Shown here piece after piece: positions 1-64,000 of a stretch of DNA of 64,000 nucleotides; position 1 is the stretch's first letter; each line of letters opens with the position of its first letter. The position numbers and the translations under genes were made by a program. The notes under the pieces are model-generated. The model did no database searches. It saw only the letters and a list, made by a program, of their open reading frames with translations, and was not told the origin of the DNA. Source of the DNA: an uncultured delta proteobacterium (GTDB taxonomy: Bacteria; Myxococcota; Myxococcia; Myxococcales; Anaeromyxobacteraceae); the NCBI GenBank assembly GCA_963814585.1, contig CAWFDF010000008.1:256001-320000 (forward strand). Direction: 5' to 3'.

Positions 1-1727
1 ACACCTCCCCGACGCGGAGCGCGCAGGACCCCGAGAGGCCCGCGTACGGCGAAGGTCCGCCCCGGGCCGCCGCCGCGGGCGCCGGGCGCTCCCCGGGCGC
101 GCGCCGGGGATGCCGGCAGGAGCAGGCGGTCGACGTCGACCCGATCGACGTCCACCACGACGTCGAAGCGGGTGGCCTTCGGCTGCCGATCGACGGTGCC
201 ACGCGCCTTCAGGTCCATGTCGAGGAGGCCCAGGGAGAACGCCGACACCTCCAGGCGGCTGGCCTGGCCCGCGGACGCGCGCGAGCCCGTGGCCGCCAGC
301 GTGAGGCGATCGCCCGGCTTCTTGGCGAGGGAGCCGCCGGGGCGCAGGTCGAGGCCGGCCAGGTCGCCCTTCGCGTCGAAGCGAAGCGCCCCGCCCGCGC
401 CGCCGCGGACGCGGGCGGAGAGGGAGGCCACCCCGCCGGCCGCCTTCTGGAGCTGCCCGGTGAAGTCGAGCCGGACCGGCGTCAGGTCGACGCGGAGCTC
501 GACCACCGGCTGCTCGGCCGTCCCCGCCACCTGCAGCGAGAGGCCGATGGGGCCGGCCACCGTGCCCCCGAGGAGCCCGGGGAGCGGCGGATAGTAGGCG
601 GCCAGCGCGGCGAGGTCGAGGTCTCGCGACACCACCCGCAGCCCCTCGAGGCGCGGGTGCTCGGAGCGGAGCCCGGTCACCTTCCCCCTCCCCTCCAGCG
701 AGGCCGGTCCGAAGGCCAGCCGCAGGCGGGCGATGTCGAGATCGCCCCGCTCGGCGTCGGCGGTGAGGTCGGCGTCGAGCGTGACGTCGAGCGCCTTCCC
801 GCCCTCCTGCCCGGCGAAGCGGAGCCCGGTGGCGCTGAAGCCGCCGCGCACCGAGGTGGGGCCGGTGCCGCCCTGGACGGCCGCCCCCAGCCGGACGTCG
901 AGGTCGGCCGCGAAGCGGCCGCCCCGGAAGCCGGCCTCCCTGGGCGCGAAGGCGGCGAACGGCGTGAGGTCCACCGGCTTCACCCGGAGCGTCATCCGGT
1001 CGGGAGCCGGGACCAGGTTCCCCGGCAGCGGCGGGGCGTGGACCCTCAGCTCGAAGTCCTGCGCCTTGGACAGGATGCCGGCGGTGAGCACGACCTCGAG
1101 CGGCGCCCCCGCGGCCAGCCCGTCCACCGTCAGGTCGATGCCGTCGATGAAGAGCTCCTGGCCGCCCGCCGCCACGTCGACGAAGGCGACCCGGGCCCCG
1201 CGCACCGCCGCGTGCTCGACGCGGACCATGGAGAGATCGACCGGCCTGGCCTCTCCGGCCGCGGGAGCAGGTGGCTGCGCCTCGTCCTTCATCGCCGCGC
1301 CCAGCCGCTGGACGTTGGTCGAGCCGTCCTCGAGCCGGAGCACGGCGACTCGCAGCCCCTCCAGCTCGGCGCTGCGAACCCGCACCTCCTGGCCCCCGGA
1401 GCGCAGGGCGCGGAGGAGCTCGAGCCTCACCTCGGCCCGGTCGAGCTCGAGGATGGGCCGCGGCTCGCCAGGCCCGGCGCCGATCCGGACGCCCTCGGCG
1501 CGGATGCCGAACCCGGTCAGGAGGGTGAGCTTCACCGCGCCGATCTCCACGGGACGCCGCCACTGGGCCGAGAGCTGCGCGGCCATGCCCCGCGCGGCCG
1601 AGGTCAGGACCCGGTCGATGGTGAAGGCGGCGACGGCACCCAGCAGGACCAGCACGGCGGCGACGGCCGCCAGGAACCTGGGCCAGCGGCGGGACTTCGG
1701 GCGCGGAGCGGAGTCTGGGGCGGTCAT
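1..1727 (-). CDS. AsmA-family outer-envelope protein, runs off the left edge; possible frameshift near 97-104
   Basis: Own translation from ATG 1727: MTAPDSAPRPKSRRWPRFLAAVAAVLVLLGAVAAFTIDRVLT, i.e. an N-terminal TM anchor followed by AsmA-like beta-rich segments (RPVEIGAVKLTLL, LELDRAEVRLELL, LEDGSTNVQRL). Absent from the ORF track because there is no stop in the window. Confidence 0.75.
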   Translation of the reverse strand, partial: MTAPDSAPRPKSRRWPRFLAAVAAVLVLLGAVAAFTIDRVLTSAARGMAAQLSAQWRRPVEIGAVKLTLLTGFGIRAEGVRIGAGPGEPRPILELDRAEVRLELLRALRSGGQEVRVRSAELEGLRVAVLRLEDGSTNVQRLGAAMKDEAQPPAPAAGEARPVDLSMVRVEHAAVRGARVAFVDVAAGGQELFIDGIDLTVDGLAAGAPLEVVLTAGILSKAQDFELRVHAPPLPGNLVPAPDRMTLRVKPVDLTPFAAFAPREAGFRGGRFAADLDVRLGAAVQGGTGPTSVRGGFSATGLRFAGQEGGKALDVTLDADLTADAERGDLDIARLRLAFGPASLEGRGKVTGLRSEHPRLEGLRVVSRDLDLAALAAYYPPLPGLLGGTVAGPIGLSLQVAGTAEQPVVELRVDLTPVRLDFTGQLQKAAGGVASLSARVRGGAGGALRFDAKGDLAGLDLRPGGSLAKKPGDRLTLAATGSRASAGQASRLEVSAFSLGLLDMDLKARGTVDRQPKATRFDVVVDVDRVDVDRLLLPASPARARGAPGARGGGPGRTFAVRGPLGVLRAPRRGG

Positions 1728-1842
1728 GTCGCGGCGGATTCTAGACCTGCACGCCCGGCGATTCGAGACGGCGAGAGGGGGCGTGGCGGACCGCCGTTCC
1801 GCTGGCGTGGCGGGGTTCCATCGGAGGGGTTAGATCGCCCGG

Positions 1843-2475
1843 ATGGCCCTGCTCGCCCTCCGCCCCGGACCTGACGGACTGCCGCGTTGCTCCTGGTGCC
1901 TCGGCGCGCCCGACTACCTCGCCTACCACGACGAGGAGTGGGGCCGGCCCGTGGTCGACGACACCCGGCTGCTCGAGAAGCTCTGCCTGGAGGGCTTCCA
2001 GTCCGGCCTCTCCTGGCTCACCATCCTGCGCAAGCGGGAGGCCTTCCGCCGCGCCTTCGCCGGCTTCGACCGGGATCGGCTGGCCCGGTTCGGCGCCCGG
2101 GACGTGGCCCGGCTCCTCGGCGACGCCGGCATCGTCCGCCACCGCGGCAAGATCGAGGCGGCCATCGCCAACGCCCGGGCCGCCCGAGCCGTGGCCGACG
2201 CGGAGGGTTCGCTGGCCGCCCTGGTCTGGCGCTTCGAGCCTGCTCCCGAGGCCCGGCCCCGCCGCCTGACCGGTGCGGCGCTGGCCCGGCTCACCGAGAC
2301 CTCCGAGTCGCGCGCGCTCTCGATGGAGCTGAAGCGGCGGGGGTTCCGCTTCGTGGGGCCGACCACCGCCCAGGCCTTCATGCAGGCCACCGGGCTGGTG
2401 AACCATCATCTCCACGGTTGCCACGCCCGGGAGCCGATCGAGCGGACCCGGGCCAGGCTCCGCCGCCCTCGCTGA
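1843..2475 (+). CDS. tag: DNA-3-methyladenine glycosylase I
   Basis: RCSW, YHDEEWGRP, LEGFQSGLSWLTILRKR, GIVRHRGKI, FRFVGPTT, GLVNHHLHGC zinc-site motifs. Confidence 0.95.
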   Translation: MALLALRPGPDGLPRCSWCLGAPDYLAYHDEEWGRPVVDDTRLLEKLCLEGFQSGLSWLTILRKREAFRRAFAGFDRDRLARFGARDVARLLGDAGIVRHRGKIEAAIANARAARAVADAEGSLAALVWRFEPAPEARPRRLTGAALARLTETSESRALSMELKRRGFRFVGPTTAQAFMQATGLVNHHLHGCHAREPIERTRARLRRPR

Positions 2476-2494
2476 CTCGCCCCGTGCGACCCGC

Positions 2495-3583
2495 TCAGCC
2501 GAGCGCCGCCGACACCAGCCTCTCCACCGGCGCGGGGATGGCCGCGCCCAGCGAGATCACGCCACGCCGCAGGCGGGCACGCCGGGCCAGCAGCAGCAGC
2601 GCCGTCCAGGCCGCCGCGCGGCGCTGGCGCGGGCGCCAGGCCCGCTCCCAGCCGAGGAGTGCCCGGATCCCGCCACCCGCCGCGATCGCCGCGGGCAGCA
2701 GCGCGGCCAGGTCGAGCGCCCCGGCCAGCCCCAGCGACACCCCCTCGCCCGACAGGGGGTCGATCGAACCTGCCGCGTCGCCGAGGAGCACCAGCCGGTC
2801 CCGGACCCGCGCCGTGGAGCCGCGAGCCAGCGGCCCGGCGCCCCGGTCCTCCGAGAGCGGATCGGCACGGGCGAGCCGCTCCGCCAGCGCGGGGAAGCGG
2901 GCCAGCAGCGCCGGCCAGCCCCCAGGCGCGCTCCCCTCGAAGAGGAAGGCGACGCCGACGCGTCCGCTGCCGGCCGGCGTGAGGTAGGCCTCGACCCCGT
3001 CGCCGAGGTGGACCTCCACGACGCTCGACGACGCCGCCACCGTGACGTGCCGTCGGACCCCGAAGCGGGGCCGGCGCGAGGGCCCGGCGTCGAGCCCCTC
3101 GCGCGCGCGGATGGCGGAATGGCGCCCGTCGGCGGCCACCAGCACCCGCCCCCGCACCGGCCCGGCCGTGGTCGTCAGCTCGACCGACTCGTCTCGCCGG
3201 CGGTGTCCCGAGACCTCCCCCTCGAGGAGCTGCGCCCCGGCCTCCGTCGCCGCGCCCAGGAGCGCGGCCGAGAGGGCCGTGCGCCGCACCCCGAGCCCTC
3301 CCGGTGCCGGCAGCGCCACCTCCATGGACGGTCCGGCCGCGTCGATCCATCGGAGGCCGGTGAGGGGGGTGGCGTCGGCGGCGCCAAGCTTCGAGCGGAT
3401 CCCGAGCGCCTCGAGGGCCCGGAGTCCGGCCGGCAGCAGCCCTTCGCCACAGGGCTGGTCGATCGGGAAGGGTCGGGCCTCGACCAGCAGGACGTCGAGC
3501 CCTCGCCGTGCCGCCCCGGCCGCCACGGCCAGCCCGGCAGGGCCTCCACCCACCACCACGACGTCGTGGAGGCGCCCGCTCAC
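2495..3583 (-). CDS. FAD-dependent monooxygenase/oxidoreductase (SrsC-like), last gene of the type III PKS operon
   Basis: GGGPAG Rossmann motif, PCGEG, LVAADG, LLGDAAGSIDPLSGEG; GTGA overlap with the upstream FAAL. Confidence 0.85.
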   Translation of the reverse strand: MSGRLHDVVVVGGGPAGLAVAAGAARRGLDVLLVEARPFPIDQPCGEGLLPAGLRALEALGIRSKLGAADATPLTGLRWIDAAGPSMEVALPAPGGLGVRRTALSAALLGAATEAGAQLLEGEVSGHRRRDESVELTTTAGPVRGRVLVAADGRHSAIRAREGLDAGPSRRPRFGVRRHVTVAASSSVVEVHLGDGVEAYLTPAGSGRVGVAFLFEGSAPGGWPALLARFPALAERLARADPLSEDRGAGPLARGSTARVRDRLVLLGDAAGSIDPLSGEGVSLGLAGALDLAALLPAAIAAGGGIRALLGWERAWRPRQRRAAAWTALLLLARRARLRRGVISLGAAIPAPVERLVSAALG

Positions 3584-5374
3584 CTCGGCCCCCGACGCAC
3601 CCAGTCCTGGAGGGTCGCGAGCTGCGAGCGGGCGACCCAGGCCGCCAGCCGGACTGGCCCGGCCGCCGCCGGCGGCGTCAGCCTGCCGGCCAGGAAGCGG
3701 CGCAGCGCCTCCTGGCGGCGCAGCTTGCCCGAGCTGGTGCGTGGCAGCGTCCCGGCGCCGAGGAGGCGCACCTGTCCGGGGGCGATCCCGGTCCGCTCCA
3801 GCACCGCGCTGGCGACGCGCGCCGCCAGCACCAGGTCATCGGTCCGTCCGCCCGGCGCCACCTCGGCGAGGAGGAGCAGCCGCTCCTCGTCCGCCCCGGG
3901 GAGGGCGGCGCCGACCGCCACGGCGCAGCCGGGGCGCAGGCCCCTCATCCCGGCCAGCGCCGCCTCGAACTCCTCCGGGGCGTGGTTGGCGCCGCGGACG
4001 ATCACCAGGTCCTTGGCCCGGCCATGGACGTGGAGCTCTCCCCCGCGCACGAAGCCGAGATCGCCGGTGTCGAGCCATCCATCGACGAGCGTCCTGGCGG
4101 TGGCCTCGGGATCACCGAGCAGCTCGCGGAGCAGCGACGGGCCTCGCACCCAGATGCGGCCGAGCCGGTCCTCCCCCACCACCTCACCCTCCTCGCCACG
4201 CACCTCGAGCTCGAAGCCGGGCACCGGCACGCCGACGCTGGCCACCTCGCGATGGCCGGGGCACGCCACCCCGTCGCGGGCCAGGCGCGCCGCGTCCACC
4301 AGCGCCCCGGCCGGCCGGCGGCCACCCGGCGAGAAGGTCACCGCCAGGGCGGCCTCGGAGAGACCGTAGACCGGTCGCAGGGCCCGCTCGTCGAAGCCGT
4401 GCGGGGCGAGCCGCGCCGCGAAGCGGCGCATCGCCTCGCATGAGACTTGCTCGGCGCCATCGAGGGCGAATCGCCAGCCAGAGAGGTCGAGCCCGGCGAG
4501 GTCGGCGTCGGCGACGCGCTCGGCCACGTAGGCGTAGGCGAAGCTCGGGGCTGGCGAGATGCTCCCCCGGTGGCGGGCCATGGCGCGCGGCCAGAGCGCC
4601 GGCCTGGCCAGGAAGTGCTCGGGGGCGATCAGCACCAGCGGCCCCGGGTAGCTCATCGCCCCGAGCAGGCCGCCGATCAGACCCATGTCGTGGTACAGCG
4701 GCAGCCAGGAGACCAGGACGTCGGCCGAGGTCGGAGCGACCAGGTCGGTGAGGGCGTCGGACTGGGCCTGGAGCGCGCGCGTGGGTGAGCGCCACGGCCT
4801 TGGGGGCCACCGTCGATCCCGAGGAGAACTGCACCAGGCCGAGCGACTCCGGCGACGTGGCCGGGTGCGGTGCCGTCGCCTGGCCGTCGAGGAGCGCCGC
4901 GGCGTCGCGCCTGCCCAGCGGCGGCCGGGCCCGGACCACCGCCTCGCCGAGGAGCCGCGCCGCCCCGCCGCCGGCCACCAGCAGCCGGGCCCCCGAGACG
5001 CCCAGCATGCGCGCCGTCGCGTCGAGGTACTCCTCCCGCCGGCCGAGCCGGACCGGCGGGTAGAGCGGCACCGGGACCGCCCCCGCCCACCAGGCGCCGA
5101 AGAAGGCGTCGAGGAAGGCGACCTCGGTCCTCAACACGATGGCGACCCGGTCGCCGGGCTGCACGCCCCAGGCCCGGTAGGTCGCCGCGGCCCTGGCCGC
5201 CCGAGCCACCACCTCGCGCCACGGCACGTGCGTCTCGCGCTCGGCGAGATCGACGAAGGTGACGCCTCCCGGGTGCCCGGCCGCGGCGGCGAGGGCGTGG
5301 ACCAGCGTCGGGTGGCGCGGCGAGGAGGCCGTCGACCCCTTCAGCCTGGAGAGCGGTGCCAGGGCCGGCTTCAC
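3580..5374 (-). CDS. Fatty acyl-AMP ligase (FAAL), split by a frameshift at about 4773-4781
   Basis: The N-terminal frame has FFGAWWAGAVPVPLYPP and QFSSGSTVAPKAV; the second frame has SWLPLYHDMGLIG, YGLSEA, GWLDTGDLG, GRAKDLVIVRGAN, LPRTSSGKLRR. The GTG start at 5374 overlaps the ACP stop. Confidence 0.85.
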
Positions 5375-5652
5375 GGCGGCCCCTGTCCGGGTGTCGCGGG
5401 GAGCCGCGCCGGGTCGGCCCGGGCGATGACCAGCCGCGCCACCTCGAGGAGCGTGCTCGCCTCCGCCGCCTCGTCGTCGGTGAGGATGACGTGGAACCGA
5501 TCCTCCACCGCCACCGCCAGGGTGAGGAGCTGGAGGGAGTCGAGCCGCCCGGCCAGGGGCTCGTCGGGTGCGGGCGGCGGACCGTCGAGCACCAGCTGAT
5601 CGCAGGCCAGCCGCAGCAGCTCGCCGACCACCGCCCCCTCGCCCGCCGTCAT
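5371..5652 (-). CDS. Acyl carrier protein
   Basis: 93 aa with LDSLQLLTLAVAVEDRFHV (DSL phosphopantetheine Ser); ATGA overlap with the ICMT gene. It is the tail of the spurious 853-aa ORF in the track. Confidence 0.88.
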   Translation of the reverse strand: MTAGEGAVVGELLRLACDQLVLDGPPPAPDEPLAGRLDSLQLLTLAVAVEDRFHVILTDDEAAEASTLLEVARLVIARADPARLPATPGQGPP

Positions 5653-6218
5653 CGGCCACCCCGCGATCCCGGGCGTGCCCCGACGATGGCGGTGGTCCCT
5701 GGCCGGATCCCGAGCGCCACCTCCTCGGCGCGGATCCGCACCGAGAGGAGGACGAGGTTGCCGGCCGTGGCGGCCGCGGCGGTCAGCAGCGCCCCGCCGA
5801 TGAGCGGAACGGCCAGCAGCTCGAGCACCACCGCCAGGTAGTTGGGATGCTTGAGGATCCGGTAGGGTCCCCCGCTCACCAGCGGCAGGCCCGGGTGGAT
5901 GATGATCCGCGTCGACCAGCGCGGGCCCAGCGTGGCCACCGCCCACCAGCGCAGCGCCATGGCCAGCAGCGCCACCGCGAGCGCACCCAGCGACGCGGCG
6001 GCCGGCCAGGCGCGCGGCCAGAGGAGCGGCTCGGCGGCGCAGGCGGCCAGGAACCCGGCGTGGAAGAGGACCATGGCCGGATGGTGGCCCCTCCCGGCCT
6101 CGATGCCGCCGGCGGCGAGGGCCCGGCGGGCGTTGCGCGTCGAGAGCAGCAGCTCGGCGCCCCGCTCCACCAGCAGGACGACGAGGTAGGCCTGGAGCAG
6201 CGTGACCGGGCCGGGCAT
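5649..6218 (-). CDS. Isoprenylcysteine carboxyl methyltransferase family membrane O-methyltransferase (SrsB-like)
   Basis: Hydrophobic; LGPRWSTRII, LVSGGPYRILKHPNYLAV, RIRAEEVAL. Confidence 0.9.
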   Translation of the reverse strand: MPGPVTLLQAYLVVLLVERGAELLLSTRNARRALAAGGIEAGRGHHPAMVLFHAGFLAACAAEPLLWPRAWPAAASLGALAVALLAMALRWWAVATLGPRWSTRIIIHPGLPLVSGGPYRILKHPNYLAVVLELLAVPLIGGALLTAAAATAGNLVLLSVRIRAEEVALGIRPGTTAIVGARPGSRGGR

Positions 6219-6221
6219 CGC

Positions 6222-7295
6222 TCACCAGGCCAGGAGAAGGAGCTCGGTGGCGAAGCCCGGGCCCATGGCCGCCACCAGGCCGAAGTCGCCGGGGCCGGCC
6301 TCGCCGCCCTCGAGGTGATCGCCGAGGACGAAGAGGACCGACGCCGAGGAGAGGTTCCCGACCTCCCGCAGCGATCGGTGGCTCCGCTCCAGGGCGGCCG
6401 CCGGCAGCCCGAGCGCTGCACGGAAGGCCTCGATCACCTTCGGCCCACCGGTGTGCGCGACCCAGTGGCGGATGCGACCGCGGTCGAGGCCGTGATCGGC
6501 GAGGAAGCGGTCGACGTCGCCGGCGATGTTGGCCTCGATCACCTCCGGGACCCTGGCCGAGAGCACCACCTTGAAGCCGCTGTCGACCACGTCCCAGCCC
6601 ATCACCCACTCGGTCCCCGGGTAGAAGACCGAGCGCGTGGCCACGATCCGGGGGGCGGCGGGTGGCGCCGGTCGCGCGCCCCCGCCCAGCACGACCGCCG
6701 CGGCGCCGTCGCCGAAGAGGCCGGTGGCCACCACGTTGGGGACGGAGAGGTCGTCGGGCTGGAGGGTGAGCGAGCAGAGCTCGACCGAGAGGAGCACGGC
6801 CACCTCCTCCGGGAAGGCGCGCAGCGCGTCCGAGGCCCGGGCCAGGCCGGCCGCTCCGCCCAGGCAGCCCAGGCCGAAGATGGGCGTCCGCTTCACCGAC
6901 GACTTCAGCGAGAGCCGGTTGGCGAGGCGGGCGTCGAGCGATGGCGTCGCCAGGCCGGTCACGGTGACGAAGTAGAGGTGGTCGACGTCGCCCGGGGTGA
7001 GCCCTGCGCGGGAGAGGCCGTCCCGGATGGCGGCCTCGCCGACCTCGAGGCCGACGCGGATGAAGGCGTCGTTCTTCTTGCCGAAGCCGTCGGTGGTGGC
7101 GTAGTCGGCGAGCGGGAGGGCGAGGTGCCGCCCGCTCACCAGCGCGGAGCCGTGGATCTGCGCCAGCCGGTCTGCGTTGAAGTGCTGCCGCGACCAGTGC
7201 ACGGCGAGGGCGGCGGTGAGGGTCTCCTGGTCTGCGTAGTTCGGCGGAAGAGCCCGTCCGACGGAGAGGATTCGAGGTTGAGGCGGCGGGGACAG
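6222..7295 (-). CDS. Type III polyketide synthase (chalcone/stilbene synthase family); start codon uncertain (CTG 7295 or an upstream GTG near 7362)
   Basis: Catalytic triad present: GLGCLGGAAG (Cys), AHTGGPKV (His), VGNLSSAS (Asn); also VELCSL, GLFGDGAAA, MGPGF. Confidence 0.93.
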   Translation of the reverse strand: MSPPPQPRILSVGRALPPNYADQETLTAALAVHWSRQHFNADRLAQIHGSALVSGRHLALPLADYATTDGFGKKNDAFIRVGLEVGEAAIRDGLSRAGLTPGDVDHLYFVTVTGLATPSLDARLANRLSLKSSVKRTPIFGLGCLGGAAGLARASDALRAFPEEVAVLLSVELCSLTLQPDDLSVPNVVATGLFGDGAAAVVLGGGARPAPPAAPRIVATRSVFYPGTEWVMGWDVVDSGFKVVLSARVPEVIEANIAGDVDRFLADHGLDRGRIRHWVAHTGGPKVIEAFRAALGLPAAALERSHRSLREVGNLSSASVLFVLGDHLEGGEAGPGDFGLVAAMGPGFATELLLLAW

Positions 7296-7560
7296 GGAGC
7301 CTCCCGGAAGGCGAACCCTCAGGTTGTAGGCAGGCCTCCGGCGGCACGCAAGGGACGCCACCTGGAGCTCGCCGAGGCCTCCTCGAGGAGTCGTCCGGGT
7401 TCTCCGGCCGGCGAAGCGCCCGCTTGCGCCCCGCCCGGCTCGGTCGCCGCCGTGCCGACACCCCATCTGCCCGTCGCCTGCGACCCGGGTGTCGATCAGA
7501 TGGAGATGGCCGGGTCCGTCGCCGCGGCGGCCGCGGCCGCTCGTTCGGAGGAAGGCCCAC

Positions 7561-8004
7561 ATGAAGCTCGCACCCGTTCTCCCGCTCTCCGCCCTGCTCG
7601 GGCTGGCCGCCTGTGGTGGCGCCAGCGACCCGCCGGGCCCGGTGCTCCCGCAGAATGCCTTCACCGGCACCATCACGGTCTCCGGCACGTTGCCGGGCGG
7701 GACCACCAGCTGTGCCGCACGCTCGCAGGTGGTCTTCACCGCCACCACCGTCGACCAGCACACCGTGCCCATCAACGCCGGCGGCTGCGTCGCCTTCGTC
7801 AACAACGACACCGCCGTGCACACGGTGGCCAACAACCTCCAGTCCTCCTGCGGCGAGCTCACCGCCGGCACCCCGATCGCGGCGGGCAACACCTTCGAGG
7901 CCGGGCCCTTCACCGGACCGAAGACCTGCCACTGGCAGGACACCAACAATCCCCCGCCCATCGGCGGTGGAGGCGGTGGCGGCGGCGGTGGCGGCGGCTA
8001 CTGA
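7561..8004 (+). CDS. Small lipoprotein, probable cupredoxin-like fold, with a poly-Gly-Tyr tail
   Basis: GGAGG SD before ATG; lipobox LAAC; VPINAGGCVAFVNNDTAVHTV resembles the plastocyanin-like strand pattern; ends G11-Y. Confidence 0.65.
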   Translation: MKLAPVLPLSALLGLAACGGASDPPGPVLPQNAFTGTITVSGTLPGGTTSCAARSQVVFTATTVDQHTVPINAGGCVAFVNNDTAVHTVANNLQSSCGELTAGTPIAAGNTFEAGPFTGPKTCHWQDTNNPPPIGGGGGGGGGGGGY

Positions 8005-8079
8005 GCCGTCCCTGTTCGAGCCGAGTCGATCCGGACCCGCCTCCTCCCTCGACCCTGGGACGGGCTGCTCCGCGTCTGC

Positions 8080-8865
8080 TCAGGGGGCTGGATCGCGCTC
8101 GCCGAGGCTCGGCACCCAGCTGAGCGCGAAGCCCGGATGGACCAGGACGCCGGGCCACCCCACCAGCTCGGCGACCAGCTCGAACTGCCGGAAGGCCAGG
8201 ATCCGGACGCCGGCAGCCAGCGACAGGTTGGTGGTGGTGCTGGTCAGCTGGTAGCCGTCGCTGGTGACCGTGAACGTCCCATCCACCCTGGCCGCGCCGA
8301 GGCCGGCGTAGGGCGTGAGGGAGACGGAGCCGAGGTCGAAGCGCCACCCGGCCGCCAGGTCGGCCCCGCCGATCCGCGTGATGAGCTGGTCGCGCGTGGT
8401 CGGGTCGGTGACCGGGCTCCTCGAGTCGGCCCACTCGCCGTGCAGGCGCAGCCCCGCCGAGAAGGGGCCGCGGCTCCAGGCCGCGCCGGCCTCGACGCCG
8501 ATCATGCTGGAGCTGACCTGGTTCACCTCGACCGGCGGGATCCAGGCCAGGCCGGCGAAGGCCCGCCAGTCACCGCCGAGCGGGAGCCCGATGCCCGCCC
8601 GAAGCCGCGGAAAGGCGCTGGCGAAGTCGGAGGCCGTCAGCTGGGTCTTGCCGCCCGTGGTGCCGTCGATGACGGGGATGGTGATGACCTCCAGGCCGAG
8701 GCGTAGCTGCAGCGGCGCCAGCCCGGCGGGGGCCTGGAGGGCCGGCAGGGCCACCAGCAGGGAGTGGATCTCGATGAGCCGTTGCTCCTGGTCGAGCATG
8801 GTCTGGGCCCGCGCCGATCCGGCCAGGGCCCCGAGCAGCAGCGCCAGCGACGCCCTGGAGCTCAC
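8080..8865 (-). CDS. Secreted hypothetical protein, probable outer-membrane beta-barrel
   Basis: The GTG start overlaps the upstream stop (GTGA); signal peptide ending ARA-Q; alternating amphipathic strands (LTPYAGLGAARV, LSLAAGVRI). Confidence 0.6.
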   Translation of the reverse strand: MSSRASLALLLGALAGSARAQTMLDQEQRLIEIHSLLVALPALQAPAGLAPLQLRLGLEVITIPVIDGTTGGKTQLTASDFASAFPRLRAGIGLPLGGDWRAFAGLAWIPPVEVNQVSSSMIGVEAGAAWSRGPFSAGLRLHGEWADSRSPVTDPTTRDQLITRIGGADLAAGWRFDLGSVSLTPYAGLGAARVDGTFTVTSDGYQLTSTTTNLSLAAGVRILAFRQFELVAELVGWPGVLVHPGFALSWVPSLGERDPAP

Positions 8866-9992
8866 GGCGCCGCCCGGGCCAGGCCGGCCGAGTACTGCCC
8901 CAGGGTGTCGAAGCCGGCGTAGTACATGCTCCAGCCGGCGGCATCGAGGAAGACCGAGGGCGTGGTCAGGCCCCCCGAGTCGAAGGCCGGGGCCGGGCTC
9001 ACCCCGAGCGCCGCGCCGTCCGGGCCGGGCTGGGGCAGCTTGATCCAGGTGATGCCGTCGTTCGACTCGGCGTAGCCGATGGTCCCGCGGCTCGGACCGT
9101 TGGCGGCGCCGCGTGCGACGCAGCCGCGGTACCACATGCGGTAGAGCTGCTCACGCTCCTTCACCACGCTGGGCTGGTAGGCGCAGGCGAAGTCGAAGCT
9201 CCCGGCCGGACCGGTGTCGAGGATGGCCCCACCGGCCAGCTTCCCGGGCACCTTGGTCCAGTGGCGCGCGTCGCTCGAGGTGGCCAGGGCCACGCGCCAG
9301 GTGTTGGTGGCGTCGTTGGCCGAGTAGTACATCTTGTACTCCGCACCATCCTTGATCACCCAGGCGTAGCCGACCTGCTGGGAGTCGATGGCCCCGGCGG
9401 GCCCGAGGGGGAGGACGCTGCCACCCGGCCCGTCGCCATCGTAGTGCTTGGACCAGCTGGTGCCATCGTCCGACTCGGCGTAGCCGATGCGCCGGTTCAG
9501 GGCGAGTGTCCCGTCCGGGCAGTTGAACGGCTCGGTGCTGCCGTTGAACCACATCCGGTAGGTGGCTCCGTCCTTGAGCACGACGGGGCGATAGGTGAGC
9601 TGGGAGTCGAACTGGCCCGGCGCCCCGTTGTCGAGCAGGGCGCCGCCGGTGGCGGCTCCCTGGACCCGGGTGAAGCTCACGCCGTCGGTCGACTCGGCCA
9701 GGCCGATGCGCCAGCGCGTGCCGGTGATGCCGGCGCACGAGCCGGTGGCGTCGCTGCCACCATAGTAGAGGCGGATCCGGTCCCCGTCCCGGAAGGCGAA
9801 GGTGGTGAAGTTGGCGCGCTCGTCAAAGGCGGCGAGGGGGCCTGGGCCGAGCAGCGCGCCATTCGGACCGGATCCGGGCACCTTGGCCCACTGGAGCGGC
9901 GTGAGGGGGGCGGTCTCCGCCTGGCACGCGGCGAGGACCATCGCTGTGGCCGCCGCGAGCAGCGGCGTCGCCATGAACCGGTCGTCACGCAT
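8862..9992 (-). CDS. Lipoprotein with five-bladed beta-propeller, glycoside-hydrolase-like repeats (GH32/43/130-type fold)
   Basis: GGAGG SD; lipobox LAAC; repeated blades FD..P.V.KDG..Y.M(W/Y)Y...IGYAES.DG..W.K. Confidence 0.7.
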   Translation of the reverse strand: MRDDRFMATPLLAAATAMVLAACQAETAPLTPLQWAKVPGSGPNGALLGPGPLAAFDERANFTTFAFRDGDRIRLYYGGSDATGSCAGITGTRWRIGLAESTDGVSFTRVQGAATGGALLDNGAPGQFDSQLTYRPVVLKDGATYRMWFNGSTEPFNCPDGTLALNRRIGYAESDDGTSWSKHYDGDGPGGSVLPLGPAGAIDSQQVGYAWVIKDGAEYKMYYSANDATNTWRVALATSSDARHWTKVPGKLAGGAILDTGPAGSFDFACAYQPSVVKEREQLYRMWYRGCVARGAANGPSRGTIGYAESNDGITWIKLPQPGPDGAALGVSPAPAFDSGGLTTPSVFLDAAGWSMYYAGFDTLGQYSAGLARAAP

Positions 9993-10306
9993 GTTCCCTC
10001 CACGGGTCGCCTGTGATCGATCCCCTAACGGGAGCGCCTCCGGTGCGCCCACGCCGGGAGGGGCCCTCTGGGGGACCTCTTCCCGCCCGGTGCCATCACC
10101 GGAGGGGTCGCCCGTCCCTCCTCCTGGACACCCGAGGGGCGATCGGCGCGCCATGGTCCGGGAAGTTCCGAGGCGCCGCCGCCGACGGCCTCGCCGGGCC
10201 CGTCACCGGCCCTGGGCCACCATGGCTCCGGGACGGGATCAAACCCCCGTGCTCGCGGGGGTTTCCGGTTGTCTCGGCCGCGCGCATGGGCTAGCTTCCG
10301 CGCCCT

Positions 10307-11839
10307 ATGGAAAAGACCTGGATCAAGGACGTCAAGGAAGGCGAGAAGGTCAAGAGCGTCTTCCTGGTCGCCAAGAAGGCCACCCCGACCTCCAAGAGCG
10401 GCAAGACCTACCTGGCGGTCACGCTCCACGACAAGACCGGCGAGCTGGAGGCTCGGGCCTTCGACCGGCTCGACGAGCTGGTCCCGCTCTTCGAGGAGAG
10501 GGACTTCGTCGAGGCCGAGGGGCTCATCGGCACCTTCCAGGGCAAGCCACAGCTCCGCATCGAGACGCTGGTCAAGGCCGACGCCGCGGCGCTCGATGCC
10601 GCCGAGTTCGTCTTCGTCCCGGCCCCCGAGCCCAAGAAGCCGGAGGCCGCGGCCTCCCCCCCGGGCGACGAGCAGGCCTGGACCGAGCTGCTGGCGCTGG
10701 CCGACGCCGTCACCGACCAGCACATCAAGGCGCTCATCGCGTCCTTCCTCGGCGACGAGGACTTCGCCGCCCGGCTGCGACGCTCCCCGGCCGCCAAGTC
10801 GGTCCACCACGCCTACGCCGGCGGCCTGCTGGAGCACACCGTCGCCGTCATGAAGCTGGCCCACCGCCTGGCCGACCAGTACCCCCAGGTCGACCGCGAC
10901 CTGCTGGTGGCCGGCGCCTTCCTGCACGATCTCGGCAAGGTCCGCGAGCTCTCCGGCGATCGGAACGCCGAGTACACCGACGAGGGGAGGCTGGTCGGCC
11001 ACCTGGTGATGGCCGCCCAGTGGATCCACGACAAGGCCCGCCGCGTCGGCATGCCGCGCGACCTCGAGCACCACGTCGTCCACCTGGTGCTGGCCCACCA
11101 CGGCAAGCTGGAGTACGGCTCGCCCAAGGTGCCGATGACCCTCGAGGCCCTGCTCACCCACCACCTCGACGAGATCGACAGCCGCATCAACAGCTGGCTC
11201 AACCTGATGGGTCGCGAGAGCGGGCACCGCCGCTGGACCGACACCAACAACATCTACGAGCAGATGATCTGGCGCGGCGCGCTCCCCACCGAGCAAGCCG
11301 AGAAGAAGGGGCCTCCCGCCGAGGTGATGACGCCGGTCATCTACGTGCCGCGCGGGGCGGGGGGCGGCCAGCCGCAGGGGCAGCCGAAGCGGAAGCAGGA
11401 AAAGAAGCCCCGGCCGCAGCAGCCCCCGCGCCCGGAGCGCAAGCCCGCCGAGCGGGTCACCGAGGCCGGCGCCGAGGCGGCGCCGACCCCGGCGGCTCCG
11501 CGCCCGGAGCGGACCGAGCGCACCGACCGTCCGCCCGATCGTGGCTCGCGCGGTTCGTTCGGCGGTCCCGGCGATCGGAAGAAGGGCTACACCGGTCCGC
11601 GCCTGCCCGGCGACAAGGGTCCACACCGCCCGCCCGGCGACAAGAAGAGCCTCACCCACAGCCCGTTCGCGGCGCTCGCCGCCAAGCTGGGTGACGCCGC
11701 CAGGCCGGCCGAGCCGGCCGTCGAGCCGGCCGAGCCGGCAGCCCCGGCCGAGGCGACCGGGCCGGTGGCGCCGGCCGAGCCGGCGGCTCCCCCCGCCGCC
11801 CCGGAGGCGCCTCCCACCGAGGGGACGCAGCCGGAGTAG
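10307..11839 (+). CDS. yhaM: YhaM/Cbf1-family 3'-5' exoribonuclease (OB fold + HD domain) with a long disordered C-tail
   Basis: OB segment YLAVTLHDKTGEL; PAAKSVHHAYAGGLLEH; LHDLGK; EGRLVGH; HHGKLEYGSPKVP. Confidence 0.88.
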   Translation: MEKTWIKDVKEGEKVKSVFLVAKKATPTSKSGKTYLAVTLHDKTGELEARAFDRLDELVPLFEERDFVEAEGLIGTFQGKPQLRIETLVKADAAALDAAEFVFVPAPEPKKPEAAASPPGDEQAWTELLALADAVTDQHIKALIASFLGDEDFAARLRRSPAAKSVHHAYAGGLLEHTVAVMKLAHRLADQYPQVDRDLLVAGAFLHDLGKVRELSGDRNAEYTDEGRLVGHLVMAAQWIHDKARRVGMPRDLEHHVVHLVLAHHGKLEYGSPKVPMTLEALLTHHLDEIDSRINSWLNLMGRESGHRRWTDTNNIYEQMIWRGALPTEQAEKKGPPAEVMTPVIYVPRGAGGGQPQGQPKRKQEKKPRPQQPPRPERKPAERVTEAGAEAAPTPAAPRPERTERTDRPPDRGSRGSFGGPGDRKKGYTGPRLPGDKGPHRPPGDKKSLTHSPFAALAAKLGDAARPAEPAVEPAEPAAPAEATGPVAPAEPAAPPAAPEAPPTEGTQPE

Positions 11840-11890
11840 CCCGCCTCCGCCCGGCGGGCACCGCTCGCCGGGCCGTGTTACTGATGCATC

Positions 11891-12622
11891 ATGGTCCCGT
11901 TTGGACGGACGGCAGCGGTCTTCGACGTCGACGACTCCCTCCTCGACGGCAACGCCGGGACCATCTTCACCTGGTACCTCTACCGGCAGAAGGTGATGCG
12001 CCCCGAGGTCCGGGCTCGCATCCCGCGCATCATCTACGAGTACGCCAGGGGCCGCCTCACCGAGCAGGACATGGTCGAGGTGGGCTCCAGCTGCCACGCC
12101 GGGCTCCGCGCCGACGAGCTGAAGGAGCACGCCAGGACCTGCTTCGAGAGGCACCTCCGGAAGCGGATCACCTCCGGCGCCCTCCGTCAGGTCCGCCGCC
12201 ACCTGCTCTCCGGCCACTTCGTGCTGCTGGCCTCCGGGTCACCCCAGTACATCATCGACGAGCTGGCCGCCCACCTGCGCGTCCACGCCGCCATCGGCTC
12301 CCGCGCCGCCATCGTCGGCGGCCACTTCACCGAGCAGCTGATCAAGCCGGTGGTCTTCCGGGAGGGGAAGCGGGAGGCGGTGGAGAAGCTGCTGGAGCGC
12401 TGGGACCTCGACCTGGCGAGGAGCTGGCTCTACTCCGACTCGGCCGCCGACGTGGCGCTCTTCGAGTCGGTCGGACACCCGGTGGTGGTCAACCCCAAGG
12501 AGCCCTTCCGCGAGGAGGCCGAGCGCCGCGGCTGGCCGGTGGTCCGCTGGGCCGACCGGCGCCAGCCCGGCGTCGACCCCGACGCCGACCGGGAGGACGA
12601 ATGGGGCAGCTGGGACGGCTGA
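11891..12622 (+). CDS. HAD-IB family hydrolase (SerB-like)
   Basis: FDVDDSL motif I, LASGS motif II, EGK, YSDSAADVAL...VGHPVVVNP. Confidence 0.88.
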   Translation: MVPFGRTAAVFDVDDSLLDGNAGTIFTWYLYRQKVMRPEVRARIPRIIYEYARGRLTEQDMVEVGSSCHAGLRADELKEHARTCFERHLRKRITSGALRQVRRHLLSGHFVLLASGSPQYIIDELAAHLRVHAAIGSRAAIVGGHFTEQLIKPVVFREGKREAVEKLLERWDLDLARSWLYSDSAADVALFESVGHPVVVNPKEPFREEAERRGWPVVRWADRRQPGVDPDADREDEWGSWDG

Positions 12623-12634
12623 CCCGCCCTCGCC

Positions 12635-13441
12635 TCAGTCCTGGCCGCCGGACCGCTGCAGGGCCGGAAGCCCGAACAGCCGCCGGGCGTTCTCGGTGGT
12701 CCGCTCGGCCACCACGGCGAGCGGCTGTCCGCGCACCTCGGCCACCTTCTCGGCCACCAGACGGACGTGGGCGGGCTCGTTGCGCCGCCCGCGGAACGGG
12801 ACGGGGGCGAGGAACGGCGCATCGGTCTCCACCAGCAGCCGTTCGTCGGGCACCAGGCGCACCGCCTCGCGGATCGGCTCGGCCGTCCTGAAGGTGACGA
12901 TGCCGGCCACCGAGACGTGCAGGCCGAGGTCGAGGTAGGCGCGCGCCGCTCTCGAGTCGCCGGTGAAGCAGTGGATGACGCCGCCCGCCCTCGGGAGCCC
13001 CTCCTCGCGCAGCACCCGGACGCAGGCCTCCTCCGCCTCGCGAACGTGGATGACCAGCGGCTTCCCGACCCGGTGCGCCAGCCGGATGGAGCGGCGGAAG
13101 CAGGCCTCCTGGACCTCGCGCGGCGACAGGTCGTAGTGGAAGTCCAGCCCGGTCTCCCCCACCCCGACCACCCGCGGGTCCGCAGCCAGCTCGGCCGAGC
13201 GGGCCCAGTCGGCCTCGCTCACCCGGGCGCACTCGTGCGGGTGGACGCCGATGGTGGCGGAGAAGAAGCCGGGCCAGCGCTCCGCCAGCTCCAGCGCGTT
13301 GCCGAAGTCGCCCTCCCTTCGCCACAGGCCGATCGTCACCACCCGCCCCACGCCGCCGCCCCGGGCCCTGGACATCACCCCGTCGAGGTCCCCCTCGAAG
13401 TCCTCGAAGTCCAGGTGGGCGTGGGAGTCGACGAGCACCAC
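12635..13441 (-). CDS. tatD: TatD family deoxyribonuclease
   Basis: DSHAHL, GVHPH, VGETGLDF, IHVREA, GVIHCFTG, LLVETDAPFLAPVPFRGRRNEP. Confidence 0.93.
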   Translation of the reverse strand: MVLVDSHAHLDFEDFEGDLDGVMSRARGGGVGRVVTIGLWRREGDFGNALELAERWPGFFSATIGVHPHECARVSEADWARSAELAADPRVVGVGETGLDFHYDLSPREVQEACFRRSIRLAHRVGKPLVIHVREAEEACVRVLREEGLPRAGGVIHCFTGDSRAARAYLDLGLHVSVAGIVTFRTAEPIREAVRLVPDERLLVETDAPFLAPVPFRGRRNEPAHVRLVAEKVAEVRGQPLAVVAERTTENARRLFGLPALQRSGGQD

Positions 13442-13442
13442 G

Positions 13443-15539
13443 TCACTTCACCCGCGTGCCCGGAGCGATGCCGTCGCCGACGGTGACCAGCTGCAGATCG
13501 GGGGCCTCGCCGGCCGCCAGCAGCATCCCCTGCGAGGTGATCCCGCGCAGCGGCCGCGGCGCCAGGTTGGCCACCACCACGATCCGCTTCCCCACCAGCA
13601 GCGAGGGATCCGGGTAGGCCTGGGCGATGCCGGCCACGATGGTTCGAGGCTCGGGCTCGCCGAGGTCGACCGTCAGCTGGAGCAGCTTGTCGGCCTTCGC
13701 CACCGGGGCGGCCGCCCGGATGGCGCCGACGCGCAGCTCCACCCTGGCGAAGTCCTCGTACTGGATGACGCCGAAGACGGCCGCCGCAGCCGGCGTGGTG
13801 CTGGCCCGGGCGGCGCCCTCGGCCGGGCTGGACGACCTGGCCCCCTTCCTCGGCGCCGGCGGCTCCACCGGGGCGGCGATCAGCCGCTCGACCTGACCGG
13901 CCTCGAGCCGGGCGATCTGGGGCGGCTTGCCGGCCACCCGGAACGGTCCGTGGAACGGATCGAGCCCCACGTCCCATGGCGGCAACGCCTCGCCGAAGGC
14001 CTCCGCCAGCCGGCCGGCGAACCTCGGCATGATCGGCCGGAGCATGACGGCCACCGCCACCAGCGCCTTGCCGACGTCCCACAGCAGCGCCCGCGAGGCC
14101 GCGGAGCTCGGCGCCTCCCAGGGCTTCCCGTCCTGGATCCGCTTGTTGCAGAGGCTGGCCACCTCGCTGACGTGCCGGACCACCTCGCGGAGCTGGAGCT
14201 CCTGGTAGCGGTCGCGGGCAGCGCCCAGCGCCGCCAGCGTGGCCGCCTGGATCCCCGCCGCCGCGGCGCCCGGGGTCTCGCTGGCCCTCTCGACGACCCC
14301 ACCGCCGCGCTCGACGAGCGCCGCCACCCGGCTGGCCAGGTTGGCGACGTTGTTGGAGAGGTCGGCGTTGATGCGGTTGCGGAACTCCTCGAGCGAGAGG
14401 TCGAGGTCGCTGACGCCAGCCCCGAGGCTGGCCGCGAAGAAGTAGCGGAGCAGCTCCGGGTCCAGCCCCGACTCGAGGTAGGTGCTGGCGTTGATGAAGG
14501 TCCCACGCGACTTGGACATCTTCTCACCGTTCACGGTGAGGTGGCCGTGGACCACCATCCGGTCCGGCCGCTTGACCCCGGCCGCCCAGAGCATGGCCGG
14601 CCAGAAGACGGCGTGGAAGCGGAGGATGTCCTTGCCGATGACGTGCTCCAGCCGCGACGGCGCCCCCTCGGCCAGGTACCTGGCGCGGTAAGCCTCGGGC
14701 GTCAGCCGCCGATCGGCCGGCGCCTCGACGGCGAAGTAGTGCTCGCCGCTGGAGAGGTAGCCGATGGGCGCGTCCAGCCAGACGTAGAGGAACTTCCCGG
14801 GGAAGTCGGGGTCCTTCACCGGGAAGCCGAAGTAGGGGGCGTCGCGGGTGATGCACCAGTCCTGCAGGTCGGCCAGCCAGCCCTTCACCTGCTGGCGAAC
14901 CCCCGGCTCGAGGTGCCCCTCCGCCTCCACCCATCCCTGGATGAGCGCGGCCACCTCGGGCCGGCGCAGGTTGACGTAGGCGTGATCGCTCTGCCGCACC
15001 ACCGGGGGGCGGCCGCAGAGGGCGCAGGCCGGCGCGTCCAGCTCGCGCGGATCGTAGGTGGTTCCGCACTTCTCGCAGACGTCGCCGTACTGGTCGGGCG
15101 TGGCGCACTTCGGGCAGGTGCCCTTCACGAACCGGTCGGGCAGGAAGCGCTGGTCGTGCTCGCAGTAGAGCTGCTCGACCGACTTCTTGTAGATCAGCCC
15201 GCGCGTCTTGAGCCCGTCGTAGATCGCGTAGGCCCAGGCCTGGTTCTCCGGCGAGTGGGTCGTGTAGTAGGTGTCGTGGTCGATGCCGAACTGGCGGAAG
15301 GTCTGGTGCTGGTCCTTCCGGTACATCTCGGCGAAGTCGGCCGGCGCCATCCCGACCTTGCCGGCGTTCACCTCGATGGGCGTGCCGTGGGCGTCGGCGG
15401 CGCAGATCCAGGTGACGTCGTCCCCGATGGACCGCAGGAAGCGGACGTAGACGTCGGTCTGCACGTGCTCGACCATGTGGCCGAGGTGGATGGGGCCGTT
15501 GGCGTACGGCAGGGCGCTGGTCACCAGACGCGTCGTCAT
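13443..15539 (-). CDS. metG: Methionine--tRNA ligase with C-terminal tRNA-binding OB domain
   Basis: TSALPYANGPIHLGH (HIGH), Zn knuckles, YVWLDAPIGY, KMSKS, VVANLAPRPLRGITSQGM. Confidence 0.97.
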   Translation of the reverse strand: MTTRLVTSALPYANGPIHLGHMVEHVQTDVYVRFLRSIGDDVTWICAADAHGTPIEVNAGKVGMAPADFAEMYRKDQHQTFRQFGIDHDTYYTTHSPENQAWAYAIYDGLKTRGLIYKKSVEQLYCEHDQRFLPDRFVKGTCPKCATPDQYGDVCEKCGTTYDPRELDAPACALCGRPPVVRQSDHAYVNLRRPEVAALIQGWVEAEGHLEPGVRQQVKGWLADLQDWCITRDAPYFGFPVKDPDFPGKFLYVWLDAPIGYLSSGEHYFAVEAPADRRLTPEAYRARYLAEGAPSRLEHVIGKDILRFHAVFWPAMLWAAGVKRPDRMVVHGHLTVNGEKMSKSRGTFINASTYLESGLDPELLRYFFAASLGAGVSDLDLSLEEFRNRINADLSNNVANLASRVAALVERGGGVVERASETPGAAAAGIQAATLAALGAARDRYQELQLREVVRHVSEVASLCNKRIQDGKPWEAPSSAASRALLWDVGKALVAVAVMLRPIMPRFAGRLAEAFGEALPPWDVGLDPFHGPFRVAGKPPQIARLEAGQVERLIAAPVEPPAPRKGARSSSPAEGAARASTTPAAAAVFGVIQYEDFARVELRVGAIRAAAPVAKADKLLQLTVDLGEPEPRTIVAGIAQAYPDPSLLVGKRIVVVANLAPRPLRGITSQGMLLAAGEAPDLQLVTVGDGIAPGTRVK

Positions 15540-16927
15540 GCAGGTCTCCGCTCCGATCCGCTCGAGCCGAGCAGGCCGAGGAGGACGCGCTCCAGCTGCA
15601 GGCGCGGATCCTGGCCGCTCTTCATGGCCACGTCGGCCTCGTGCAGCGCCACGAGCCCGTCGAGCAGCTCGCCGCGCCCGAACCGGGTCGAGGCCTGGTA
15701 CTTCATCCAGAATCCATAGGGCTTCTTCTTGCCGACTTCCTCGGATGGGATGGTGGGGAAGACCTGCGCTTCCCAGTCCCGCGACGTGCGCAGCACCCGG
15801 TCCCCCACCACGGCCCGCGCCCGCTCCTTCTCCACCACCAGCCGCCGCACCGTCCCGGCCAGGGTGGCCAGCAGCATGTGCGGGCTGCCGCCGTCGCCCA
15901 CCGTGCGGTCCACCACGTCGATCGACGCCGCCAGGTCTCGGGCCTCGACGGCGTTGCCGAGCGCGAAGAAGGGGTCCTCGGCGCTGCGCGTCACCACCTC
16001 GTCGACGTCGTCGGCGCCGATCACCTTGCGGTCCCCGACGAAGGCCACCAGCTTCTGCAGCTCGGAGGCGAGCGTCCGGGCGTCGGCGCCCACCAGCGCC
16101 TCCAGGCGCTCCACCGCACCGGGATCGGCCTTCCTGCCGGTGCCGGCCAGCAGCGTCTGGATCACCGGCCCGAGCACCACGCGGGCGTCGAAGGTCCCCT
16201 CCCTGGGGATGGCCACCTCGACCCGGCGCCCGGCCGCGGCCAGCCGCTTCACGAGCGGCAGCTTGCCGTCCACCTTGCCGGAGGCCACCACCAGCACGTG
16301 GCCCGGCGGCAGGCCTCGCTCCAGCGCCGCGTCGAGCGCGCCCGAGTCGTCCTTGGCGGCCTTCATCTCCCGCTCCACGGCGTAGCCGGCCGCCTCGACC
16401 ACGAAGTCCAGCCCGGCCTCCCCGGGGGCGAAGCCGAACTCCCGCTTCAGCTCCCTGGCGAGCTTCGCCTTGAACCTGGCCGGGTCATCGCCCGGCTCCG
16501 GCCGGAGGTCGGAGGCGCCGAGCCCGGCCTTGGCGCAGAGGGCCAGAAGCCGCCGGGCCGCCTCGCGCTGCCGACCCTCGCTCCACTGGACGCGGGCCTT
16601 CTCGAACGAGTCCTCGACGTCCTCCTTGGAGGTGAGGAAGGCGGGCTCCTGCAGCAGCACCACCTTGTGCCCGGAGGCGAAGAGGCCGCGCGTTCGCAGC
16701 TCGGTGGCCACCTCGGCGGGAGACGCCGCGGCGTCCAGCTCCACCAGGTTGAGGCTCCGCTCCTGCTCGCCGACCAGGGCGAAGGCCAGCTCGCGGCCGG
16801 CTCGCTGCGCCAGGAAGGCGTCGCCGTCGAAGAGGTAGACCGCCGCCGGCCGGCCGGCGGCCGCCTCCGCGAGGCAGTCCTCCAGCGTCGGCCCCGCGGC
16901 CCGGGGCGGCCTGAAGCTACCGGCCAT
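15536..16927 (-). CDS. holA: DNA polymerase III delta-subunit-like protein with an internal insertion
   Basis: AVYLFDGD, GLFASGHKVV, VGADARTLASELQKLVAFVG, FFALGNAV, LHEADVAMKSGQDPRLQLERVLL. Confidence 0.78.
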   Translation of the reverse strand: MAGSFRPPRAAGPTLEDCLAEAAAGRPAAVYLFDGDAFLAQRAGRELAFALVGEQERSLNLVELDAAASPAEVATELRTRGLFASGHKVVLLQEPAFLTSKEDVEDSFEKARVQWSEGRQREAARRLLALCAKAGLGASDLRPEPGDDPARFKAKLARELKREFGFAPGEAGLDFVVEAAGYAVEREMKAAKDDSGALDAALERGLPPGHVLVVASGKVDGKLPLVKRLAAAGRRVEVAIPREGTFDARVVLGPVIQTLLAGTGRKADPGAVERLEALVGADARTLASELQKLVAFVGDRKVIGADDVDEVVTRSAEDPFFALGNAVEARDLAASIDVVDRTVGDGGSPHMLLATLAGTVRRLVVEKERARAVVGDRVLRTSRDWEAQVFPTIPSEEVGKKKPYGFWMKYQASTRFGRGELLDGLVALHEADVAMKSGQDPRLQLERVLLGLLGSSGSERRPA

Positions 16928-17954
16928 GGAACCACCCGATGAGCATCCGCTCGATGGCCAGCGGCGCCGTGGCGTTCTGCCGGAGCGCAGCCAGCAGCCG
17001 CTCCACGAATCCGCGGCGCCGCAGCGCCTCGGCCGGCGTGAGCGCCCCGGCGGCGCGGCGGGTGACCGCCTCGAGCTCGGCCAGCGCCAGCGCCTCGCCG
17101 CCCGCCTGAGCCACCAGCACGTCGCGCCACCAGACCAGCAGGAGCTCGCCCAGGCCACCCGCCGCCTCGCGGTCCTGGCCGTGCGCGCGCGCGAAGGCGA
17201 CCCAGCGGCCGGCGTCGTCGGCGGTGAGCGAGGCCGCCCCTTCCAGCGCCGCGCGCCGCTCGGCCAGCGACTCGGCGTCGAGCGCGAGCGCCCGTGACAG
17301 CGAGCCGCCGGAGACCGCCGCCGCCAGCCGCGCCGCCTCGGCCGGTTGCCCGGCCGACTCCAGGCGCGCGCGGATGACCGTCTCCGGCAAGGGCGAGAAG
17401 GCCACTCGCAGGCAGCGGCTCTTGATGGTCGGCAGGAGTGCGTCCGGGCTCGAGGAGACCAGCACCAGGGTGGTGGCGTCGGGGGGCTCCTCCAGCGTCT
17501 TGAGCAGCGCGTTCTGGGCCTGGACGTTCATGGCGTCGGCGGGGTCGATCACCACCACGCGGCGGCGCCCCTCGAACCGGCGCATCGAGAGGCGGTGGTC
17601 GACGAGATCGCGAACCTGGTCCACCACGATCTCGCGCGACGGGGTCCGCCCGCTCCGGGGCTCCCAGCGGCCGGCCTTGGCCATGACCCGCTCCTCGGCG
17701 AGGAGGTAGACGTCGGGGTGGGTGCCGTGGGCGATCTTGCGGCACGGGCCGCACTGGCCACAGGGATTGTCGAGCGCCCCCTCCCCCGGGGCCGCCTCGC
17801 AGTTGGCGGCCTGGGCCAGCAGCCGGGCCGCCGTCCCCTTCCCCACCCCCTCCGGTCCGCCCAGCAGGTAGGCGTGGTGGAGGCGGCCGCGCCGGAGCGC
17901 GGCCCGGAGGACGCCGACGGCGCGATCCTGCGCCTGGAGCTCGGAGAAGGGCAT
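16917..17954 (-). CDS. holB: DNA polymerase III subunit delta prime
   Basis: HHAYLLGGPEGVGK, CGQCGPC, HPDV, AQNALLKTLEEPP, LLPTIKSRC. Confidence 0.95.
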   Translation of the reverse strand: MPFSELQAQDRAVGVLRAALRRGRLHHAYLLGGPEGVGKGTAARLLAQAANCEAAPGEGALDNPCGQCGPCRKIAHGTHPDVYLLAEERVMAKAGRWEPRSGRTPSREIVVDQVRDLVDHRLSMRRFEGRRRVVVIDPADAMNVQAQNALLKTLEEPPDATTLVLVSSSPDALLPTIKSRCLRVAFSPLPETVIRARLESAGQPAEAARLAAAVSGGSLSRALALDAESLAERRAALEGAASLTADDAGRWVAFARAHGQDREAAGGLGELLLVWWRDVLVAQAGGEALALAELEAVTRRAAGALTPAEALRRRGFVERLLAALRQNATAPLAIERMLIGWFHGR

Positions 17955-18073
17955 CGGGCTGCGGAAGATATCACGGGGCCCCCTCGACGGGCCCGACCCG
18001 CGGCACGCCCGCGGACGGCGCCGGAATGGACAGGTGGCTCGCGGGGTCTACAATTCCGGCTCCGGAGCCGACC

Positions 18074-18586
18074 ATGAACATCACGCCCCTCGACATCACC
18101 CAGAAGTCCTTCCGCCGATCCTTCCGCGGCCTCGATTCCGAGGAGGTGGCCGCCTTCCTGGCCCTGGTCGCCAGCGAGTTCGAGGGGCTGGTCAGGGACC
18201 TGAACACCCTGCGCGAGGAGAACCGGCGCTCCTCCGACGAGCTGGTCGAGCACCGGGGACGGGAGCGGGCGCTGCAGGAAACCCTGGTGGCGGCGCAACG
18301 GGCCTCCGAGGACATCCGCGACTCGGCCCGCAAGGAGGCCGAGATCACCATCGCCGACGCCGAGCTGCAGGCCGAGAAGATCATCCAGGGCGCCCACCAG
18401 CGCTTCCTGCGAATCGTCGACGACATCAACGAGCTGAAGCGGCAGCGGGTCCAGTTCGAGGCCGGGCTGAAGTCCCTGGCCGAGGGGCACCTCAGGCTGC
18501 TCGAGGCCTTTCGCGAGCCGGCCGCCAAGGACGAGGCCGTCCCCTTCGCCGCCGGCCGCAAGAGGCTGGCGGGCGACGAGCCGTAG
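18074..18586 (+). CDS. DivIVA domain protein
   Basis: ITPLDITQKSFRRSFRGLDSEEVAAFL followed by coiled coil; GGAG SD and TACAAT upstream. Confidence 0.9.
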   Translation: MNITPLDITQKSFRRSFRGLDSEEVAAFLALVASEFEGLVRDLNTLREENRRSSDELVEHRGRERALQETLVAAQRASEDIRDSARKEAEITIADAELQAEKIIQGAHQRFLRIVDDINELKRQRVQFEAGLKSLAEGHLRLLEAFREPAAKDEAVPFAAGRKRLAGDEP

Positions 18587-18671
18587 CGGCGCCCGGGGCG
18601 CCGTCGCCCCAAGCTTGGCTCCCCTGAAGGGAGCGCCAGGGGGCGGTCCTTCCATTCGGGGAACTGGCGCC

Positions 18672-21461
18672 TCAGTGGGCCTCGGCCCAGCTCCGGCCGT
18701 GCCCCACCTCGACCAGCAGCGGCACGGCCAGGCTGGCCGAGGCCTCCATCTCGCGCCGGAGCAGGGTCGAGACCCCGGGCACCGCCCCCTCGGCCGCCTC
18801 GACCACCAGCTCGTCGTGGACCTGCAGCAGCATCCGGGCGTCGAGCCGCTCCCGGGCCAGCGCCGCGTACACCCTGAGCATCGCCACCTTCACCACGTCG
18901 GCCGCCGTGCCCTGGATGGGCGTGTTGACCGCGGTCCGCTCCGCCGCCTGCCGCAGCGCCGGGTTGCGGGCCGAGATCTCCGGCATGGGGCGGAGCCGTC
19001 CGAACACGGTCCGGACCTCCCCGGTGCGTCGCGCCTCGGCCACGATCGCCTCCAGCCAGCGCTTCACCCCGGCGTACCGGGCGAAGTAGCGATCGATGAT
19101 CCCCTGGGCCTCTCGTGGCGGCATGTCGAGCCGCTGGGAGAGTCCGAACGCCGAGAGGCCATAGGCGATGCCGAAGTTGAGCACCTTGGCCACGCGCCGC
19201 TGCTCGGGGGTCACCGCGCTGGCCGCCACCCCGAAGGTCTCGGCGGCGGTGCGGGTGTGGACGTCCTCCCCGGTCCGGAACGACTCGAGCAGCGCCGGAT
19301 CAGCCGAGTAGTGGGCCAGGATCCGCAGCTCGATCTGCGAGTAGTCGGCCGAGACCAGCCGCCGCCCCGCCGGCGCCACGAAGGCGGCGCGGATGCGGCG
19401 CGACAGCTCGGTCCGGACCGGGATGTTCTGCAGGTTGGGATCGACCGAGGAGAGCCTTCCGGTGGCCGCTCCCGCCTGGTGGAAGGTGGTGTGGATGCGC
19501 CCGTCGGCCGGATCGACCAGCAGCGGCAGGGCGTCGACGTAGGTCCCCTTGAGCTTGGCGAGCGAGCGGTGCTCCAGCACCAGCCTGGGGAGCGGGTGCT
19601 GCTCGGCGAGCTTCTCCAGCACCTCCACGTCGGTCGAGGGTCCGGTCTTGAGCTTCTTGAGCACCGGGAGCCCCAGCTCCTCGAAGAGCACCTTTCCCAG
19701 CTCGCGGGTCGAGGCCACGTTGAAGGGGTGGCCGGCCGCCTCGGTGAGCCGGCGCGTGAGCTCGTCCATGGCGGCGCCGAACTCGGCGCTCATGGCCTCC
19801 ATGGCCGCCGAGTCGACGGCGATCCCGGCCCGCTCCATGTCCAGCAGCACCGGGACCAGCGGCCGCTCGACGTCGCGGTAGAGCGGTGACAGCTTCACCG
19901 CCCCCAGCTCACGCACCAGCGCGGCCGCCAGCGCCGGCAGCACCGCCGCGCCGGGCCCCGCCCAGGCCGCGATCCGTTCCACCTCGGCGCCCTCGTGGCC
20001 TCCGGCGCCCCGCTTCTCCCCGTCGGTCGGATCCGGCGGCAGCTCCAGGCCCAGCCGCTCGCGCGCCACGTCGGACAGCGCGTGCTCCCTCCGCGTCGGG
20101 ATCAGCAACCGCGACATCAGCTCGGTGTCGTCGCCTGGTGCCGAGAGCTCCAGCCCGAGGCGCGCCAGGCGATGGGCCACCGCCTTCCGGTCATGGGCGT
20201 GGATGGGCCGCTGGCCCTCGAGGATCGGCCGCAGCGCTCCGGCCACCGCCGCGGCCGGGAGCGCCGCCGGCGAGCCCAGGTAGCGGTGGCCCAGCGGCAG
20301 GTAGAAGGCCCGTCCGCCGCCGGCCAGCGCCAGGCCGACCACCGGATCGGTTCGCGGCGCGTGGCCGTCGCCGAGCACCGACAGCCCGAGCTCCGGGGCC
20401 TGGCCCAGCGCCGCCACCGCGGCCGACAGCGCCGCCTCGTCGCCCACCACCTCGGTCCGGGCCGGGAGCTGGAGGCCACCCGGAGCCATCCCGGCCGGCT
20501 CGACCGGATCCGCCGGTCTCGCTTCCTCGGGCCGGGGCCCCGCCGCCCCGCCGCTCGCCCCTCCACCGCCGCCGGCCGCCAGGCCCGGCAGATCGCGCAG
20601 CAGCCGCGTGAAGTCCAGCTCGGTGAAGAGCGCCCTGGCCTTCTCGGTGTCCACGGGCCGACGCGCCAGCTGCTCGGGATCCCACGGGAGCTCCATGTGG
20701 GCGTCGAGGGTCACCAGCCTCCGGTTGAGCCGGAGGCGATCGGCTCCGGCCACGATCTTCTCCTTGAGCTTCTCTCCGCCCCGCTTCACCGCCGCCGGGA
20801 TCTCCTGCGGGCGCGCCAGCATCGCCTCCACCGAGCCGAAGTGGCGGATGAGGGCCGCCGCCGTCACCTCGCCCACGCCCGGGATGCCGGGAACGTTGTC
20901 CACCTTGTCGCCGAGCAGCGCCTGGTACTCGATCACCTGGGAAGGGGGCACGCCCATCTTCTGCTCCACCTCCGCCGGCCCGCTCCAGCCACCCTGGCCG
21001 CGCGCCTCGGCCATCGGGTCGTAGAGTCGCACCCGGTCGTCCACCAGCTGCCCGAAGTCCTTGTCGCCCGTGACGATCACCACTTCCCAGCCATGGCCGC
21101 GCGCGTGCGTGGCCAGCGTGGCGATGATGTCGTCGGCCTCGAACCCCTCCTGCTCCAGGATGGGCACCGAGAGGGCGCGGGCCACCTCGCGGACCAGCGG
21201 GAACTGAGGGACCAGGTCATCGGGCGGCTCGGGCCGCTGCGCCTTGTAGGTGGGGTCCAGCTCGGTCCGGAAGCTGCGTCGGCCGGCGTCGAAGACCATG
21301 GCCACGTGTGTGGGGGCGTGCTCGCGCAGCGCCTTGAGCACCATGTTGGTGAAGCCGAGGACGGCGTTGGTCGGCACGCCCCGTGCGCTGGTGAGCGGCG
21401 GGATGGCGTGGTAGGCGCGGAAGATGAAGCCCGAGCCGTCGATCAGGGTCAGGGTCGGCAC
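18672..21461 (-). CDS. polA: DNA polymerase I
   Basis: LIDGSGFIFRAYHA, EADD, VTGDKD, GDKVDNVPGIPGVG; polymerase motifs ADYSQIELR, AKVLNFGIAYG, LLQVHDEL. Confidence 0.97.
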   Translation of the reverse strand: MPTLTLIDGSGFIFRAYHAIPPLTSARGVPTNAVLGFTNMVLKALREHAPTHVAMVFDAGRRSFRTELDPTYKAQRPEPPDDLVPQFPLVREVARALSVPILEQEGFEADDIIATLATHARGHGWEVVIVTGDKDFGQLVDDRVRLYDPMAEARGQGGWSGPAEVEQKMGVPPSQVIEYQALLGDKVDNVPGIPGVGEVTAAALIRHFGSVEAMLARPQEIPAAVKRGGEKLKEKIVAGADRLRLNRRLVTLDAHMELPWDPEQLARRPVDTEKARALFTELDFTRLLRDLPGLAAGGGGGASGGAAGPRPEEARPADPVEPAGMAPGGLQLPARTEVVGDEAALSAAVAALGQAPELGLSVLGDGHAPRTDPVVGLALAGGGRAFYLPLGHRYLGSPAALPAAAVAGALRPILEGQRPIHAHDRKAVAHRLARLGLELSAPGDDTELMSRLLIPTRREHALSDVARERLGLELPPDPTDGEKRGAGGHEGAEVERIAAWAGPGAAVLPALAAALVRELGAVKLSPLYRDVERPLVPVLLDMERAGIAVDSAAMEAMSAEFGAAMDELTRRLTEAAGHPFNVASTRELGKVLFEELGLPVLKKLKTGPSTDVEVLEKLAEQHPLPRLVLEHRSLAKLKGTYVDALPLLVDPADGRIHTTFHQAGAATGRLSSVDPNLQNIPVRTELSRRIRAAFVAPAGRRLVSADYSQIELRILAHYSADPALLESFRTGEDVHTRTAAETFGVAASAVTPEQRRVAKVLNFGIAYGLSAFGLSQRLDMPPREAQGIIDRYFARYAGVKRWLEAIVAEARRTGEVRTVFGRLRPMPEISARNPALRQAAERTAVNTPIQGTAADVVKVAMLRVYAALARERLDARMLLQVHDELVVEAAEGAVPGVSTLLRREMEASASLAVPLLVEVGHGRSWAEAH

Positions 21462-21628
21462 GCGGGACCATACCGCCACCCGCCGACGCGCGGCAGGGCG
21501 CGATCATTGGTACCAGCGAGAGGCTCCGGGGAGCGGCAGGGCCTCGCCGGCCGGGAGCGAGCCGCGCAGCCCCTTCACCGATCGCTCGAGCGGACTGGTC
21601 GCTGGCGAGCGGGCGCGCCGCAGGCGGA

Positions 21629-21756
21629 CGAGCTCCCCGGCCCGGCGGGGCCCGGCCGCGACCAGCGGAGCCGATGCGCTCTCTACCCGCGGTTCCGGCG
21701 AGCTGCCCCAAGGACCGGCGGGGCCCGCCGCGACCACCGGACCCGAAGCGCTCCCG
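21629..21756. repeat. Two degenerate direct repeats (period about 70 nt) in the gap upstream of polA
   Basis: CCGGCGGGGCCCGGCCGCGACCAGCGGAGCCGATGCGCTC versus CCGGCGGGGCCCG-CCGCGACCACCGGACCCGAAGCGCTC, each preceded by CGAGCT(G)CCCC. Confidence 0.65.
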
Positions 21757-21897
21757 GAACCTGAGAGAGTGGCGCAGGTGGGGCGCGCTCCGGCGCGGTG
21801 GACCTGGTCTGGTTCGAGACCGAGGAATCCGTGGGTCGGGCCAGGAGGGGTTCCTCGCGGCTTGCGTCGGCGCCACCAGATGCCGGCGCCGCCGCGG

Positions 21898-22404
21898 TCA
21901 GGGCATGACCTTGACCGTCAGCGTGGTCCGCTTGCCGGCGCCGTCCACCAGCACCACCGAGGCGCGCCCGGCCGCGGTGGCGGTGAGCACCACCGCCTCG
22001 CGTTCGGGCCGGACGGTGACGACGCCGCTCTCCTCGAAGAGGACGCGGGCCAGCCCCGGGGCGGGGACCCTCCGCTCCTCCCCCGCCGCCAGCTCGATCT
22101 CGCCGGGCCCGACCACGGCCGCCGAGCCCGCCTTCCTGGCGGCCACCACCGTGACGTCCCAGGACAGCGCGACGCCGTCGTCGAAGACGACCTCCAGCTG
22201 CGAGCGCCCCGCCTTCAGCGCCGTCACCTTGAGCCGGGATCCGGCCGCCTCCAGCAGGAGGATGTCCGCATCGCTCACGCCGAGCTTCGCCACCGGCCGC
22301 GTGAACTCGAGCGTCACCGCCTGCCGCTCCCCCAGGTTGAGCGGCACCGCCGAGGGGGCCGTGGGGGTCACCAGCAACGCCACGGCCATCAGGAGAGCAG
22401 GCAT
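21898..22404 (-). CDS. Secreted protein with two pilus-formation N-terminal (CpaC/RcpA N-like) Ig-type domains
   Basis: Signal peptide MPALLMAVALLV; two repeats (L..GE..., L.VTALKAGRSQLEV / VLTATAAGRASVVL). Confidence 0.6.
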   Translation of the reverse strand: MPALLMAVALLVTPTAPSAVPLNLGERQAVTLEFTRPVAKLGVSDADILLLEAAGSRLKVTALKAGRSQLEVVFDDGVALSWDVTVVAARKAGSAAVVGPGEIELAAGEERRVPAPGLARVLFEESGVVTVRPEREAVVLTATAAGRASVVLVDGAGKRTTLTVKVMP

Positions 22405-22919
22405 CGGATCCTCTCCGCGCAGATCAGGTACTCGTCGCCGTCCTCGATGCGCCTGCGCTCGATGCGCGCGCGGTGGAACCAGGTGCCGTTGGAGGAGCCG
22501 AGGTCCTCGATCCACCAGCCGTCCGGCTCGCGCTGGATGACGGCGTGCTCCCGCGACACCTTGGCGCTGTCGATGACCAGGTCACAGTGGCGGCCTCGCC
22601 CCACCACGAACCGGTCGGCGGTGACGGTGGCCAGCAGCCCGGCCTGGCCCATCAGCCGCAGCGTCGGGACCGGCCTGGCGGCCGGGATGGCCCGCTCCAG
22701 GTCCCTGGCGGTCTCCAGCACCCGCTTCGCGGTGGCGGCGCGCCCGCCACCCTCCTCCGGCGAGGCCTTCCCCTCGGGGATCGCCCCGTGGAAGCGCAGG
22801 AAGGCGTGGACGGCCTGCCGGACCAGCACGTCCCGGTCGACGCCGAGCCGATCCGCCAGGCCCCCGAGCGCCATCCAGAGGTCCTCGGGGATCTGCAGCT
22901 CCCGGAGCGAGCGCTTCAT
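22389..22919 (-). CDS. FHA domain protein with a putative N-terminal ribbon-helix-helix
   Basis: FHA motifs VVGR, SAKVSREHA, WIEDLGSSNGT; N-terminal ELQIPEDLWMALGGLADRLGVDRDVLVRQAV fits the RHH pattern. Confidence 0.82.
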   Translation of the reverse strand: MKRSLRELQIPEDLWMALGGLADRLGVDRDVLVRQAVHAFLRFHGAIPEGKASPEEGGGRAATAKRVLETARDLERAIPAARPVPTLRLMGQAGLLATVTADRFVVGRGRHCDLVIDSAKVSREHAVIQREPDGWWIEDLGSSNGTWFHRARIERRRIEDGDEYLICAERIRCLLS

Positions 22920-22952
22920 GGCCTCGACGGTCGCACGCCGCCAGCGCCCCGG

Positions 22953-25460
22953 TCAACGGATGGTGGTGGCGTTCTGCGCCGCCGCCGAGGCGGCGAAGTC
23001 GAGCACCATGTTCCCGGTGAAGGTGGCGAACCCGTGGATCCCGTCGGCGGTGGAGCCGGTCGCCTCGGACCGGTCGTGCAGCAGGACGCCGCCGGGAAGG
23101 ACCGCGCCGCTGGTGACGCCCCCGGTGTAGGGAACCCGGACGGACGGGACGAACCCGCTGGCGGTGCTGAAGGTGACGTAGGCGCCGCGGTCGGGCGGGG
23201 CGTAGCCCCCATTGGGCCGAATCACCCCGACCCTGAACGAGACCAGCGGGCCATTGGGCAGCGGGAACACCAGGCTCGCGGGGGGGACCGCCCAGGTGCC
23301 GTAGCAGGCAGGCTCCTTCGCCTCGCTGCACCGGTTGGTCACGTAGAAGAGCCGGCGGGCACGGCGGGCCAGGACCAGCCGCTCGCAGGTGGCCCGGCAG
23401 CTGATCACGTCGGCCTCGCACGCGGCCACCGCCCCGGCCGGCGGCGGCCAGTCCGCGGGTGCATCGGGCATGATGGGGCACGAGAGCAGGTCCTCGTTCT
23501 CGTATCGAACCTGGAACATGGGGATGGTGGTGTCGGTCGGATCGAAGACCTCGACGGGCCGGCCGACGTAGCCGGCCCGCTGGCCTGCCGCCACGTACCC
23601 CCAGGACCGCACCGTCACCCTCAGCGGAGTCTCGGCGCCCGCCGGCAGGCAGGTGGGATTTGCCGGCTCGGTCTGGCCCGGGTTGATGGGCTGGGTGGCG
23701 GCCGGCGTCAGGGCGATGGCGCCTCCGGGTGCGTCCGCGGTCGGGGGCAGGAGCCCGGTGACCACCATCTCGAACTGCCCGAGCGGGCAGACCCCGGCCG
23801 GGAAGCCGCCGAACTCGACGATGTCGAAGGGCTGGATGGCGAGGCGAGGATCGTAGACCCGGACCACGCTGCGCCAGGCCTCGCTGCCGGGCCCGGTCAA
23901 CCCGGTGGCCTCCTGGAGCGCGACCTGGACCGGCGCCTGGGGCGCGCCGGCCGGGACCCTGGCCAGGGCGAGGCGGCTCCCCAGCCCCGGCAGGACCCCC
24001 TGGTAGGCCACCGACCAGGTGTCGTTCGGGGTGAAGCCGGGCGTCACCACCACGCCGAAGGCGGCCTGGATGTCGACGAGCACGACCCACTCGGTCTGGG
24101 TCCCGCTCGGTGGCAGCAGCTGCCAGAAGCCGACGGTGTTGGAGGTCACGCTGGGCGCGTAGGACGCCGACGAGATCACGCGGGCGCGGCTGCTCCCCGT
24201 CAGCGAGGAGATGTCATTGGCGATCGCGAAGTGGGAGAGGTCGGCGAGGTAGACCCGGCCCGAAGACGAGGAGATGCTCGCGATCGACTGGGTCCAGCGC
24301 TTCCCGCTCCCGGGCGCCAGCTCGAGGTAGCCGGGGACGGTGCTGTGGAGCGGTGCCCCGCTCACGGCCAGGTCGACCACCTCCCCGTCCACCTGGAGGG
24401 GAAACTGGAACGGCAGCTCGCCGGCCGGATCGGGCGCCGGCCCTCCCGCCACCGGATCGAGGACGGCGACGCCACACGGCATCGAGCGGTCGCGCCCGCA
24501 AGCCCGGGTGTCGATGGCCGCCAGCACCCTGGGCACCGCGGGGCCGAACTCGTCGAAGTTGGGGACGGAGGCCTCGTAGTTGCTGTCGACGAAGGGCGCG
24601 ACGTCGAGCGCGGCGACCCGCGTGGTCCCGGCGCGCGCGGCGATGGCCCGCACCGGGAAGGGCCCGGGGGGTGAGGTGGGGGCCAGGTCGAGCTGGGCCA
24701 CCCCGAGGACGCCGCCGGCGCCGGGGATGGGATCGATGGTGGCCGCGTAGAGGTACCGGCCGTCGGGCGAGACGGCCAGGTCGAGCGCGGTGAAGCCGGG
24801 GTCCTGACGGGCCGGCGGCCCGAGCTCGATGGCCTCGCCACCTGCCACCCGGGAGGCCTCGATGGTGACGAGGGCCCCGCCGGTCAGCCCCGCCACGATC
24901 CGCGCCGCCCCGGGCCTGACGCGGAACCCACCGGCCCCATCCGGCTCCAGGACCGGCGTCACCACCAGGGACAGCAGGTCCTCGTCGGGCGCCACGCCGC
25001 CGAGGTCGACGGGAGCCTCGACGCGGGTGGCCTCCTCCCAGGTCACCACCGCCTGGAGCACCGCCGCGTACTGGCCGGGGAAGCCGGGGCGCTGGACCAG
25101 GCCGGACGGCGCCACCACCAGGAGATCGGGGCGCGCCAGGGGGTTGAGCTCGGCGTCGACGTCTCCCAGGCGGCCCGCCGCGATGAGCGAGGGCCGGGGC
25201 TCGGTGGGCACGGACAGGGCGGCGACCAGGGTCGGCCCCAGCTCCCCCTGGTCGGTCACCGCGTCGATGATGCGCAGGTCGTCGCCGCGGGTGTTGGAGA
25301 CGGCCAGCAGGTGCCGCAGCACGCCCGGCTGCGAGGCGCCATAGCCGCGGTAGACGGCGATGCCGGTGGGGCCGTTCATCTTGAGGGTCGGCCGGGCGGT
25401 GTTCTTGGCGCAGCCGGCCACGGCCATGGCGACCAGCACGGACGTCACGAGGCGGCTCAC
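22953..25460 (-). CDS. Large hypothetical lipoprotein (about 835 aa), probable beta-propeller N-terminal part
   Basis: GTGA overlap with the upstream gene; lipobox VAGC; DLAVSPDGRYLYAA; strong GC3 bias in this frame. Confidence 0.72.
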   Translation of the reverse strand: MSRLVTSVLVAMAVAGCAKNTARPTLKMNGPTGIAVYRGYGASQPGVLRHLLAVSNTRGDDLRIIDAVTDQGELGPTLVAALSVPTEPRPSLIAAGRLGDVDAELNPLARPDLLVVAPSGLVQRPGFPGQYAAVLQAVVTWEEATRVEAPVDLGGVAPDEDLLSLVVTPVLEPDGAGGFRVRPGAARIVAGLTGGALVTIEASRVAGGEAIELGPPARQDPGFTALDLAVSPDGRYLYAATIDPIPGAGGVLGVAQLDLAPTSPPGPFPVRAIAARAGTTRVAALDVAPFVDSNYEASVPNFDEFGPAVPRVLAAIDTRACGRDRSMPCGVAVLDPVAGGPAPDPAGELPFQFPLQVDGEVVDLAVSGAPLHSTVPGYLELAPGSGKRWTQSIASISSSSGRVYLADLSHFAIANDISSLTGSSRARVISSASYAPSVTSNTVGFWQLLPPSGTQTEWVVLVDIQAAFGVVVTPGFTPNDTWSVAYQGVLPGLGSRLALARVPAGAPQAPVQVALQEATGLTGPGSEAWRSVVRVYDPRLAIQPFDIVEFGGFPAGVCPLGQFEMVVTGLLPPTADAPGGAIALTPAATQPINPGQTEPANPTCLPAGAETPLRVTVRSWGYVAAGQRAGYVGRPVEVFDPTDTTIPMFQVRYENEDLLSCPIMPDAPADWPPPAGAVAACEADVISCRATCERLVLARRARRLFYVTNRCSEAKEPACYGTWAVPPASLVFPLPNGPLVSFRVGVIRPNGGYAPPDRGAYVTFSTASGFVPSVRVPYTGGVTSGAVLPGGVLLHDRSEATGSTADGIHGFATFTGNMVLDFAASAAAQNATTIR

Positions 25461-26860
25461 GGCTGGATGCTCCCGATGCGAAGTGGCTTCCCCGCCAGGA
25501 GCGTCCCGGCGGGGTGACGAAGCAGGTCGGCGCTGGCCGGCGAGTCCAGCGGCACGCTCAGGACGCTCACCGTCCAGTCCCGGAAGGCGGCCACGTAGAC
25601 CAGGGCCTCGGCGCCGCGGTCCTCGACCGCCATGGCGGTCGGATAGCGCCCGGCCTCCGGGATCCCGGAGGCCTCGTCGATGGTGAGCACCCGGACCACG
25701 GCCTCGACCTCGCCGTCGTAGACGCGGAGCGTCCCGTCTCCGGGGCTCGGCACGACCACGACGTCGCCCAGGCCGGGGCGCACCGGAAGGACGCGCACCA
25801 ATCCGGCCCCCAGGCCCAGGGGGACGATCTGGCGAACCCGCCCGCTGGGCTCCCCGGCGACGCCCTCGTCCAGCTCGACGACCAGGAGGGCCCCGCCGAT
25901 GTCGTACGGTGGCCGCGAGTAGGTGGCCATGGCGTAGGCCTCGTCGTAGATCCGGGCCGCGACGTAGGCGAGGCGGGGGCGGCCGGGCTGGGGGTTGGAG
26001 AGGGCGATGCCCACCAGCTCGGCGCCACGCGCCGAGGTGTAGAGATCCACGGTCTGGACCCGGGGGGTCGGGCAGCCGGCCGCGTCGTGGACGCAGGCCG
26101 GCAGGTTGAGGATGAAGAGCGGTGCGATCAGGCCGGCGAAGCGGCCCACCGCGTAGAGCCGGTCGGTCTCGGCGTCGTAGGCCATGTCGCTCACCGGCCC
26201 GAGCCCGAGCGCGATGGTCCGTGGGCTGGCGCCCATGTTCCCGGCGTCGAACTCGGAGAGCCAGCCCGTGCCGGGCTTGACCTGCCCGACGTAGGGCGAT
26301 CGCAGGTAGCTGAGCCAGACCGAACGCCGGAGCCCGTCGGTGCGGCAGGCCAGGCCGATGGGCGCCGGGTCGAGCAGATCCGGGTCGAGGGCGAACTGGC
26401 ACAGCTTGTCCACCTCGCACGGCTGCACCGAGCCATCGGCGCCCACGGGGAACCGGTAGAGCTTGCGCGTGTAGCGCGACGCCACGTACGCCTCGGGACT
26501 GGCGGTCCAGCCCGGACAGGTGTCGGCGTTGGCCACCGTCACCGGCCCGGCGTAGCTGCCCAGCCGGACCCCCTCCCCGTACTTGACCAGGGCCCCGTCC
26601 GGCCGCCCGGCCGAGCCGCCCGTTCCCGAGGCCTCGTCGTAGAGGCCGGGGTCGACCGACAGCAGCGTCGCACCGGACTCCTTGTCGTAGCGGAGGTCGA
26701 AGTTGGCCGAGACCACCAGCAGCGCCTGGTTGCCACCCGCCGCCGGCGTGAGCGCCAGCCCGGCCGGTGCGAAGAAGTGGTCCATCGGCGGCGGCGTGTG
26801 CGCCACGTTCTCGCCGCACGCCGCCAGCGCCAGCAGGAGGATCGCGGCCGCCGGCCTCAT
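25457..26860 (-). CDS. Hypothetical beta-propeller lipoprotein (about 467 aa)
   Basis: ATGA overlap with the glyS stop; lipobox LAAC; blades FFAPAGLAL, LLVVSANFDLRYD, DRLYAV, LVYVAAF. Confidence 0.75.
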   Translation of the reverse strand: MRPAAAILLLALAACGENVAHTPPPMDHFFAPAGLALTPAAGGNQALLVVSANFDLRYDKESGATLLSVDPGLYDEASGTGGSAGRPDGALVKYGEGVRLGSYAGPVTVANADTCPGWTASPEAYVASRYTRKLYRFPVGADGSVQPCEVDKLCQFALDPDLLDPAPIGLACRTDGLRRSVWLSYLRSPYVGQVKPGTGWLSEFDAGNMGASPRTIALGLGPVSDMAYDAETDRLYAVGRFAGLIAPLFILNLPACVHDAAGCPTPRVQTVDLYTSARGAELVGIALSNPQPGRPRLAYVAARIYDEAYAMATYSRPPYDIGGALLVVELDEGVAGEPSGRVRQIVPLGLGAGLVRVLPVRPGLGDVVVVPSPGDGTLRVYDGEVEAVVRVLTIDEASGIPEAGRYPTAMAVEDRGAEALVYVAAFRDWTVSVLSVPLDSPASADLLRHPAGTLLAGKPLRIGSIQP

Positions 26861-28971
26861 CCCTGGGCCTTCCTCGGGCCGGCGCCCGGGGGCAGCTCGG
26901 CCTGGATCTTCCTGAAGTCGGCGACGTCCGAGAAGATCGAGGCCACCCTGCGCATCAGCGCCAGCCGGTTGGCCCGCAGCCGCGGGTCCTCCGCCATCAC
27001 CATGACCTCGTCGAAGAAGGCGTCGACGGCAGGCTCGAGCGCGGCCACGGCCTGGAGGATGGCCGGGTAGTCGCGCCGCGACCGCAGCGCCGCCGCCTCG
27101 CGCTCGACGCGCTCCAGCTCGGCCCACAGCGCCTTCTCGGCCGGCTCGGACAGCAGGGCCGCGTCCACGCCGGCCCCGCCCGCGGGCGCCTTCTCCTGGA
27201 TGTTGGCGACGCGCTTGAACGCGACCGCCAGCGGCAGGAAGTCCTCTCGCCGCCGCACCACCGCCAGCGCCTGCAGCCGCTGGCGCGCGTCGACGACGTC
27301 GTCGTGGCCGGCGGACAGCACCGCCTCCACCAGGTCCACGTCGAACTCCTCCGACCAGAGCGCCTTGAGCCGGCCGCGGATGAAGTCGAGCACCTGGGCC
27401 GCCACCTGCTGACGATCGGTCGCCAGCCGGACCCCGGACAGCCCATCCAGCGTGGCCTCGACGGCGGCGCGCAGCGAGAGGTGGTAGCCGCGATCGAGCA
27501 GGATCCTGAGGATGCCGATGGCGGCGCGCCGCAGGCCGAAGGGATCGGCCCCGCCGGTGGCCTTCTCCCCGACGCCGATGATGCCGACCAGCTGGTGGAG
27601 CCGGTCCGACAGGCCGATCAGCGCGCCCAGGTCCCCGCGCGGCATCTCCTGGCCGGCACCGATCGGGCGGTAGTGATCCTCGATGGCGTCGGCGACGTCG
27701 GGGGCGAGCCCCTCCAGCCGCGCGTAGTGCCCTCCCATGATCCCCTGCAACTCGGGGAACTCCCCGACCATTCCGGTGCCGAGGTCGGCCTTGCAGAGCC
27801 GGGCCGCCTGGCCGAGGTCGGCGAGCAGCCCCTCCCTGCCCATCGACCGCGCCAGGGCCGCTGCCACCAGCCCGATCCGCTCGACCCGCTGCAGCTCGGT
27901 GCCGAGCCGGGCCTGGTAGGTGCGCCGGCCCAGGTCCGCCACGCGGCTCTCCAGCGTCCGCTTCCGGTCCTCCTCGAAGAAGAACCGGGCGTCGGCCAGC
28001 CGGGCCCGCAGCACCCGCTGGTAGCCGCTGCGCGAGACCCTGGGATCCTTCACCGGCGTGCCGGAGATGGCCACGAACCTGTTGGTGAGGCTCCCTCGCC
28101 CGTCCACCACCGCGAAGTAGCGCTGGTGGTTCCGCATCTCCGTGACCACCACCTCGGGCGGGAGGGCCAGGTTGGACCGCTCGAACTCCCCCAGCACCGC
28201 CGTGGGGTGCTCGACCAGCCAGGTGACCTGCTGGACCAGCTCCGGGTCCGGGCGGACCGTGCCGCCGCCCCGCCTCGCCGCCGCCGCCAGCGCCTTCTCG
28301 ATGGCAGCCTGGCGCTCCGCCGGATCGACCACGACGTGGCCCCTGGCCATCTTCCGCAGGTAGTCCTCGGGCGAGCCCAGGAGCGGGACGGCCCTGGGCG
28401 CGAGGAAGCGGTGACCATGGGTGACGGTGCCGCTCTGCACCTCGCCGTGGCGGACCTTGACCGGCTTCCCGCCGTACAGCGCGGCCAGCCAGCGGACCGG
28501 GCGGGCGAAGGTGACCTCGTCCCAGCGGGAGCGCATCGCCTTCTTGAAGCGCAGGCCCGTGAGCAGGCGGGTGAGGAGCGCGGGGAGAACCTGCTCCGCC
28601 TTCTTCCCCTTCTCCACCCGGGTGACGCCGAGCCGGAGCCCCTTGGGCGACTCGATCCGCTCCAGGGCGGCGACCTCCACGCCCTGGCTCCTGGCGAAGC
28701 CCAGCGCCGCCGCGGTGGGCTTCCCCTCGGCGTCGAAGGCGCTGGCCACCGGGGGCCCCAGCGACTCGCTCCTGGCATCGGACTGCCGGGCGGCGAGGTC
28801 GCGGGCCCAGACCACCAGCCGGCGCGGCGTCCCCATGGCCTTGACCTCGCCGTGGGCGAGGCGGGCCTCGGCGAGCAGCGCGCCCAGGTCCACCTCCAGT
28901 TGCCGCACCGCCAGCGGCGCGAAGCCGGCCGGGATCTCCTCGGCCCCGATCTCGAACAGAAGGTCAGCCAT
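26857..28971 (-). CDS. glyS: Glycine--tRNA ligase beta subunit
   Basis: LLFEIGAEEIP, TPRRL, FARPVRW, HQRYF, KADLGTGMVGEFPELQG, DPFGLRR, NRLAL. Confidence 0.97.
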   Translation of the reverse strand: MADLLFEIGAEEIPAGFAPLAVRQLEVDLGALLAEARLAHGEVKAMGTPRRLVVWARDLAARQSDARSESLGPPVASAFDAEGKPTAAALGFARSQGVEVAALERIESPKGLRLGVTRVEKGKKAEQVLPALLTRLLTGLRFKKAMRSRWDEVTFARPVRWLAALYGGKPVKVRHGEVQSGTVTHGHRFLAPRAVPLLGSPEDYLRKMARGHVVVDPAERQAAIEKALAAAARRGGGTVRPDPELVQQVTWLVEHPTAVLGEFERSNLALPPEVVVTEMRNHQRYFAVVDGRGSLTNRFVAISGTPVKDPRVSRSGYQRVLRARLADARFFFEEDRKRTLESRVADLGRRTYQARLGTELQRVERIGLVAAALARSMGREGLLADLGQAARLCKADLGTGMVGEFPELQGIMGGHYARLEGLAPDVADAIEDHYRPIGAGQEMPRGDLGALIGLSDRLHQLVGIIGVGEKATGGADPFGLRRAAIGILRILLDRGYHLSLRAAVEATLDGLSGVRLATDRQQVAAQVLDFIRGRLKALWSEEFDVDLVEAVLSAGHDDVVDARQRLQALAVVRRREDFLPLAVAFKRVANIQEKAPAGGAGVDAALLSEPAEKALWAELERVEREAAALRSRRDYPAILQAVAALEPAVDAFFDEVMVMAEDPRLRANRLALMRRVASIFSDVADFRKIQAELPPGAGPRKAQG

Positions 28972-28989
28972 GGGTCTCTCTCTCGAAGG

Positions 28990-29925
<936 letters not shown>

Positions 29926-29971
29926 GCGATCGCTCCTCGCGACGGGTGGCCGGGGGCCACCGGGACCGTGC

Positions 29972-30000
29972 AACCTATGGTTCCAACCCCGCGATGTCAA
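29972..30000 (-). promoter_or_regulatory. Sigma70-type promoter of glyQ
   Basis: TTGACA-17 nt-TAGGTT on the minus strand, about 45 nt upstream of the glyQ start. Confidence 0.75.
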
Positions 30001-30051
30001 ACGGTAAGCTGCCCGGACCGCCCCGGCCGGGATCGGTCCACGGGAGCGGCG

Positions 30052-30828
30052 CTACGGGTCGGCCAGCTGCGGCGCGATCTCGTCGAGGAAGCGCCGCGCC
30101 TGCATCCGGTGACCCAGCTGCTGCTCCACGAATCGTCCCAGCGCCTCGCGCAGCTCCCGTCCAACCGGTGCGGAGACCCCCTCGGCGGCCGCTCCGAAGC
30201 CGCCGTGCTGGAGCCGCCGCAGGACCCCCACCGCCGCCGCGGAGAGCCGGGTGATCCCGACCGCCCCCACCTCGCAGCGCTCGCAGAGCACGCCCCCGTC
30301 GGCGGGGGCGAACGCCGCCCCTCGTTCCCCCACCGCGGCGGCCCCGCCGCAGCGCGCGCAGCCGTCGAGCCGTGGCTGGAAGCCGGCGGCCTCCAGCGCC
30401 CAGAGCTCGAAGACCCGCAGCTCGGCCGGCCGGGCCGGCCCGGCGTCGAGCCGGCCGAGGTACTCCACCAGCAGGTCGAAGAGGGCGGCGTGCGGCTCGT
30501 GATCGCGCACCAGCGAGCCGGCCAGCTCCGCGGCGTAGGCGGCGCAGCCGATCCTGGCCAGGTCACCGCGGACGTGGTGGAAGGAGCGCTCGACCGACAC
30601 GGAGTCGAGACGGGCCATGGCGTCGCCCCCGCCTCGTTCGGCCAGCTCGGCGGTGACCAGCGTGAAGGGCTCCAGCCCGCCGCCGAAGCGCCGCTTCGAG
30701 GCGCGGGCACCGCGGGCGAAGGCCACCAGCTTGCCCCGCTCGTGGCTCAGCAGGGTCACCACGCGATCCGACTCCCCGTAGTCGACCGTGCGCAGGACCA
30801 CCGCGGAGAGCTTGAACCTCGCGCTCAC
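30052..30828 (-). CDS. recO: DNA repair protein RecO
   Basis: VVLRTVDYGESDRVVTL, ARGARASKRRFGGGLEPF, Zn finger CARC...LCERC. Confidence 0.95.
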   Translation of the reverse strand: MSARFKLSAVVLRTVDYGESDRVVTLLSHERGKLVAFARGARASKRRFGGGLEPFTLVTAELAERGGGDAMARLDSVSVERSFHHVRGDLARIGCAAYAAELAGSLVRDHEPHAALFDLLVEYLGRLDAGPARPAELRVFELWALEAAGFQPRLDGCARCGGAAAVGERGAAFAPADGGVLCERCEVGAVGITRLSAAAVGVLRRLQHGGFGAAAEGVSAPVGRELREALGRFVEQQLGHRMQARRFLDEIAPQLADP

Positions 30829-31211
30829 CCCGGTGACCTGCACCAGGCCGAGAGCAGCATGGTCGCCACGGCGCCGACCGCCAGCGCCGCCACCACCAGG
30901 GGGAGCCACCGGCGTGCGCGCGGGCGACGCTCCTCCCTCGGCTCCGGGCCGGCCGCCTCCTGCCAGCGCAGCACCACGTCGTCGGGGTCGAGGCCGGCGG
31001 CCGTGGCGTAGCTGCGGAGGTAGCCGACCACGTAGCCGCGCGGCGGCATCCGGGCGTCGTCACCCGCCTCGATGGCCTCGATGACGCCAACCCCCAGCCG
31101 CGTCGCCGCCGCCAGGTCCTCTCGCTCCAGGTCGCGCAGCTCGCGCTCCTGCTTCAGCCAGCGGCCGAAAGCCTCGAGCGATCCGGCCGGGGGCGCCTGG
31201 GCTGCGGGCAT
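30825..31211 (-). CDS. RodZ-like XRE helix-turn-helix membrane protein (short form)
   Basis: FGRWLKQERELR...IEAIEAG...YVVGYLRSYATAAGLD followed by one TM helix. Confidence 0.85.
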   Translation of the reverse strand: MPAAQAPPAGSLEAFGRWLKQERELRDLEREDLAAATRLGVGVIEAIEAGDDARMPPRGYVVGYLRSYATAAGLDPDDVVLRWQEAAGPEPREERRPRARRWLPLVVAALAVGAVATMLLSAWCRSPG

Positions 31212-31234
31212 CGTCTCGAGCTCCGACCGGGGAC

Positions 31235-31993
31235 CTACTTCAGCAGCTGGAGCGACCTGCGGCACTCGTCGGCCTCGGGGCCCTCGCCGGCCATGGACTG
31301 GCAGGACTCGAAGGCGGCCCGCGCGCCCTCCGCGTCGCCCCCCTTGAGCCGCGCCAGCCCGAGCTGCAGCTGGGCGTCGGCCGTCTTGGGGCATGCCCGG
31401 GCGTAGGCCTCGAGCTCGGCCAGCGCCTCGACCTGCTTCCCCTCGCCGAGCAGGATCCGACCCAGCTCGCGACGTCCCTGGCAGTACCTGGGGGCGATGC
31501 GGATGCAGGTGCGGAGCTCGGCCAGCCCCTCGTCCCTGCGCCCCACCTGGTAGAGCGTCTGGCCCTTGTTGCAGCGGGCCACCCACGGCTCCATGTAGAG
31601 GTTGACGTCGATGGCCTTGTCGAACTCGGCGAGGGCCTCGGTCGGCCGGCCGGTCCTGGCCAGCAGCTGGCCGAGGTTGTTGTGGGCCTCCGGGTAGTTC
31701 GGCCGGATGAGCAGCGCGTGGCGGTAGTCGGCCTCGGCCTGTGCCAGCTTCCCGAAGCCGTACTCCATCACCAGCCCGCGCCCCAGCAGCGCCTCCGGCA
31801 TGTCGGGGTCGGCCGCCAGCGCGATGTCGAACTCCTTCAGCGCCTCCTGCGAGCGGCCGGCGCGCAGGGCCTCGACCGCCAGGTCGTGGTGGATCTCGGC
31901 GGTCTTCTGCTCCTTGGGTGTCGGCCCGTGGGCGCAGGCCCCGAGGAGGAGCAGCAAGGCTGCGGCGAGGCGGCGGGCGCGGAGGTGGGCCAT
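31235..31993 (-). CDS. tgl: Type IV pilus pilotin, TPR lipoprotein (Tgl/PilF/PilW family)
   Basis: Lipobox LGAC; TPR repeats (PEAHNNLG, ARCNKG); Cys-rich C-terminal half; 252 aa; adjacent to a rodZ-like gene as in pilF-rodZ loci. Confidence 0.82.
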   Translation of the reverse strand: MAHLRARRLAAALLLLLGACAHGPTPKEQKTAEIHHDLAVEALRAGRSQEALKEFDIALAADPDMPEALLGRGLVMEYGFGKLAQAEADYRHALLIRPNYPEAHNNLGQLLARTGRPTEALAEFDKAIDVNLYMEPWVARCNKGQTLYQVGRRDEGLAELRTCIRIAPRYCQGRRELGRILLGEGKQVEALAELEAYARACPKTADAQLQLGLARLKGGDAEGARAAFESCQSMAGEGPEADECRRSLQLLK

Positions 31994-32003
31994 GTCGTTC
32001 CGA

Positions 32004-32471
32004 TCAGAAGGACGAGAGGAGCCGCGCGACCCGGACCGCCTCGGCGGCGGCCCCCTGATGGGCGGCGGTGACGGCGACGGCGGGCGGGCGCGGCGGGAAG
32101 AAGAGCGGGAGCCGCTTCATGGTCTCCTCCTGGAGCGCCGGCGACATGTTCCTGAAGTTGAGGTTGTCGAGCATGAAGCCCATCGACTCGAGGAAGTGGA
32201 GCCCCGCCTCCTGCACCTCACGGTACTCCTCGGTGGCCAGCTGGCGCTTCTCGTGGAGGTAGATGACGTTCTCGCCGGTGCGGGGCACGTGGAGCGCGAC
32301 CACGATCGAGAAGGTGCCGTTGGCGTTGCGCAGGCTGCAGAGCAGGCCCTGGACCGACTGGGGCTCCTTGCCCGGGATGGAGATCTGCGGCTGGTTGATG
32401 GCCTCGATGATCGCCACCACCTGCTCGCGGGTGGCGGGGACGAACTGGATGCTCGGCTCCGGCGTGAACAC
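32004..32471 (-). CDS. Hypothetical protein directly upstream of tgl
   Basis: Compact ORF with GC3 bias; EAGLHFLESMGFMLDNLNF segment; co-oriented 10 nt before tgl. Confidence 0.75.
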   Translation of the reverse strand: MFTPEPSIQFVPATREQVVAIIEAINQPQISIPGKEPQSVQGLLCSLRNANGTFSIVVALHVPRTGENVIYLHEKRQLATEEYREVQEAGLHFLESMGFMLDNLNFRNMSPALQEETMKRLPLFFPPRPPAVAVTAAHQGAAAEAVRVARLLSSF

Positions 32472-32486
32472 GTGACCACCCCCCGG

Positions 32487-33200
32487 CTATCGGGCCTCGA
32501 ACACGTACTCCTCCACCTTGTCGTCCACCTCGGCCGCGGTCCGGGTCATCACGGCGAGCGGGTCGTCGATCATGACGTGGTCACCGCCGACGTTGCCCGC
32601 CCCGACCACCAGCTTGAGGGAGACGTCGGGGCTGTGGAAGCGCCGCTCGACCCCCTGCAGCCTCTTGGTGCAGGAGAGCGTCACCTTGTTGCTGCCCGGG
32701 CGGAGGTAGCGGGTGATCTCGGTGACCAGCTGCGGGTCGGTCGACTTGACGACCCGGATCCAGCTGGCGTTGATGAAGACCTCGACGTCGTACTGCGTCC
32801 CGTCGGGCTGGCTCTGCTCGGTGGCCAGGAAGTAACGGCGGGTGAGGCGTGCCGGCGTCACCGGCTGGGCTCCCGCGACCGCCCCGACCGCGCCGGCACC
32901 GGCCGCGGGGACCGGGGGCGCCAGCGGCGCGGGAGGAGCCAGCGGCGCGATCGCCGCTGGCGGAACCGCCCCGACCTGCGCCGGCCCGGGAGCCGGAGCC
33001 GCGCCGGCCACGCGGGCCGCGTAGCCCTTGGCCTGGATCTCCAGGTTGCCCTGGCCGTCGATGACGACGTTGACGTTCTCGAATCTCTGGCTGACGACGC
33101 CGGTGATGTTCACGCCGTTGAGCGTGATGGTGGGCCCCGCCCGGGGCATCGAGGGCCAGGCGATCGCCACCGCGACGAGAGTAAATGCAAGTGAGCGCAT
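32487..33200 (-). CDS. Secreted hypothetical protein with a Pro/Ala linker
   Basis: Signal peptide; two beta-rich domains (ITLNGVNI; DVEVFINASW...ITRYLRPGSNKV) separated by a P/A-rich linker. Confidence 0.75.
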   Translation of the reverse strand: MRSLAFTLVAVAIAWPSMPRAGPTITLNGVNITGVVSQRFENVNVVIDGQGNLEIQAKGYAARVAGAAPAPGPAQVGAVPPAAIAPLAPPAPLAPPVPAAGAGAVGAVAGAQPVTPARLTRRYFLATEQSQPDGTQYDVEVFINASWIRVVKSTDPQLVTEITRYLRPGSNKVTLSCTKRLQGVERRFHSPDVSLKLVVGAGNVGGDHVMIDDPLAVMTRTAAEVDDKVEEYVFEAR

Positions 33201-33209
33201 CTGCTGGTG

Positions 33210-33238
33210 TTTCTAGCAACTGTGACGTGCCGGGTCAA
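33210..33238 (-). promoter_or_regulatory. Sigma70-type promoter for the tgl-recO gene run
   Basis: TTGACC-17 nt-TAGAAA, 9 nt before ATG 33200. Confidence 0.55.
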
Positions 33239-33257
33239 GGCGACGGCAGGCACGCCC

Positions 33258-33890
33258 TCAGACGCCGCGGGCGTCCGGACCCCAGATCAGCTTGTGCAGC
33301 TGGAGGGACAGCCGCGCCTCGATCCCCGCCGCCAGCAGCCACTCCGCCAGCACCTTCGGCTCGACCGCCGGCACCACCGGCGAGAAGAGGACCGCCACCC
33401 GCCCGGGCAGCCGGTGGCGCCTCGCCACCTCGACCGACCAGTCGAAGTCCGCCCGCGACGCCACCACGAACTTCACCTCGTCGTGCTGCCGGAGCCGCTC
33501 GAGGTAGCCGAAGTCCCTCGTCTCCTCCCCCGAGCCGGGTGGCTTCACGTCGTAGATCCGGATGGCGTCCTCCGGCAAGCCCTCGGCGTCCCGCTGCCCG
33601 TGGGTCTCGACGGTGACCTCCCACCCGCCGGCGAGCAGGTCTCGGCAGAGCCCTGGCAGCTCCGCCTGCAGCAGCGGCTCGCCCCCGGTGAGGCAGACGT
33701 GTCGGACTGGCAGGGCGTCCAGCTCGGCCACGATGGCGTGGCGTGATCGCTCCTCGCCACCCTGGAAGGCGTGGCTGGTGTCGCACCAGGTGCAGCGCAG
33801 ATCACACCCGGTGAAGCGGACGAACGCGCACGGCCGCCCTGCTCGCGTCCCCTCCCCCTGGATGCTCAGGAAGATCTCGGAGACCCGCAT
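33258..33890 (-). CDS. queE: 7-carboxy-7-deazaguanine synthase (radical SAM)
   Basis: SEIFLSIQGEG, FVRFTGCDLRCTWCDT, LTGGEPL, VKFV, SLQLHK. Confidence 0.9.
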   Translation of the reverse strand: MRVSEIFLSIQGEGTRAGRPCAFVRFTGCDLRCTWCDTSHAFQGGEERSRHAIVAELDALPVRHVCLTGGEPLLQAELPGLCRDLLAGGWEVTVETHGQRDAEGLPEDAIRIYDVKPPGSGEETRDFGYLERLRQHDEVKFVVASRADFDWSVEVARRHRLPGRVAVLFSPVVPAVEPKVLAEWLLAAGIEARLSLQLHKLIWGPDARGV

Positions 33891-34582
33891 CAGCTGCCCG
33901 GCAGGCGCGAGGCGGCGAAGCGCGGGCCAGGCTCCCCGGGAATGGCCAGCTGGAGCCGCCGATACTCCTCCAGCACCCGCGTGGCGTAACCCACCACCTC
34001 GGGAGGCACGTTGCCGGCCTGGATCCAGGCATAGAGCCGGTTCGGACCGGCGTTGTAGGCCATGAGGGCCACGTCACGATCGGGGTAGCTGTCGAGGCAG
34101 CGACGCAGGTAGCGAACGCCGGCCCGGACGTTGGCGACCGGGTCATGAGGGTCGCGGGCGTCCATGCCGAGCCCGGCCGCTTCCCGCTGGAGCGTCCCGG
34201 GCAGCAGCTGCATCAGGCCGATCGCTCCCGCCGAGCTCACCACCGACGGGTCATAGCCCGACTCGACCTCGATGACGGCCAGCACCAGGCGCGGATCGAG
34301 CCGCACCGCCTCGGCCTCGGCCAGGATGGTCCGCGCCAGGTCCTCGTGGAGCGCCGGATCGAGCCCCGGCATCCGGGTGAAGAGGTGATCCTCGAACTGG
34401 GCCACCCGCAGCTCGCGGAGCGCGTCCGGACAGCCGGCCGCCAGGCAGGCGCCCATCTCCTGCTCGGCGGGACGGATCTTCCGTTCAGGGTCGGAGAGGC
34501 CGGAGGGCACGGTCAGCATGGCCGCGCCCCCGACGGCGGCCAGCCCCAGCCCGAATGCCGCCCTGACCGCCGAGCCGATCAC
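33890..34582 (-). CDS. Lytic transglycosylase (SLT domain); true start may be ATG 34653 if the G7 run carries a frameshift
   Basis: LVLAVIEVESGY, SSAGAIGLMQL, NVRAGVRYL, ALMAYNAGP. Confidence 0.88.
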   Translation of the reverse strand: MIGSAVRAAFGLGLAAVGGAAMLTVPSGLSDPERKIRPAEQEMGACLAAGCPDALRELRVAQFEDHLFTRMPGLDPALHEDLARTILAEAEAVRLDPRLVLAVIEVESGYDPSVVSSAGAIGLMQLLPGTLQREAAGLGMDARDPHDPVANVRAGVRYLRRCLDSYPDRDVALMAYNAGPNRLYAWIQAGNVPPEVVGYATRVLEEYRRLQLAIPGEPGPRFAASRLPGS

Positions 34583-34653
34583 GCCCCTCGCCGTCCCACG
34601 CCGGCGCGCCTCTCGGCCTTCGCCGCCGCGGACCCCCCCGTGGCTCCACTCAT

Positions 34654-35064
34654 CTACTCCCCCTTTGGCGTGCTCTTCCTGGCCGAGCGGGCCTTCTGCC
34701 CGCTCTCGATCCGCTTGGCAAGTCGCTCGAACTCGTGATGCAGCTCCTCGACCTGCTCGCGGGTCGCAATCCCCAGGAAGGACACGACCTTCCCCTGCAC
34801 CTCCAGCATACGCTCCAAGGCCTCGGCCCGAAAGATATCGGCCTTGCCTCGCCACTTGTCGGTGCGTTCGCGCCCGGTCTTCTGGAGCAGCTCAACCTTG
34901 CCCCGAAGCTCGGCGAGCCGGTCCTCGACCCGGGCCTCGCTCACCATCTTCTCGAGCACGGCCTCGAGCTCCTTCCGGCCGGCCTTCCCCCTCTTGGCAA
35001 GTTCCTTCAATAGTTCCGGAAGCTTGACTCCTCCGAGCTGACTCACCTTTCGCGTGTCGACCAT
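34654..35064 (-). CDS. Phasin-like (PhaF/PhaI-type) coiled-coil protein
   Basis: Helical and charged; C-terminal LGIATREQVEEL...LAKRIE resembles polyhydroxyalkanoate granule proteins. Confidence 0.55.
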   Translation of the reverse strand: MVDTRKVSQLGGVKLPELLKELAKRGKAGRKELEAVLEKMVSEARVEDRLAELRGKVELLQKTGRERTDKWRGKADIFRAEALERMLEVQGKVVSFLGIATREQVEELHHEFERLAKRIESGQKARSARKSTPKGE

Positions 35065-35172
35065 GTCGCCCTCGGGTTATCGGTGGCGACGGGAGGCCGC
35101 CACGACCATCACGGGGCGAATACTGCTCTTGATAATGCGATGCGTCAAGTCAACGCGTTGCGTCGCGTTGCC

Positions 35173-36246
35173 TCAGCCCTTCTGGTCGGCGCCGATGACC
35201 TCATCGATGCACCGGAACCCGTCCCGCTCCATCAGCCGGCAGAGCCCCTCGTTCACCTGGGACGGGAAGCCCGGACCGCCGTAGACGAAGCCGGTGTAGA
35301 CCTGCACCAGCGTCGCACCGGCCCGGAGCTTGGCCCAGGCATCCTCCGCAGACATGACGCCACCCGAGCCGATGATCGGGACCCGGCCCGCGGCCCTCCG
35401 CGCCACCCGACGGATCACCTCGGTGGACCGGGCCGTCAGTGGTGCACCGGAGAGACCGCCCGCCTCTCCAGCGCGAGGGTGCCCCTCGACGCCGGCCCTC
35501 GAGAGCGTGGTGTTGGTGGCGGCGATGGCCGCGACGCCGGCGGCGATGGCCACGTCCACCGCCTCGTCGAGCGCCTCCGGCTCGAGGTCGGGCGCCAGCT
35601 TCACCACCAGCCCCTTCCCCGGGGCGAGCGCCTCGAGCCGGTTCACGCAGGCGCGCAGCAGGCCATCGAGCGCCGCCCGCTCCTGGAGCTGCCGGAGCCC
35701 CGGGGTGTTGGGCGAGGAGATGTTGACCACCAGGTAGTCGGCGAAGCGGTGGAGCGCCTCGATGCAGGCCAGGTAGTCGTCCACCGCCCGCTCGTTGGGC
35801 GTCGTCTTGTTCCTGCCGACGTTGAGCCCGACCACGCCGGTTCGCGCGGCCGGATCGAGGGCCGCCAGCCGCTCGGCGCAGGCCGCGGCCCCCTCGTTGT
35901 TGAAGCCCATCCGGTTGATGAGCGCCCGGTGCTCGGGCAGCCGGAAGAGCCGCGGCCTGTCGTTCCCGGGCTGGGGCCTGGGCGTGATGGTCCCGATCTC
36001 CAGGTGGGAGAAGCCCATCCCCAGCAGCGCCGCGACCGAGACGTCCCCCTTGTCGAAGCCCGCCGCCAGGCCGATGGGGCTCTCGAACTCCAGGCCGAGG
36101 CAGCGCACCCGCAGTCGGGGGTCAGCGCGCGGCCGGCGCCGTCGTGCCAGCGCCGCCGGCACCAGGCGGAGCACGCGGTGGGCCAGGCGGTGGACGAACT
36201 CCGGATCGAAGCGGAAGAGGATCCAGCGGAGCAGGCGCCAGGGCAT
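35173..36246 (-). CDS. pyrD: Quinone-dependent dihydroorotate dehydrogenase (class 2)
   Basis: PIGLAAGFDK, GTITPRPQPGNDRPRLFRL, INRMGFNN, NISSPNTPGLR, VKLAPD, GGLSG, LVQVYTG. Confidence 0.96.
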   Translation of the reverse strand: MPWRLLRWILFRFDPEFVHRLAHRVLRLVPAALARRRRPRADPRLRVRCLGLEFESPIGLAAGFDKGDVSVAALLGMGFSHLEIGTITPRPQPGNDRPRLFRLPEHRALINRMGFNNEGAAACAERLAALDPAARTGVVGLNVGRNKTTPNERAVDDYLACIEALHRFADYLVVNISSPNTPGLRQLQERAALDGLLRACVNRLEALAPGKGLVVKLAPDLEPEALDEAVDVAIAAGVAAIAATNTTLSRAGVEGHPRAGEAGGLSGAPLTARSTEVIRRVARRAAGRVPIIGSGGVMSAEDAWAKLRAGATLVQVYTGFVYGGPGFPSQVNEGLCRLMERDGFRCIDEVIGADQKG

Positions 36247-36257
36247 GGCCGACCTGT

Positions 36258-36734
36258 TTACCGCGGATCGAACACCAGGGTCATGACGATCGCGTCCTCG
36301 TTCTCCTCGGCGTAGTAGCGGGGACGGACCCCCACCGCCCGGTACCCGAGCGAGCGGTAGAGCGCGATGGCCGGTGCGTTGGATCGCCGGACCTCCAGGG
36401 TCGAGAGCCGCGCCCCCAGGCGCCGACCGATCGCCTCGGCCTCCTGCATCAGCGCGCGCCCCACCCCGCGCCGGCGCGCCTCGGGGGCCGTGCCGACATT
36501 GAGGATCTGCACCTCGTCGTGGACCAGCCAGAAGATGACGTAGCCGAGGATCCCGGCCCCGGCCTGCGGGCCGGTCGCCTCCGCCGCCACCAGATGGGAC
36601 CAGGCGTGGCCCAGCTCGGCGCGGAGCAGGTTCTCGGACCACGGGTGGGGGAAGCCGGCCGCCTCGATCGCCATGAGACGCGGCAGGTCGGCCACCACCA
36701 CCGCCCTGAAGCGGAGCGGCGGGACCCCCGTCAC
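36258..36734 (-). CDS. rimI: Ribosomal-protein-alanine N-acetyltransferase
   Basis: FPHPWS, EVQILNVG, RRRGVG, LEVRRSN..AIALY, RPRYY...EDAIVM. Confidence 0.92.
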   Translation of the reverse strand: MTGVPPLRFRAVVVADLPRLMAIEAAGFPHPWSENLLRAELGHAWSHLVAAEATGPQAGAGILGYVIFWLVHDEVQILNVGTAPEARRRGVGRALMQEAEAIGRRLGARLSTLEVRRSNAPAIALYRSLGYRAVGVRPRYYAEENEDAIVMTLVFDPR

Positions 36735-37402
36735 CGGGCCGGCTCGGCGCGCAGCTCCGGCAGCAGCACGCGGACGTCGGCCCGCGAGCGCAGGTCGGTG
36801 AGCAGCTGCCTGACCTGGGCCTGGGTCCGCTCGCCAGCCAGCCTGGCCCGGGCCGCCTCGCGCGCCTCCGGTGTCGGCGCCAGCGTCCCCTGGCCCGCCA
36901 GCCAGCGAGACACCTCCTCCTCGGAGACCTTCGCGCTGCGGCCGACCCGGTATTCGAGATAGCGCTGCACCCACAGGTCCCGCGCCAGGATCGATCGCAG
37001 CTCGTCCTCGGAGAGCTCCGAGGTGGCGAGGAAGCGCTGGTACGACGCCTCGTCGGCGAAGCGCTGGCGGAAGCGCTGCAGCGCCTGGTCGACCTCGACC
37101 CGCGGGATCTCCGCGAACCTGGCGCGCGCCGCCTCGTCGGCCACCAGCCACTGGTCGATGACCCAGCGCAGCGCCGCCCGGCGGGCGTCGGCGTCGAGCG
37201 GCGCGAACGCCGCCTGCGCCGCCCCCTGGCCCACCAGGGTCACCCTGGCCTCCTCGTCGAGCCGCGTCAGGGTCAGCGGCCTGGGCGCGGCGCTGGATGG
37301 GTTGCGGACCACCGCCACCACCCGATCGAGCACCACGCCGTCGACGGCCGGCGCGGTGTCGGGGGCGGCGGCCAGCAGCAGCGCGAGGGCGAGGGAGCGC
37401 AT
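36731..37402 (-). CDS. SurA N-terminal-domain-like periplasmic chaperone
   Basis: Signal peptide; VLDRVVAVV; helical core; C-terminal LLTDLRSRADVRV; no PPIase domain visible. Confidence 0.65.
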   Translation of the reverse strand: MRSLALALLLAAAPDTAPAVDGVVLDRVVAVVRNPSSAAPRPLTLTRLDEEARVTLVGQGAAQAAFAPLDADARRAALRWVIDQWLVADEAARARFAEIPRVEVDQALQRFRQRFADEASYQRFLATSELSEDELRSILARDLWVQRYLEYRVGRSAKVSEEEVSRWLAGQGTLAPTPEAREAARARLAGERTQAQVRQLLTDLRSRADVRVLLPELRAEPAR

Positions 37403-37430
37403 CCCGGCATGGTAGCGCAGGTCGGCCGTG

Positions 37431-37468
37431 GGTGACCCGACCCGGCAGCTTGGCCGGGTCGGGTCACC
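37431..37468. repeat. Perfect 16-bp inverted repeat between divergent genes
   Basis: GGTGACCCGACCCGGC-AGCTTG-GCCGGGTCGGGTCACC. Confidence 0.85.
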
Positions 37469-37478
37469 TGGTCGGCCT

Positions 37479-37506
37479 TTGACGCCCCGCCAAGGCGCGT
37501 TACCTT
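37479..37506 (+). promoter_or_regulatory. Sigma70-type promoter of the dnaJ-like gene, probably leaderless
   Basis: TTGACG-16 nt-TACCTT, 6 nt before GTG 37513; no SD. Confidence 0.55.
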
Positions 37507-37512
37507 GCGGTC

Positions 37513-38487
37513 GTGGCCCAGCGTGACCTCTACCAGATCCTCGGTGTCCCCCGGACCGCCTCCCCCGAGGAGGTGAAGAAGGCCTACCGGAAGCAGGCCC
37601 GTCAGCACCACCCCGACGTCAACCCCGGGAACAAGGCCGCCGAGGAGCGCTTCAAGGAGGCGGCGGCGGCCTTCGAGGTCCTCTCCGATCCGAAGCGCCG
37701 GGCGCTCTACGACGAGTTCGGCCCGGACGCGCTCCGCACCGGCTTCGACGAGCGCCGCGCCGAGGAGGTTCGGCGCTGGCGCAAGGCGGGCGGCCCGCCG
37801 GGCGGCCAGCCGTTCGACCTGGGCGACTTCTCCTCGGTCAACGTCGAGGGGTACGGCCCCTTCGACTTCGGATCCATCTTCGAGACCATCTTCGGCCAGC
37901 AGGGGCGCGGCCGGCCCGGCCACGGCCCGGGCCACGGACGGCGCGCCGCGCCGCGCGGCGGCGAGGACCTGGAGGCCGAGCTCGAGCTGGAGCTGCGCGA
38001 TGCGGTCCTGGGGGCCGAGCGCGACCTCCGGGTGGGCGCCCGCACGCTCCGGGTCACCATCAAGCCGGGCACGGGCGACGGGGCCCGCATCCGGCTGGCC
38101 GGCCAGGGGAGCCCCGGCGAGCGGGGCGGCCCCCCCGGGGACCTGCTCCTCACCGTCCGGCTCCGTCCGCACCCGCTGGTCCGCGTCGACGGGAAGGACC
38201 TCTACCTCGAGCTGCCGCTCACCGTCCCCGAGGTGGTGAACGGCGCCGAGGTGGAGCTGCCGACCTTCGAGGGCAAGGTCCGCTTCGCGGTCACCGCCGG
38301 GACGCCCCCGGGCAAGCAGATCCGGCTCCGCGGCAAGGGGCTGCCCGACCTCCGCGGCGGCCCGCGCGGGGATCTCTACGCCGTCGTGAAGCTCGTCCTT
38401 CCCGAGCCGAGCGACGCGCTCCGCGAGGCGGTCCGTGGGCTCGGGCCGCTCTACAAGGGTGATCCACGGGCGGGCATCTCGTTGTAG
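37513..38487 (+). CDS. Class B DnaJ/CbpA-like co-chaperone (no zinc finger)
   Basis: J domain with HPD; G/F-rich region; C-terminal DnaJ_C domain (IRLAGQG, GDLY); no CxxCxGxG. Confidence 0.92.
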
Positions 38488-38534
38488 AACCACGGCGCGC
38501 CGCCCGCGCGGGACCTGGAGCGGCCGGAGGCGGG

Positions 38535-39284
38535 ATGGGAATCTTCGATCTGTTTGGCTCGGCCACCGATCGCGAGCAGGCGCAGCTGAAGAAGCTGGGC
38601 CGCAAGGTGACCGAGAAGTACGGGCCGCCCGAGAACCGGCAGAACGGCATCGCCCTGCTGGCCGAGCTCGGCACCCCGGGCGCGCTGCGCACGCTCTGCC
38701 AGCGCTTCACGGTCCACGCCGATCCGGGCATCACCGACCAGGAGGAGAAGGAGTCGGTCTGCGGCCACCTGGTCGACGCCGGGCGCGCCGCCATCGGCCC
38801 GCTCACCGACTTCATCCGCGATCAGGAGAGCGGCATCGCCTGGGGGCTCCGGGCGCTGGCCGCGGTGGCCACGCCCGACGAGGTGCTCGACGTGGTGGTG
38901 GCGGAGCTGACCCGGCTGTCCCGGGTCTACCAGCGCGATCCCGAGAAGAAGCTGACCTTGCTGGCGTGGGTGAGCGAGCACCACGCCGGCGCGGAGGCCG
39001 CCGGCCTGGAGGGGGCGCTGCGGGCGCTGCTGGAGGACTTCTCCGACGACGTCCGCATCGGCGCGGCCCGGGCCCTGGCCGGCCTCCCGCTCGTCGAGCC
39101 GACGCGCACCGCGCTCGTCGAGCTGCTGATCCGTGATGCCGGCAACGCCCGGGTCCGAGGCGAGGTGCTGGCGGCCCTGCACCGGCTCCGGGCCGACGTG
39201 AAGGGGTACCGCCCGTCGGTGGAGCCGCTGCTGGTGGAGCCGTGGTTCCTCGACAAGGATGGCGTGGTGAAGCGGCGCGGCTGA
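38535..39284 (+). CDS. HEAT-repeat protein
   Basis: GGAGG SD; helical repeats LLEDFSDDVRIGAARALA, NARVRGEVLAAL. Confidence 0.75.
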   Translation: MGIFDLFGSATDREQAQLKKLGRKVTEKYGPPENRQNGIALLAELGTPGALRTLCQRFTVHADPGITDQEEKESVCGHLVDAGRAAIGPLTDFIRDQESGIAWGLRALAAVATPDEVLDVVVAELTRLSRVYQRDPEKKLTLLAWVSEHHAGAEAAGLEGALRALLEDFSDDVRIGAARALAGLPLVEPTRTALVELLIRDAGNARVRGEVLAALHRLRADVKGYRPSVEPLLVEPWFLDKDGVVKRRG

Positions 39285-39290
39285 GCGACC

Positions 39291-41771
39291 ATGGCCACCC
39301 CGCCCCCCACCCCGGCAGGCGCTTCGGAGTCCCGGGGGATCGGGCGGCTCTTCGAGCCGGTCCAGGTGCCGAGGGACGCGCCGCGCGAGCTGGCGGCGCT
39401 GGCGGCGCGCGGCAGCCTGGTCTTCGTCATGCGCCGGTCGGGGCTGCTCAACTTCCTCTACCTGCGCTGGCTGCTGCGGCGCCACGGCCTGCCGCCGCTC
39501 CAGGCCGCGCAGGGCTACACCGGCCTCTTCGGCGCCGTCTCCCGCATCCGCCGCAGCCGGCGGGCCATGGAGGAGGCGGTGGGCTCGGGGCGCTCCAGCC
39601 TGCTCTTCCTCGGCGAGGGGACCACCGAGGACGGGCCGCTGCCCCACCTGGCCCGGATGCAGCGATCGCTGGCGCGCCCCGTCTTCCTGGTCCCGGTGGT
39701 GCTGCTCTGGAGCCGGCGGGCCCAGCGGCTCGAGGGATCGATCTGGGACGTGTTCTTCGGCACGCCCGAGTCGCCCAGCCCCTTCGCCAACGGCGTCGCC
39801 TTCTTCCGCAACTTCCGCCACAGCTTCCTCTCGGTCGGCGAGGCCGTCGACCTGCAGGCCCGGATCGCCGCCCGCCCCGGCACCACCGACCTCTCGGTGG
39901 CGCGTGGCGCGCGGGGCGCCCTGCACCGGCACCTCTCCAGCGAGCTGCGGGCCGCCGTCGGCCCCCCCCTCAAGGGGCCGGAGCGCGTCAAGGCCAGGGT
40001 GCTGCGGGATCGGACGCTGCGGGGCAGGCTGGAGGCGGTGGCCGCCGGGTCCGGCAAGCCCATGGCGGCGCTGCAGGCCGAGGCGGCGCGCTGCCTCGAC
40101 GAGATCGCCAGCAACTACGACCCCAAGGTGGTGGCGGTGATGCGCCCCGTCCTCAAGGGGCTCTTCGGCCGGCTCTACGAGTCGCTGGAGATCGACGAGG
40201 ACGGCCTGGGGCGGGTGAAGCGTGCCGCCGCCACCGCGCCGGTCATCATCTGCCCGAGCCACAAGAGCTACGTCGACTTCCTGGTCATCTCCTGGCTCCT
40301 CTACGAGCACGGGATGATGGCGCCGCAGATCGCCGCCGGCATCAACCTCTCCTTCTGGCCGTTCGGGGCGCTGGCCCGGCGCGGCGGCGCCTTCTTCATC
40401 CGGCGCCAGGTGAAGGGCGACCTGGTCTACGCCGCGGTGCTGCGCGCCTACGTCAAGCAGCTGCTGCGAGACAAGTTCCCGCAGGAGTTCTACGTCGAGG
40501 GTGGGCGCAGCCGCACCGGCAAGCTGCTCTTCCCGAAGATGGGGCTGGTCTCGATGGAGGTGGACGCCTGGCTCGACGGCGCCGCCGAGGACGTGCTCTT
40601 CGTGCCGGTCTCCATCGACTACGAGAAGCTGATCGAGGCCTCGGCCTACCTGCACGAGCTCTCCGGCGGCGAGAAGCCCAAGGAGAACCTGCGCGGCCTG
40701 CTGGGCGCCTTCGCCGTCCTGTTCCGCAGCTACGAGCGGCTCTACGTCCAGTTCGAGGAGCCGGTGTCGCTCCGCGCCGTCGCCCGGGCCCGCCTCGGGG
40801 AGCGGATCGGCGAGCTGGCCGTCGACGCCGAGGCTCGCCGGCAGGTGGTGCAGGCGGTGGCCACCCGCATCGCCTTCGGCATCGGCCGGGCCGTCACCAT
40901 CACGCCGGTCGGGCTGGTCTCGGCGGCGCTGCTCTCGCACACCCGGCGCGGGCTGCCGGCGTCGGAGCTGGCCCGGCGGGTGGAGCTGCTCCGCTTCATC
41001 GCCGCCCAGGGGGGAGGCGCCCGCTTCGGCCACGGGCTGGCCGGCGCCAGCAGCGATCCGCGCCTCGCCGGGCCGGTGCAGGACGCGGTGCGGAGGCTGG
41101 TGGCCAGCGGCCAGGTGACGGCCGCCAGCGCCGCCGGGGAGACCATCTACCAGGTGGTGGAGGAGAAGCGGCCGGTGCTGGACTACCACCGCAACGCCGT
41201 CATCCACCGCTACGTGGCCCCGGCCATCGCCTGCGCCGCCCTGCGGGGCGGAGGGGAGTCGACGCGGGCCGAGGTTCGCGGCCGGGCGGCCTGGCTCTCC
41301 CGCCTCTTCAAGCTCGAGTTCATGTACGAGCCGGGCGTCTCGCTGGACGAGGTCCTCGAGCAGAACCTCGCCTTCCTGGAGCGGATCCGGTGCATCGAGG
41401 TGCACGGCGAGCGGATCCGGCCGGGCCCGCAGGGCGAGCCCGTGGAGTTCCTGGCCGAGCTCCTCCGGCCGTACCTCGAGGCCTACCGGCTCGCCGCCGA
41501 GACCGCTGACGCGCTGCTGGATGACTCGGCGCGTCAGGCCGTGGACCGGAAGGTCCTGGTCAAGCAGAGCCTGGAGCGAGGCCGGGCTGACTTCCTCTCG
41601 GGTCGCATCGCCGCCCGGGAGGCCCTCTCGAAGGCGACGCTAGAGAATTCCATCGATTGGATGCTCTCGGATGGCCGCATCGGCGACCGGGACGGGCGGC
41701 TGGAGCGGTCCCCCAGGCTTGACGCACTGCGCGACATCATCGACGGGATCACTCGTCATCTTCCGCCGTAA
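39291..41771 (+). CDS. plsB: Glycerol-3-phosphate 1-O-acyltransferase (PlsB family)
   Basis: PSHKSYVD (HX4D), IAAGINL, GAFFIRR, FYVEGGRSRTGKL, PVSIDYE. Confidence 0.9.
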   Translation: MATPPPTPAGASESRGIGRLFEPVQVPRDAPRELAALAARGSLVFVMRRSGLLNFLYLRWLLRRHGLPPLQAAQGYTGLFGAVSRIRRSRRAMEEAVGSGRSSLLFLGEGTTEDGPLPHLARMQRSLARPVFLVPVVLLWSRRAQRLEGSIWDVFFGTPESPSPFANGVAFFRNFRHSFLSVGEAVDLQARIAARPGTTDLSVARGARGALHRHLSSELRAAVGPPLKGPERVKARVLRDRTLRGRLEAVAAGSGKPMAALQAEAARCLDEIASNYDPKVVAVMRPVLKGLFGRLYESLEIDEDGLGRVKRAAATAPVIICPSHKSYVDFLVISWLLYEHGMMAPQIAAGINLSFWPFGALARRGGAFFIRRQVKGDLVYAAVLRAYVKQLLRDKFPQEFYVEGGRSRTGKLLFPKMGLVSMEVDAWLDGAAEDVLFVPVSIDYEKLIEASAYLHELSGGEKPKENLRGLLGAFAVLFRSYERLYVQFEEPVSLRAVARARLGERIGELAVDAEARRQVVQAVATRIAFGIGRAVTITPVGLVSAALLSHTRRGLPASELARRVELLRFIAAQGGGARFGHGLAGASSDPRLAGPVQDAVRRLVASGQVTAASAAGETIYQVVEEKRPVLDYHRNAVIHRYVAPAIACAALRGGGESTRAEVRGRAAWLSRLFKLEFMYEPGVSLDEVLEQNLAFLERIRCIEVHGERIRPGPQGEPVEFLAELLRPYLEAYRLAAETADALLDDSARQAVDRKVLVKQSLERGRADFLSGRIAAREALSKATLENSIDWMLSDGRIGDRDGRLERSPRLDALRDIIDGITRHLPP

Positions 41772-41915
41772 AATCGCACCCATCGAGCGATCCGCGCTTC
41801 CAAGAGGTGCGGGCTCTCGACTAGGCTCTCGACTCCCGCGAAGCACGGGCGCTGCCCCGCAGCGCTTCCACTTTCTCTCCCGGAGTTCCGGGAGGACCAC
41901 CGAGGAGGCTGACCG

Positions 41916-43448
41916 ATGGCTGACCGGATTCTCCACAAGGGGCTCAAGGCGAAGGTGATGTCCGCCGAGGCCGCCGCCGCACTCATCCCCAACGGCGCCG
42001 TGATCGGCATGTCCGGCTTCACCGGCGCCGGCTACCCGAAGGCCGTTCCCATCGCCCTGTCCAAGCGGGCGCTCGACGCCAAGCTCGCCGGCAAGCCGCT
42101 CAAGTTCGACGTCCTCACCGGCGCCTCGACCGGCCCCGAGCAGGACACGATGATGTCGTTCGTGGAGGCCTCGCGCTTCCGTTTCCCCTACCAGGGCGAC
42201 GCCGTCACCCGCGAGAAGATCAACTCCGGGCTGATCGAGTACCAGGACATGCACCTGAGCCACGCCGGCACGCTGGTCCGCTACGGCTACTACGGCAAGG
42301 GCAAGAACAACCTCGACTTCGCGGTCATCGAGGTCACCAAGATCAACGAGGACGGCACCTGCGTGCCCTCGTCGTCGTGCGGCGCCAACAACGTCTACTT
42401 CGAGCACTCCGACAAGATCATCCTCGAGGTCAACTCCTGGCAGGACGAGCGGCTGGAGGGGATGCACGACATCATCTCGGTGCCGGGCGAGCACGGCAAG
42501 CGCGTGGCGCTGCCCATCAACGCCGCCGACGACCGCAAGGGCTCCAAGTACTGGAAGTTCGACCTCTCCAAGGTGGTGGCGGTCGTCGAGAGCGCCTACC
42601 CGGACCGGAACGCGCCCTTCAAGCCGCCCGAGGAGATCCACAAGCGGATCGCCGGCCACATCCTCGACTTCTTCGACGGCGAGGTGAAGGCGGGCCGGCT
42701 CTCCAAGCACCTCACGCCGCTCCAGTCGGGCGTCGGCAACATCGCCAACGCCGTGCTGGTGGGGCTCAACGAGGGGCCGTTCGACCGGATGATCTCCTAC
42801 ACCGAGGTGGTCCAGGACGGCATGCTCGACATGCTGGACTCGGGCAAGCTGGTGGCGGCCTCGGCCACCGCCTTCTCGGTCTCGCCCGAGGGGCAGGTCC
42901 GCTTCAACAAGGACATCGACCGGTACCGCAAGCAGATCATCCTGCGCCCGCAGGAGATCTCCAACAACCCGGAGATCATCCGCCGCCTCGGCTGCATCGC
43001 CATGAACGGGTTCGTCGAGGCCGACATCTACGGCCACGTCAACTCGACGCACATCGCCGGCAAGGGGATCGAGAACGGCATCGGCGGTTCGGGTGACTTC
43101 GCCCGCAACTCCGCCTACACCATCTTCATGTCCCCGGCGACCGCCAAGGACGGGAAGATCTCGGCCATCGTCCCCTTCGCCTCGCACATCGACCACACCG
43201 AGCACGAGGTCAACGGCATCGTGACCGAGTACGGCTTCGCCGACCTGCGCGGCCGCAGCCCCAAGGAGAAGGCCAAGGAGGTCATCGAGAAGGCGGCGGC
43301 GCCCGAGTACCGTCCCATCCTCTGGGACTACTTCAAGCGCGCCATGAAGAACCCCAGCGCCGGCCTCCACTCGCCGCACATGTTCAGCGAGGCCTTCGCC
43401 TTCCACACCCGGTACCTGCAGACGGGCGACATGAGGCCGAAGAAGTAG
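41916..43448 (+). CDS. Acetyl-CoA hydrolase / succinyl-CoA:acetate CoA-transferase (family I)
   Basis: GAGGAGG SD; SGFTGAGYPKAVP, DMHLS, LQSGVGNIANAV, YTEVVQD, NGIGGSGDF, IVTEYGFADLRG; strongly biased codon use. Confidence 0.93.
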   Translation: MADRILHKGLKAKVMSAEAAAALIPNGAVIGMSGFTGAGYPKAVPIALSKRALDAKLAGKPLKFDVLTGASTGPEQDTMMSFVEASRFRFPYQGDAVTREKINSGLIEYQDMHLSHAGTLVRYGYYGKGKNNLDFAVIEVTKINEDGTCVPSSSCGANNVYFEHSDKIILEVNSWQDERLEGMHDIISVPGEHGKRVALPINAADDRKGSKYWKFDLSKVVAVVESAYPDRNAPFKPPEEIHKRIAGHILDFFDGEVKAGRLSKHLTPLQSGVGNIANAVLVGLNEGPFDRMISYTEVVQDGMLDMLDSGKLVAASATAFSVSPEGQVRFNKDIDRYRKQIILRPQEISNNPEIIRRLGCIAMNGFVEADIYGHVNSTHIAGKGIENGIGGSGDFARNSAYTIFMSPATAKDGKISAIVPFASHIDHTEHEVNGIVTEYGFADLRGRSPKEKAKEVIEKAAAPEYRPILWDYFKRAMKNPSAGLHSPHMFSEAFAFHTRYLQTGDMRPKK

Positions 43449-43473
43449 CCGACCTTCGCCCCCCGTGGTACCA

Positions 43474-43513
43474 GCGGCGGTCGCCCTCCACCGGGCGGCC
43501 GCCGTCCCTTTTC
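43474..43513 (+). terminator. Probable intrinsic terminator after the CoA-transferase
   Basis: GCGGCGGTCGCCC-TCCACC-GGGCGGCCGCCGT followed by CCCTTTT. Confidence 0.6.
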
Positions 43514-43607
43514 TCCCGGGCCTGGCAGGGGCCGGAGCCGGCGGCATCGGCGCTCGGGTCCCGCCGCACGCTGCGTGGCGGAGGGATGTGCTCTAGACTC
43601 CCGGGCC

Positions 43608-44393
43608 ATGACCTCCCTCGACCTCGACCTCGCCATGGAGACCGCCCGCCGGGCTGCCGAGGCCGGCGGGGCCGCCGCCCTGCGCCACTTCCGCGCCGGC
43701 GTCCGCGTCGAGCTGAAGCCCGACCGGACCCCGGTCACCATCGCCGACCGCGACGCCGAGGCGGCCATCGTCGAGGTGATCCGCGGCCGCTTCCCCGGCC
43801 ACGCCATCCTCGGCGAGGAGAGCGGCGCCCACGCCGGCACCGGGGCGCGCTGGATCGTCGACCCGGTCGACGGCACCCGGGGCTTCACCCGTGGCGGTTC
43901 CTTCTGGGGGCCGCTGGTGGCGCTGGAGGTGGGCGACGAGGTGGTGGCCGGCGCCATGGCCATGCCGGCGCTGGGAGAGCGCTACTGGGCGGCCCGCGGG
44001 CGTGGCGCCTGGAGGCAGGTCGGGGCCGGCGCGCCCGAGCGGCTGCGCGTCTCGGGCATCGCGGCCTGGGAGGAGGCCACCCTCTCGCTCGGCGAGCTCA
44101 AGTTCCTCCTCGCCCCGGAGCGGCGGGCCCAGGTCAACGCGCTGACGGTGAGCGCGGCCCAGGCCCGCGGCTACGGTGACCTGGCCGGCTGCGCCATGGT
44201 GCTGACGGGGCGGGCCGAGGCCTTCGTCGAGGCCGGCGTGCAGATCTGGGACATCGCACCGCTGCGGATCCTGGTCGAGGAGGCCGGCGGCCGCTTCACC
44301 GACCTGGACGGCAACGCCACGCACGCCAGCGGGTCCTGCGTCGCCTCCAACGGGCTGGTGCACGAGCACGTGCTGCGCGAGCTGTGCCGGTGA
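43608..44393 (+). CDS. Inositol monophosphatase family protein, probably HisN-type histidinol-phosphatase
   Basis: KPDRTPVTIAD, ILGEE, WIVDPVDGT, RGYGD, QIWDIAP..EEAGG. Confidence 0.88.
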   Translation: MTSLDLDLAMETARRAAEAGGAAALRHFRAGVRVELKPDRTPVTIADRDAEAAIVEVIRGRFPGHAILGEESGAHAGTGARWIVDPVDGTRGFTRGGSFWGPLVALEVGDEVVAGAMAMPALGERYWAARGRGAWRQVGAGAPERLRVSGIAAWEEATLSLGELKFLLAPERRAQVNALTVSAAQARGYGDLAGCAMVLTGRAEAFVEAGVQIWDIAPLRILVEEAGGRFTDLDGNATHASGSCVASNGLVHEHVLRELCR

Positions 44394-44400
44394 GCGTGGG

Positions 44401-45894
44401 TCACGCCTTCGGCGCCCGGCGGAACAGGTCGACCACGGCGCCGGATCGGCCAGCCACCCGGGCCCGCCCGCGCGCCCACTCGCGCAGCGCCTTGATCTGC
44501 TCCTCGTAGGTCTTGAAGAGCGGCACCAGGTCCTGCGCCACGCGCCTCAGGTCGGCGGTCTCGAGGTCGCGCGAGAGGGCGAAGGCGCGGTGCAGCCCGC
44601 CCACCACCACCTGCTCCAGCTCCGCGCCGGAGAAGTCGGCACACAGCTCGGCCAGGGCGGCCAGGTCGAGCCGCTCCGGAGCCCGGCTCCGCCGGCGCAG
44701 GTGGAGCGCCAGGATCTCCCGCCGCGCCTCCAGGTCGGGCAGGTCCACGAAGAAGAGCTCGTCGAAGCGGCCTCGCCGGAGCAGCTCGGGCGGCAGGCGG
44801 GTGACGTCGTTGGCGGTGGCCACCACGAAGATCGACCCCTGGCGCTCCTGCAGCCAGGTGGAGAACGACCCCAGCAGCCGGGCCGCGCGGGCCTCGCCCC
44901 CCTGCCCCGGCGCGCTGCCGGCGAACCCCTTCTCGATCTCGTCCACCCAGAGCGCCACCGGCGAGATCGCCTCCGCCGCCTCCAGCGCCAGGGCCAGGCT
45001 CTCCTCGGCCCCTTCGCGGCCCAGCACCCGCGGCAGGTCGAGCCGGACCAGCGGCACGCCCAGGCGCGCCGCCGCCACCTTGGCCGCCAGCGACTTGCCG
45101 CACCCCTGCACGCCGACCAGCAGCACCCCGCGCGGCGCCGGCAGGCCGAACCCGGCCGCCTCCGGCGCGAAGGCCTGGGCCCGCTCGTCGAGCCAGGACT
45201 TGAAGGTGGAGAGCCCGCCCAGGTGCTCCGCCGACTCGGCCTCCTCCACCACCTCGAGGCCGAGCTCGCGGGTCATCAGGCGCCGCTTCTCCTCCTGGAT
45301 GGAGCCCATGGCCCCGGCCCCCAGCGCCGGGTCGAGCCGGAGCGCCTGCGTGAAGGCGCGGCGCGCCTGCCCTTCCGAGAACCCCCGCGCCGACGTCAGC
45401 GCCCGGTGGCGGGCCACGGGGTCGGGCTCCGGCGCCCCGGTGGCGTGCCAGACCTCGTCGAGCACCGCGGCCAGCTCCTCGAGCGCGGGGAGCGGGAGCC
45501 GCATCGTGGCCACCGACTCGGCCAGCCCGTCGGGCAGCTCCAGCCGCGGCGCCACGATCATCAGGCAGCGCCCCTCGGACGCCAGCCGGGGGAGCGCGTC
45601 CCTCACGGCGCGGGCCACCGCCGGATCGCGCAGGGCGACGTGGAAGTCGAAGAGCACCGCCAGCAGCGGACCCGGGGTGGCCAGCAACGCGTCGATCGCC
45701 TCGATGGGCGAGCGGGCGTGGGGGGCCTGCGGCAGCAGCCCTCGGTGCGACGACCAGCTGGCGAACTGGGCGTCGAACCCCTCGGCGGCGGCGCGCGCCA
45801 GGGCCAGCGCCCGCTCCTCCTCCGAGGTGACCAGGTAGACGATGGGCGTCCCGGCCGACCAGAGCCCGGCCAGCCGGGTGACGACGTCCTTCAC
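44401..45894 (-). CDS. Ycf46-like AAA+ ATPase
   Basis: YLVTSEEERA N-terminus; Walker A GVQGCGKS; Walker B LWVDEIEK; TAN; PPELLRRGRFDE; REWA tail; GTGA overlap with the GspE-like gene. Confidence 0.9.
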   Translation of the reverse strand: MKDVVTRLAGLWSAGTPIVYLVTSEEERALALARAAAEGFDAQFASWSSHRGLLPQAPHARSPIEAIDALLATPGPLLAVLFDFHVALRDPAVARAVRDALPRLASEGRCLMIVAPRLELPDGLAESVATMRLPLPALEELAAVLDEVWHATGAPEPDPVARHRALTSARGFSEGQARRAFTQALRLDPALGAGAMGSIQEEKRRLMTRELGLEVVEEAESAEHLGGLSTFKSWLDERAQAFAPEAAGFGLPAPRGVLLVGVQGCGKSLAAKVAAARLGVPLVRLDLPRVLGREGAEESLALALEAAEAISPVALWVDEIEKGFAGSAPGQGGEARAARLLGSFSTWLQERQGSIFVVATANDVTRLPPELLRRGRFDELFFVDLPDLEARREILALHLRRRSRAPERLDLAALAELCADFSGAELEQVVVGGLHRAFALSRDLETADLRRVAQDLVPLFKTYEEQIKALREWARGRARVAGRSGAVVDLFRRAPKA

Positions 45895-47720
45895 GGCGTC
45901 CCCTCCACGTCGGCGGTGGCGCGCATCGCCTCCTCGTAGGAGGTCACGCCGGCCGCCACCTTCTGGACGGCGTGCTCGCGCAGGCTCTTCAGGCCGTCCT
46001 GGCGGGCGGTGCGGACGAGCGCCTCCGGCGTGGCCCCCTCGGCGATGAGGTGGCGAAGCCGGGCGTTGATGGCGAGGATCTCGAAGAGCCCGGCCCGGCC
46101 GTAGTAGCCGGTGTAGCGGCACTTGGCGCAGCCGGTGCCTCGCCGGGCCAGGAGCTCCCCGGCGTGGTCCTCGGGGTGGGGCACCCCCAGACCGGCCACC
46201 TGGTCGGCGGTGAGCGGGACGTCCTCGGCGCAGGCGGGACAGACCTGGCGGACCAGGCGCTGCGCCACCACGCCGGTGAGCGTACCGGCGATCAGGAAGC
46301 TGGGCACGCCCAGGTCCCGCAGCCGGGCGATGGCTCCCACCGCGTCGTTGGTGTGGAGCGTGGTGAGCACCAGGTGGCCGGTGAGCGCGGCCTGCACGGC
46401 CTGGGTGGCGGTGTCGGCGTCACGGACCTCACCGACCATGATCACGTCGGGATCCTGGCGCAGCACGTGCCGGAGCGCCTCGGCGAAGCTGGTGCCGGTG
46501 CGCGGATTGGCGGCGATCTGGTTGAAGTCCTCGTGGACCATCTCGATGGGATCCTCGATGGTCACCACGTTGACCTCCGGCGACGCCAGCGCCTGCAGCG
46601 CCGAGTAGAGGGTGGTGGTCTTGCCGGAGCCGGTGGGGCCGGTGACCACGATCAGCCCGTGGGGGCGGAGCAGCCAGCGCTCGAAGGTCTCCCGCTCGTC
46701 GGGCAGGAACCCGAGCTCGGAGAGGTCGCGCACCAGCACGCTGGGGTCGAGGACCCGGACCACCACCTTGTCGCCGAAGGTGGTGGGGATGGTGGAGACG
46801 CGCAGCTCCATCTCGGCGTCGCCCCGGGCGGTGCGGATCCGCCCGTCCTGCGGCTTGCGGGAGGCGATGTCGAGCCGCGCCATGATCTTGAAGCGGTTGG
46901 CGATGGCCCCGTGGACGCCCTTGGGGATGCGGTGGACCGGGTGGAGGACGCCGTCGATCCGCATCCGGATGATCGACTCGTCGCGGCGCGGCTCGATGTG
47001 GATGTCGCTGGCCCGCTGCTCGAAGGCGTAGTGCAGCAGGTACTCCACCGCGGCGATGATCGGCTCGCTGGAGGCCTCCAGGGCGTCGACGCCGGAGAGG
47101 TTCACGAACTGCTCGAGGTTGCCGACGTCGATGGCGCCGCCGCTGAGCTGGATCTGGGCCTCCGACACCTGGGCCCGGAAGCCGTAGACCTCGGCGATGG
47201 CCCGGTGGATGTCGGTCGGCGCGGCCAGCACCGGCTCGATCTCCAGCCCGGTCAGCCCGCGCAGGTTCTCGAACAGCTCCCGGTCGAACGGGTTGGCCGT
47301 CGCCACCACCAGCAGGGGGCCCCGCCGCTCCAGCGGCAGCACGGCGTGGCGGCGGGCGAACGGGCGGGAGAGGGTCCGGGTGATGAGCCCGGCGTCGAGC
47401 TTGAGCGGATCGATCTTGCGGTACGGGATCCCGGTCGCCAGGGCCACCACCTGCGTGGCCTTGTCCTCGTCGATCAGCTCGGCCTCCTGCCGCTGGTCCG
47501 GGAACTCGAAGCTGGCCATCAGTTCGATGGGCGACAGCTCGGCTCGCCGCAGCCCCCGGCCCCCGGCCCGCGAGGCCTGCTCGCGCAGCAGGCGGGCCCG
47601 CTGGACGTTCTCGCGGGCGGCGGCGGTCTTGCGGGCGTCGTCCGAGAGCAGGCCCTGCCTCGCCAGCGCCTCGGCGACGAACTCCAGGGTGAATTCCGTG
47701 GCGTGGTGGCGGCGAGTCAA
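45891..47720 (-). CDS. GspE/PulE/PilB-family secretion/pilus ATPase (TTG start)
   Basis: ASDIHIEP, RMRIDGVL, PQDGRI, GPTGSGKTT, TIEDPIE, LRQDPDVIMVGEVRD, TGHLVLTTLH, CPAC...CAKC zinc site. Confidence 0.93.
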   Translation of the reverse strand: MTRRHHATEFTLEFVAEALARQGLLSDDARKTAAARENVQRARLLREQASRAGGRGLRRAELSPIELMASFEFPDQRQEAELIDEDKATQVVALATGIPYRKIDPLKLDAGLITRTLSRPFARRHAVLPLERRGPLLVVATANPFDRELFENLRGLTGLEIEPVLAAPTDIHRAIAEVYGFRAQVSEAQIQLSGGAIDVGNLEQFVNLSGVDALEASSEPIIAAVEYLLHYAFEQRASDIHIEPRRDESIIRMRIDGVLHPVHRIPKGVHGAIANRFKIMARLDIASRKPQDGRIRTARGDAEMELRVSTIPTTFGDKVVVRVLDPSVLVRDLSELGFLPDERETFERWLLRPHGLIVVTGPTGSGKTTTLYSALQALASPEVNVVTIEDPIEMVHEDFNQIAANPRTGTSFAEALRHVLRQDPDVIMVGEVRDADTATQAVQAALTGHLVLTTLHTNDAVGAIARLRDLGVPSFLIAGTLTGVVAQRLVRQVCPACAEDVPLTADQVAGLGVPHPEDHAGELLARRGTGCAKCRYTGYYGRAGLFEILAINARLRHLIAEGATPEALVRTARQDGLKSLREHAVQKVAAGVTSYEEAMRATADVEGTP

Positions 47721-47792
47721 GGCGCGGCGAGTCTACCCCGGGCCCTCGAGGCCACCAAAATCACGGCAGGCCGGCACGCCGGAGCTCCATGG

Positions 47793-47810
47793 GTCGCCCG
47801 ACCGGGCGAC
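47793..47810 (-). promoter_or_regulatory. Putative bacterial SECIS element
   Basis: mRNA reads UGA-GGGAUCUGACC-GUCGCCC-GGUC-GGGCGAC: a 7-bp stem beginning 11 nt after the UGA, with G/GU at the start of the loop and no U-tract afterwards. Confidence 0.6.
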
Positions 47811-47812
47811 GG

Positions 47813-48034
47813 TCAGATCCCTCAACCGACGGGACCGCAGCCGGGTGGCGGCCCGCCACTGGACCGGCTCCCGCGCCCGCCGCGCGCGGCCGCCGGACGC
47901 GACATCTGCCGCGCCACCCGCCTGGAGCCGCAGGTGGGGCACGACACCTCGGCCTCGTCGGACTTGCGCAGGACCAGGGTCTCGAAGGCGGCCTCGCAGG
48001 CCGGGCAGGCGTACTCGAAGATGGGCACGCCCAT
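47813..48034 (-). CDS. FmdB-family zinc-ribbon protein; candidate selenoprotein (UGA 47822-47824 read as Sec, true stop 47813-47815)
   Basis: PIFEYACPAC...FETL...CPTCGS zinc ribbon; Gly-rich tail ending CGPVG-UGA-GI-UGA. Confidence 0.85.
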
Positions 48035-48096
48035 GTGAGCCACCCCGGGCAGAAAGGGTTCGCGCCGCCTGACCAGGTGTAGAATCCCCTCCTCGC

Positions 48097-48714
48097 ATGG
48101 TCCACGCCCCGCTCGCCGCGCTCCTCCTCGCCGCCACCGGCGCGTCTCCCCTCGCCACGGCGGCCGCCACGCCGATCACCCCGACGGCTCATCTCTCCAT
48201 CGGCACCGGCTACTGCGATCGGGCCACCGTGCCCGGCACCGACGTCCAGAGCGCCAACCCCTGCTACCTGGTGATCGGCGCCGTCGCCGGCGTCCGCTAC
48301 CGGCTGCTGGAGGCGGGGATCAGCTACGAGGGGAGGCAGCCCATCGACCTGCTCACCCTCTTCAGGATCCGCCCGCCGACGGCCACCGTGCTGGGCGGAT
48401 CGGTCGGCCTCACCGGCCAGGCCGGGGATCGGTGGCGCCTCTCGGTGGCGGGCGAGCTGGGCTGGCGCCGCTACTCGAACTTCGCCGGCGAGGGGCCGGA
48501 CGGCTGGGAGGGCACCGCGGACACCTCCTACGCCGGGCTGGTGGGTCGGGCCGCCACCGGGCTGAAGAACCCCGCCGGGCGGACCGATCGGATCGAGGTG
48601 ACGCTGGCCTGGCGCCACGACCTCCACGACGCCACCGACGAGGTGGCCGGCCAGACCTGGCGGGTGGGCGGCTGGTCCATCACCATGGGCGTGGGGCTGG
48701 TCGCAGACTGGTAG
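48097..48714 (+). CDS. Secreted hypothetical protein, probable small outer-membrane beta-barrel
   Basis: Signal peptide; amphipathic strands; ends ITMGVGLVADW (aromatic terminal residue). Confidence 0.6.
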   Translation: MVHAPLAALLLAATGASPLATAAATPITPTAHLSIGTGYCDRATVPGTDVQSANPCYLVIGAVAGVRYRLLEAGISYEGRQPIDLLTLFRIRPPTATVLGGSVGLTGQAGDRWRLSVAGELGWRRYSNFAGEGPDGWEGTADTSYAGLVGRAATGLKNPAGRTDRIEVTLAWRHDLHDATDEVAGQTWRVGGWSITMGVGLVADW

Positions 48715-48758
48715 CCACCCCGGCGGCCGGGCCGCCGCCGCCCGGCCCTGGGCGCCGC

Positions 48759-49352
48759 TCAGCGCCCCGGCGCCTTCTTCCCGGCCTTCTTCGCGGGCGC
48801 CGGCGACGGCGCCTGAAGCCGGAGCTTCTCGGCCTGGTAGAGCTTCATGGCGTCGCGCAGCACCTGCAGCGCCACGGATCGGCCCTGAGGCTCGCTCACC
48901 ACCACCTTCTTGTTCTCCAGGGCCTTGTAGTCCTCGAAGAAGCGCCGCAGCTCGCGCAGCCGGTGTGACGGCAGCTCGGAGACGTCCGAGTAGTCGGAGT
49001 AGTTCGGGTCGTCGGCGTGGACGGCGATGAGCTTGTCGTCGAGCCCCTTGTCGTCGCGCATCTTCATCACGCCGATCACCTTGGCACGCATGATGGAGAG
49101 CGGCTGGATCACCTCGGAGCAGAGGACCAGGATGTCGAGCGGATCGCCGTCATCGCAGTAGGTCTGCGGGACGAAGCCGTAGTTGGCCGGGTAGTGGACG
49201 GCCGAGAAGAGGATCCGGTCCACCAGCAGCAGGCCGGTGGACTTGTCCAGCTCGTACTTCACCTTGGAGCCGGTGGCGATCTCGATGACCGCCGGGATGG
49301 CGTCCTCGACGTAGCGGGGCAGGGCCACGTCGTGCCACGGGTGATGGGCCAC
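48759..49352 (-). CDS. ppa: Inorganic pyrophosphatase (family I)
   Basis: [43 protein letters not shown]. Confidence 0.96.
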
Positions 49353-49399
49353 CTGGAACTCCCTTCCATGGGCACCGCCGCGCGGCGGGCCCTCGCGCT

Positions 49400-50329
49400 T
49401 CAGATCCCACCGCCGAACGAGAACCGGCTGTCCCTGAGCTCGGCCTGCGTGATGCGGCTGTTGGGCGGCACCGGCTGGGTCAGCCAGACGTTGCCGCCGA
49501 TCGACGACCCCTTCCCGATGACGATCCGGCCCAGGATGGTCGCCCCGGAGTAGATGACCACGTCGTCCTCGACGATGGGGTGCCGGTCGATGCCCTTGAT
49601 GGGCTTCCCGTGCTCGTCGAGCGGGAAGCTCTTCGCCCCCAGGGTCACGCCCTGGTAGAGCCGGACGCGATCGCCCAGCACCGCGGTCTCGCCCACCACC
49701 ACGCCGGTGCCGTGATCGATGAAGAACTTCCCGCCGATCCGGGCGCCCGGGTGGATGTCGATGCCGGTCACGGTGTGGGCGTACTCGGTGATGATGCGCG
49801 GGATGAGCGGCACCCCCAGGACGTGGAGCCGATGGGCGATGCGCTGGTTGGTGATGGCGAAGAGGCCCGGGTAGGCGAAGATGGCCTCGTCGCGCGTCTT
49901 GAGCGCCGGGTCGCCCTCGTAGGCCGCCTCGACGTCGGAACGGACCAGCCGCTGGATCTCCGGCACGCGCGCCAGGAACTCGCCCGAGACGCGGCGTGAC
50001 TCCTCGGCGCAGTGGGCACACTGGTGGTAGTCGTGGCGGGCGAAGAAGGCCAGGGCGCGTCGCACCTGCTCCTCCAGCGAGTGGAGGGCCCGCTCCAGGG
50101 TGGCGCCCAGGTAGAAGTGGAGCGCCTCGGCCCGGACGTCGGAGGTGCCGAAGTAGCCCGGGAAGAAGACCGAGCGAAGGTCCTCGACGATCTGGATGAC
50201 CGCCTCGCGCGACGGGAGGATGGCGCGGCCGCCGGGGAGCCCCTCCAGCAGCGAGGCCTCCGCGGCCAGCTGGTCGACGACGGCGCGCAGGTCGGCCGGC
50301 TGCGGCCCGGTTTCGATTGGCGTGGTCAC
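49400..50329 (-). CDS. cysE: Serine O-acetyltransferase (EpsC-type CysE)
   Basis: [47 protein letters not shown] overlap with cysK. Confidence 0.93.
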
Positions 50330-51261
50330 TTCTGCTCCTCGTAGAGCCAGGTGGAGAGGTAGCGCTCGCCGGTGTCGGGGAGCACCACCACGACGAGCTT
50401 GCCGGCGTTCTCGGGACGCTGGGCGACCTGCAGCGCCGCCCAGGCGGCCCCGCCGCAGGAGATCCCGGAGAGGATCCCCTCCTCGCGGGAGAGTCGCCGA
50501 GCCACGGCCCCGGCGTCCTCGTTGCTCACCGCGATGATCTCGTCGACCACCGAGGTGTTCATGACGGCGGGGACGAACCCCGGCCCCCAGCCCTGGATCT
50601 TGTGCGCCCCGGGCTTGCCGCCGGAGAGGACCGGCGAGTCGGCCGGCTCCGCGGCGACCACCCGGATGTTCGGGTTGCGGGCCTTGAGCACCTCGCCCAC
50701 GCCGGTGATGGTGCCGCCGGTCCCGGTCCCGGCCACGAAGACGTCGACCTTCCCGTCGGTGTCCCGCCAGATCTCCTCGGCGGTGGTGCGGCGGTGGATC
50801 TCCGGGTTGGCGGGGTTGTCGAACTGCTGCAGCATCAGGTAGCGGGGATCCGCCGCCGCCAGCGCCGTGGCCCTGGCGATGGCCCCCTTCATCCCCTCCG
50901 GCCCCGGCGTCAGGATCAGCTCGGCGCCCAGCGCGGCCACGATGCGCCGCCGCTCCACCGACATGGTCTCCGGCATGGTGAGCACCAGCCGGTAGCCCTT
51001 GGCGGCCGCGGCGAAGGCCAGGCCGATGCCGGTGTTGCCGCTGGTCGGCTCGAGGAGGATGGTGTCCGGCCGGATGCGGCCGGCCCGCTCGGCCGCCTCG
51101 ATCATGGCCACGCCGATCCGGTCCTTGACGCTGGAGGCCGGGTTGAAGCTCTCCAGCTTGGCCACCACCGTGGCGCCGGCGCCCGCGGCGATCCGGTTGA
51201 GGCGCACCAGCGGCGTGTTGCCGATGAGCTTGGTGACGTCGGCGGCGATCTTCATGGACAT
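50326..51261 (-). CDS. cysK: Cysteine synthase A
   Basis: [21 protein letters not shown] (PLP Lys), [37 protein letters not shown]. Confidence 0.96.
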
Positions 51262-51330
51262 CCCCCGTTCCGTCAACGCGGATAGCACGCCGTCCGGGCG
51301 GATTCCAGTCCCGCCCCCGGGTCTCGTCGC

Positions 51331-53391
51331 CTATCCGCCGCCGTCCTCGTCCGCCAGCGCCGCGTCGATCTCGGCCTCGGTGGGCGCCGCCGCCACGGCG
51401 TCGGCCGGGGCCGGCGTCCCTCCCGGCGGGTGGAAGAACTCGAAGACCGCCCGGGCCTGCCCGGCGCCGAACCCCTCGACCGCGCCCAGCTCCTCGAGCG
51501 TCGCCTCGCGCACCCGCTTCAGCGCCCCGAAGTGGCGCAGCAGCGCTTTCTTCCGCCCCTCGCCGACGCCCGGGATCGACTCGAGCACGCTCTGGAAGTT
51601 CCGCTCCCGCCGAAGCTTGCGGTGGAAGGTGATGGCGAAGCGGTGGGCCTCGTCGCGCAGCCTGGTCAGCAGGAAGAGCTCGGCCGAGTTCTGGCGCAGC
51701 ACGACGGGATCCTTGCGGGCCGGCAGGAAGACGCGCTCCGGGGTCCGCTCCGCCTCCCCGACGAACCCCTTCTCGGCCGCCTCCGCCGCGTCGGCCAGCC
51801 TCCGAGCGGCCGGCGCCGCCGGGCGCCCGCGCCGGCCCACCACCCGGGCGGTGCCGAGATCGGCGGCCACCAGCCGCGACTTGGCGAGGCCGATCAGCTC
51901 CACGAAAGGCGCCTCCGGGTTCCCCGGCACGGGCTTGACGGGAACGCCGAGATCGCGCGCCGCCGCCAGCGCCGCGGCCAGCTGCCCCTTGCCGCCGTCG
52001 ATCACCAGCAGGTCGGGGAAGTGCCCCTCGTGGATGGCCCGCCGCAGCCTCCGCGAGATCACCTCGTGGAGCATGGCGAAGTCGTCCTGCCCGGCCACCC
52101 CCTTCACCTTGTAGCGGCGGTAGCCGGCCTTGTCGGGCTCGCCGTCGCGCATCGAGACGCCCGAGCCGACGGCCAGCGCCCCCTGGAACGTCGAGATGTC
52201 GTAGCACTCCATCCAGCGCGGCGGCCGCGCCAGGTGGAGCGAGCGCATCAGCGCCACCAGCGCCTCCTCGCGCCGCGAGTCCTTCTCGTGCCAGCTCCGG
52301 AAGCTCTGCTCGGCATTCCGCGCCGCCACCGCCAGCAGGTCGGCCTTGGCCCCACGCCGCGGCGTCGCCAGTCTCACCTTGCCGCCGCGCCGCTCGGCCA
52401 GCACCTCGGCCAGGGCGGCGGCCTCGACCGGCTCGATCGGCACCAGCACCTCCTCCGGAACCGGCATCCGCTCGTAGTAGGCGGCGAGGAACTGGCTGAG
52501 CAGCTCGGCGGCGGGGAACTCCTGCCCCTTGAACGGGAAGGCCCTGGCGTCGACCAGCTTGCCGCTCCGCATCACCAGCACCTGGATCACCAGGTCCGGC
52601 CCCTCGCGGTGCAGCCCGACGACGTCGCGGTCTGCGCCATCGCCCATCTGGACCCGCTGCGTCTCCAGGCTCCGGGCCACCGCCTGCAGCTGGTCGCGCA
52701 GCCTGGCCGCCGCCTCGTAGTCGAGCGCCGCCGCGGCCGCCTTCATCCGCTCGGCGAGCCGCGCCGCCAGCTCCGGCTCGCGCCCCTCGAGGAAGGCCAC
52801 CGCGTCGTCGACGCTGGCCTGGTAGTCCTCCGCCGGCACCTCGTAGACGCAAGGCGCCGGGCAGCGGTGGATCTGGTACAGGATGCACGGCCGCCGGCGC
52901 GTGTCGAAGACGTGGTCGGTGCAGGTGCGGAGCTGGAAGTGGCGGTTGATGAGCCTGAGGGTCTCGCGGATCGACCATGCCGATCCGAACGGGCCGAAGT
53001 AGCGCGACTTCGGGTCCCGCGCCTCGCGGGCCCGCCGCACCTCGAGGCGCGGGTACGGGTGGCGGCCGTCGAGCCTGAGGACGATGAAGTCCTTGTCGTC
53101 GCGCAGCACCACGTTGAAGCGAGGCCGGTGCTTCTTGATGAGCTGGTTCTCGAGGAGCACCGCCTCCTTCTCGGAGCGCGTGACGATCACCTCGATGGCG
53201 CCGAGCAGCTCGTCGAGCAGCGCCACGAAGGCGCGCTCGTCGGCGCGGGGCGCGCCGAAGTAGCTCCGGACCCGGCCGCGAAGGCTGGAGGCCTTGCCGA
53301 CGTAGACCACCGTCCCGGCCCGATCCTTCATGAGGTAGCAGCCGGGCTCGGCCGGCAGCTCCTCCAGGGCGCGCTGGACGTTGGGATCCAT
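51331..53391 (-). CDS. uvrC: Excinuclease ABC subunit C
   Basis: GIY-YIG (PGCYLM, YVGKA), YFGPF, Cys cluster, [31 protein letters not shown], HhH IPGVG. Confidence 0.97.
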
Positions 53392-53408
53392 CGGATGATC
53401 CGGACCGG

Positions 53409-54202
53409 CTACTCGGCGGCGGGGGGCGCCGCCAGCCCCAGCCCGTGGGCGACCGCCTCGGCGCGGCGGCGCAGGTCGGCGCCGGCGGCCAGGTCGCCCG
53501 TCCGGTCGGCGAGCCGGGCCGCGCCCGACAGGGCCACGAGCAGGGCCGGCCGGTCGTCGGACCGGGAGAGCGGCTCCAGCGCGGCGCGGTAGAGCGACAG
53601 CGCCGCCGCGGCCTCGCCGGCCCTCTCGGCCCGCCTGGCGCGGTTCAGCGACAGCGGGCCGGCCACGGCCGGCTCCCCCCGGCCAGCCGCTCCGCCTCGG
53701 CGAAGCGGCGCCGCGCCTCCTCGGGCGAGGCCAGGACGCCGAGCCCCAGCTCGGCCAGCGCCTCCGCCAGGGGGTCCTCCCCGGCCCTCGCCAGCGCCCT
53801 GGCCCGCTCCAGCGCCTCGGCCACGCCATCCCGGCCCAGCGCCTGCCGCGCCCGGGCCAGGCCGAGCCAGGCCCGGGCGGCCAGGGCCCGGTCGCCGGAC
53901 CCCTCCGCCAGCACCGCCGATCGCTCCAGCGGCTCGATCGCCGAGGCCGCCTCTCCGGCGGCGAGGCGCGCCAGCCCCTCGCGGCAGGCGGCGTCGGCGG
54001 CCAGGGCCGGGTGATCTCCGCGCGCCGCGGTCCTGGCGGCCCGGCCGAAGAAGACGGCGGCGGTCCTCGGATCGTCGAAGCGCCGGGCGACCTCGCCGCT
54101 GGAGCGCTGGCGGTGGGCGAGATGCTCGGCCGGCGGCGGCCGAGGACCGGCGGCGCACCCGGAGAGGAGCGCCAGCAGCCCCGGGATGGCGCGGCGGATC
54201 AC
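53409..54202 (-). CDS. TPR-like helical lipoprotein, split by a frameshift at the G6 run (53675-53680)
   Basis: GTGA overlap with mlaD; lipobox LSGC; Ala/Leu/Arg-rich TPR-like helices continue in a second frame ([17 protein letters not shown]...). Confidence 0.7.
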
Positions 54203-55239
54203 GGGCGCCCCTCCCCGCCTGGATCGCCGGCCCGGACGGGCAGGCCGTCGATCACCGCCGGCGGCGAAGGGGCCCCGGGATCCGGCACCGAGCCGCGGAG
54301 CAGCCAGTGCTCGTTCACCAGCTCGAGGGTCCGGTTGGCCTGCACGATGAGGAGCTGGGTCTGGCCGAGCAGCACCTCCAGCTCTTCCCGCCGCCCCCGG
54401 GCGGCCTCGGTCAGCTCGGCGGCGTGCCTGGCCAGGTCCGAGGTGTGGCCGATGAGCCCGTCGATCTTCGCCCAGCTCCCGTGGAGGTCGGCCAGGGCCA
54501 CCTCGATCCGCTCGTACATCACGGCGTCGGTCATCAGCCTGCCGGCGGTCCCCTTGCCGTCGCGCAGGCCGCGCAGCAGCTCCTCGGCGCGCGCCATCAC
54601 CGCGGCGGCGTGCTCGACGGCGCGCTCCCGCTCCAGGGAGCGGGCCAGCCGGTCCACGGAGAGGACCAGCCGGTCGGCGTGCTCGACGGCGCGGGCGTCC
54701 TTGACCTGGCCCAGGATGGCGTCGGCCTTGGTGAGGATCTCCTGGGTCCGGCCGAGGATGGCGGGGAGCTGGGTCCGGAGCGCCTCCAGCGTCTCGCGAG
54801 CCCGGGTGGCCGGGTCGCCCTCGGCCTCTCCGACCAGCACCTGGCCGTCGGGCCAGGTGCCGGCGCCGCCGCCGGCGTCGAGCTCGATGCCCAGCTCTCC
54901 CACCAGCCCGCCGATGGGGACCCGGAGCGTGGCGCGGGCGTCGTCGCGCAGGACCTCCCGGGCCGAGCCGTTGAGGCTGAGCCGGGCCCGGACCAGCCGC
55001 TGCTCCCGGGACGAGGCCACCACCCGGCCGACCACCTCGCCGGCCAGCTTCACCGGCACGCCGGCCCGGAGCACCGCGGCGTGCTCCGCCGGGAAGGTCG
55101 CCTCCAGCTCGGCGCGCCGGTCGAACCAGTGGCGACCGCGTCCGACCACCAGGAGCGCGGCCAGCACCGCGATCACGGCGAGGAGCACGAAGGCGCCGAC
55201 GATCTCGCGGACGTGGCGAAGCTGCGGGGAGGAGCTCAT
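54199..55239 (-). CDS. MCE/MlaD-family substrate-binding protein with a long helical tail
   Basis: EIVGAFVL TM anchor; LRAGVPVKLAGEVVGRV; GLVGELGIEL; GKGTAGRL; C-terminal HWLLRG. Confidence 0.88.
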   Translation of the reverse strand: MSSSPQLRHVREIVGAFVLLAVIAVLAALLVVGRGRHWFDRRAELEATFPAEHAAVLRAGVPVKLAGEVVGRVVASSREQRLVRARLSLNGSAREVLRDDARATLRVPIGGLVGELGIELDAGGGAGTWPDGQVLVGEAEGDPATRARETLEALRTQLPAILGRTQEILTKADAILGQVKDARAVEHADRLVLSVDRLARSLERERAVEHAAAVMARAEELLRGLRDGKGTAGRLMTDAVMYERIEVALADLHGSWAKIDGLIGHTSDLARHAAELTEAARGRREELEVLLGQTQLLIVQANRTLELVNEHWLLRGSVPDPGAPSPPAVIDGLPVRAGDPGGEGRP

Positions 55240-55892
55240 GAGCGTGGCACCGGGACCGGGTGGGTCGAGGCGGCCAGCGCGGCCGCCAGGCCAGGACGGG
55301 GGGTGACGGCCAGCATCGCCCGGGCGCCCCCGGAGCGCCAGCGAGCCAGGGCGGCGGCCACCTCGGCCGCCTCCTCCTCGACGAGGTCGTCGAGCGGGTC
55401 GTGCAGCACCAGCAGCTCCGGCTCGAGGAGGACGGCTCGCGCCAGCGCCACCCTCCGCTGCACGCCGATGGAGACCCGCTCCGGGCGGAGGTCCGGGACC
55501 TCCTCGAGCCCGAAGGCCTCCAGCGCTGCTCGCGATGCCTCGGCGCCGTCTCCCCACCCGGCGCGGTGGAACCGCCACGGCAGCAGCAGGTTCTCGCGGA
55601 GCGTGAGGTTGGCCAGCAGGGCGGACTGGCGTGGCAGGAAGCCGACCCGGGCGCGGAGCGCCGCCAGCACCGCCGGGCGGCCCGACCACGGATCGCCGCC
55701 GAGGAGGCGCACCGTGCCCGACGCCGGCGGATCAATCCCCATCACGGCCCGCAGCAGGGCCGCCGCCACCTCGGGCCCGGCCTGGAGGACGAGGGCGTCG
55801 CCGGCCGCCACCCGGAAGGAGATCCCGCCGGCGAGGCGCTCGCCGGCCTGGCTGGTCACGGTGAGCTCCTCGACCTCGATGGCGGCGTCCAT
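55236..55892 (-). CDS. MlaF-like ABC ATP-binding subunit with degenerate catalytic motifs
   Basis: ABC scaffold (ISFRV, PASGTVRL, VGFLP, NLTLRENL, RRVALARA), but Walker A, signature, Walker B and H-loop are substituted. Confidence 0.8.
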   Translation of the reverse strand: MDAAIEVEELTVTSQAGERLAGGISFRVAAGDALVLQAGPEVAAALLRAVMGIDPPASGTVRLLGGDPWSGRPAVLAALRARVGFLPRQSALLANLTLRENLLLPWRFHRAGWGDGAEASRAALEAFGLEEVPDLRPERVSIGVQRRVALARAVLLEPELLVLHDPLDDLVEEEAAEVAAALARWRSGGARAMLAVTPRPGLAAALAASTHPVPVPRS

Positions 55893-55898
55893 GGCGCG

Positions 55899-56702
55899 TC
55901 AGGCCAGGTAGAGCAGCAGGGAGACCATGGTGTTCCAGGCGAAGACGACCGAGATGGAGGCCGCCACCGAGGCGGTGATGGCCGGCGGCACCGCCGTCTC
56001 GCTCCCCACGGCCCGGAATCCCACGCGGCAGCCGATGGCGGCGATGACCAGCCCGGGGACGAGCGACTTGGCCAGCAGCGCGGCCACGTCGGACGGCCTC
56101 ACCGCCGCGGCGACCAGGTCCAGCAGGTCCCGCGGCGCCGGGCCGCCCAGCAGCGGCGAGAGCAGCGCGCTGGCCCCGATGGCCACGGCCAGGAAGACGA
56201 CGTTGAGCGCCATGAGCGAGACCGTCATGCCGAGCAGCCGCGGCACCACCAGGTACTCGAAGGGGTCGACGCCGAGCCCGGTGAGCAGGTCGACCTCGCC
56301 GGAGACCCGCATGGTGGCCAGCTCGGCGGTGAGCGCGGTGCCGCTGCGGGCGATGACGATGGTGGCGGCGATGAGGGGACCGAGCTCCCGGACCAGCACC
56401 ACCACCAGCACGGTGCCGAGCACGCCCCCGCCGGCGCTCGCGGTGTAGGGAGCCTGCGCCGCCACGGCCAGCGCCGCCAGGAAGGCGAGGAACAGCGTGA
56501 AGGGGACGGCGGCGACGCCGGTGAAGTAGACCTGGCGGTAGAACACCTCGCGCACCACCGGGCGGAGGTGGAGGCCGTCTCGGAGGAGCGCCCAGCTCAC
56601 CTCGCCGACGATGGCGGCCAGCTCCACGGCGGCGGCGGCGGCCTTCACCACCGGGGTCCCGGCGGCGCTGAGGAGTCGGCGAAGCGGCGGCATGCCAGGC
56701 AT
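55899..56702 (-). CDS. MlaE-family ABC permease (start at ATG 56702 or 56693)
   Basis: RQVYFTG, VRELGPLI, RSGTALTAELATMRVSGEVD, GVDPFEYLVVPR. Confidence 0.9.
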   Translation of the reverse strand: MPGMPPLRRLLSAAGTPVVKAAAAAVELAAIVGEVSWALLRDGLHLRPVVREVFYRQVYFTGVAAVPFTLFLAFLAALAVAAQAPYTASAGGGVLGTVLVVVLVRELGPLIAATIVIARSGTALTAELATMRVSGEVDLLTGLGVDPFEYLVVPRLLGMTVSLMALNVVFLAVAIGASALLSPLLGGPAPRDLLDLVAAAVRPSDVAALLAKSLVPGLVIAAIGCRVGFRAVGSETAVPPAITASVAASISVVFAWNTMVSLLLYLA

Positions 56703-56864
56703 CCCACCCCGCGCCCCGGCCGGGGTCAAGTGGGGCCTCCGGGACGCCACGCTGCCCGTGGTGGAGCGGCACCTGGAGGTCGAGGCGATGGGCCAGCCCT
56801 GGAGGCACCGCACCGGGCCCCGCCCGCGGTCACGAACGCCGGCGTGGGCTCTCTGACAAGGACC

Positions 56865-59582
56865 ATGTCCAGCCCCCGGTTCCTCCTGGCCGTCGCCCTC
56901 GCCACGCTAACACCCGCCCTCGCCGCCCCGGCGGACGCGCTCCCCCCCCTGGCCATCGAGAGCTTCGCCCTGCCGAACGGACTCGCGGTGACGCTCCAGC
57001 CCGACCACCGCGTGCCACGCGTGGTGGTGAACACCCTCTTCGGCGTCGGCTCCAAGGACGAGCGCCCGGGCCGGACCGGCTTCGCCCACCTCTTCGAGCA
57101 CCTCATGTTCATGGGGACGAGGCGGGTTCCCGGGAACCAGTTCGACGTCCTCATGGAGTCGTCCGGCGGCGCCAACAACGCCTCGACCTCGGAGGACTGG
57201 ACCACCTACTACTCGTGGGGCCCCTCCTCGATCCTGCCGACGCTCCTCTGGCTCGACGCCAATCGCCTCGAGGCCCTCGGCGCCACCATGACCCAGGCCA
57301 AGCTCGACCTCCAGCGGGAGGTGGTCCGGAACGAGCGGCGCCAGGGCTACGAGAACACGCCGTACGGCTCGGCCGAGCTGGTGGTCGCCGAGGCCATGTT
57401 CCCGGCGGGGCATCCGTACCACCACCCGGTGATCGGCTCCCACCAGGACCTCGAGGCGGCCCGGGTCGAGGACGTGGTCGCCTTCTTCGACGGCCACTAC
57501 GTGCCGGCCAACGCCTCGCTGGTCGTGGCGGGCGACTTCGATCCGGCGCAGGTCCGCCGCCTGGTGGAGCAGCTCTTCGGGCCGCTCGCCCCGCGTTCCC
57601 TGGCTGGTCCGACGCCGGTGGCCGCGCCCCGGCTCGAAGGGGAGATCCGCAGGGTCGTGGTGGACCGGGTCGAGCAGCCCCGCCTCGACCTGGCGTGGCA
57701 TGCGCCGGCGGCCTGGTCGCCCGGCACCGCAGAGCTGCAGCTCCTGGCCCGGATCCTCGGCGAGGGTCCGGCCTCGCGCCTCTCCAGGCGGCTGGTGCTC
57801 GAGAGGCGGCTGGCCACGTCGGTGGTCGTCCAGCTCGACGAGCGGCTCCTCGGCTCGCTCTTCCGGGTCGAGATCACCGGCGTCCCCGGCGTCGACCTCG
57901 ACGCCGTGAAGCGCGAGACGCTCGCCGTCCTCGCCGAGGTGGCCGCCTCCGGTCCGACCGGGGCCGAGATGGCCCGGGCCCGCGTCCGCCAGGAGGTCCA
58001 GATCCGGCAGTCCCGCGAGGACCTGATCTCCAGGGCGATCAGGCTCAACGAGTACCGGAGCTTCCTGGGGACGCCGGATGGCTTCGCCCAGGACCTGGCC
58101 CGCTTCACCGCCGTCGGCGCGCCCGCCGTGCGCGACGCGGCTCGCCGGCTGGGCGCCGGGCGGCTCGACCTCCGCTTCATCCCGCGTGGGGCGCCGGCCG
58201 GGGCCGTCCCCGACGTCCGACCCGCCGATTCCACGCCATCCCGGGTGACGCCTCCGTCGCCGGTGGTCTTCCAGCTCACCTCGGGCGTCGAGGTGCGGGC
58301 GTCGTCGCTCCCCGGCTCCGGCCTCTTCGCCGCCGCCGTCCTCCTCCCTGCGGCCGATCGGGCCGTCCCCGCCTCCAGCGCCGGAACCACCGCGCTGCTC
58401 GGCCAGCTCCTGCTCTCCGGGGCCGGGGGCCGGGACGCCGCCGCCTTCGCCGACGCCACCGCCTCGCTGGGCGCCCGAATCGAGGCCCGCACCGATCGGG
58501 GCGCCCTGGCCATCCGGGTCCAGGGCCTGGCGCGAAACCTGCTCCCCACCCTCGACCTGGTCGCCGACGCCCTGCTCCGCCCGGCGCTGTCACCCGCCGA
58601 CTTCGATCGCGCGAAGGCCCTTCTCCAGGCCCAGGTCGAGGCTCGCGCCGCCGATCCCCGCCAGGTGGCGGCGCTGGTGGCCTCGACCCGGCTCTTCGCC
58701 CCGGAGGACCCGCGCAGCCGCCCCGCCGAGGGCTTTCCTTCGACCGTGGCCAGGCTGACCCTCCACGACGTGAAGGCGATGGCCCCGGCCATCCTCCACC
58801 CCGGGGCGGCCATCATCGTCCTGGCCGGCGACATCGATCCGGCCACGCTGCGGGCCACGCTGGAGCGCCGCTTCGGCGCCTGGAGGTCGGCGGCCCGGCC
58901 GCCGCCGCCCGCCCCGCCCGTGCTCGCCGAGGCCGCCGACCGGCGGCTGGTCCTGGTGGACCGCCCGGGCGCGCCCCAGACCATGGTCCTGGCGTCACGG
59001 CCGCTCGCGCCGGCCGGAGAGCCAGCCCGGACCGCACGCCGCCTGGCGATGGTGGCGCTCGGCGGCGGCTTCACCAGCCGGCTCAACCAGAACCTGCGCG
59101 AGAAGCACGGCTACACCTATGGCGCCCGAGGCCAGATCAGCGAGCGCGACGGCCAGTCGCTGCTGGCCATCGCGAGCGCGGTCCAGACCGAGGTGACCGG
59201 CGCGGCCCTCGGCGAGATCGGCAAGGAGCTCGAGGGCCTCACCCGTGGAGGCGTGTCCCCCGAGGAGGCCGGGAAGGCGCGCGAGACGGCCCGCTCGGAC
59301 ATCGCCGAGCAGCTCCTGACCGCCTCGGACATCGCCATGGCCCTCACCGATCAGGCGCTGGCCGGGCGGCCGGCCGGCTCGCTGGCCGAGGATGCGCTGG
59401 CGCTCGACCGGACCGATTCCGCCTCGATCTCGGGAGCGGCCACGGGTGGGGACTTCGGCCTCGGCGGCCTGGCCGTGGTGCTGGTGGGCGACGCCGCCGC
59501 GGTGGTCCCGCAGCTCGAGAAGGCCGGCCTGCCGGCGCCGCTCCTCCTCGACGTCGAGGGGCGGCCGGTCACGGCGCGGTAG
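56865..59582 (+). CDS. M16 family zinc metallopeptidase (pitrilysin-like), secreted
   Basis: Signal peptide; LPNGL, VGSKDE, GFAHLFEHLMF (HXXEH), NAST, VVRNERR, SRLNQNLREKHGYTYG. Confidence 0.94.
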   Translation: MSSPRFLLAVALATLTPALAAPADALPPLAIESFALPNGLAVTLQPDHRVPRVVVNTLFGVGSKDERPGRTGFAHLFEHLMFMGTRRVPGNQFDVLMESSGGANNASTSEDWTTYYSWGPSSILPTLLWLDANRLEALGATMTQAKLDLQREVVRNERRQGYENTPYGSAELVVAEAMFPAGHPYHHPVIGSHQDLEAARVEDVVAFFDGHYVPANASLVVAGDFDPAQVRRLVEQLFGPLAPRSLAGPTPVAAPRLEGEIRRVVVDRVEQPRLDLAWHAPAAWSPGTAELQLLARILGEGPASRLSRRLVLERRLATSVVVQLDERLLGSLFRVEITGVPGVDLDAVKRETLAVLAEVAASGPTGAEMARARVRQEVQIRQSREDLISRAIRLNEYRSFLGTPDGFAQDLARFTAVGAPAVRDAARRLGAGRLDLRFIPRGAPAGAVPDVRPADSTPSRVTPPSPVVFQLTSGVEVRASSLPGSGLFAAAVLLPAADRAVPASSAGTTALLGQLLLSGAGGRDAAAFADATASLGARIEARTDRGALAIRVQGLARNLLPTLDLVADALLRPALSPADFDRAKALLQAQVEARAADPRQVAALVASTRLFAPEDPRSRPAEGFPSTVARLTLHDVKAMAPAILHPGAAIIVLAGDIDPATLRATLERRFGAWRSAARPPPPAPPVLAEAADRRLVLVDRPGAPQTMVLASRPLAPAGEPARTARRLAMVALGGGFTSRLNQNLREKHGYTYGARGQISERDGQSLLAIASAVQTEVTGAALGEIGKELEGLTRGGVSPEEAGKARETARSDIAEQLLTASDIAMALTDQALAGRPAGSLAEDALALDRTDSASISGAATGGDFGLGGLAVVLVGDAAAVVPQLEKAGLPAPLLLDVEGRPVTAR

Positions 59583-59589
59583 GCCCGGA

Positions 59590-61674
59590 TCAGCGCCGCC
59601 GCTTCGGCGGCCGCTTCGCGCCACGCAGCCGACCCGCCGCCGCCGCGCCCGCCAGGGCGCCGCTCCCCAGCACGCCCCTCACCCCCGCCGGCAGGCCGAG
59701 GGCCCGCCCCTTGAGCGCCAGCAGGCGGTCGCGGATCGAGGCGGCCTTCTCGAAGTCGAGCGCCTCGGCGGCCGCGTGCATCTCGGCCTCCAGCGCCGCC
59801 ACCATCCTGGGCAGCTCCTCGGCCCGGTAGTCGGCCCCCTCCTCCGCCGCCAGCGGCACCGTCGACCAGTCGGCCTCCACCACCGCCATGCCCAGGTCGC
59901 TGATGTTCCGCTTCACCGACTGCGGCGTGATGCCGTGCTCCTGGTTGTAGCGCCGCTGCACCTCGCGCCGCCGGTTGGTCTCGTCGAGCGCCCGCTTCAT
60001 CGAGGCGGTGATCGAGTCGGCATAGAGGATGACCCGGCCCTCCAGGTGGCGCGCCGCCCGGCCGATGGTCTGGATCAGCGACACCGCCGAGCGCAGGAAC
60101 CCCTCCTTGTCGGCGTCGAGCACCGCCACCAGCGACACCTCGGGGAGGTCGAGCCCCTCGCGCAGCAGGTTGATGCCGATGAGCACGTCGAACTCGCCCC
60201 GCCGCAGGTCGCGGAGCAGGGCGGCCCGCTCCAGCGTCTCCACGTCGGCGTGCAGGTAGCGGCAGCGGACCCCGACGTCGGTGAAGTACTCGGTCAGGTC
60301 CTCGGCCATCCGCTTGGTGAGGGTGGTCACCAGCACCCGCTGCCCCGCCTCGGCGCGCTGGCGGACCTCGCCCAGCAGGTCGTCCACCTGGGTGGCCACC
60401 GGGCGGACCTCCACCTCGGGATCGGTGAGCCCGGTCGGGCGGATGAGCTGCTCCACCACCACGCCGTGGCTCCTCGAGAGCTCGAACTCGGCGGGCGTGG
60501 CCGAGACGTAGATGGTCTGGGGGCAGAGCCCCTCGAACTCCTCGAAGCGGAGCGGCCGGTTGTCGAGCGCCGAGGGGAGCCGGAAGCCGTACTCGACCAG
60601 CGTCTCCTTGCGCGAGCGGTCCCCCTTGTACATGGAGCCGATCTGGCTGACGGTCTGGTGCGACTCGTCGATGACCGCGATGAAGTCCCTGGGGAAGTAG
60701 TCGAGCAGGCAGGGGGGCGGCTCGCCGGCCCTCCGCCCCGAGAGCCAGCGCGAGTAGTTCTCGATGCCGGTGCAGAACCCCATCTGCTCCAGCATCTCCA
60801 GGTCGAAGGTGGTGCGCTGCTCCAGCCGCTGCGCCTCCACCAGCTTGCCGGCGGCGGTGAGCGCCTGGAGCCGCTCCTGCAGCTCGGCGCGGATGCCGCC
60901 GATGGCCCGGTGCCGGGTCTCGGGCGCCGAGACGTAGTGCGAGTTGGGGAAGATGGCGGCCTTGTCGAGCTCGGCCAGGGCGGTGCCGCGCAGCGGGTCG
61001 AACTCCTGGAGCCGCTCCACCACGTCGCCGAAGAACTCCACCCGGATCGCCCGCGCCTCCTCGTAGGGCGGGAAGATCTCGATGGTGTCCCCCCGCACCC
61101 GGAACGTGCCGCGGTGGAAGTCGAGGTCGTTCCGCTGGTACTGGATGTCCACCAGGGAGCGGATGAAGCGGTCGCGAGGGAACTCCTGGCCGCGAGTGAG
61201 CTGCTGCAGGAGGCCGAAGTAGGCCTCGGCCGTGCCCAGGCCATAGATGCAGGAGACCGAGGCCACGATGATCACGTCGTTGCGGGTGAGCAGCGCGTGG
61301 GTGGCGGCGTGGCGCATCCGGTCGATCTCGTCGTTGATGGACGAGTCCTTCTCGATGTACGTGTCCGACGACGGCACGTACGCCTCCGGCTGGTAGTAGT
61401 CGTAGTAGCTGACGAAGTAGTGCACCGCCGCGTCGGGGAACAGCTCCTTGAACTCCCCGTAGAGCTGCCCGGCCAGCGTCTTGTTGTGGGCGATCACCAG
61501 CGCCGGCCGCTTCACCTCGGCGATGACGTTGGCGACGGTGAAGGTCTTCCCGGAGCCGGTCACGCCCAGCAGCACCTGGTGGGAGTCGCCCCGGCGCAGC
61601 CCGGCCACCAGCTCGCGGATGGCGCGCGGCTGGTCGCCGGTGGGCTGGAAGTCGCTCTTCAGGGTGAACGGCAC
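59590..61674 (-). CDS. uvrB: Excinuclease ABC subunit B
   Basis: [69 protein letters not shown] domain. Confidence 0.98.
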
Positions 61675-61755
61675 GGGGGGGAGAACATAGCGCCCTGGTC
61701 GGACGGGCGCCCGGACGGGCGCCGCGAGAAGGCGCCGGGCCTATACTCCTCGACC

Positions 61756-62967
61756 ATGACGCCCCGGCCGTCCCCCCCGCTCCTCGCCCTGCTGCTCCTC
61801 GCCGCCAGCCACCCGGGGTGCTCCTCGACCGCCGCGCCCGTCACCTGCCCGGCCGGACAGACCGCCTGCGACGGCATCTGCTTCGACCTGCAGGCCGACC
61901 CGCGCTCCTGCGGCGCCTGCCTGAGGCATTGCGCGGCGGGCGCCGCCTGCGTGGCCGGGAGCTGCCAGTGCCCCGCCGCCACCCCCGACACCTGCGGCGC
62001 CCCGCCGGGGAGCTGCGTGGCCCTCGCCAGCGATCCCTCGAACTGCGGAGCCTGCGGCGTGCCGTGCGGCCTCGGCACCTGCGGCGCCGGAGCCTGCACC
62101 TGCGACCCCGGCACCACCAGCTGTACCGGCACCGGAGCGCAGTGCGTCGACCCCCTGGTCGACGCGGCCAACTGCGGCGGCTGCCGGGCCGCCTGTGCCC
62201 ACGGCCAGAGCTGCGACGCCGGGACCTGCAGGTGCCTGGCTCCGCGCCTCGAGTGCGGCGGCGCCTGCATCGACCCCGGGACCGACGAGCGCCACTGCGG
62301 CGGCTGCCTGGCCCCCTGCCCCACCGGCGCGACCTGCTCGGCCGGGTCCTGCCGCTGCCCCGCCAGCGCTCCGGAAGCCTGCGGCGGAGCCTGCGTCGCC
62401 ACCGACGGCGACGTGGCCAACTGCGGCTCCTGCGGGACCCGCTGCGCGACCGGCGCGACCTGCTCGGGCGGAAGCTGCCGCTGTCCCACCGGCCAGGATC
62501 CCTGCGGCAGCTCCCCGGGCGCCTGCACCGACCTCACGGCCGACCCGGGACATTGCGGCGCCTGCACGACCGCCTGCGGCGCCAGCCAGGTCTGCTCCAA
62601 GGGCACCTGCTGCGACGCCGGCCTGCGTGCCTGCAGCTCCGGCGGCGGCATGACCTGCTGCGCCGGGACCGGGTGCTGCGCCGCAGGGTGCCAGCCAGCG
62701 CACGCCAACGGGCTGGGGGACGTCTACTACGATTGCCGCCCGCCCGGGACCTACACCCGCCAGACCGCCTTGCTGGCGGCCCAGGCCTGGTCGCCGAACG
62801 GCGGCACCGACCACGACCTCGCCTACGGCGGCGCCTGCCTGGGAAGGCAGACCACCAGCGCCTGCGCCACCTGGTGCTACACCGGCAACTTCGCGGGCCG
62901 GGTCAGCCTGAACACCATCTCGGTCGCCTGCCTGCCTCCCACGGCGGCGGACCCAGCCTGGGAGTGA
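61756..62967 (+). CDS. Cys-rich repeat lipoprotein (Stig1-like, myxobacterial)
   Basis: Hydrophobic signal ending PGC; six units of about 42 aa, C..C..C.D...D..(N/H)CG.C...C..G..C..G.C. Confidence 0.82.
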   Translation: MTPRPSPPLLALLLLAASHPGCSSTAAPVTCPAGQTACDGICFDLQADPRSCGACLRHCAAGAACVAGSCQCPAATPDTCGAPPGSCVALASDPSNCGACGVPCGLGTCGAGACTCDPGTTSCTGTGAQCVDPLVDAANCGGCRAACAHGQSCDAGTCRCLAPRLECGGACIDPGTDERHCGGCLAPCPTGATCSAGSCRCPASAPEACGGACVATDGDVANCGSCGTRCATGATCSGGSCRCPTGQDPCGSSPGACTDLTADPGHCGACTTACGASQVCSKGTCCDAGLRACSSGGGMTCCAGTGCCAAGCQPAHANGLGDVYYDCRPPGTYTRQTALLAAQAWSPNGGTDHDLAYGGACLGRQTTSACATWCYTGNFAGRVSLNTISVACLPPTAADPAWE

Positions 62968-62979
62968 GGCCGGAACCGC

Positions 62980-63008
62980 TCGACAAACCCGTGCCGACCG
63001 ACTAGGGT
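62980..63008 (+). promoter_or_regulatory. Sigma70-type promoter of the cold-shock gene
   Basis: TCGACA-17 nt-TAGGGT, implying a leader of about 70 nt. Confidence 0.5.
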
Positions 63009-63086
63009 GCGCCGGTCTCCCACGCCCGGAGTCGGCAACGGAGTCCGGAGCGGCACGTCGCCGACCGAACAGAAGGAAGTGTCAAG

Positions 63087-63290
63087 ATGGCCAGCGGTAC
63101 CGTGAAGTGGTTCAATGATGCGAAGGGCTTTGGTTTCATCACCCAGGACGGCGGTGGCGAGGACGTCTTCTGCCACCACACCGCGATCGTCGCGGACGGC
63201 TTCCGCTCCCTCCAGGAGGGCCAGCGGGTCGAGTTCGAGGTGAAGAAGGGTCCGAAGGGCCTGCAGGCCGCCAACGTCAAGGCGATCTAG
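63087..63290 (+). CDS. Cold-shock protein (CspA family)
   Basis: [15 protein letters not shown] (RNP1), DVFCHH (RNP2), GFRSL.EGQ.V.F, GPKG.QA.NV. Confidence 0.97.
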
Positions 63291-63311
63291 CTTCGCCTTC
63301 GCAGCGACCAC

Positions 63312-63344
63312 GGAGGCCCGGCCGTTCGGCCGGGCTTTCTCTTT
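63312..63344 (+). terminator. Intrinsic terminator after the csp gene
   Basis: GGAGGCCCGGCC-GTTC-GGCCGGGCTTTC followed by TCTTT. Confidence 0.8.
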
Positions 63345-63371
63345 GCCCCACCTGATTCGCGGGAGACGACG

Positions 63372-63557
63372 ATGGCGTTCAATCCAGGGCACCTGAAGCG
63401 GCAGAAGGAAGCGAAGCGCGCCGAGAAGCAGCGGGAGAAGGACGCCCGCCGCGAGGAGCGGAAGAAGGAGAAGTCCGAGCGTCCCGCCGGCGACGCCGGC
63501 ATCGATCCTGACATCGCGGGCATCATCCCCGGGCCGCAGCCGAAGCCCGAGGAGTAG
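63372..63557 (+). CDS. Small charged hypothetical protein (61 aa)
   Basis: GGGAG SD; K/R/E-rich helix followed by DPDIAGIIPGPQP; good GC3. Confidence 0.7.
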   Translation: MAFNPGHLKRQKEAKRAEKQREKDARREERKKEKSERPAGDAGIDPDIAGIIPGPQPKPEE

Positions 63558-63589
63558 CCCCTCAGGCGCCCGGGCGGCCGGGGATCGTC

Positions 63590-64000
63590 CTACCCGGCCA
63601 CCTTCCAGGTGGTCCCCTCGGGGCCGTCCATGATGGCGACCCCGCCGGCCAGCAGGTCGTCGCGGATGGCGTCGGAGCGGGCGAAGTCCCTGGCCTTGCG
63701 GGCCTCGGTCCGCTCCAGCAGCCTCGCCTCCACCGCCGTCCCGTCGATGCCGCGCCGGGCGGCGGCCCTGGTGCGCAGCGCCAGCAGCGCCTCTCGCGGC
63801 GGCCGCTGCAGCAGCCCCAGCGTCCCGCCCACCGTCCGCGCCGCCGCGGCGAAGGCGGCCAGCGTTCCCCGCTGCTCGGGCGTCTTCTTCCCCTTGAGGT
63901 CGCAGAGCGCGTTGGCGGCGGTGAAGGCCTCGGCCAGCAGCCCCAGCACCTGGGGGGTGTTGAAGTCGTCGTCGAGCGCCTCGCGGCTCCGCTCCACCAG
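63590..64000 (-). CDS. cysS: Cysteine--tRNA ligase, C-terminal part (start lies beyond the window)
   Basis: ALDDDFNTP, ARKARDFARSDAIRDDL..GVAIMDGPEGTTW. Confidence 0.93.
   Translation of the reverse strand: MVERSREALDDDFNTPQVLGLLAEAFTAANALCDLKGKKTPEQRGTLAAFAAAARTVGGTLGLLQRPPREALLALRTRAAARRGIDGTAVEARLLERTEARKARDFARSDAIRDDLLAGGVAIMDGPEGTTWKVAG

Follow-up and report, generated by a model that had tools for sequence, protein, structure and literature searches.

In bacteria, SelB binds the upper stem-loop of the SECIS element through the G/U of its loop and brings Sec-tRNA to the UGA codon; in the fdhF SECIS of E. coli, this upper stem-loop lies 11 nt downstream of the UGA and has GU in the loop. 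Mammalian thioredoxin reductase, a large flavoenzyme with a eukaryotic SECIS, carries adjacent Cys and selenocysteine (Sec, U) residues in a C-terminal GCUG arm. For bacterial SECIS (bSECIS) elements, a consensus has been given with a loop of 3–9 nt beginning with G[G/U], a stem of 4–16 bp, a distance of 16–37 nt from the UGA and an MFE of −7.5 or lower (PMC13188914). Within the FmdB family, selenoproteins were predicted from GOS with a CxxU motif in 2 sequences and with 807 Cys homologues (Zhang and Gladyshev 2008, PMC2398784); FmdB is listed as UxxU in Table 1 of PMC13188914 and as U/CxxU in PMC9312934. FmdB was not found in the passages on deep-Sep (PMC12013277), in the text and one supplement of BSepDB (PMC13326102), in the main text of the Haft and Gwadz preprint (10.1101/2022.07.06.499078) or in the available sections of PMC1914089, a study whose method called for an extension of more than 10 codons beyond the stop; in PMC11227280, FmdB is the name of another protein. 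Sec at the C-terminus lies beyond PGAP prediction (10.1101/2022.07.06.499078).

The stretch of DNA analysed here, 64,000 nucleotides long and referred to as the window, carries on its minus strand an FmdB-family gene, the tail of which reads ...PPPGCGPVG in the codon map and is followed by TGA (47824-47822), GGG ATC and a second TGA (47815-47813). With read-through of the first TGA, the coding sequence occupies 47813..48034 (minus strand, as do all parts of this gene) and would specify 73 aa ending ...C-G-P-V-G-U-G-I before the stop, that is U-G-I-stop, a Sec-X-X-stop form. The ATG start codon is at 48034; as relatives begin with M-P-I, an alternative GTG at 48028, giving 71 aa, may be the real start. 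The FmdB-family zinc ribbon domain (47882..48025, residues 4–51) contains two CxxC pairs, C10/C13 and C32/C35, with TGC codons throughout, and the four Cys are invariant in alignment A3 (20/20). The protein scored 51.9 bits against TIGR02605 (cut-off 31.3), in agreement with the FmdB-type zinc ribbon named in the initial annotation. The Gly/Ser/Ala/Pro-rich linker (47840..47899) varies in length in the alignment and is predicted to be disordered (pLDDT 43–57); in an AlphaFold model with Cys put for Sec, pLDDT was 84–90 over the first 40 residues, which hold the ribbon, and 43–57 in the unstructured tail. When this model was compared with known folds by Foldseek, nothing matched at E 0.001, and the weak similarities were to zinc ribbons (RNA polymerase subunits, MCM, HypA). 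The linker is followed by Cys66 (47837..47839), the presumed partner of Sec, invariant in A3 (20/20) and A6 (36/36), by the in-frame UGA five codons later (47822..47824), putatively Sec71, by the Gly-Ile codons (47816..47821) and by the second TGA (47813..47815), presumably the true stop codon.

Downstream, and given for context only, lies a GspE/PilB-type ATPase gene (45891..47720, minus strand) scoring below all equivalog cut-offs; it is syntenic across the family of the window (present in 32 related loci), and we take the position of the FmdB-family gene before it as plain synteny. A G-rich stretch ending in TAGACT upstream of this ATPase gene (47742-47730, minus strand) recurs in several relatives and is possibly a -10 element. 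Elsewhere in the window, ARAGORN called a tRNA-Ser(gga) of 98 nt (23878-23975, plus strand), which may be spurious or a remnant; several tRNA-Ser(gga) calls were made in the genome.

The nearest named records of the window protein are from Anaeromyxobacteraceae and Myxococcales. In the source genome selA, selB, selD and tRNA-Sec (selC), the genes that the initial annotation had proposed to look for, were all found over curated cut-offs, with tRNA-Sec at 77.1 bits. The selD gene is itself interrupted in frame by a TGA, at the position of its own Sec, and its hairpin has another look, not of the GGUC type. The source genome also supplied an internal control, a selenoprotein gene of UXX-star family 1 (NF041114, 111 bits, cut-off 72; contig C8 ~150307-150534, minus strand, L250:508-735), in which the end reads U-G-V-stop and an 8-bp GGUC-loop stem is found 16 nt downstream of the UGA. 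The selA gene (contig C4:434750-436159) matched its model as two pieces within one open frame, which suggests a short insertion near model position 160, and the same split was seen in many genomes of the family. In a PrdB/GrdB-like gene (contig C12:29009, plus strand, L251), which at 105.5 bits falls short of the PrdB cut-off of 300, an in-frame TGA lies within the context VPV-U-PMC and is followed, at 18 nt, by an 8-bp stem bearing a GUG loop. A second tRNA-SeC called by ARAGORN (contig C9:112340-112432) is absent from the Rfam tRNA-Sec matches and is probably spurious.

One database protein (P0036) has W at the UGA site, which favours a reading of UGA as Trp or Cys through a changed genetic code or leaky read-through. 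However, TGA is the commonest stop of the source genome (long ORFs: TGA 974, TAG 595, TAA 31, i.e. 974/1,600), the second stop three codons on is also TGA, and tRNA-Sec is the only UCA tRNA with Rfam support. The W entry would most simply reflect the code chosen by a gene caller, and we regard such a reassignment as exceedingly improbable.

Exactly 11 nt separate the first TGA from a perfect 7-bp stem with a GGUC loop (47793..47810, minus strand; loop at 47803-47800), and the loop starts 18 nt after the UGA; this geometry, pointed out in the initial annotation, was borne out by the codon map. Taken alone, the hairpin 47810-47793 has a folding energy of −12.9 kcal/mol, which together with its 4-nt loop, 7-bp stem, GG at the loop start and distance of 18 nt places it within the bSECIS consensus. 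As only two codons follow Sec, this candidate SECIS upper stem-loop would be situated in the 3' UTR without coding constraint, like that of the UXX-star gene. The further claim that the hairpin is no intrinsic terminator also held: the terminator scan left it uncalled, its sole match being a different weak site (47781-47764), and the U-tract that an intrinsic terminator needs after the stem is absent.

As a single sequence, the 50-nt fold is not unusual (z = 0.38; 125 of 200 shuffles fold equally well). Genome-wide, a GGUC-loop hairpin follows 21 of 73,019 TGA triplets, or 2.9 per 10,000, in comparison with 3.0–3.9 for control triplets and 0/2,823 for TAA; among these 21 pattern matches only the window gene and the UXX-star gene were recognisable by eye as gene ends. 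A looser genome-wide scan yielded 59 candidates, mostly spurious. Since the lone hairpin is no commoner than after control triplets, the case for a SECIS rests on conservation. Over the 20 rows of a DNA alignment, 95% of the 140 stem cells are paired, against 36–48% for slid control structures, and inspection by eye attributed six of the seven unpaired cells to L041, which the aligner had shifted by one column. Changes on both sides occur in three of the seven stem pairs (17 such cells), and the covariation of the stem, which counts as support and not as a probability because the rows of the alignment are kin, is 0.329 as compared to 0.110 ± 0.027 in shuffles, with none of 500 shuffles reaching the value. 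Two measures that count pairs or pair types gave no excess over shuffles (141 and 148 of 500). Four ORFs extend six codons beyond the UGA and so reach into the stem, and even in these the loop is found 17 nt from the UGA; the position of the hairpin is therefore tied to the UGA rather than to the real stop.

Protein searches in 41 genomes recovered 20 orthologues, from 19 of the 24 family relatives and the source genome, each with one inner TGA (20/20) and all ending in CGP[VI]G-TGA-[GAS][ILV]-stop. A DNA pattern in which TGC and TGT were allowed at the first site gave 68 matches in 67 of 92 family genomes, with TGA at that site in 68/68, whereas the second stop, as counted from the matches listed, is TGA in 48, TAG in 19 and TAA in one; together with the stem pairs changed on both sides (3/7), this gave a positive answer to the question, put in the initial annotation, whether UGA and hairpin are conserved with compensatory changes. 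The reversed pattern, run as a control over the same 92 genomes, had no matches. A TAA/TAG version of the pattern had two, both in genomes with the TGA gene elsewhere, and no ribbon was seen upstream of either in the stretch examined, which for one of them comprises just 83 nt. Among family relatives, the first codon after the UGA encodes a small residue (G/A/S) and the second a hydrophobic one (I/L/V/F), and synonymous changes occur. Two orthologues with UGA and hairpin (L085, 4001-4213, and L093) have lost the near second stop via a small indel and are either real variants or assembly errors. Contigs from two metatranscriptomes extend over the gene of the relative L027 into the hairpin; such contigs show neither strand, ends nor transcription.

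Distant homologues have conspicuous ends of the form C-x(n)-GF[ST] or C-x-P-x-G, and the search was widened to 151 genomes from the phylum to which a Desulfocurvus record (G213) belongs and to 151 from that of an Anaerolineales record (G214), which we take to be Desulfobacterota and Chloroflexota, respectively; the best 30 loci of each sample were read as DNA. A TIGR02605 search of 121 phylum genomes returned mainly long-tailed paralogues, used as controls only. Altogether, 197 distinct FmdB ORFs were classed by the protein tail alone, the class being defined by one Cys in the last 14 residues; this definition replaced a first version that had mis-binned members with a linker Cys, and was thus tuned after seeing the data. 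The class counts are biased frequencies, because the rule was refined after a first try and the loci were picked by similarity: behind one-Cys tails the first stop is TGA in 80/80, a GU-loop hairpin follows in 72/80 and a second stop comes within 1–6 codons in 76/80 (TGA 39, TAG 23, TAA 14), whereas the paralogues overall have TGA in 69/117 and a hairpin in 4/117. The latter divide into 64 ORFs with two or more tail Cys (TGA 36, TAG 17, TAA 11; 2 hairpins) and 53 remaining ORFs (TGA 33, TAG 14, TAA 6; 2 hairpins, one of them in a member mis-binned by the rule). Exceptions within the class are the eight of 80 members that miss the hairpin rule, and L085 and L093 with no near second stop. Two residues follow Sec in 55/80, class members span three phylum-level samples, and the 36 read-through relatives in A6 all match TIGR02605. 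In L206 and L216, two or three FmdB-family genes form tandem arrays; just one array gene of L206 has a UGA-plus-hairpin tail, and it adjoins SufBD and CxxCxxCC genes. Haft and Gwadz call, in their criteria 1–2, for at least ten examples and 100% TGA at the site (10.1101/2022.07.06.499078), and the 68/68 and 80/80 found here conform to this.

The co-occurrence of selA, found in 29 of 29 family genomes tested and also in those genomes of the G213 and G214 samples in which the UGA form had been seen at the loci read, has little power, as the background is high, with selA in 143 of the 151 genomes of one sample. Of 43 matches in selA-less genomes, 30 were read as loci (L254 fell outside the pattern), and the UGA form was seen in 4 of 18 genomes with no selA match (L252, L253, L256, L258). 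Among these, G345, G323 and G354 have selB and tRNA-Sec and are read by us as incomplete assemblies; G216, with tRNA-Sec only, is a less clear case. In the loci retrieved from four near-complete genomes with no selA, selB or tRNA-Sec match (G027, G031, G034, G038), every tail was of another type. The co-occurrence data are thus consistent with the Sec reading, at low power.

Another possible explanation is that the first UGA is a real stop, with the hairpin as a conserved 3' UTR element (a U-less terminator, a stabiliser or a protein-binding site) and the second stop as a tandem back-up. Every database annotation does end at the first UGA, high-GC genomes favour TGA, the lone fold is insignificant, and the searches made found no Cys homologue. 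On the other hand, TGA is invariant in low-GC loci too, where the second stop is often TAA (TAA 6, TGA 5 and TAG 2 in the 13 member loci under 52% GC), and paralogues from the same samples use all three stops and have no hairpin. A U-rich tail occurs in only 4 of 69 hairpins of relatives, the loop keeps its GU and its fixed distance from the first UGA, the residue class is maintained in the two codons after it, and the four genomes with no match to selA, selB or tRNA-Sec carry other tails in the loci retrieved. On balance we consider a real stop at this position very unlikely.

The initial annotation had set beforehand, as a test, whether homologues have Cys at the UGA position, and the outcome went against the Sec reading. 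None of the 100 nearest proteins has Cys there: 99 end at CGP[VI]G and the remaining one is the W entry mentioned above. C-x4-C-xx in a tail of the window type was not seen by eye among 150 cluster representatives, nor was a Cys-for-Sec form among the 119 profile matches listed, and none of 28 metagenome pattern matches was in a ribbon gene, that pattern being narrow because its first Cys codon was fixed. Cys-rich tails of paralogues (C-x4-C-xx-C and similar) are a loose counterpart only. Selenoprotein prediction usually relies on a Cys homologue aligned to the UGA, and none was found here; such a homologue is an aid to prediction and stands outside the biological definition. We judge this lack to be a real gap that is outweighed by the other support, the searches having been non-exhaustive.

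The Sec machinery, the invariance of the codon, the covarying hairpin and the domain layout are evident at the level of sequence analysis. The machinery, the contrast between an invariant first UGA and a variable second stop, the covariation and the occurrence of the same hairpin on the UXX-star gene all argue for UGA as Sec, as the initial annotation had proposed; its C-x4-U motif holds in the subgroup of the window but not class-wide, where the distance from Cys to Sec ranges from 4 to 10 (4 in 42 of the 80, 5–10 in 37, and 2 in one non-member). We thus favour, with a probability of roughly 0.9 judged from sequence, the reading that the window gene is a real selenoprotein using the standard SelB mechanism and represents a new subfamily by the position of Sec; the insertion of Sec at the UGA is, on the same grounds, highly probable. 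SelB with GTP and Sec-tRNA would bind the hairpin with its GGUC loop, located 18 nt beyond the first UGA, Sec would be inserted at this UGA, and the ribosome would add Gly-Ile and stop at the second stop codon before the hairpin, which would thus be left in the 3' UTR. In the predicted product, a flexible linker joins the four-Cys zinc ribbon to a C-x4-U-x-x arm at the C-terminus.

Granted Sec, the arm may act as a mobile redox site that alternates between a selenolate/thiol and a selenylsulfide and is reduced again by the thioredoxin system, with the zinc ribbon docked on a partner during the cycle; this is a weaker reading, to which we would give roughly even odds. Genes for thioredoxin, thioredoxin reductase, DsbD-type or C-GCAxxG-C-C proteins occur within 1.5 kb of 11/47 members outside the family of the window, as opposed to 2/140 paralogues, a biased count in which six of the 11 positives supplied query proteins, leaving 5/41, and some loci are kin. 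No thiol-redox neighbours were found in the 16 loci of the family type of the window itself. A DUF302 gene adjoins the Sec-tail gene in three distant loci (L042, L198 and L204, one of which supplied a query) versus 0/140 paralogues.

Alternatively, Sec may be inserted and the arm bind a soft metal or metalloid, or aid Fe-S or metal delivery, instead of cycling. Tails that have at least two Cys among their last 14 residues, and so resemble metal sites, are found in 64 of the 197 ORFs, all of them paralogues; SufBD neighbours occur in 4/47 members, ArsR and metal-resistance neighbours singly, and metal binding has been suggested for UXX-star proteins (PMC13188914). However, thiol-redox neighbours outnumber SufBD (11 vs 4 of 47, the count being biased), and the variable spacing between Cys and Sec is loose for a fixed metal site. 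Given Sec, metal binding is a tentative possibility; taken without that premise, this alternative is somewhat unlikely.

A selenium-dependent switch has also to be considered, in which RF2 termination at low selenium would yield a 70-aa form with a lone Cys, and selenium the 73-aa form, the two acting differently on a partner. Termination would cost just three residues and leave the ribbon intact, and the apparent absence of a Cys version fits a role needing the UGA itself; yet a neighbour scan that covered 98 of 132 picked ORFs turned up no selenium genes, and UXX-star glutaredoxins share the geometry of the end with no such proposal in the passages of the literature covered here. As a function of the arm, a selenium switch or some other role is doubtful even when Sec is granted, and the switch as just described is improbable. 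More speculatively, and with low odds, these proteins might form a widespread, selenium-obligate class of zinc-ribbon mini-proteins with a Cys...Sec arm and no Cys-only version, common in anaerobic lineages, overlooked on that account by searches for Cys/Sec pairs, and acting as a mobile redox or selenium-status switch with differing short and read-through forms.

If the Sec reading, which we prefer, is true, a common group of small proteins is annotated 2–7 residues short and minus its key residue, RefSeq entries of cultured Anaeromyxobacter included; 2,083 proteins, not all of them members, came up in a profile search at E 0.001. The database FmdB members are cut at the UGA (clusters of WP_041453372.1, WP_012526586.1 and WP_242345127.1, 65–66 aa), although an identity look-up would miss U-bearing records, so that a later correction is possible. 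A subfamily would be added that is absent from the 119-entry catalogue of 2026, in which no entry is a zinc ribbon bearing Sec in its tail (PMC13188914). Selenoproteins as a rule have Cys homologues; this subfamily would apparently depart from the rule, and the lack of a Cys version would be why standard searches missed the class. For part of the FmdB family, which is uncharacterised, it would also provide a first concrete clue to function.

In comparison with known systems, the window protein is a member of the FmdB family (TIGR02605, Pfam PF09723) by its four ribbon Cys, the model covering the ribbon only, and TIGR02605 is the only NCBIfam 20.0 model that it exceeds the cut-off of; no selenoprotein model was seen among the 25 families listed, of 86, for the 36 read-through relatives in A6. 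With the GOS FmdB selenoproteins, known to us by their text description, it shares the domain family, a predicted Sec and a bacterial SECIS. Those proteins have Sec in CxxU/UxxU, outside of which the window protein falls: its class keeps all four ribbon Cys and has Sec in a C-x(4-10)-U tail, 1–6 residues from the end. With UXX-star proteins (NF041114, NF041211, NF041212, NF047338) the Sec-X-X-stop end and a SECIS in the 3' UTR are shared, and the UXX-star copy of the source genome has the same GGUC hairpin; however, UXX-star is a glutaredoxin fold and the window protein a zinc ribbon, with no match to NF041114, NF041211 or NF041212 at E 0.01, none to NF047338 and none among the 25 of 86 families listed for A6. 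SaoC (NF040734) and KCU-star (NF033934) likewise have Sec at or beside the C-terminus and are missed by annotation, but differ in their CU dipeptide and CC homologues and are unrelated proteins. Mammalian thioredoxin reductase is a works-like analogy in its flexible C-terminal Cys/Sec arm, with no homology. The decoding mechanism is the ordinary bacterial one, and the class of the window protein belongs to the FmdB family, is distinct from the catalogued FmdB selenoprotein and has a UXX-star-like end without being UXX-star.
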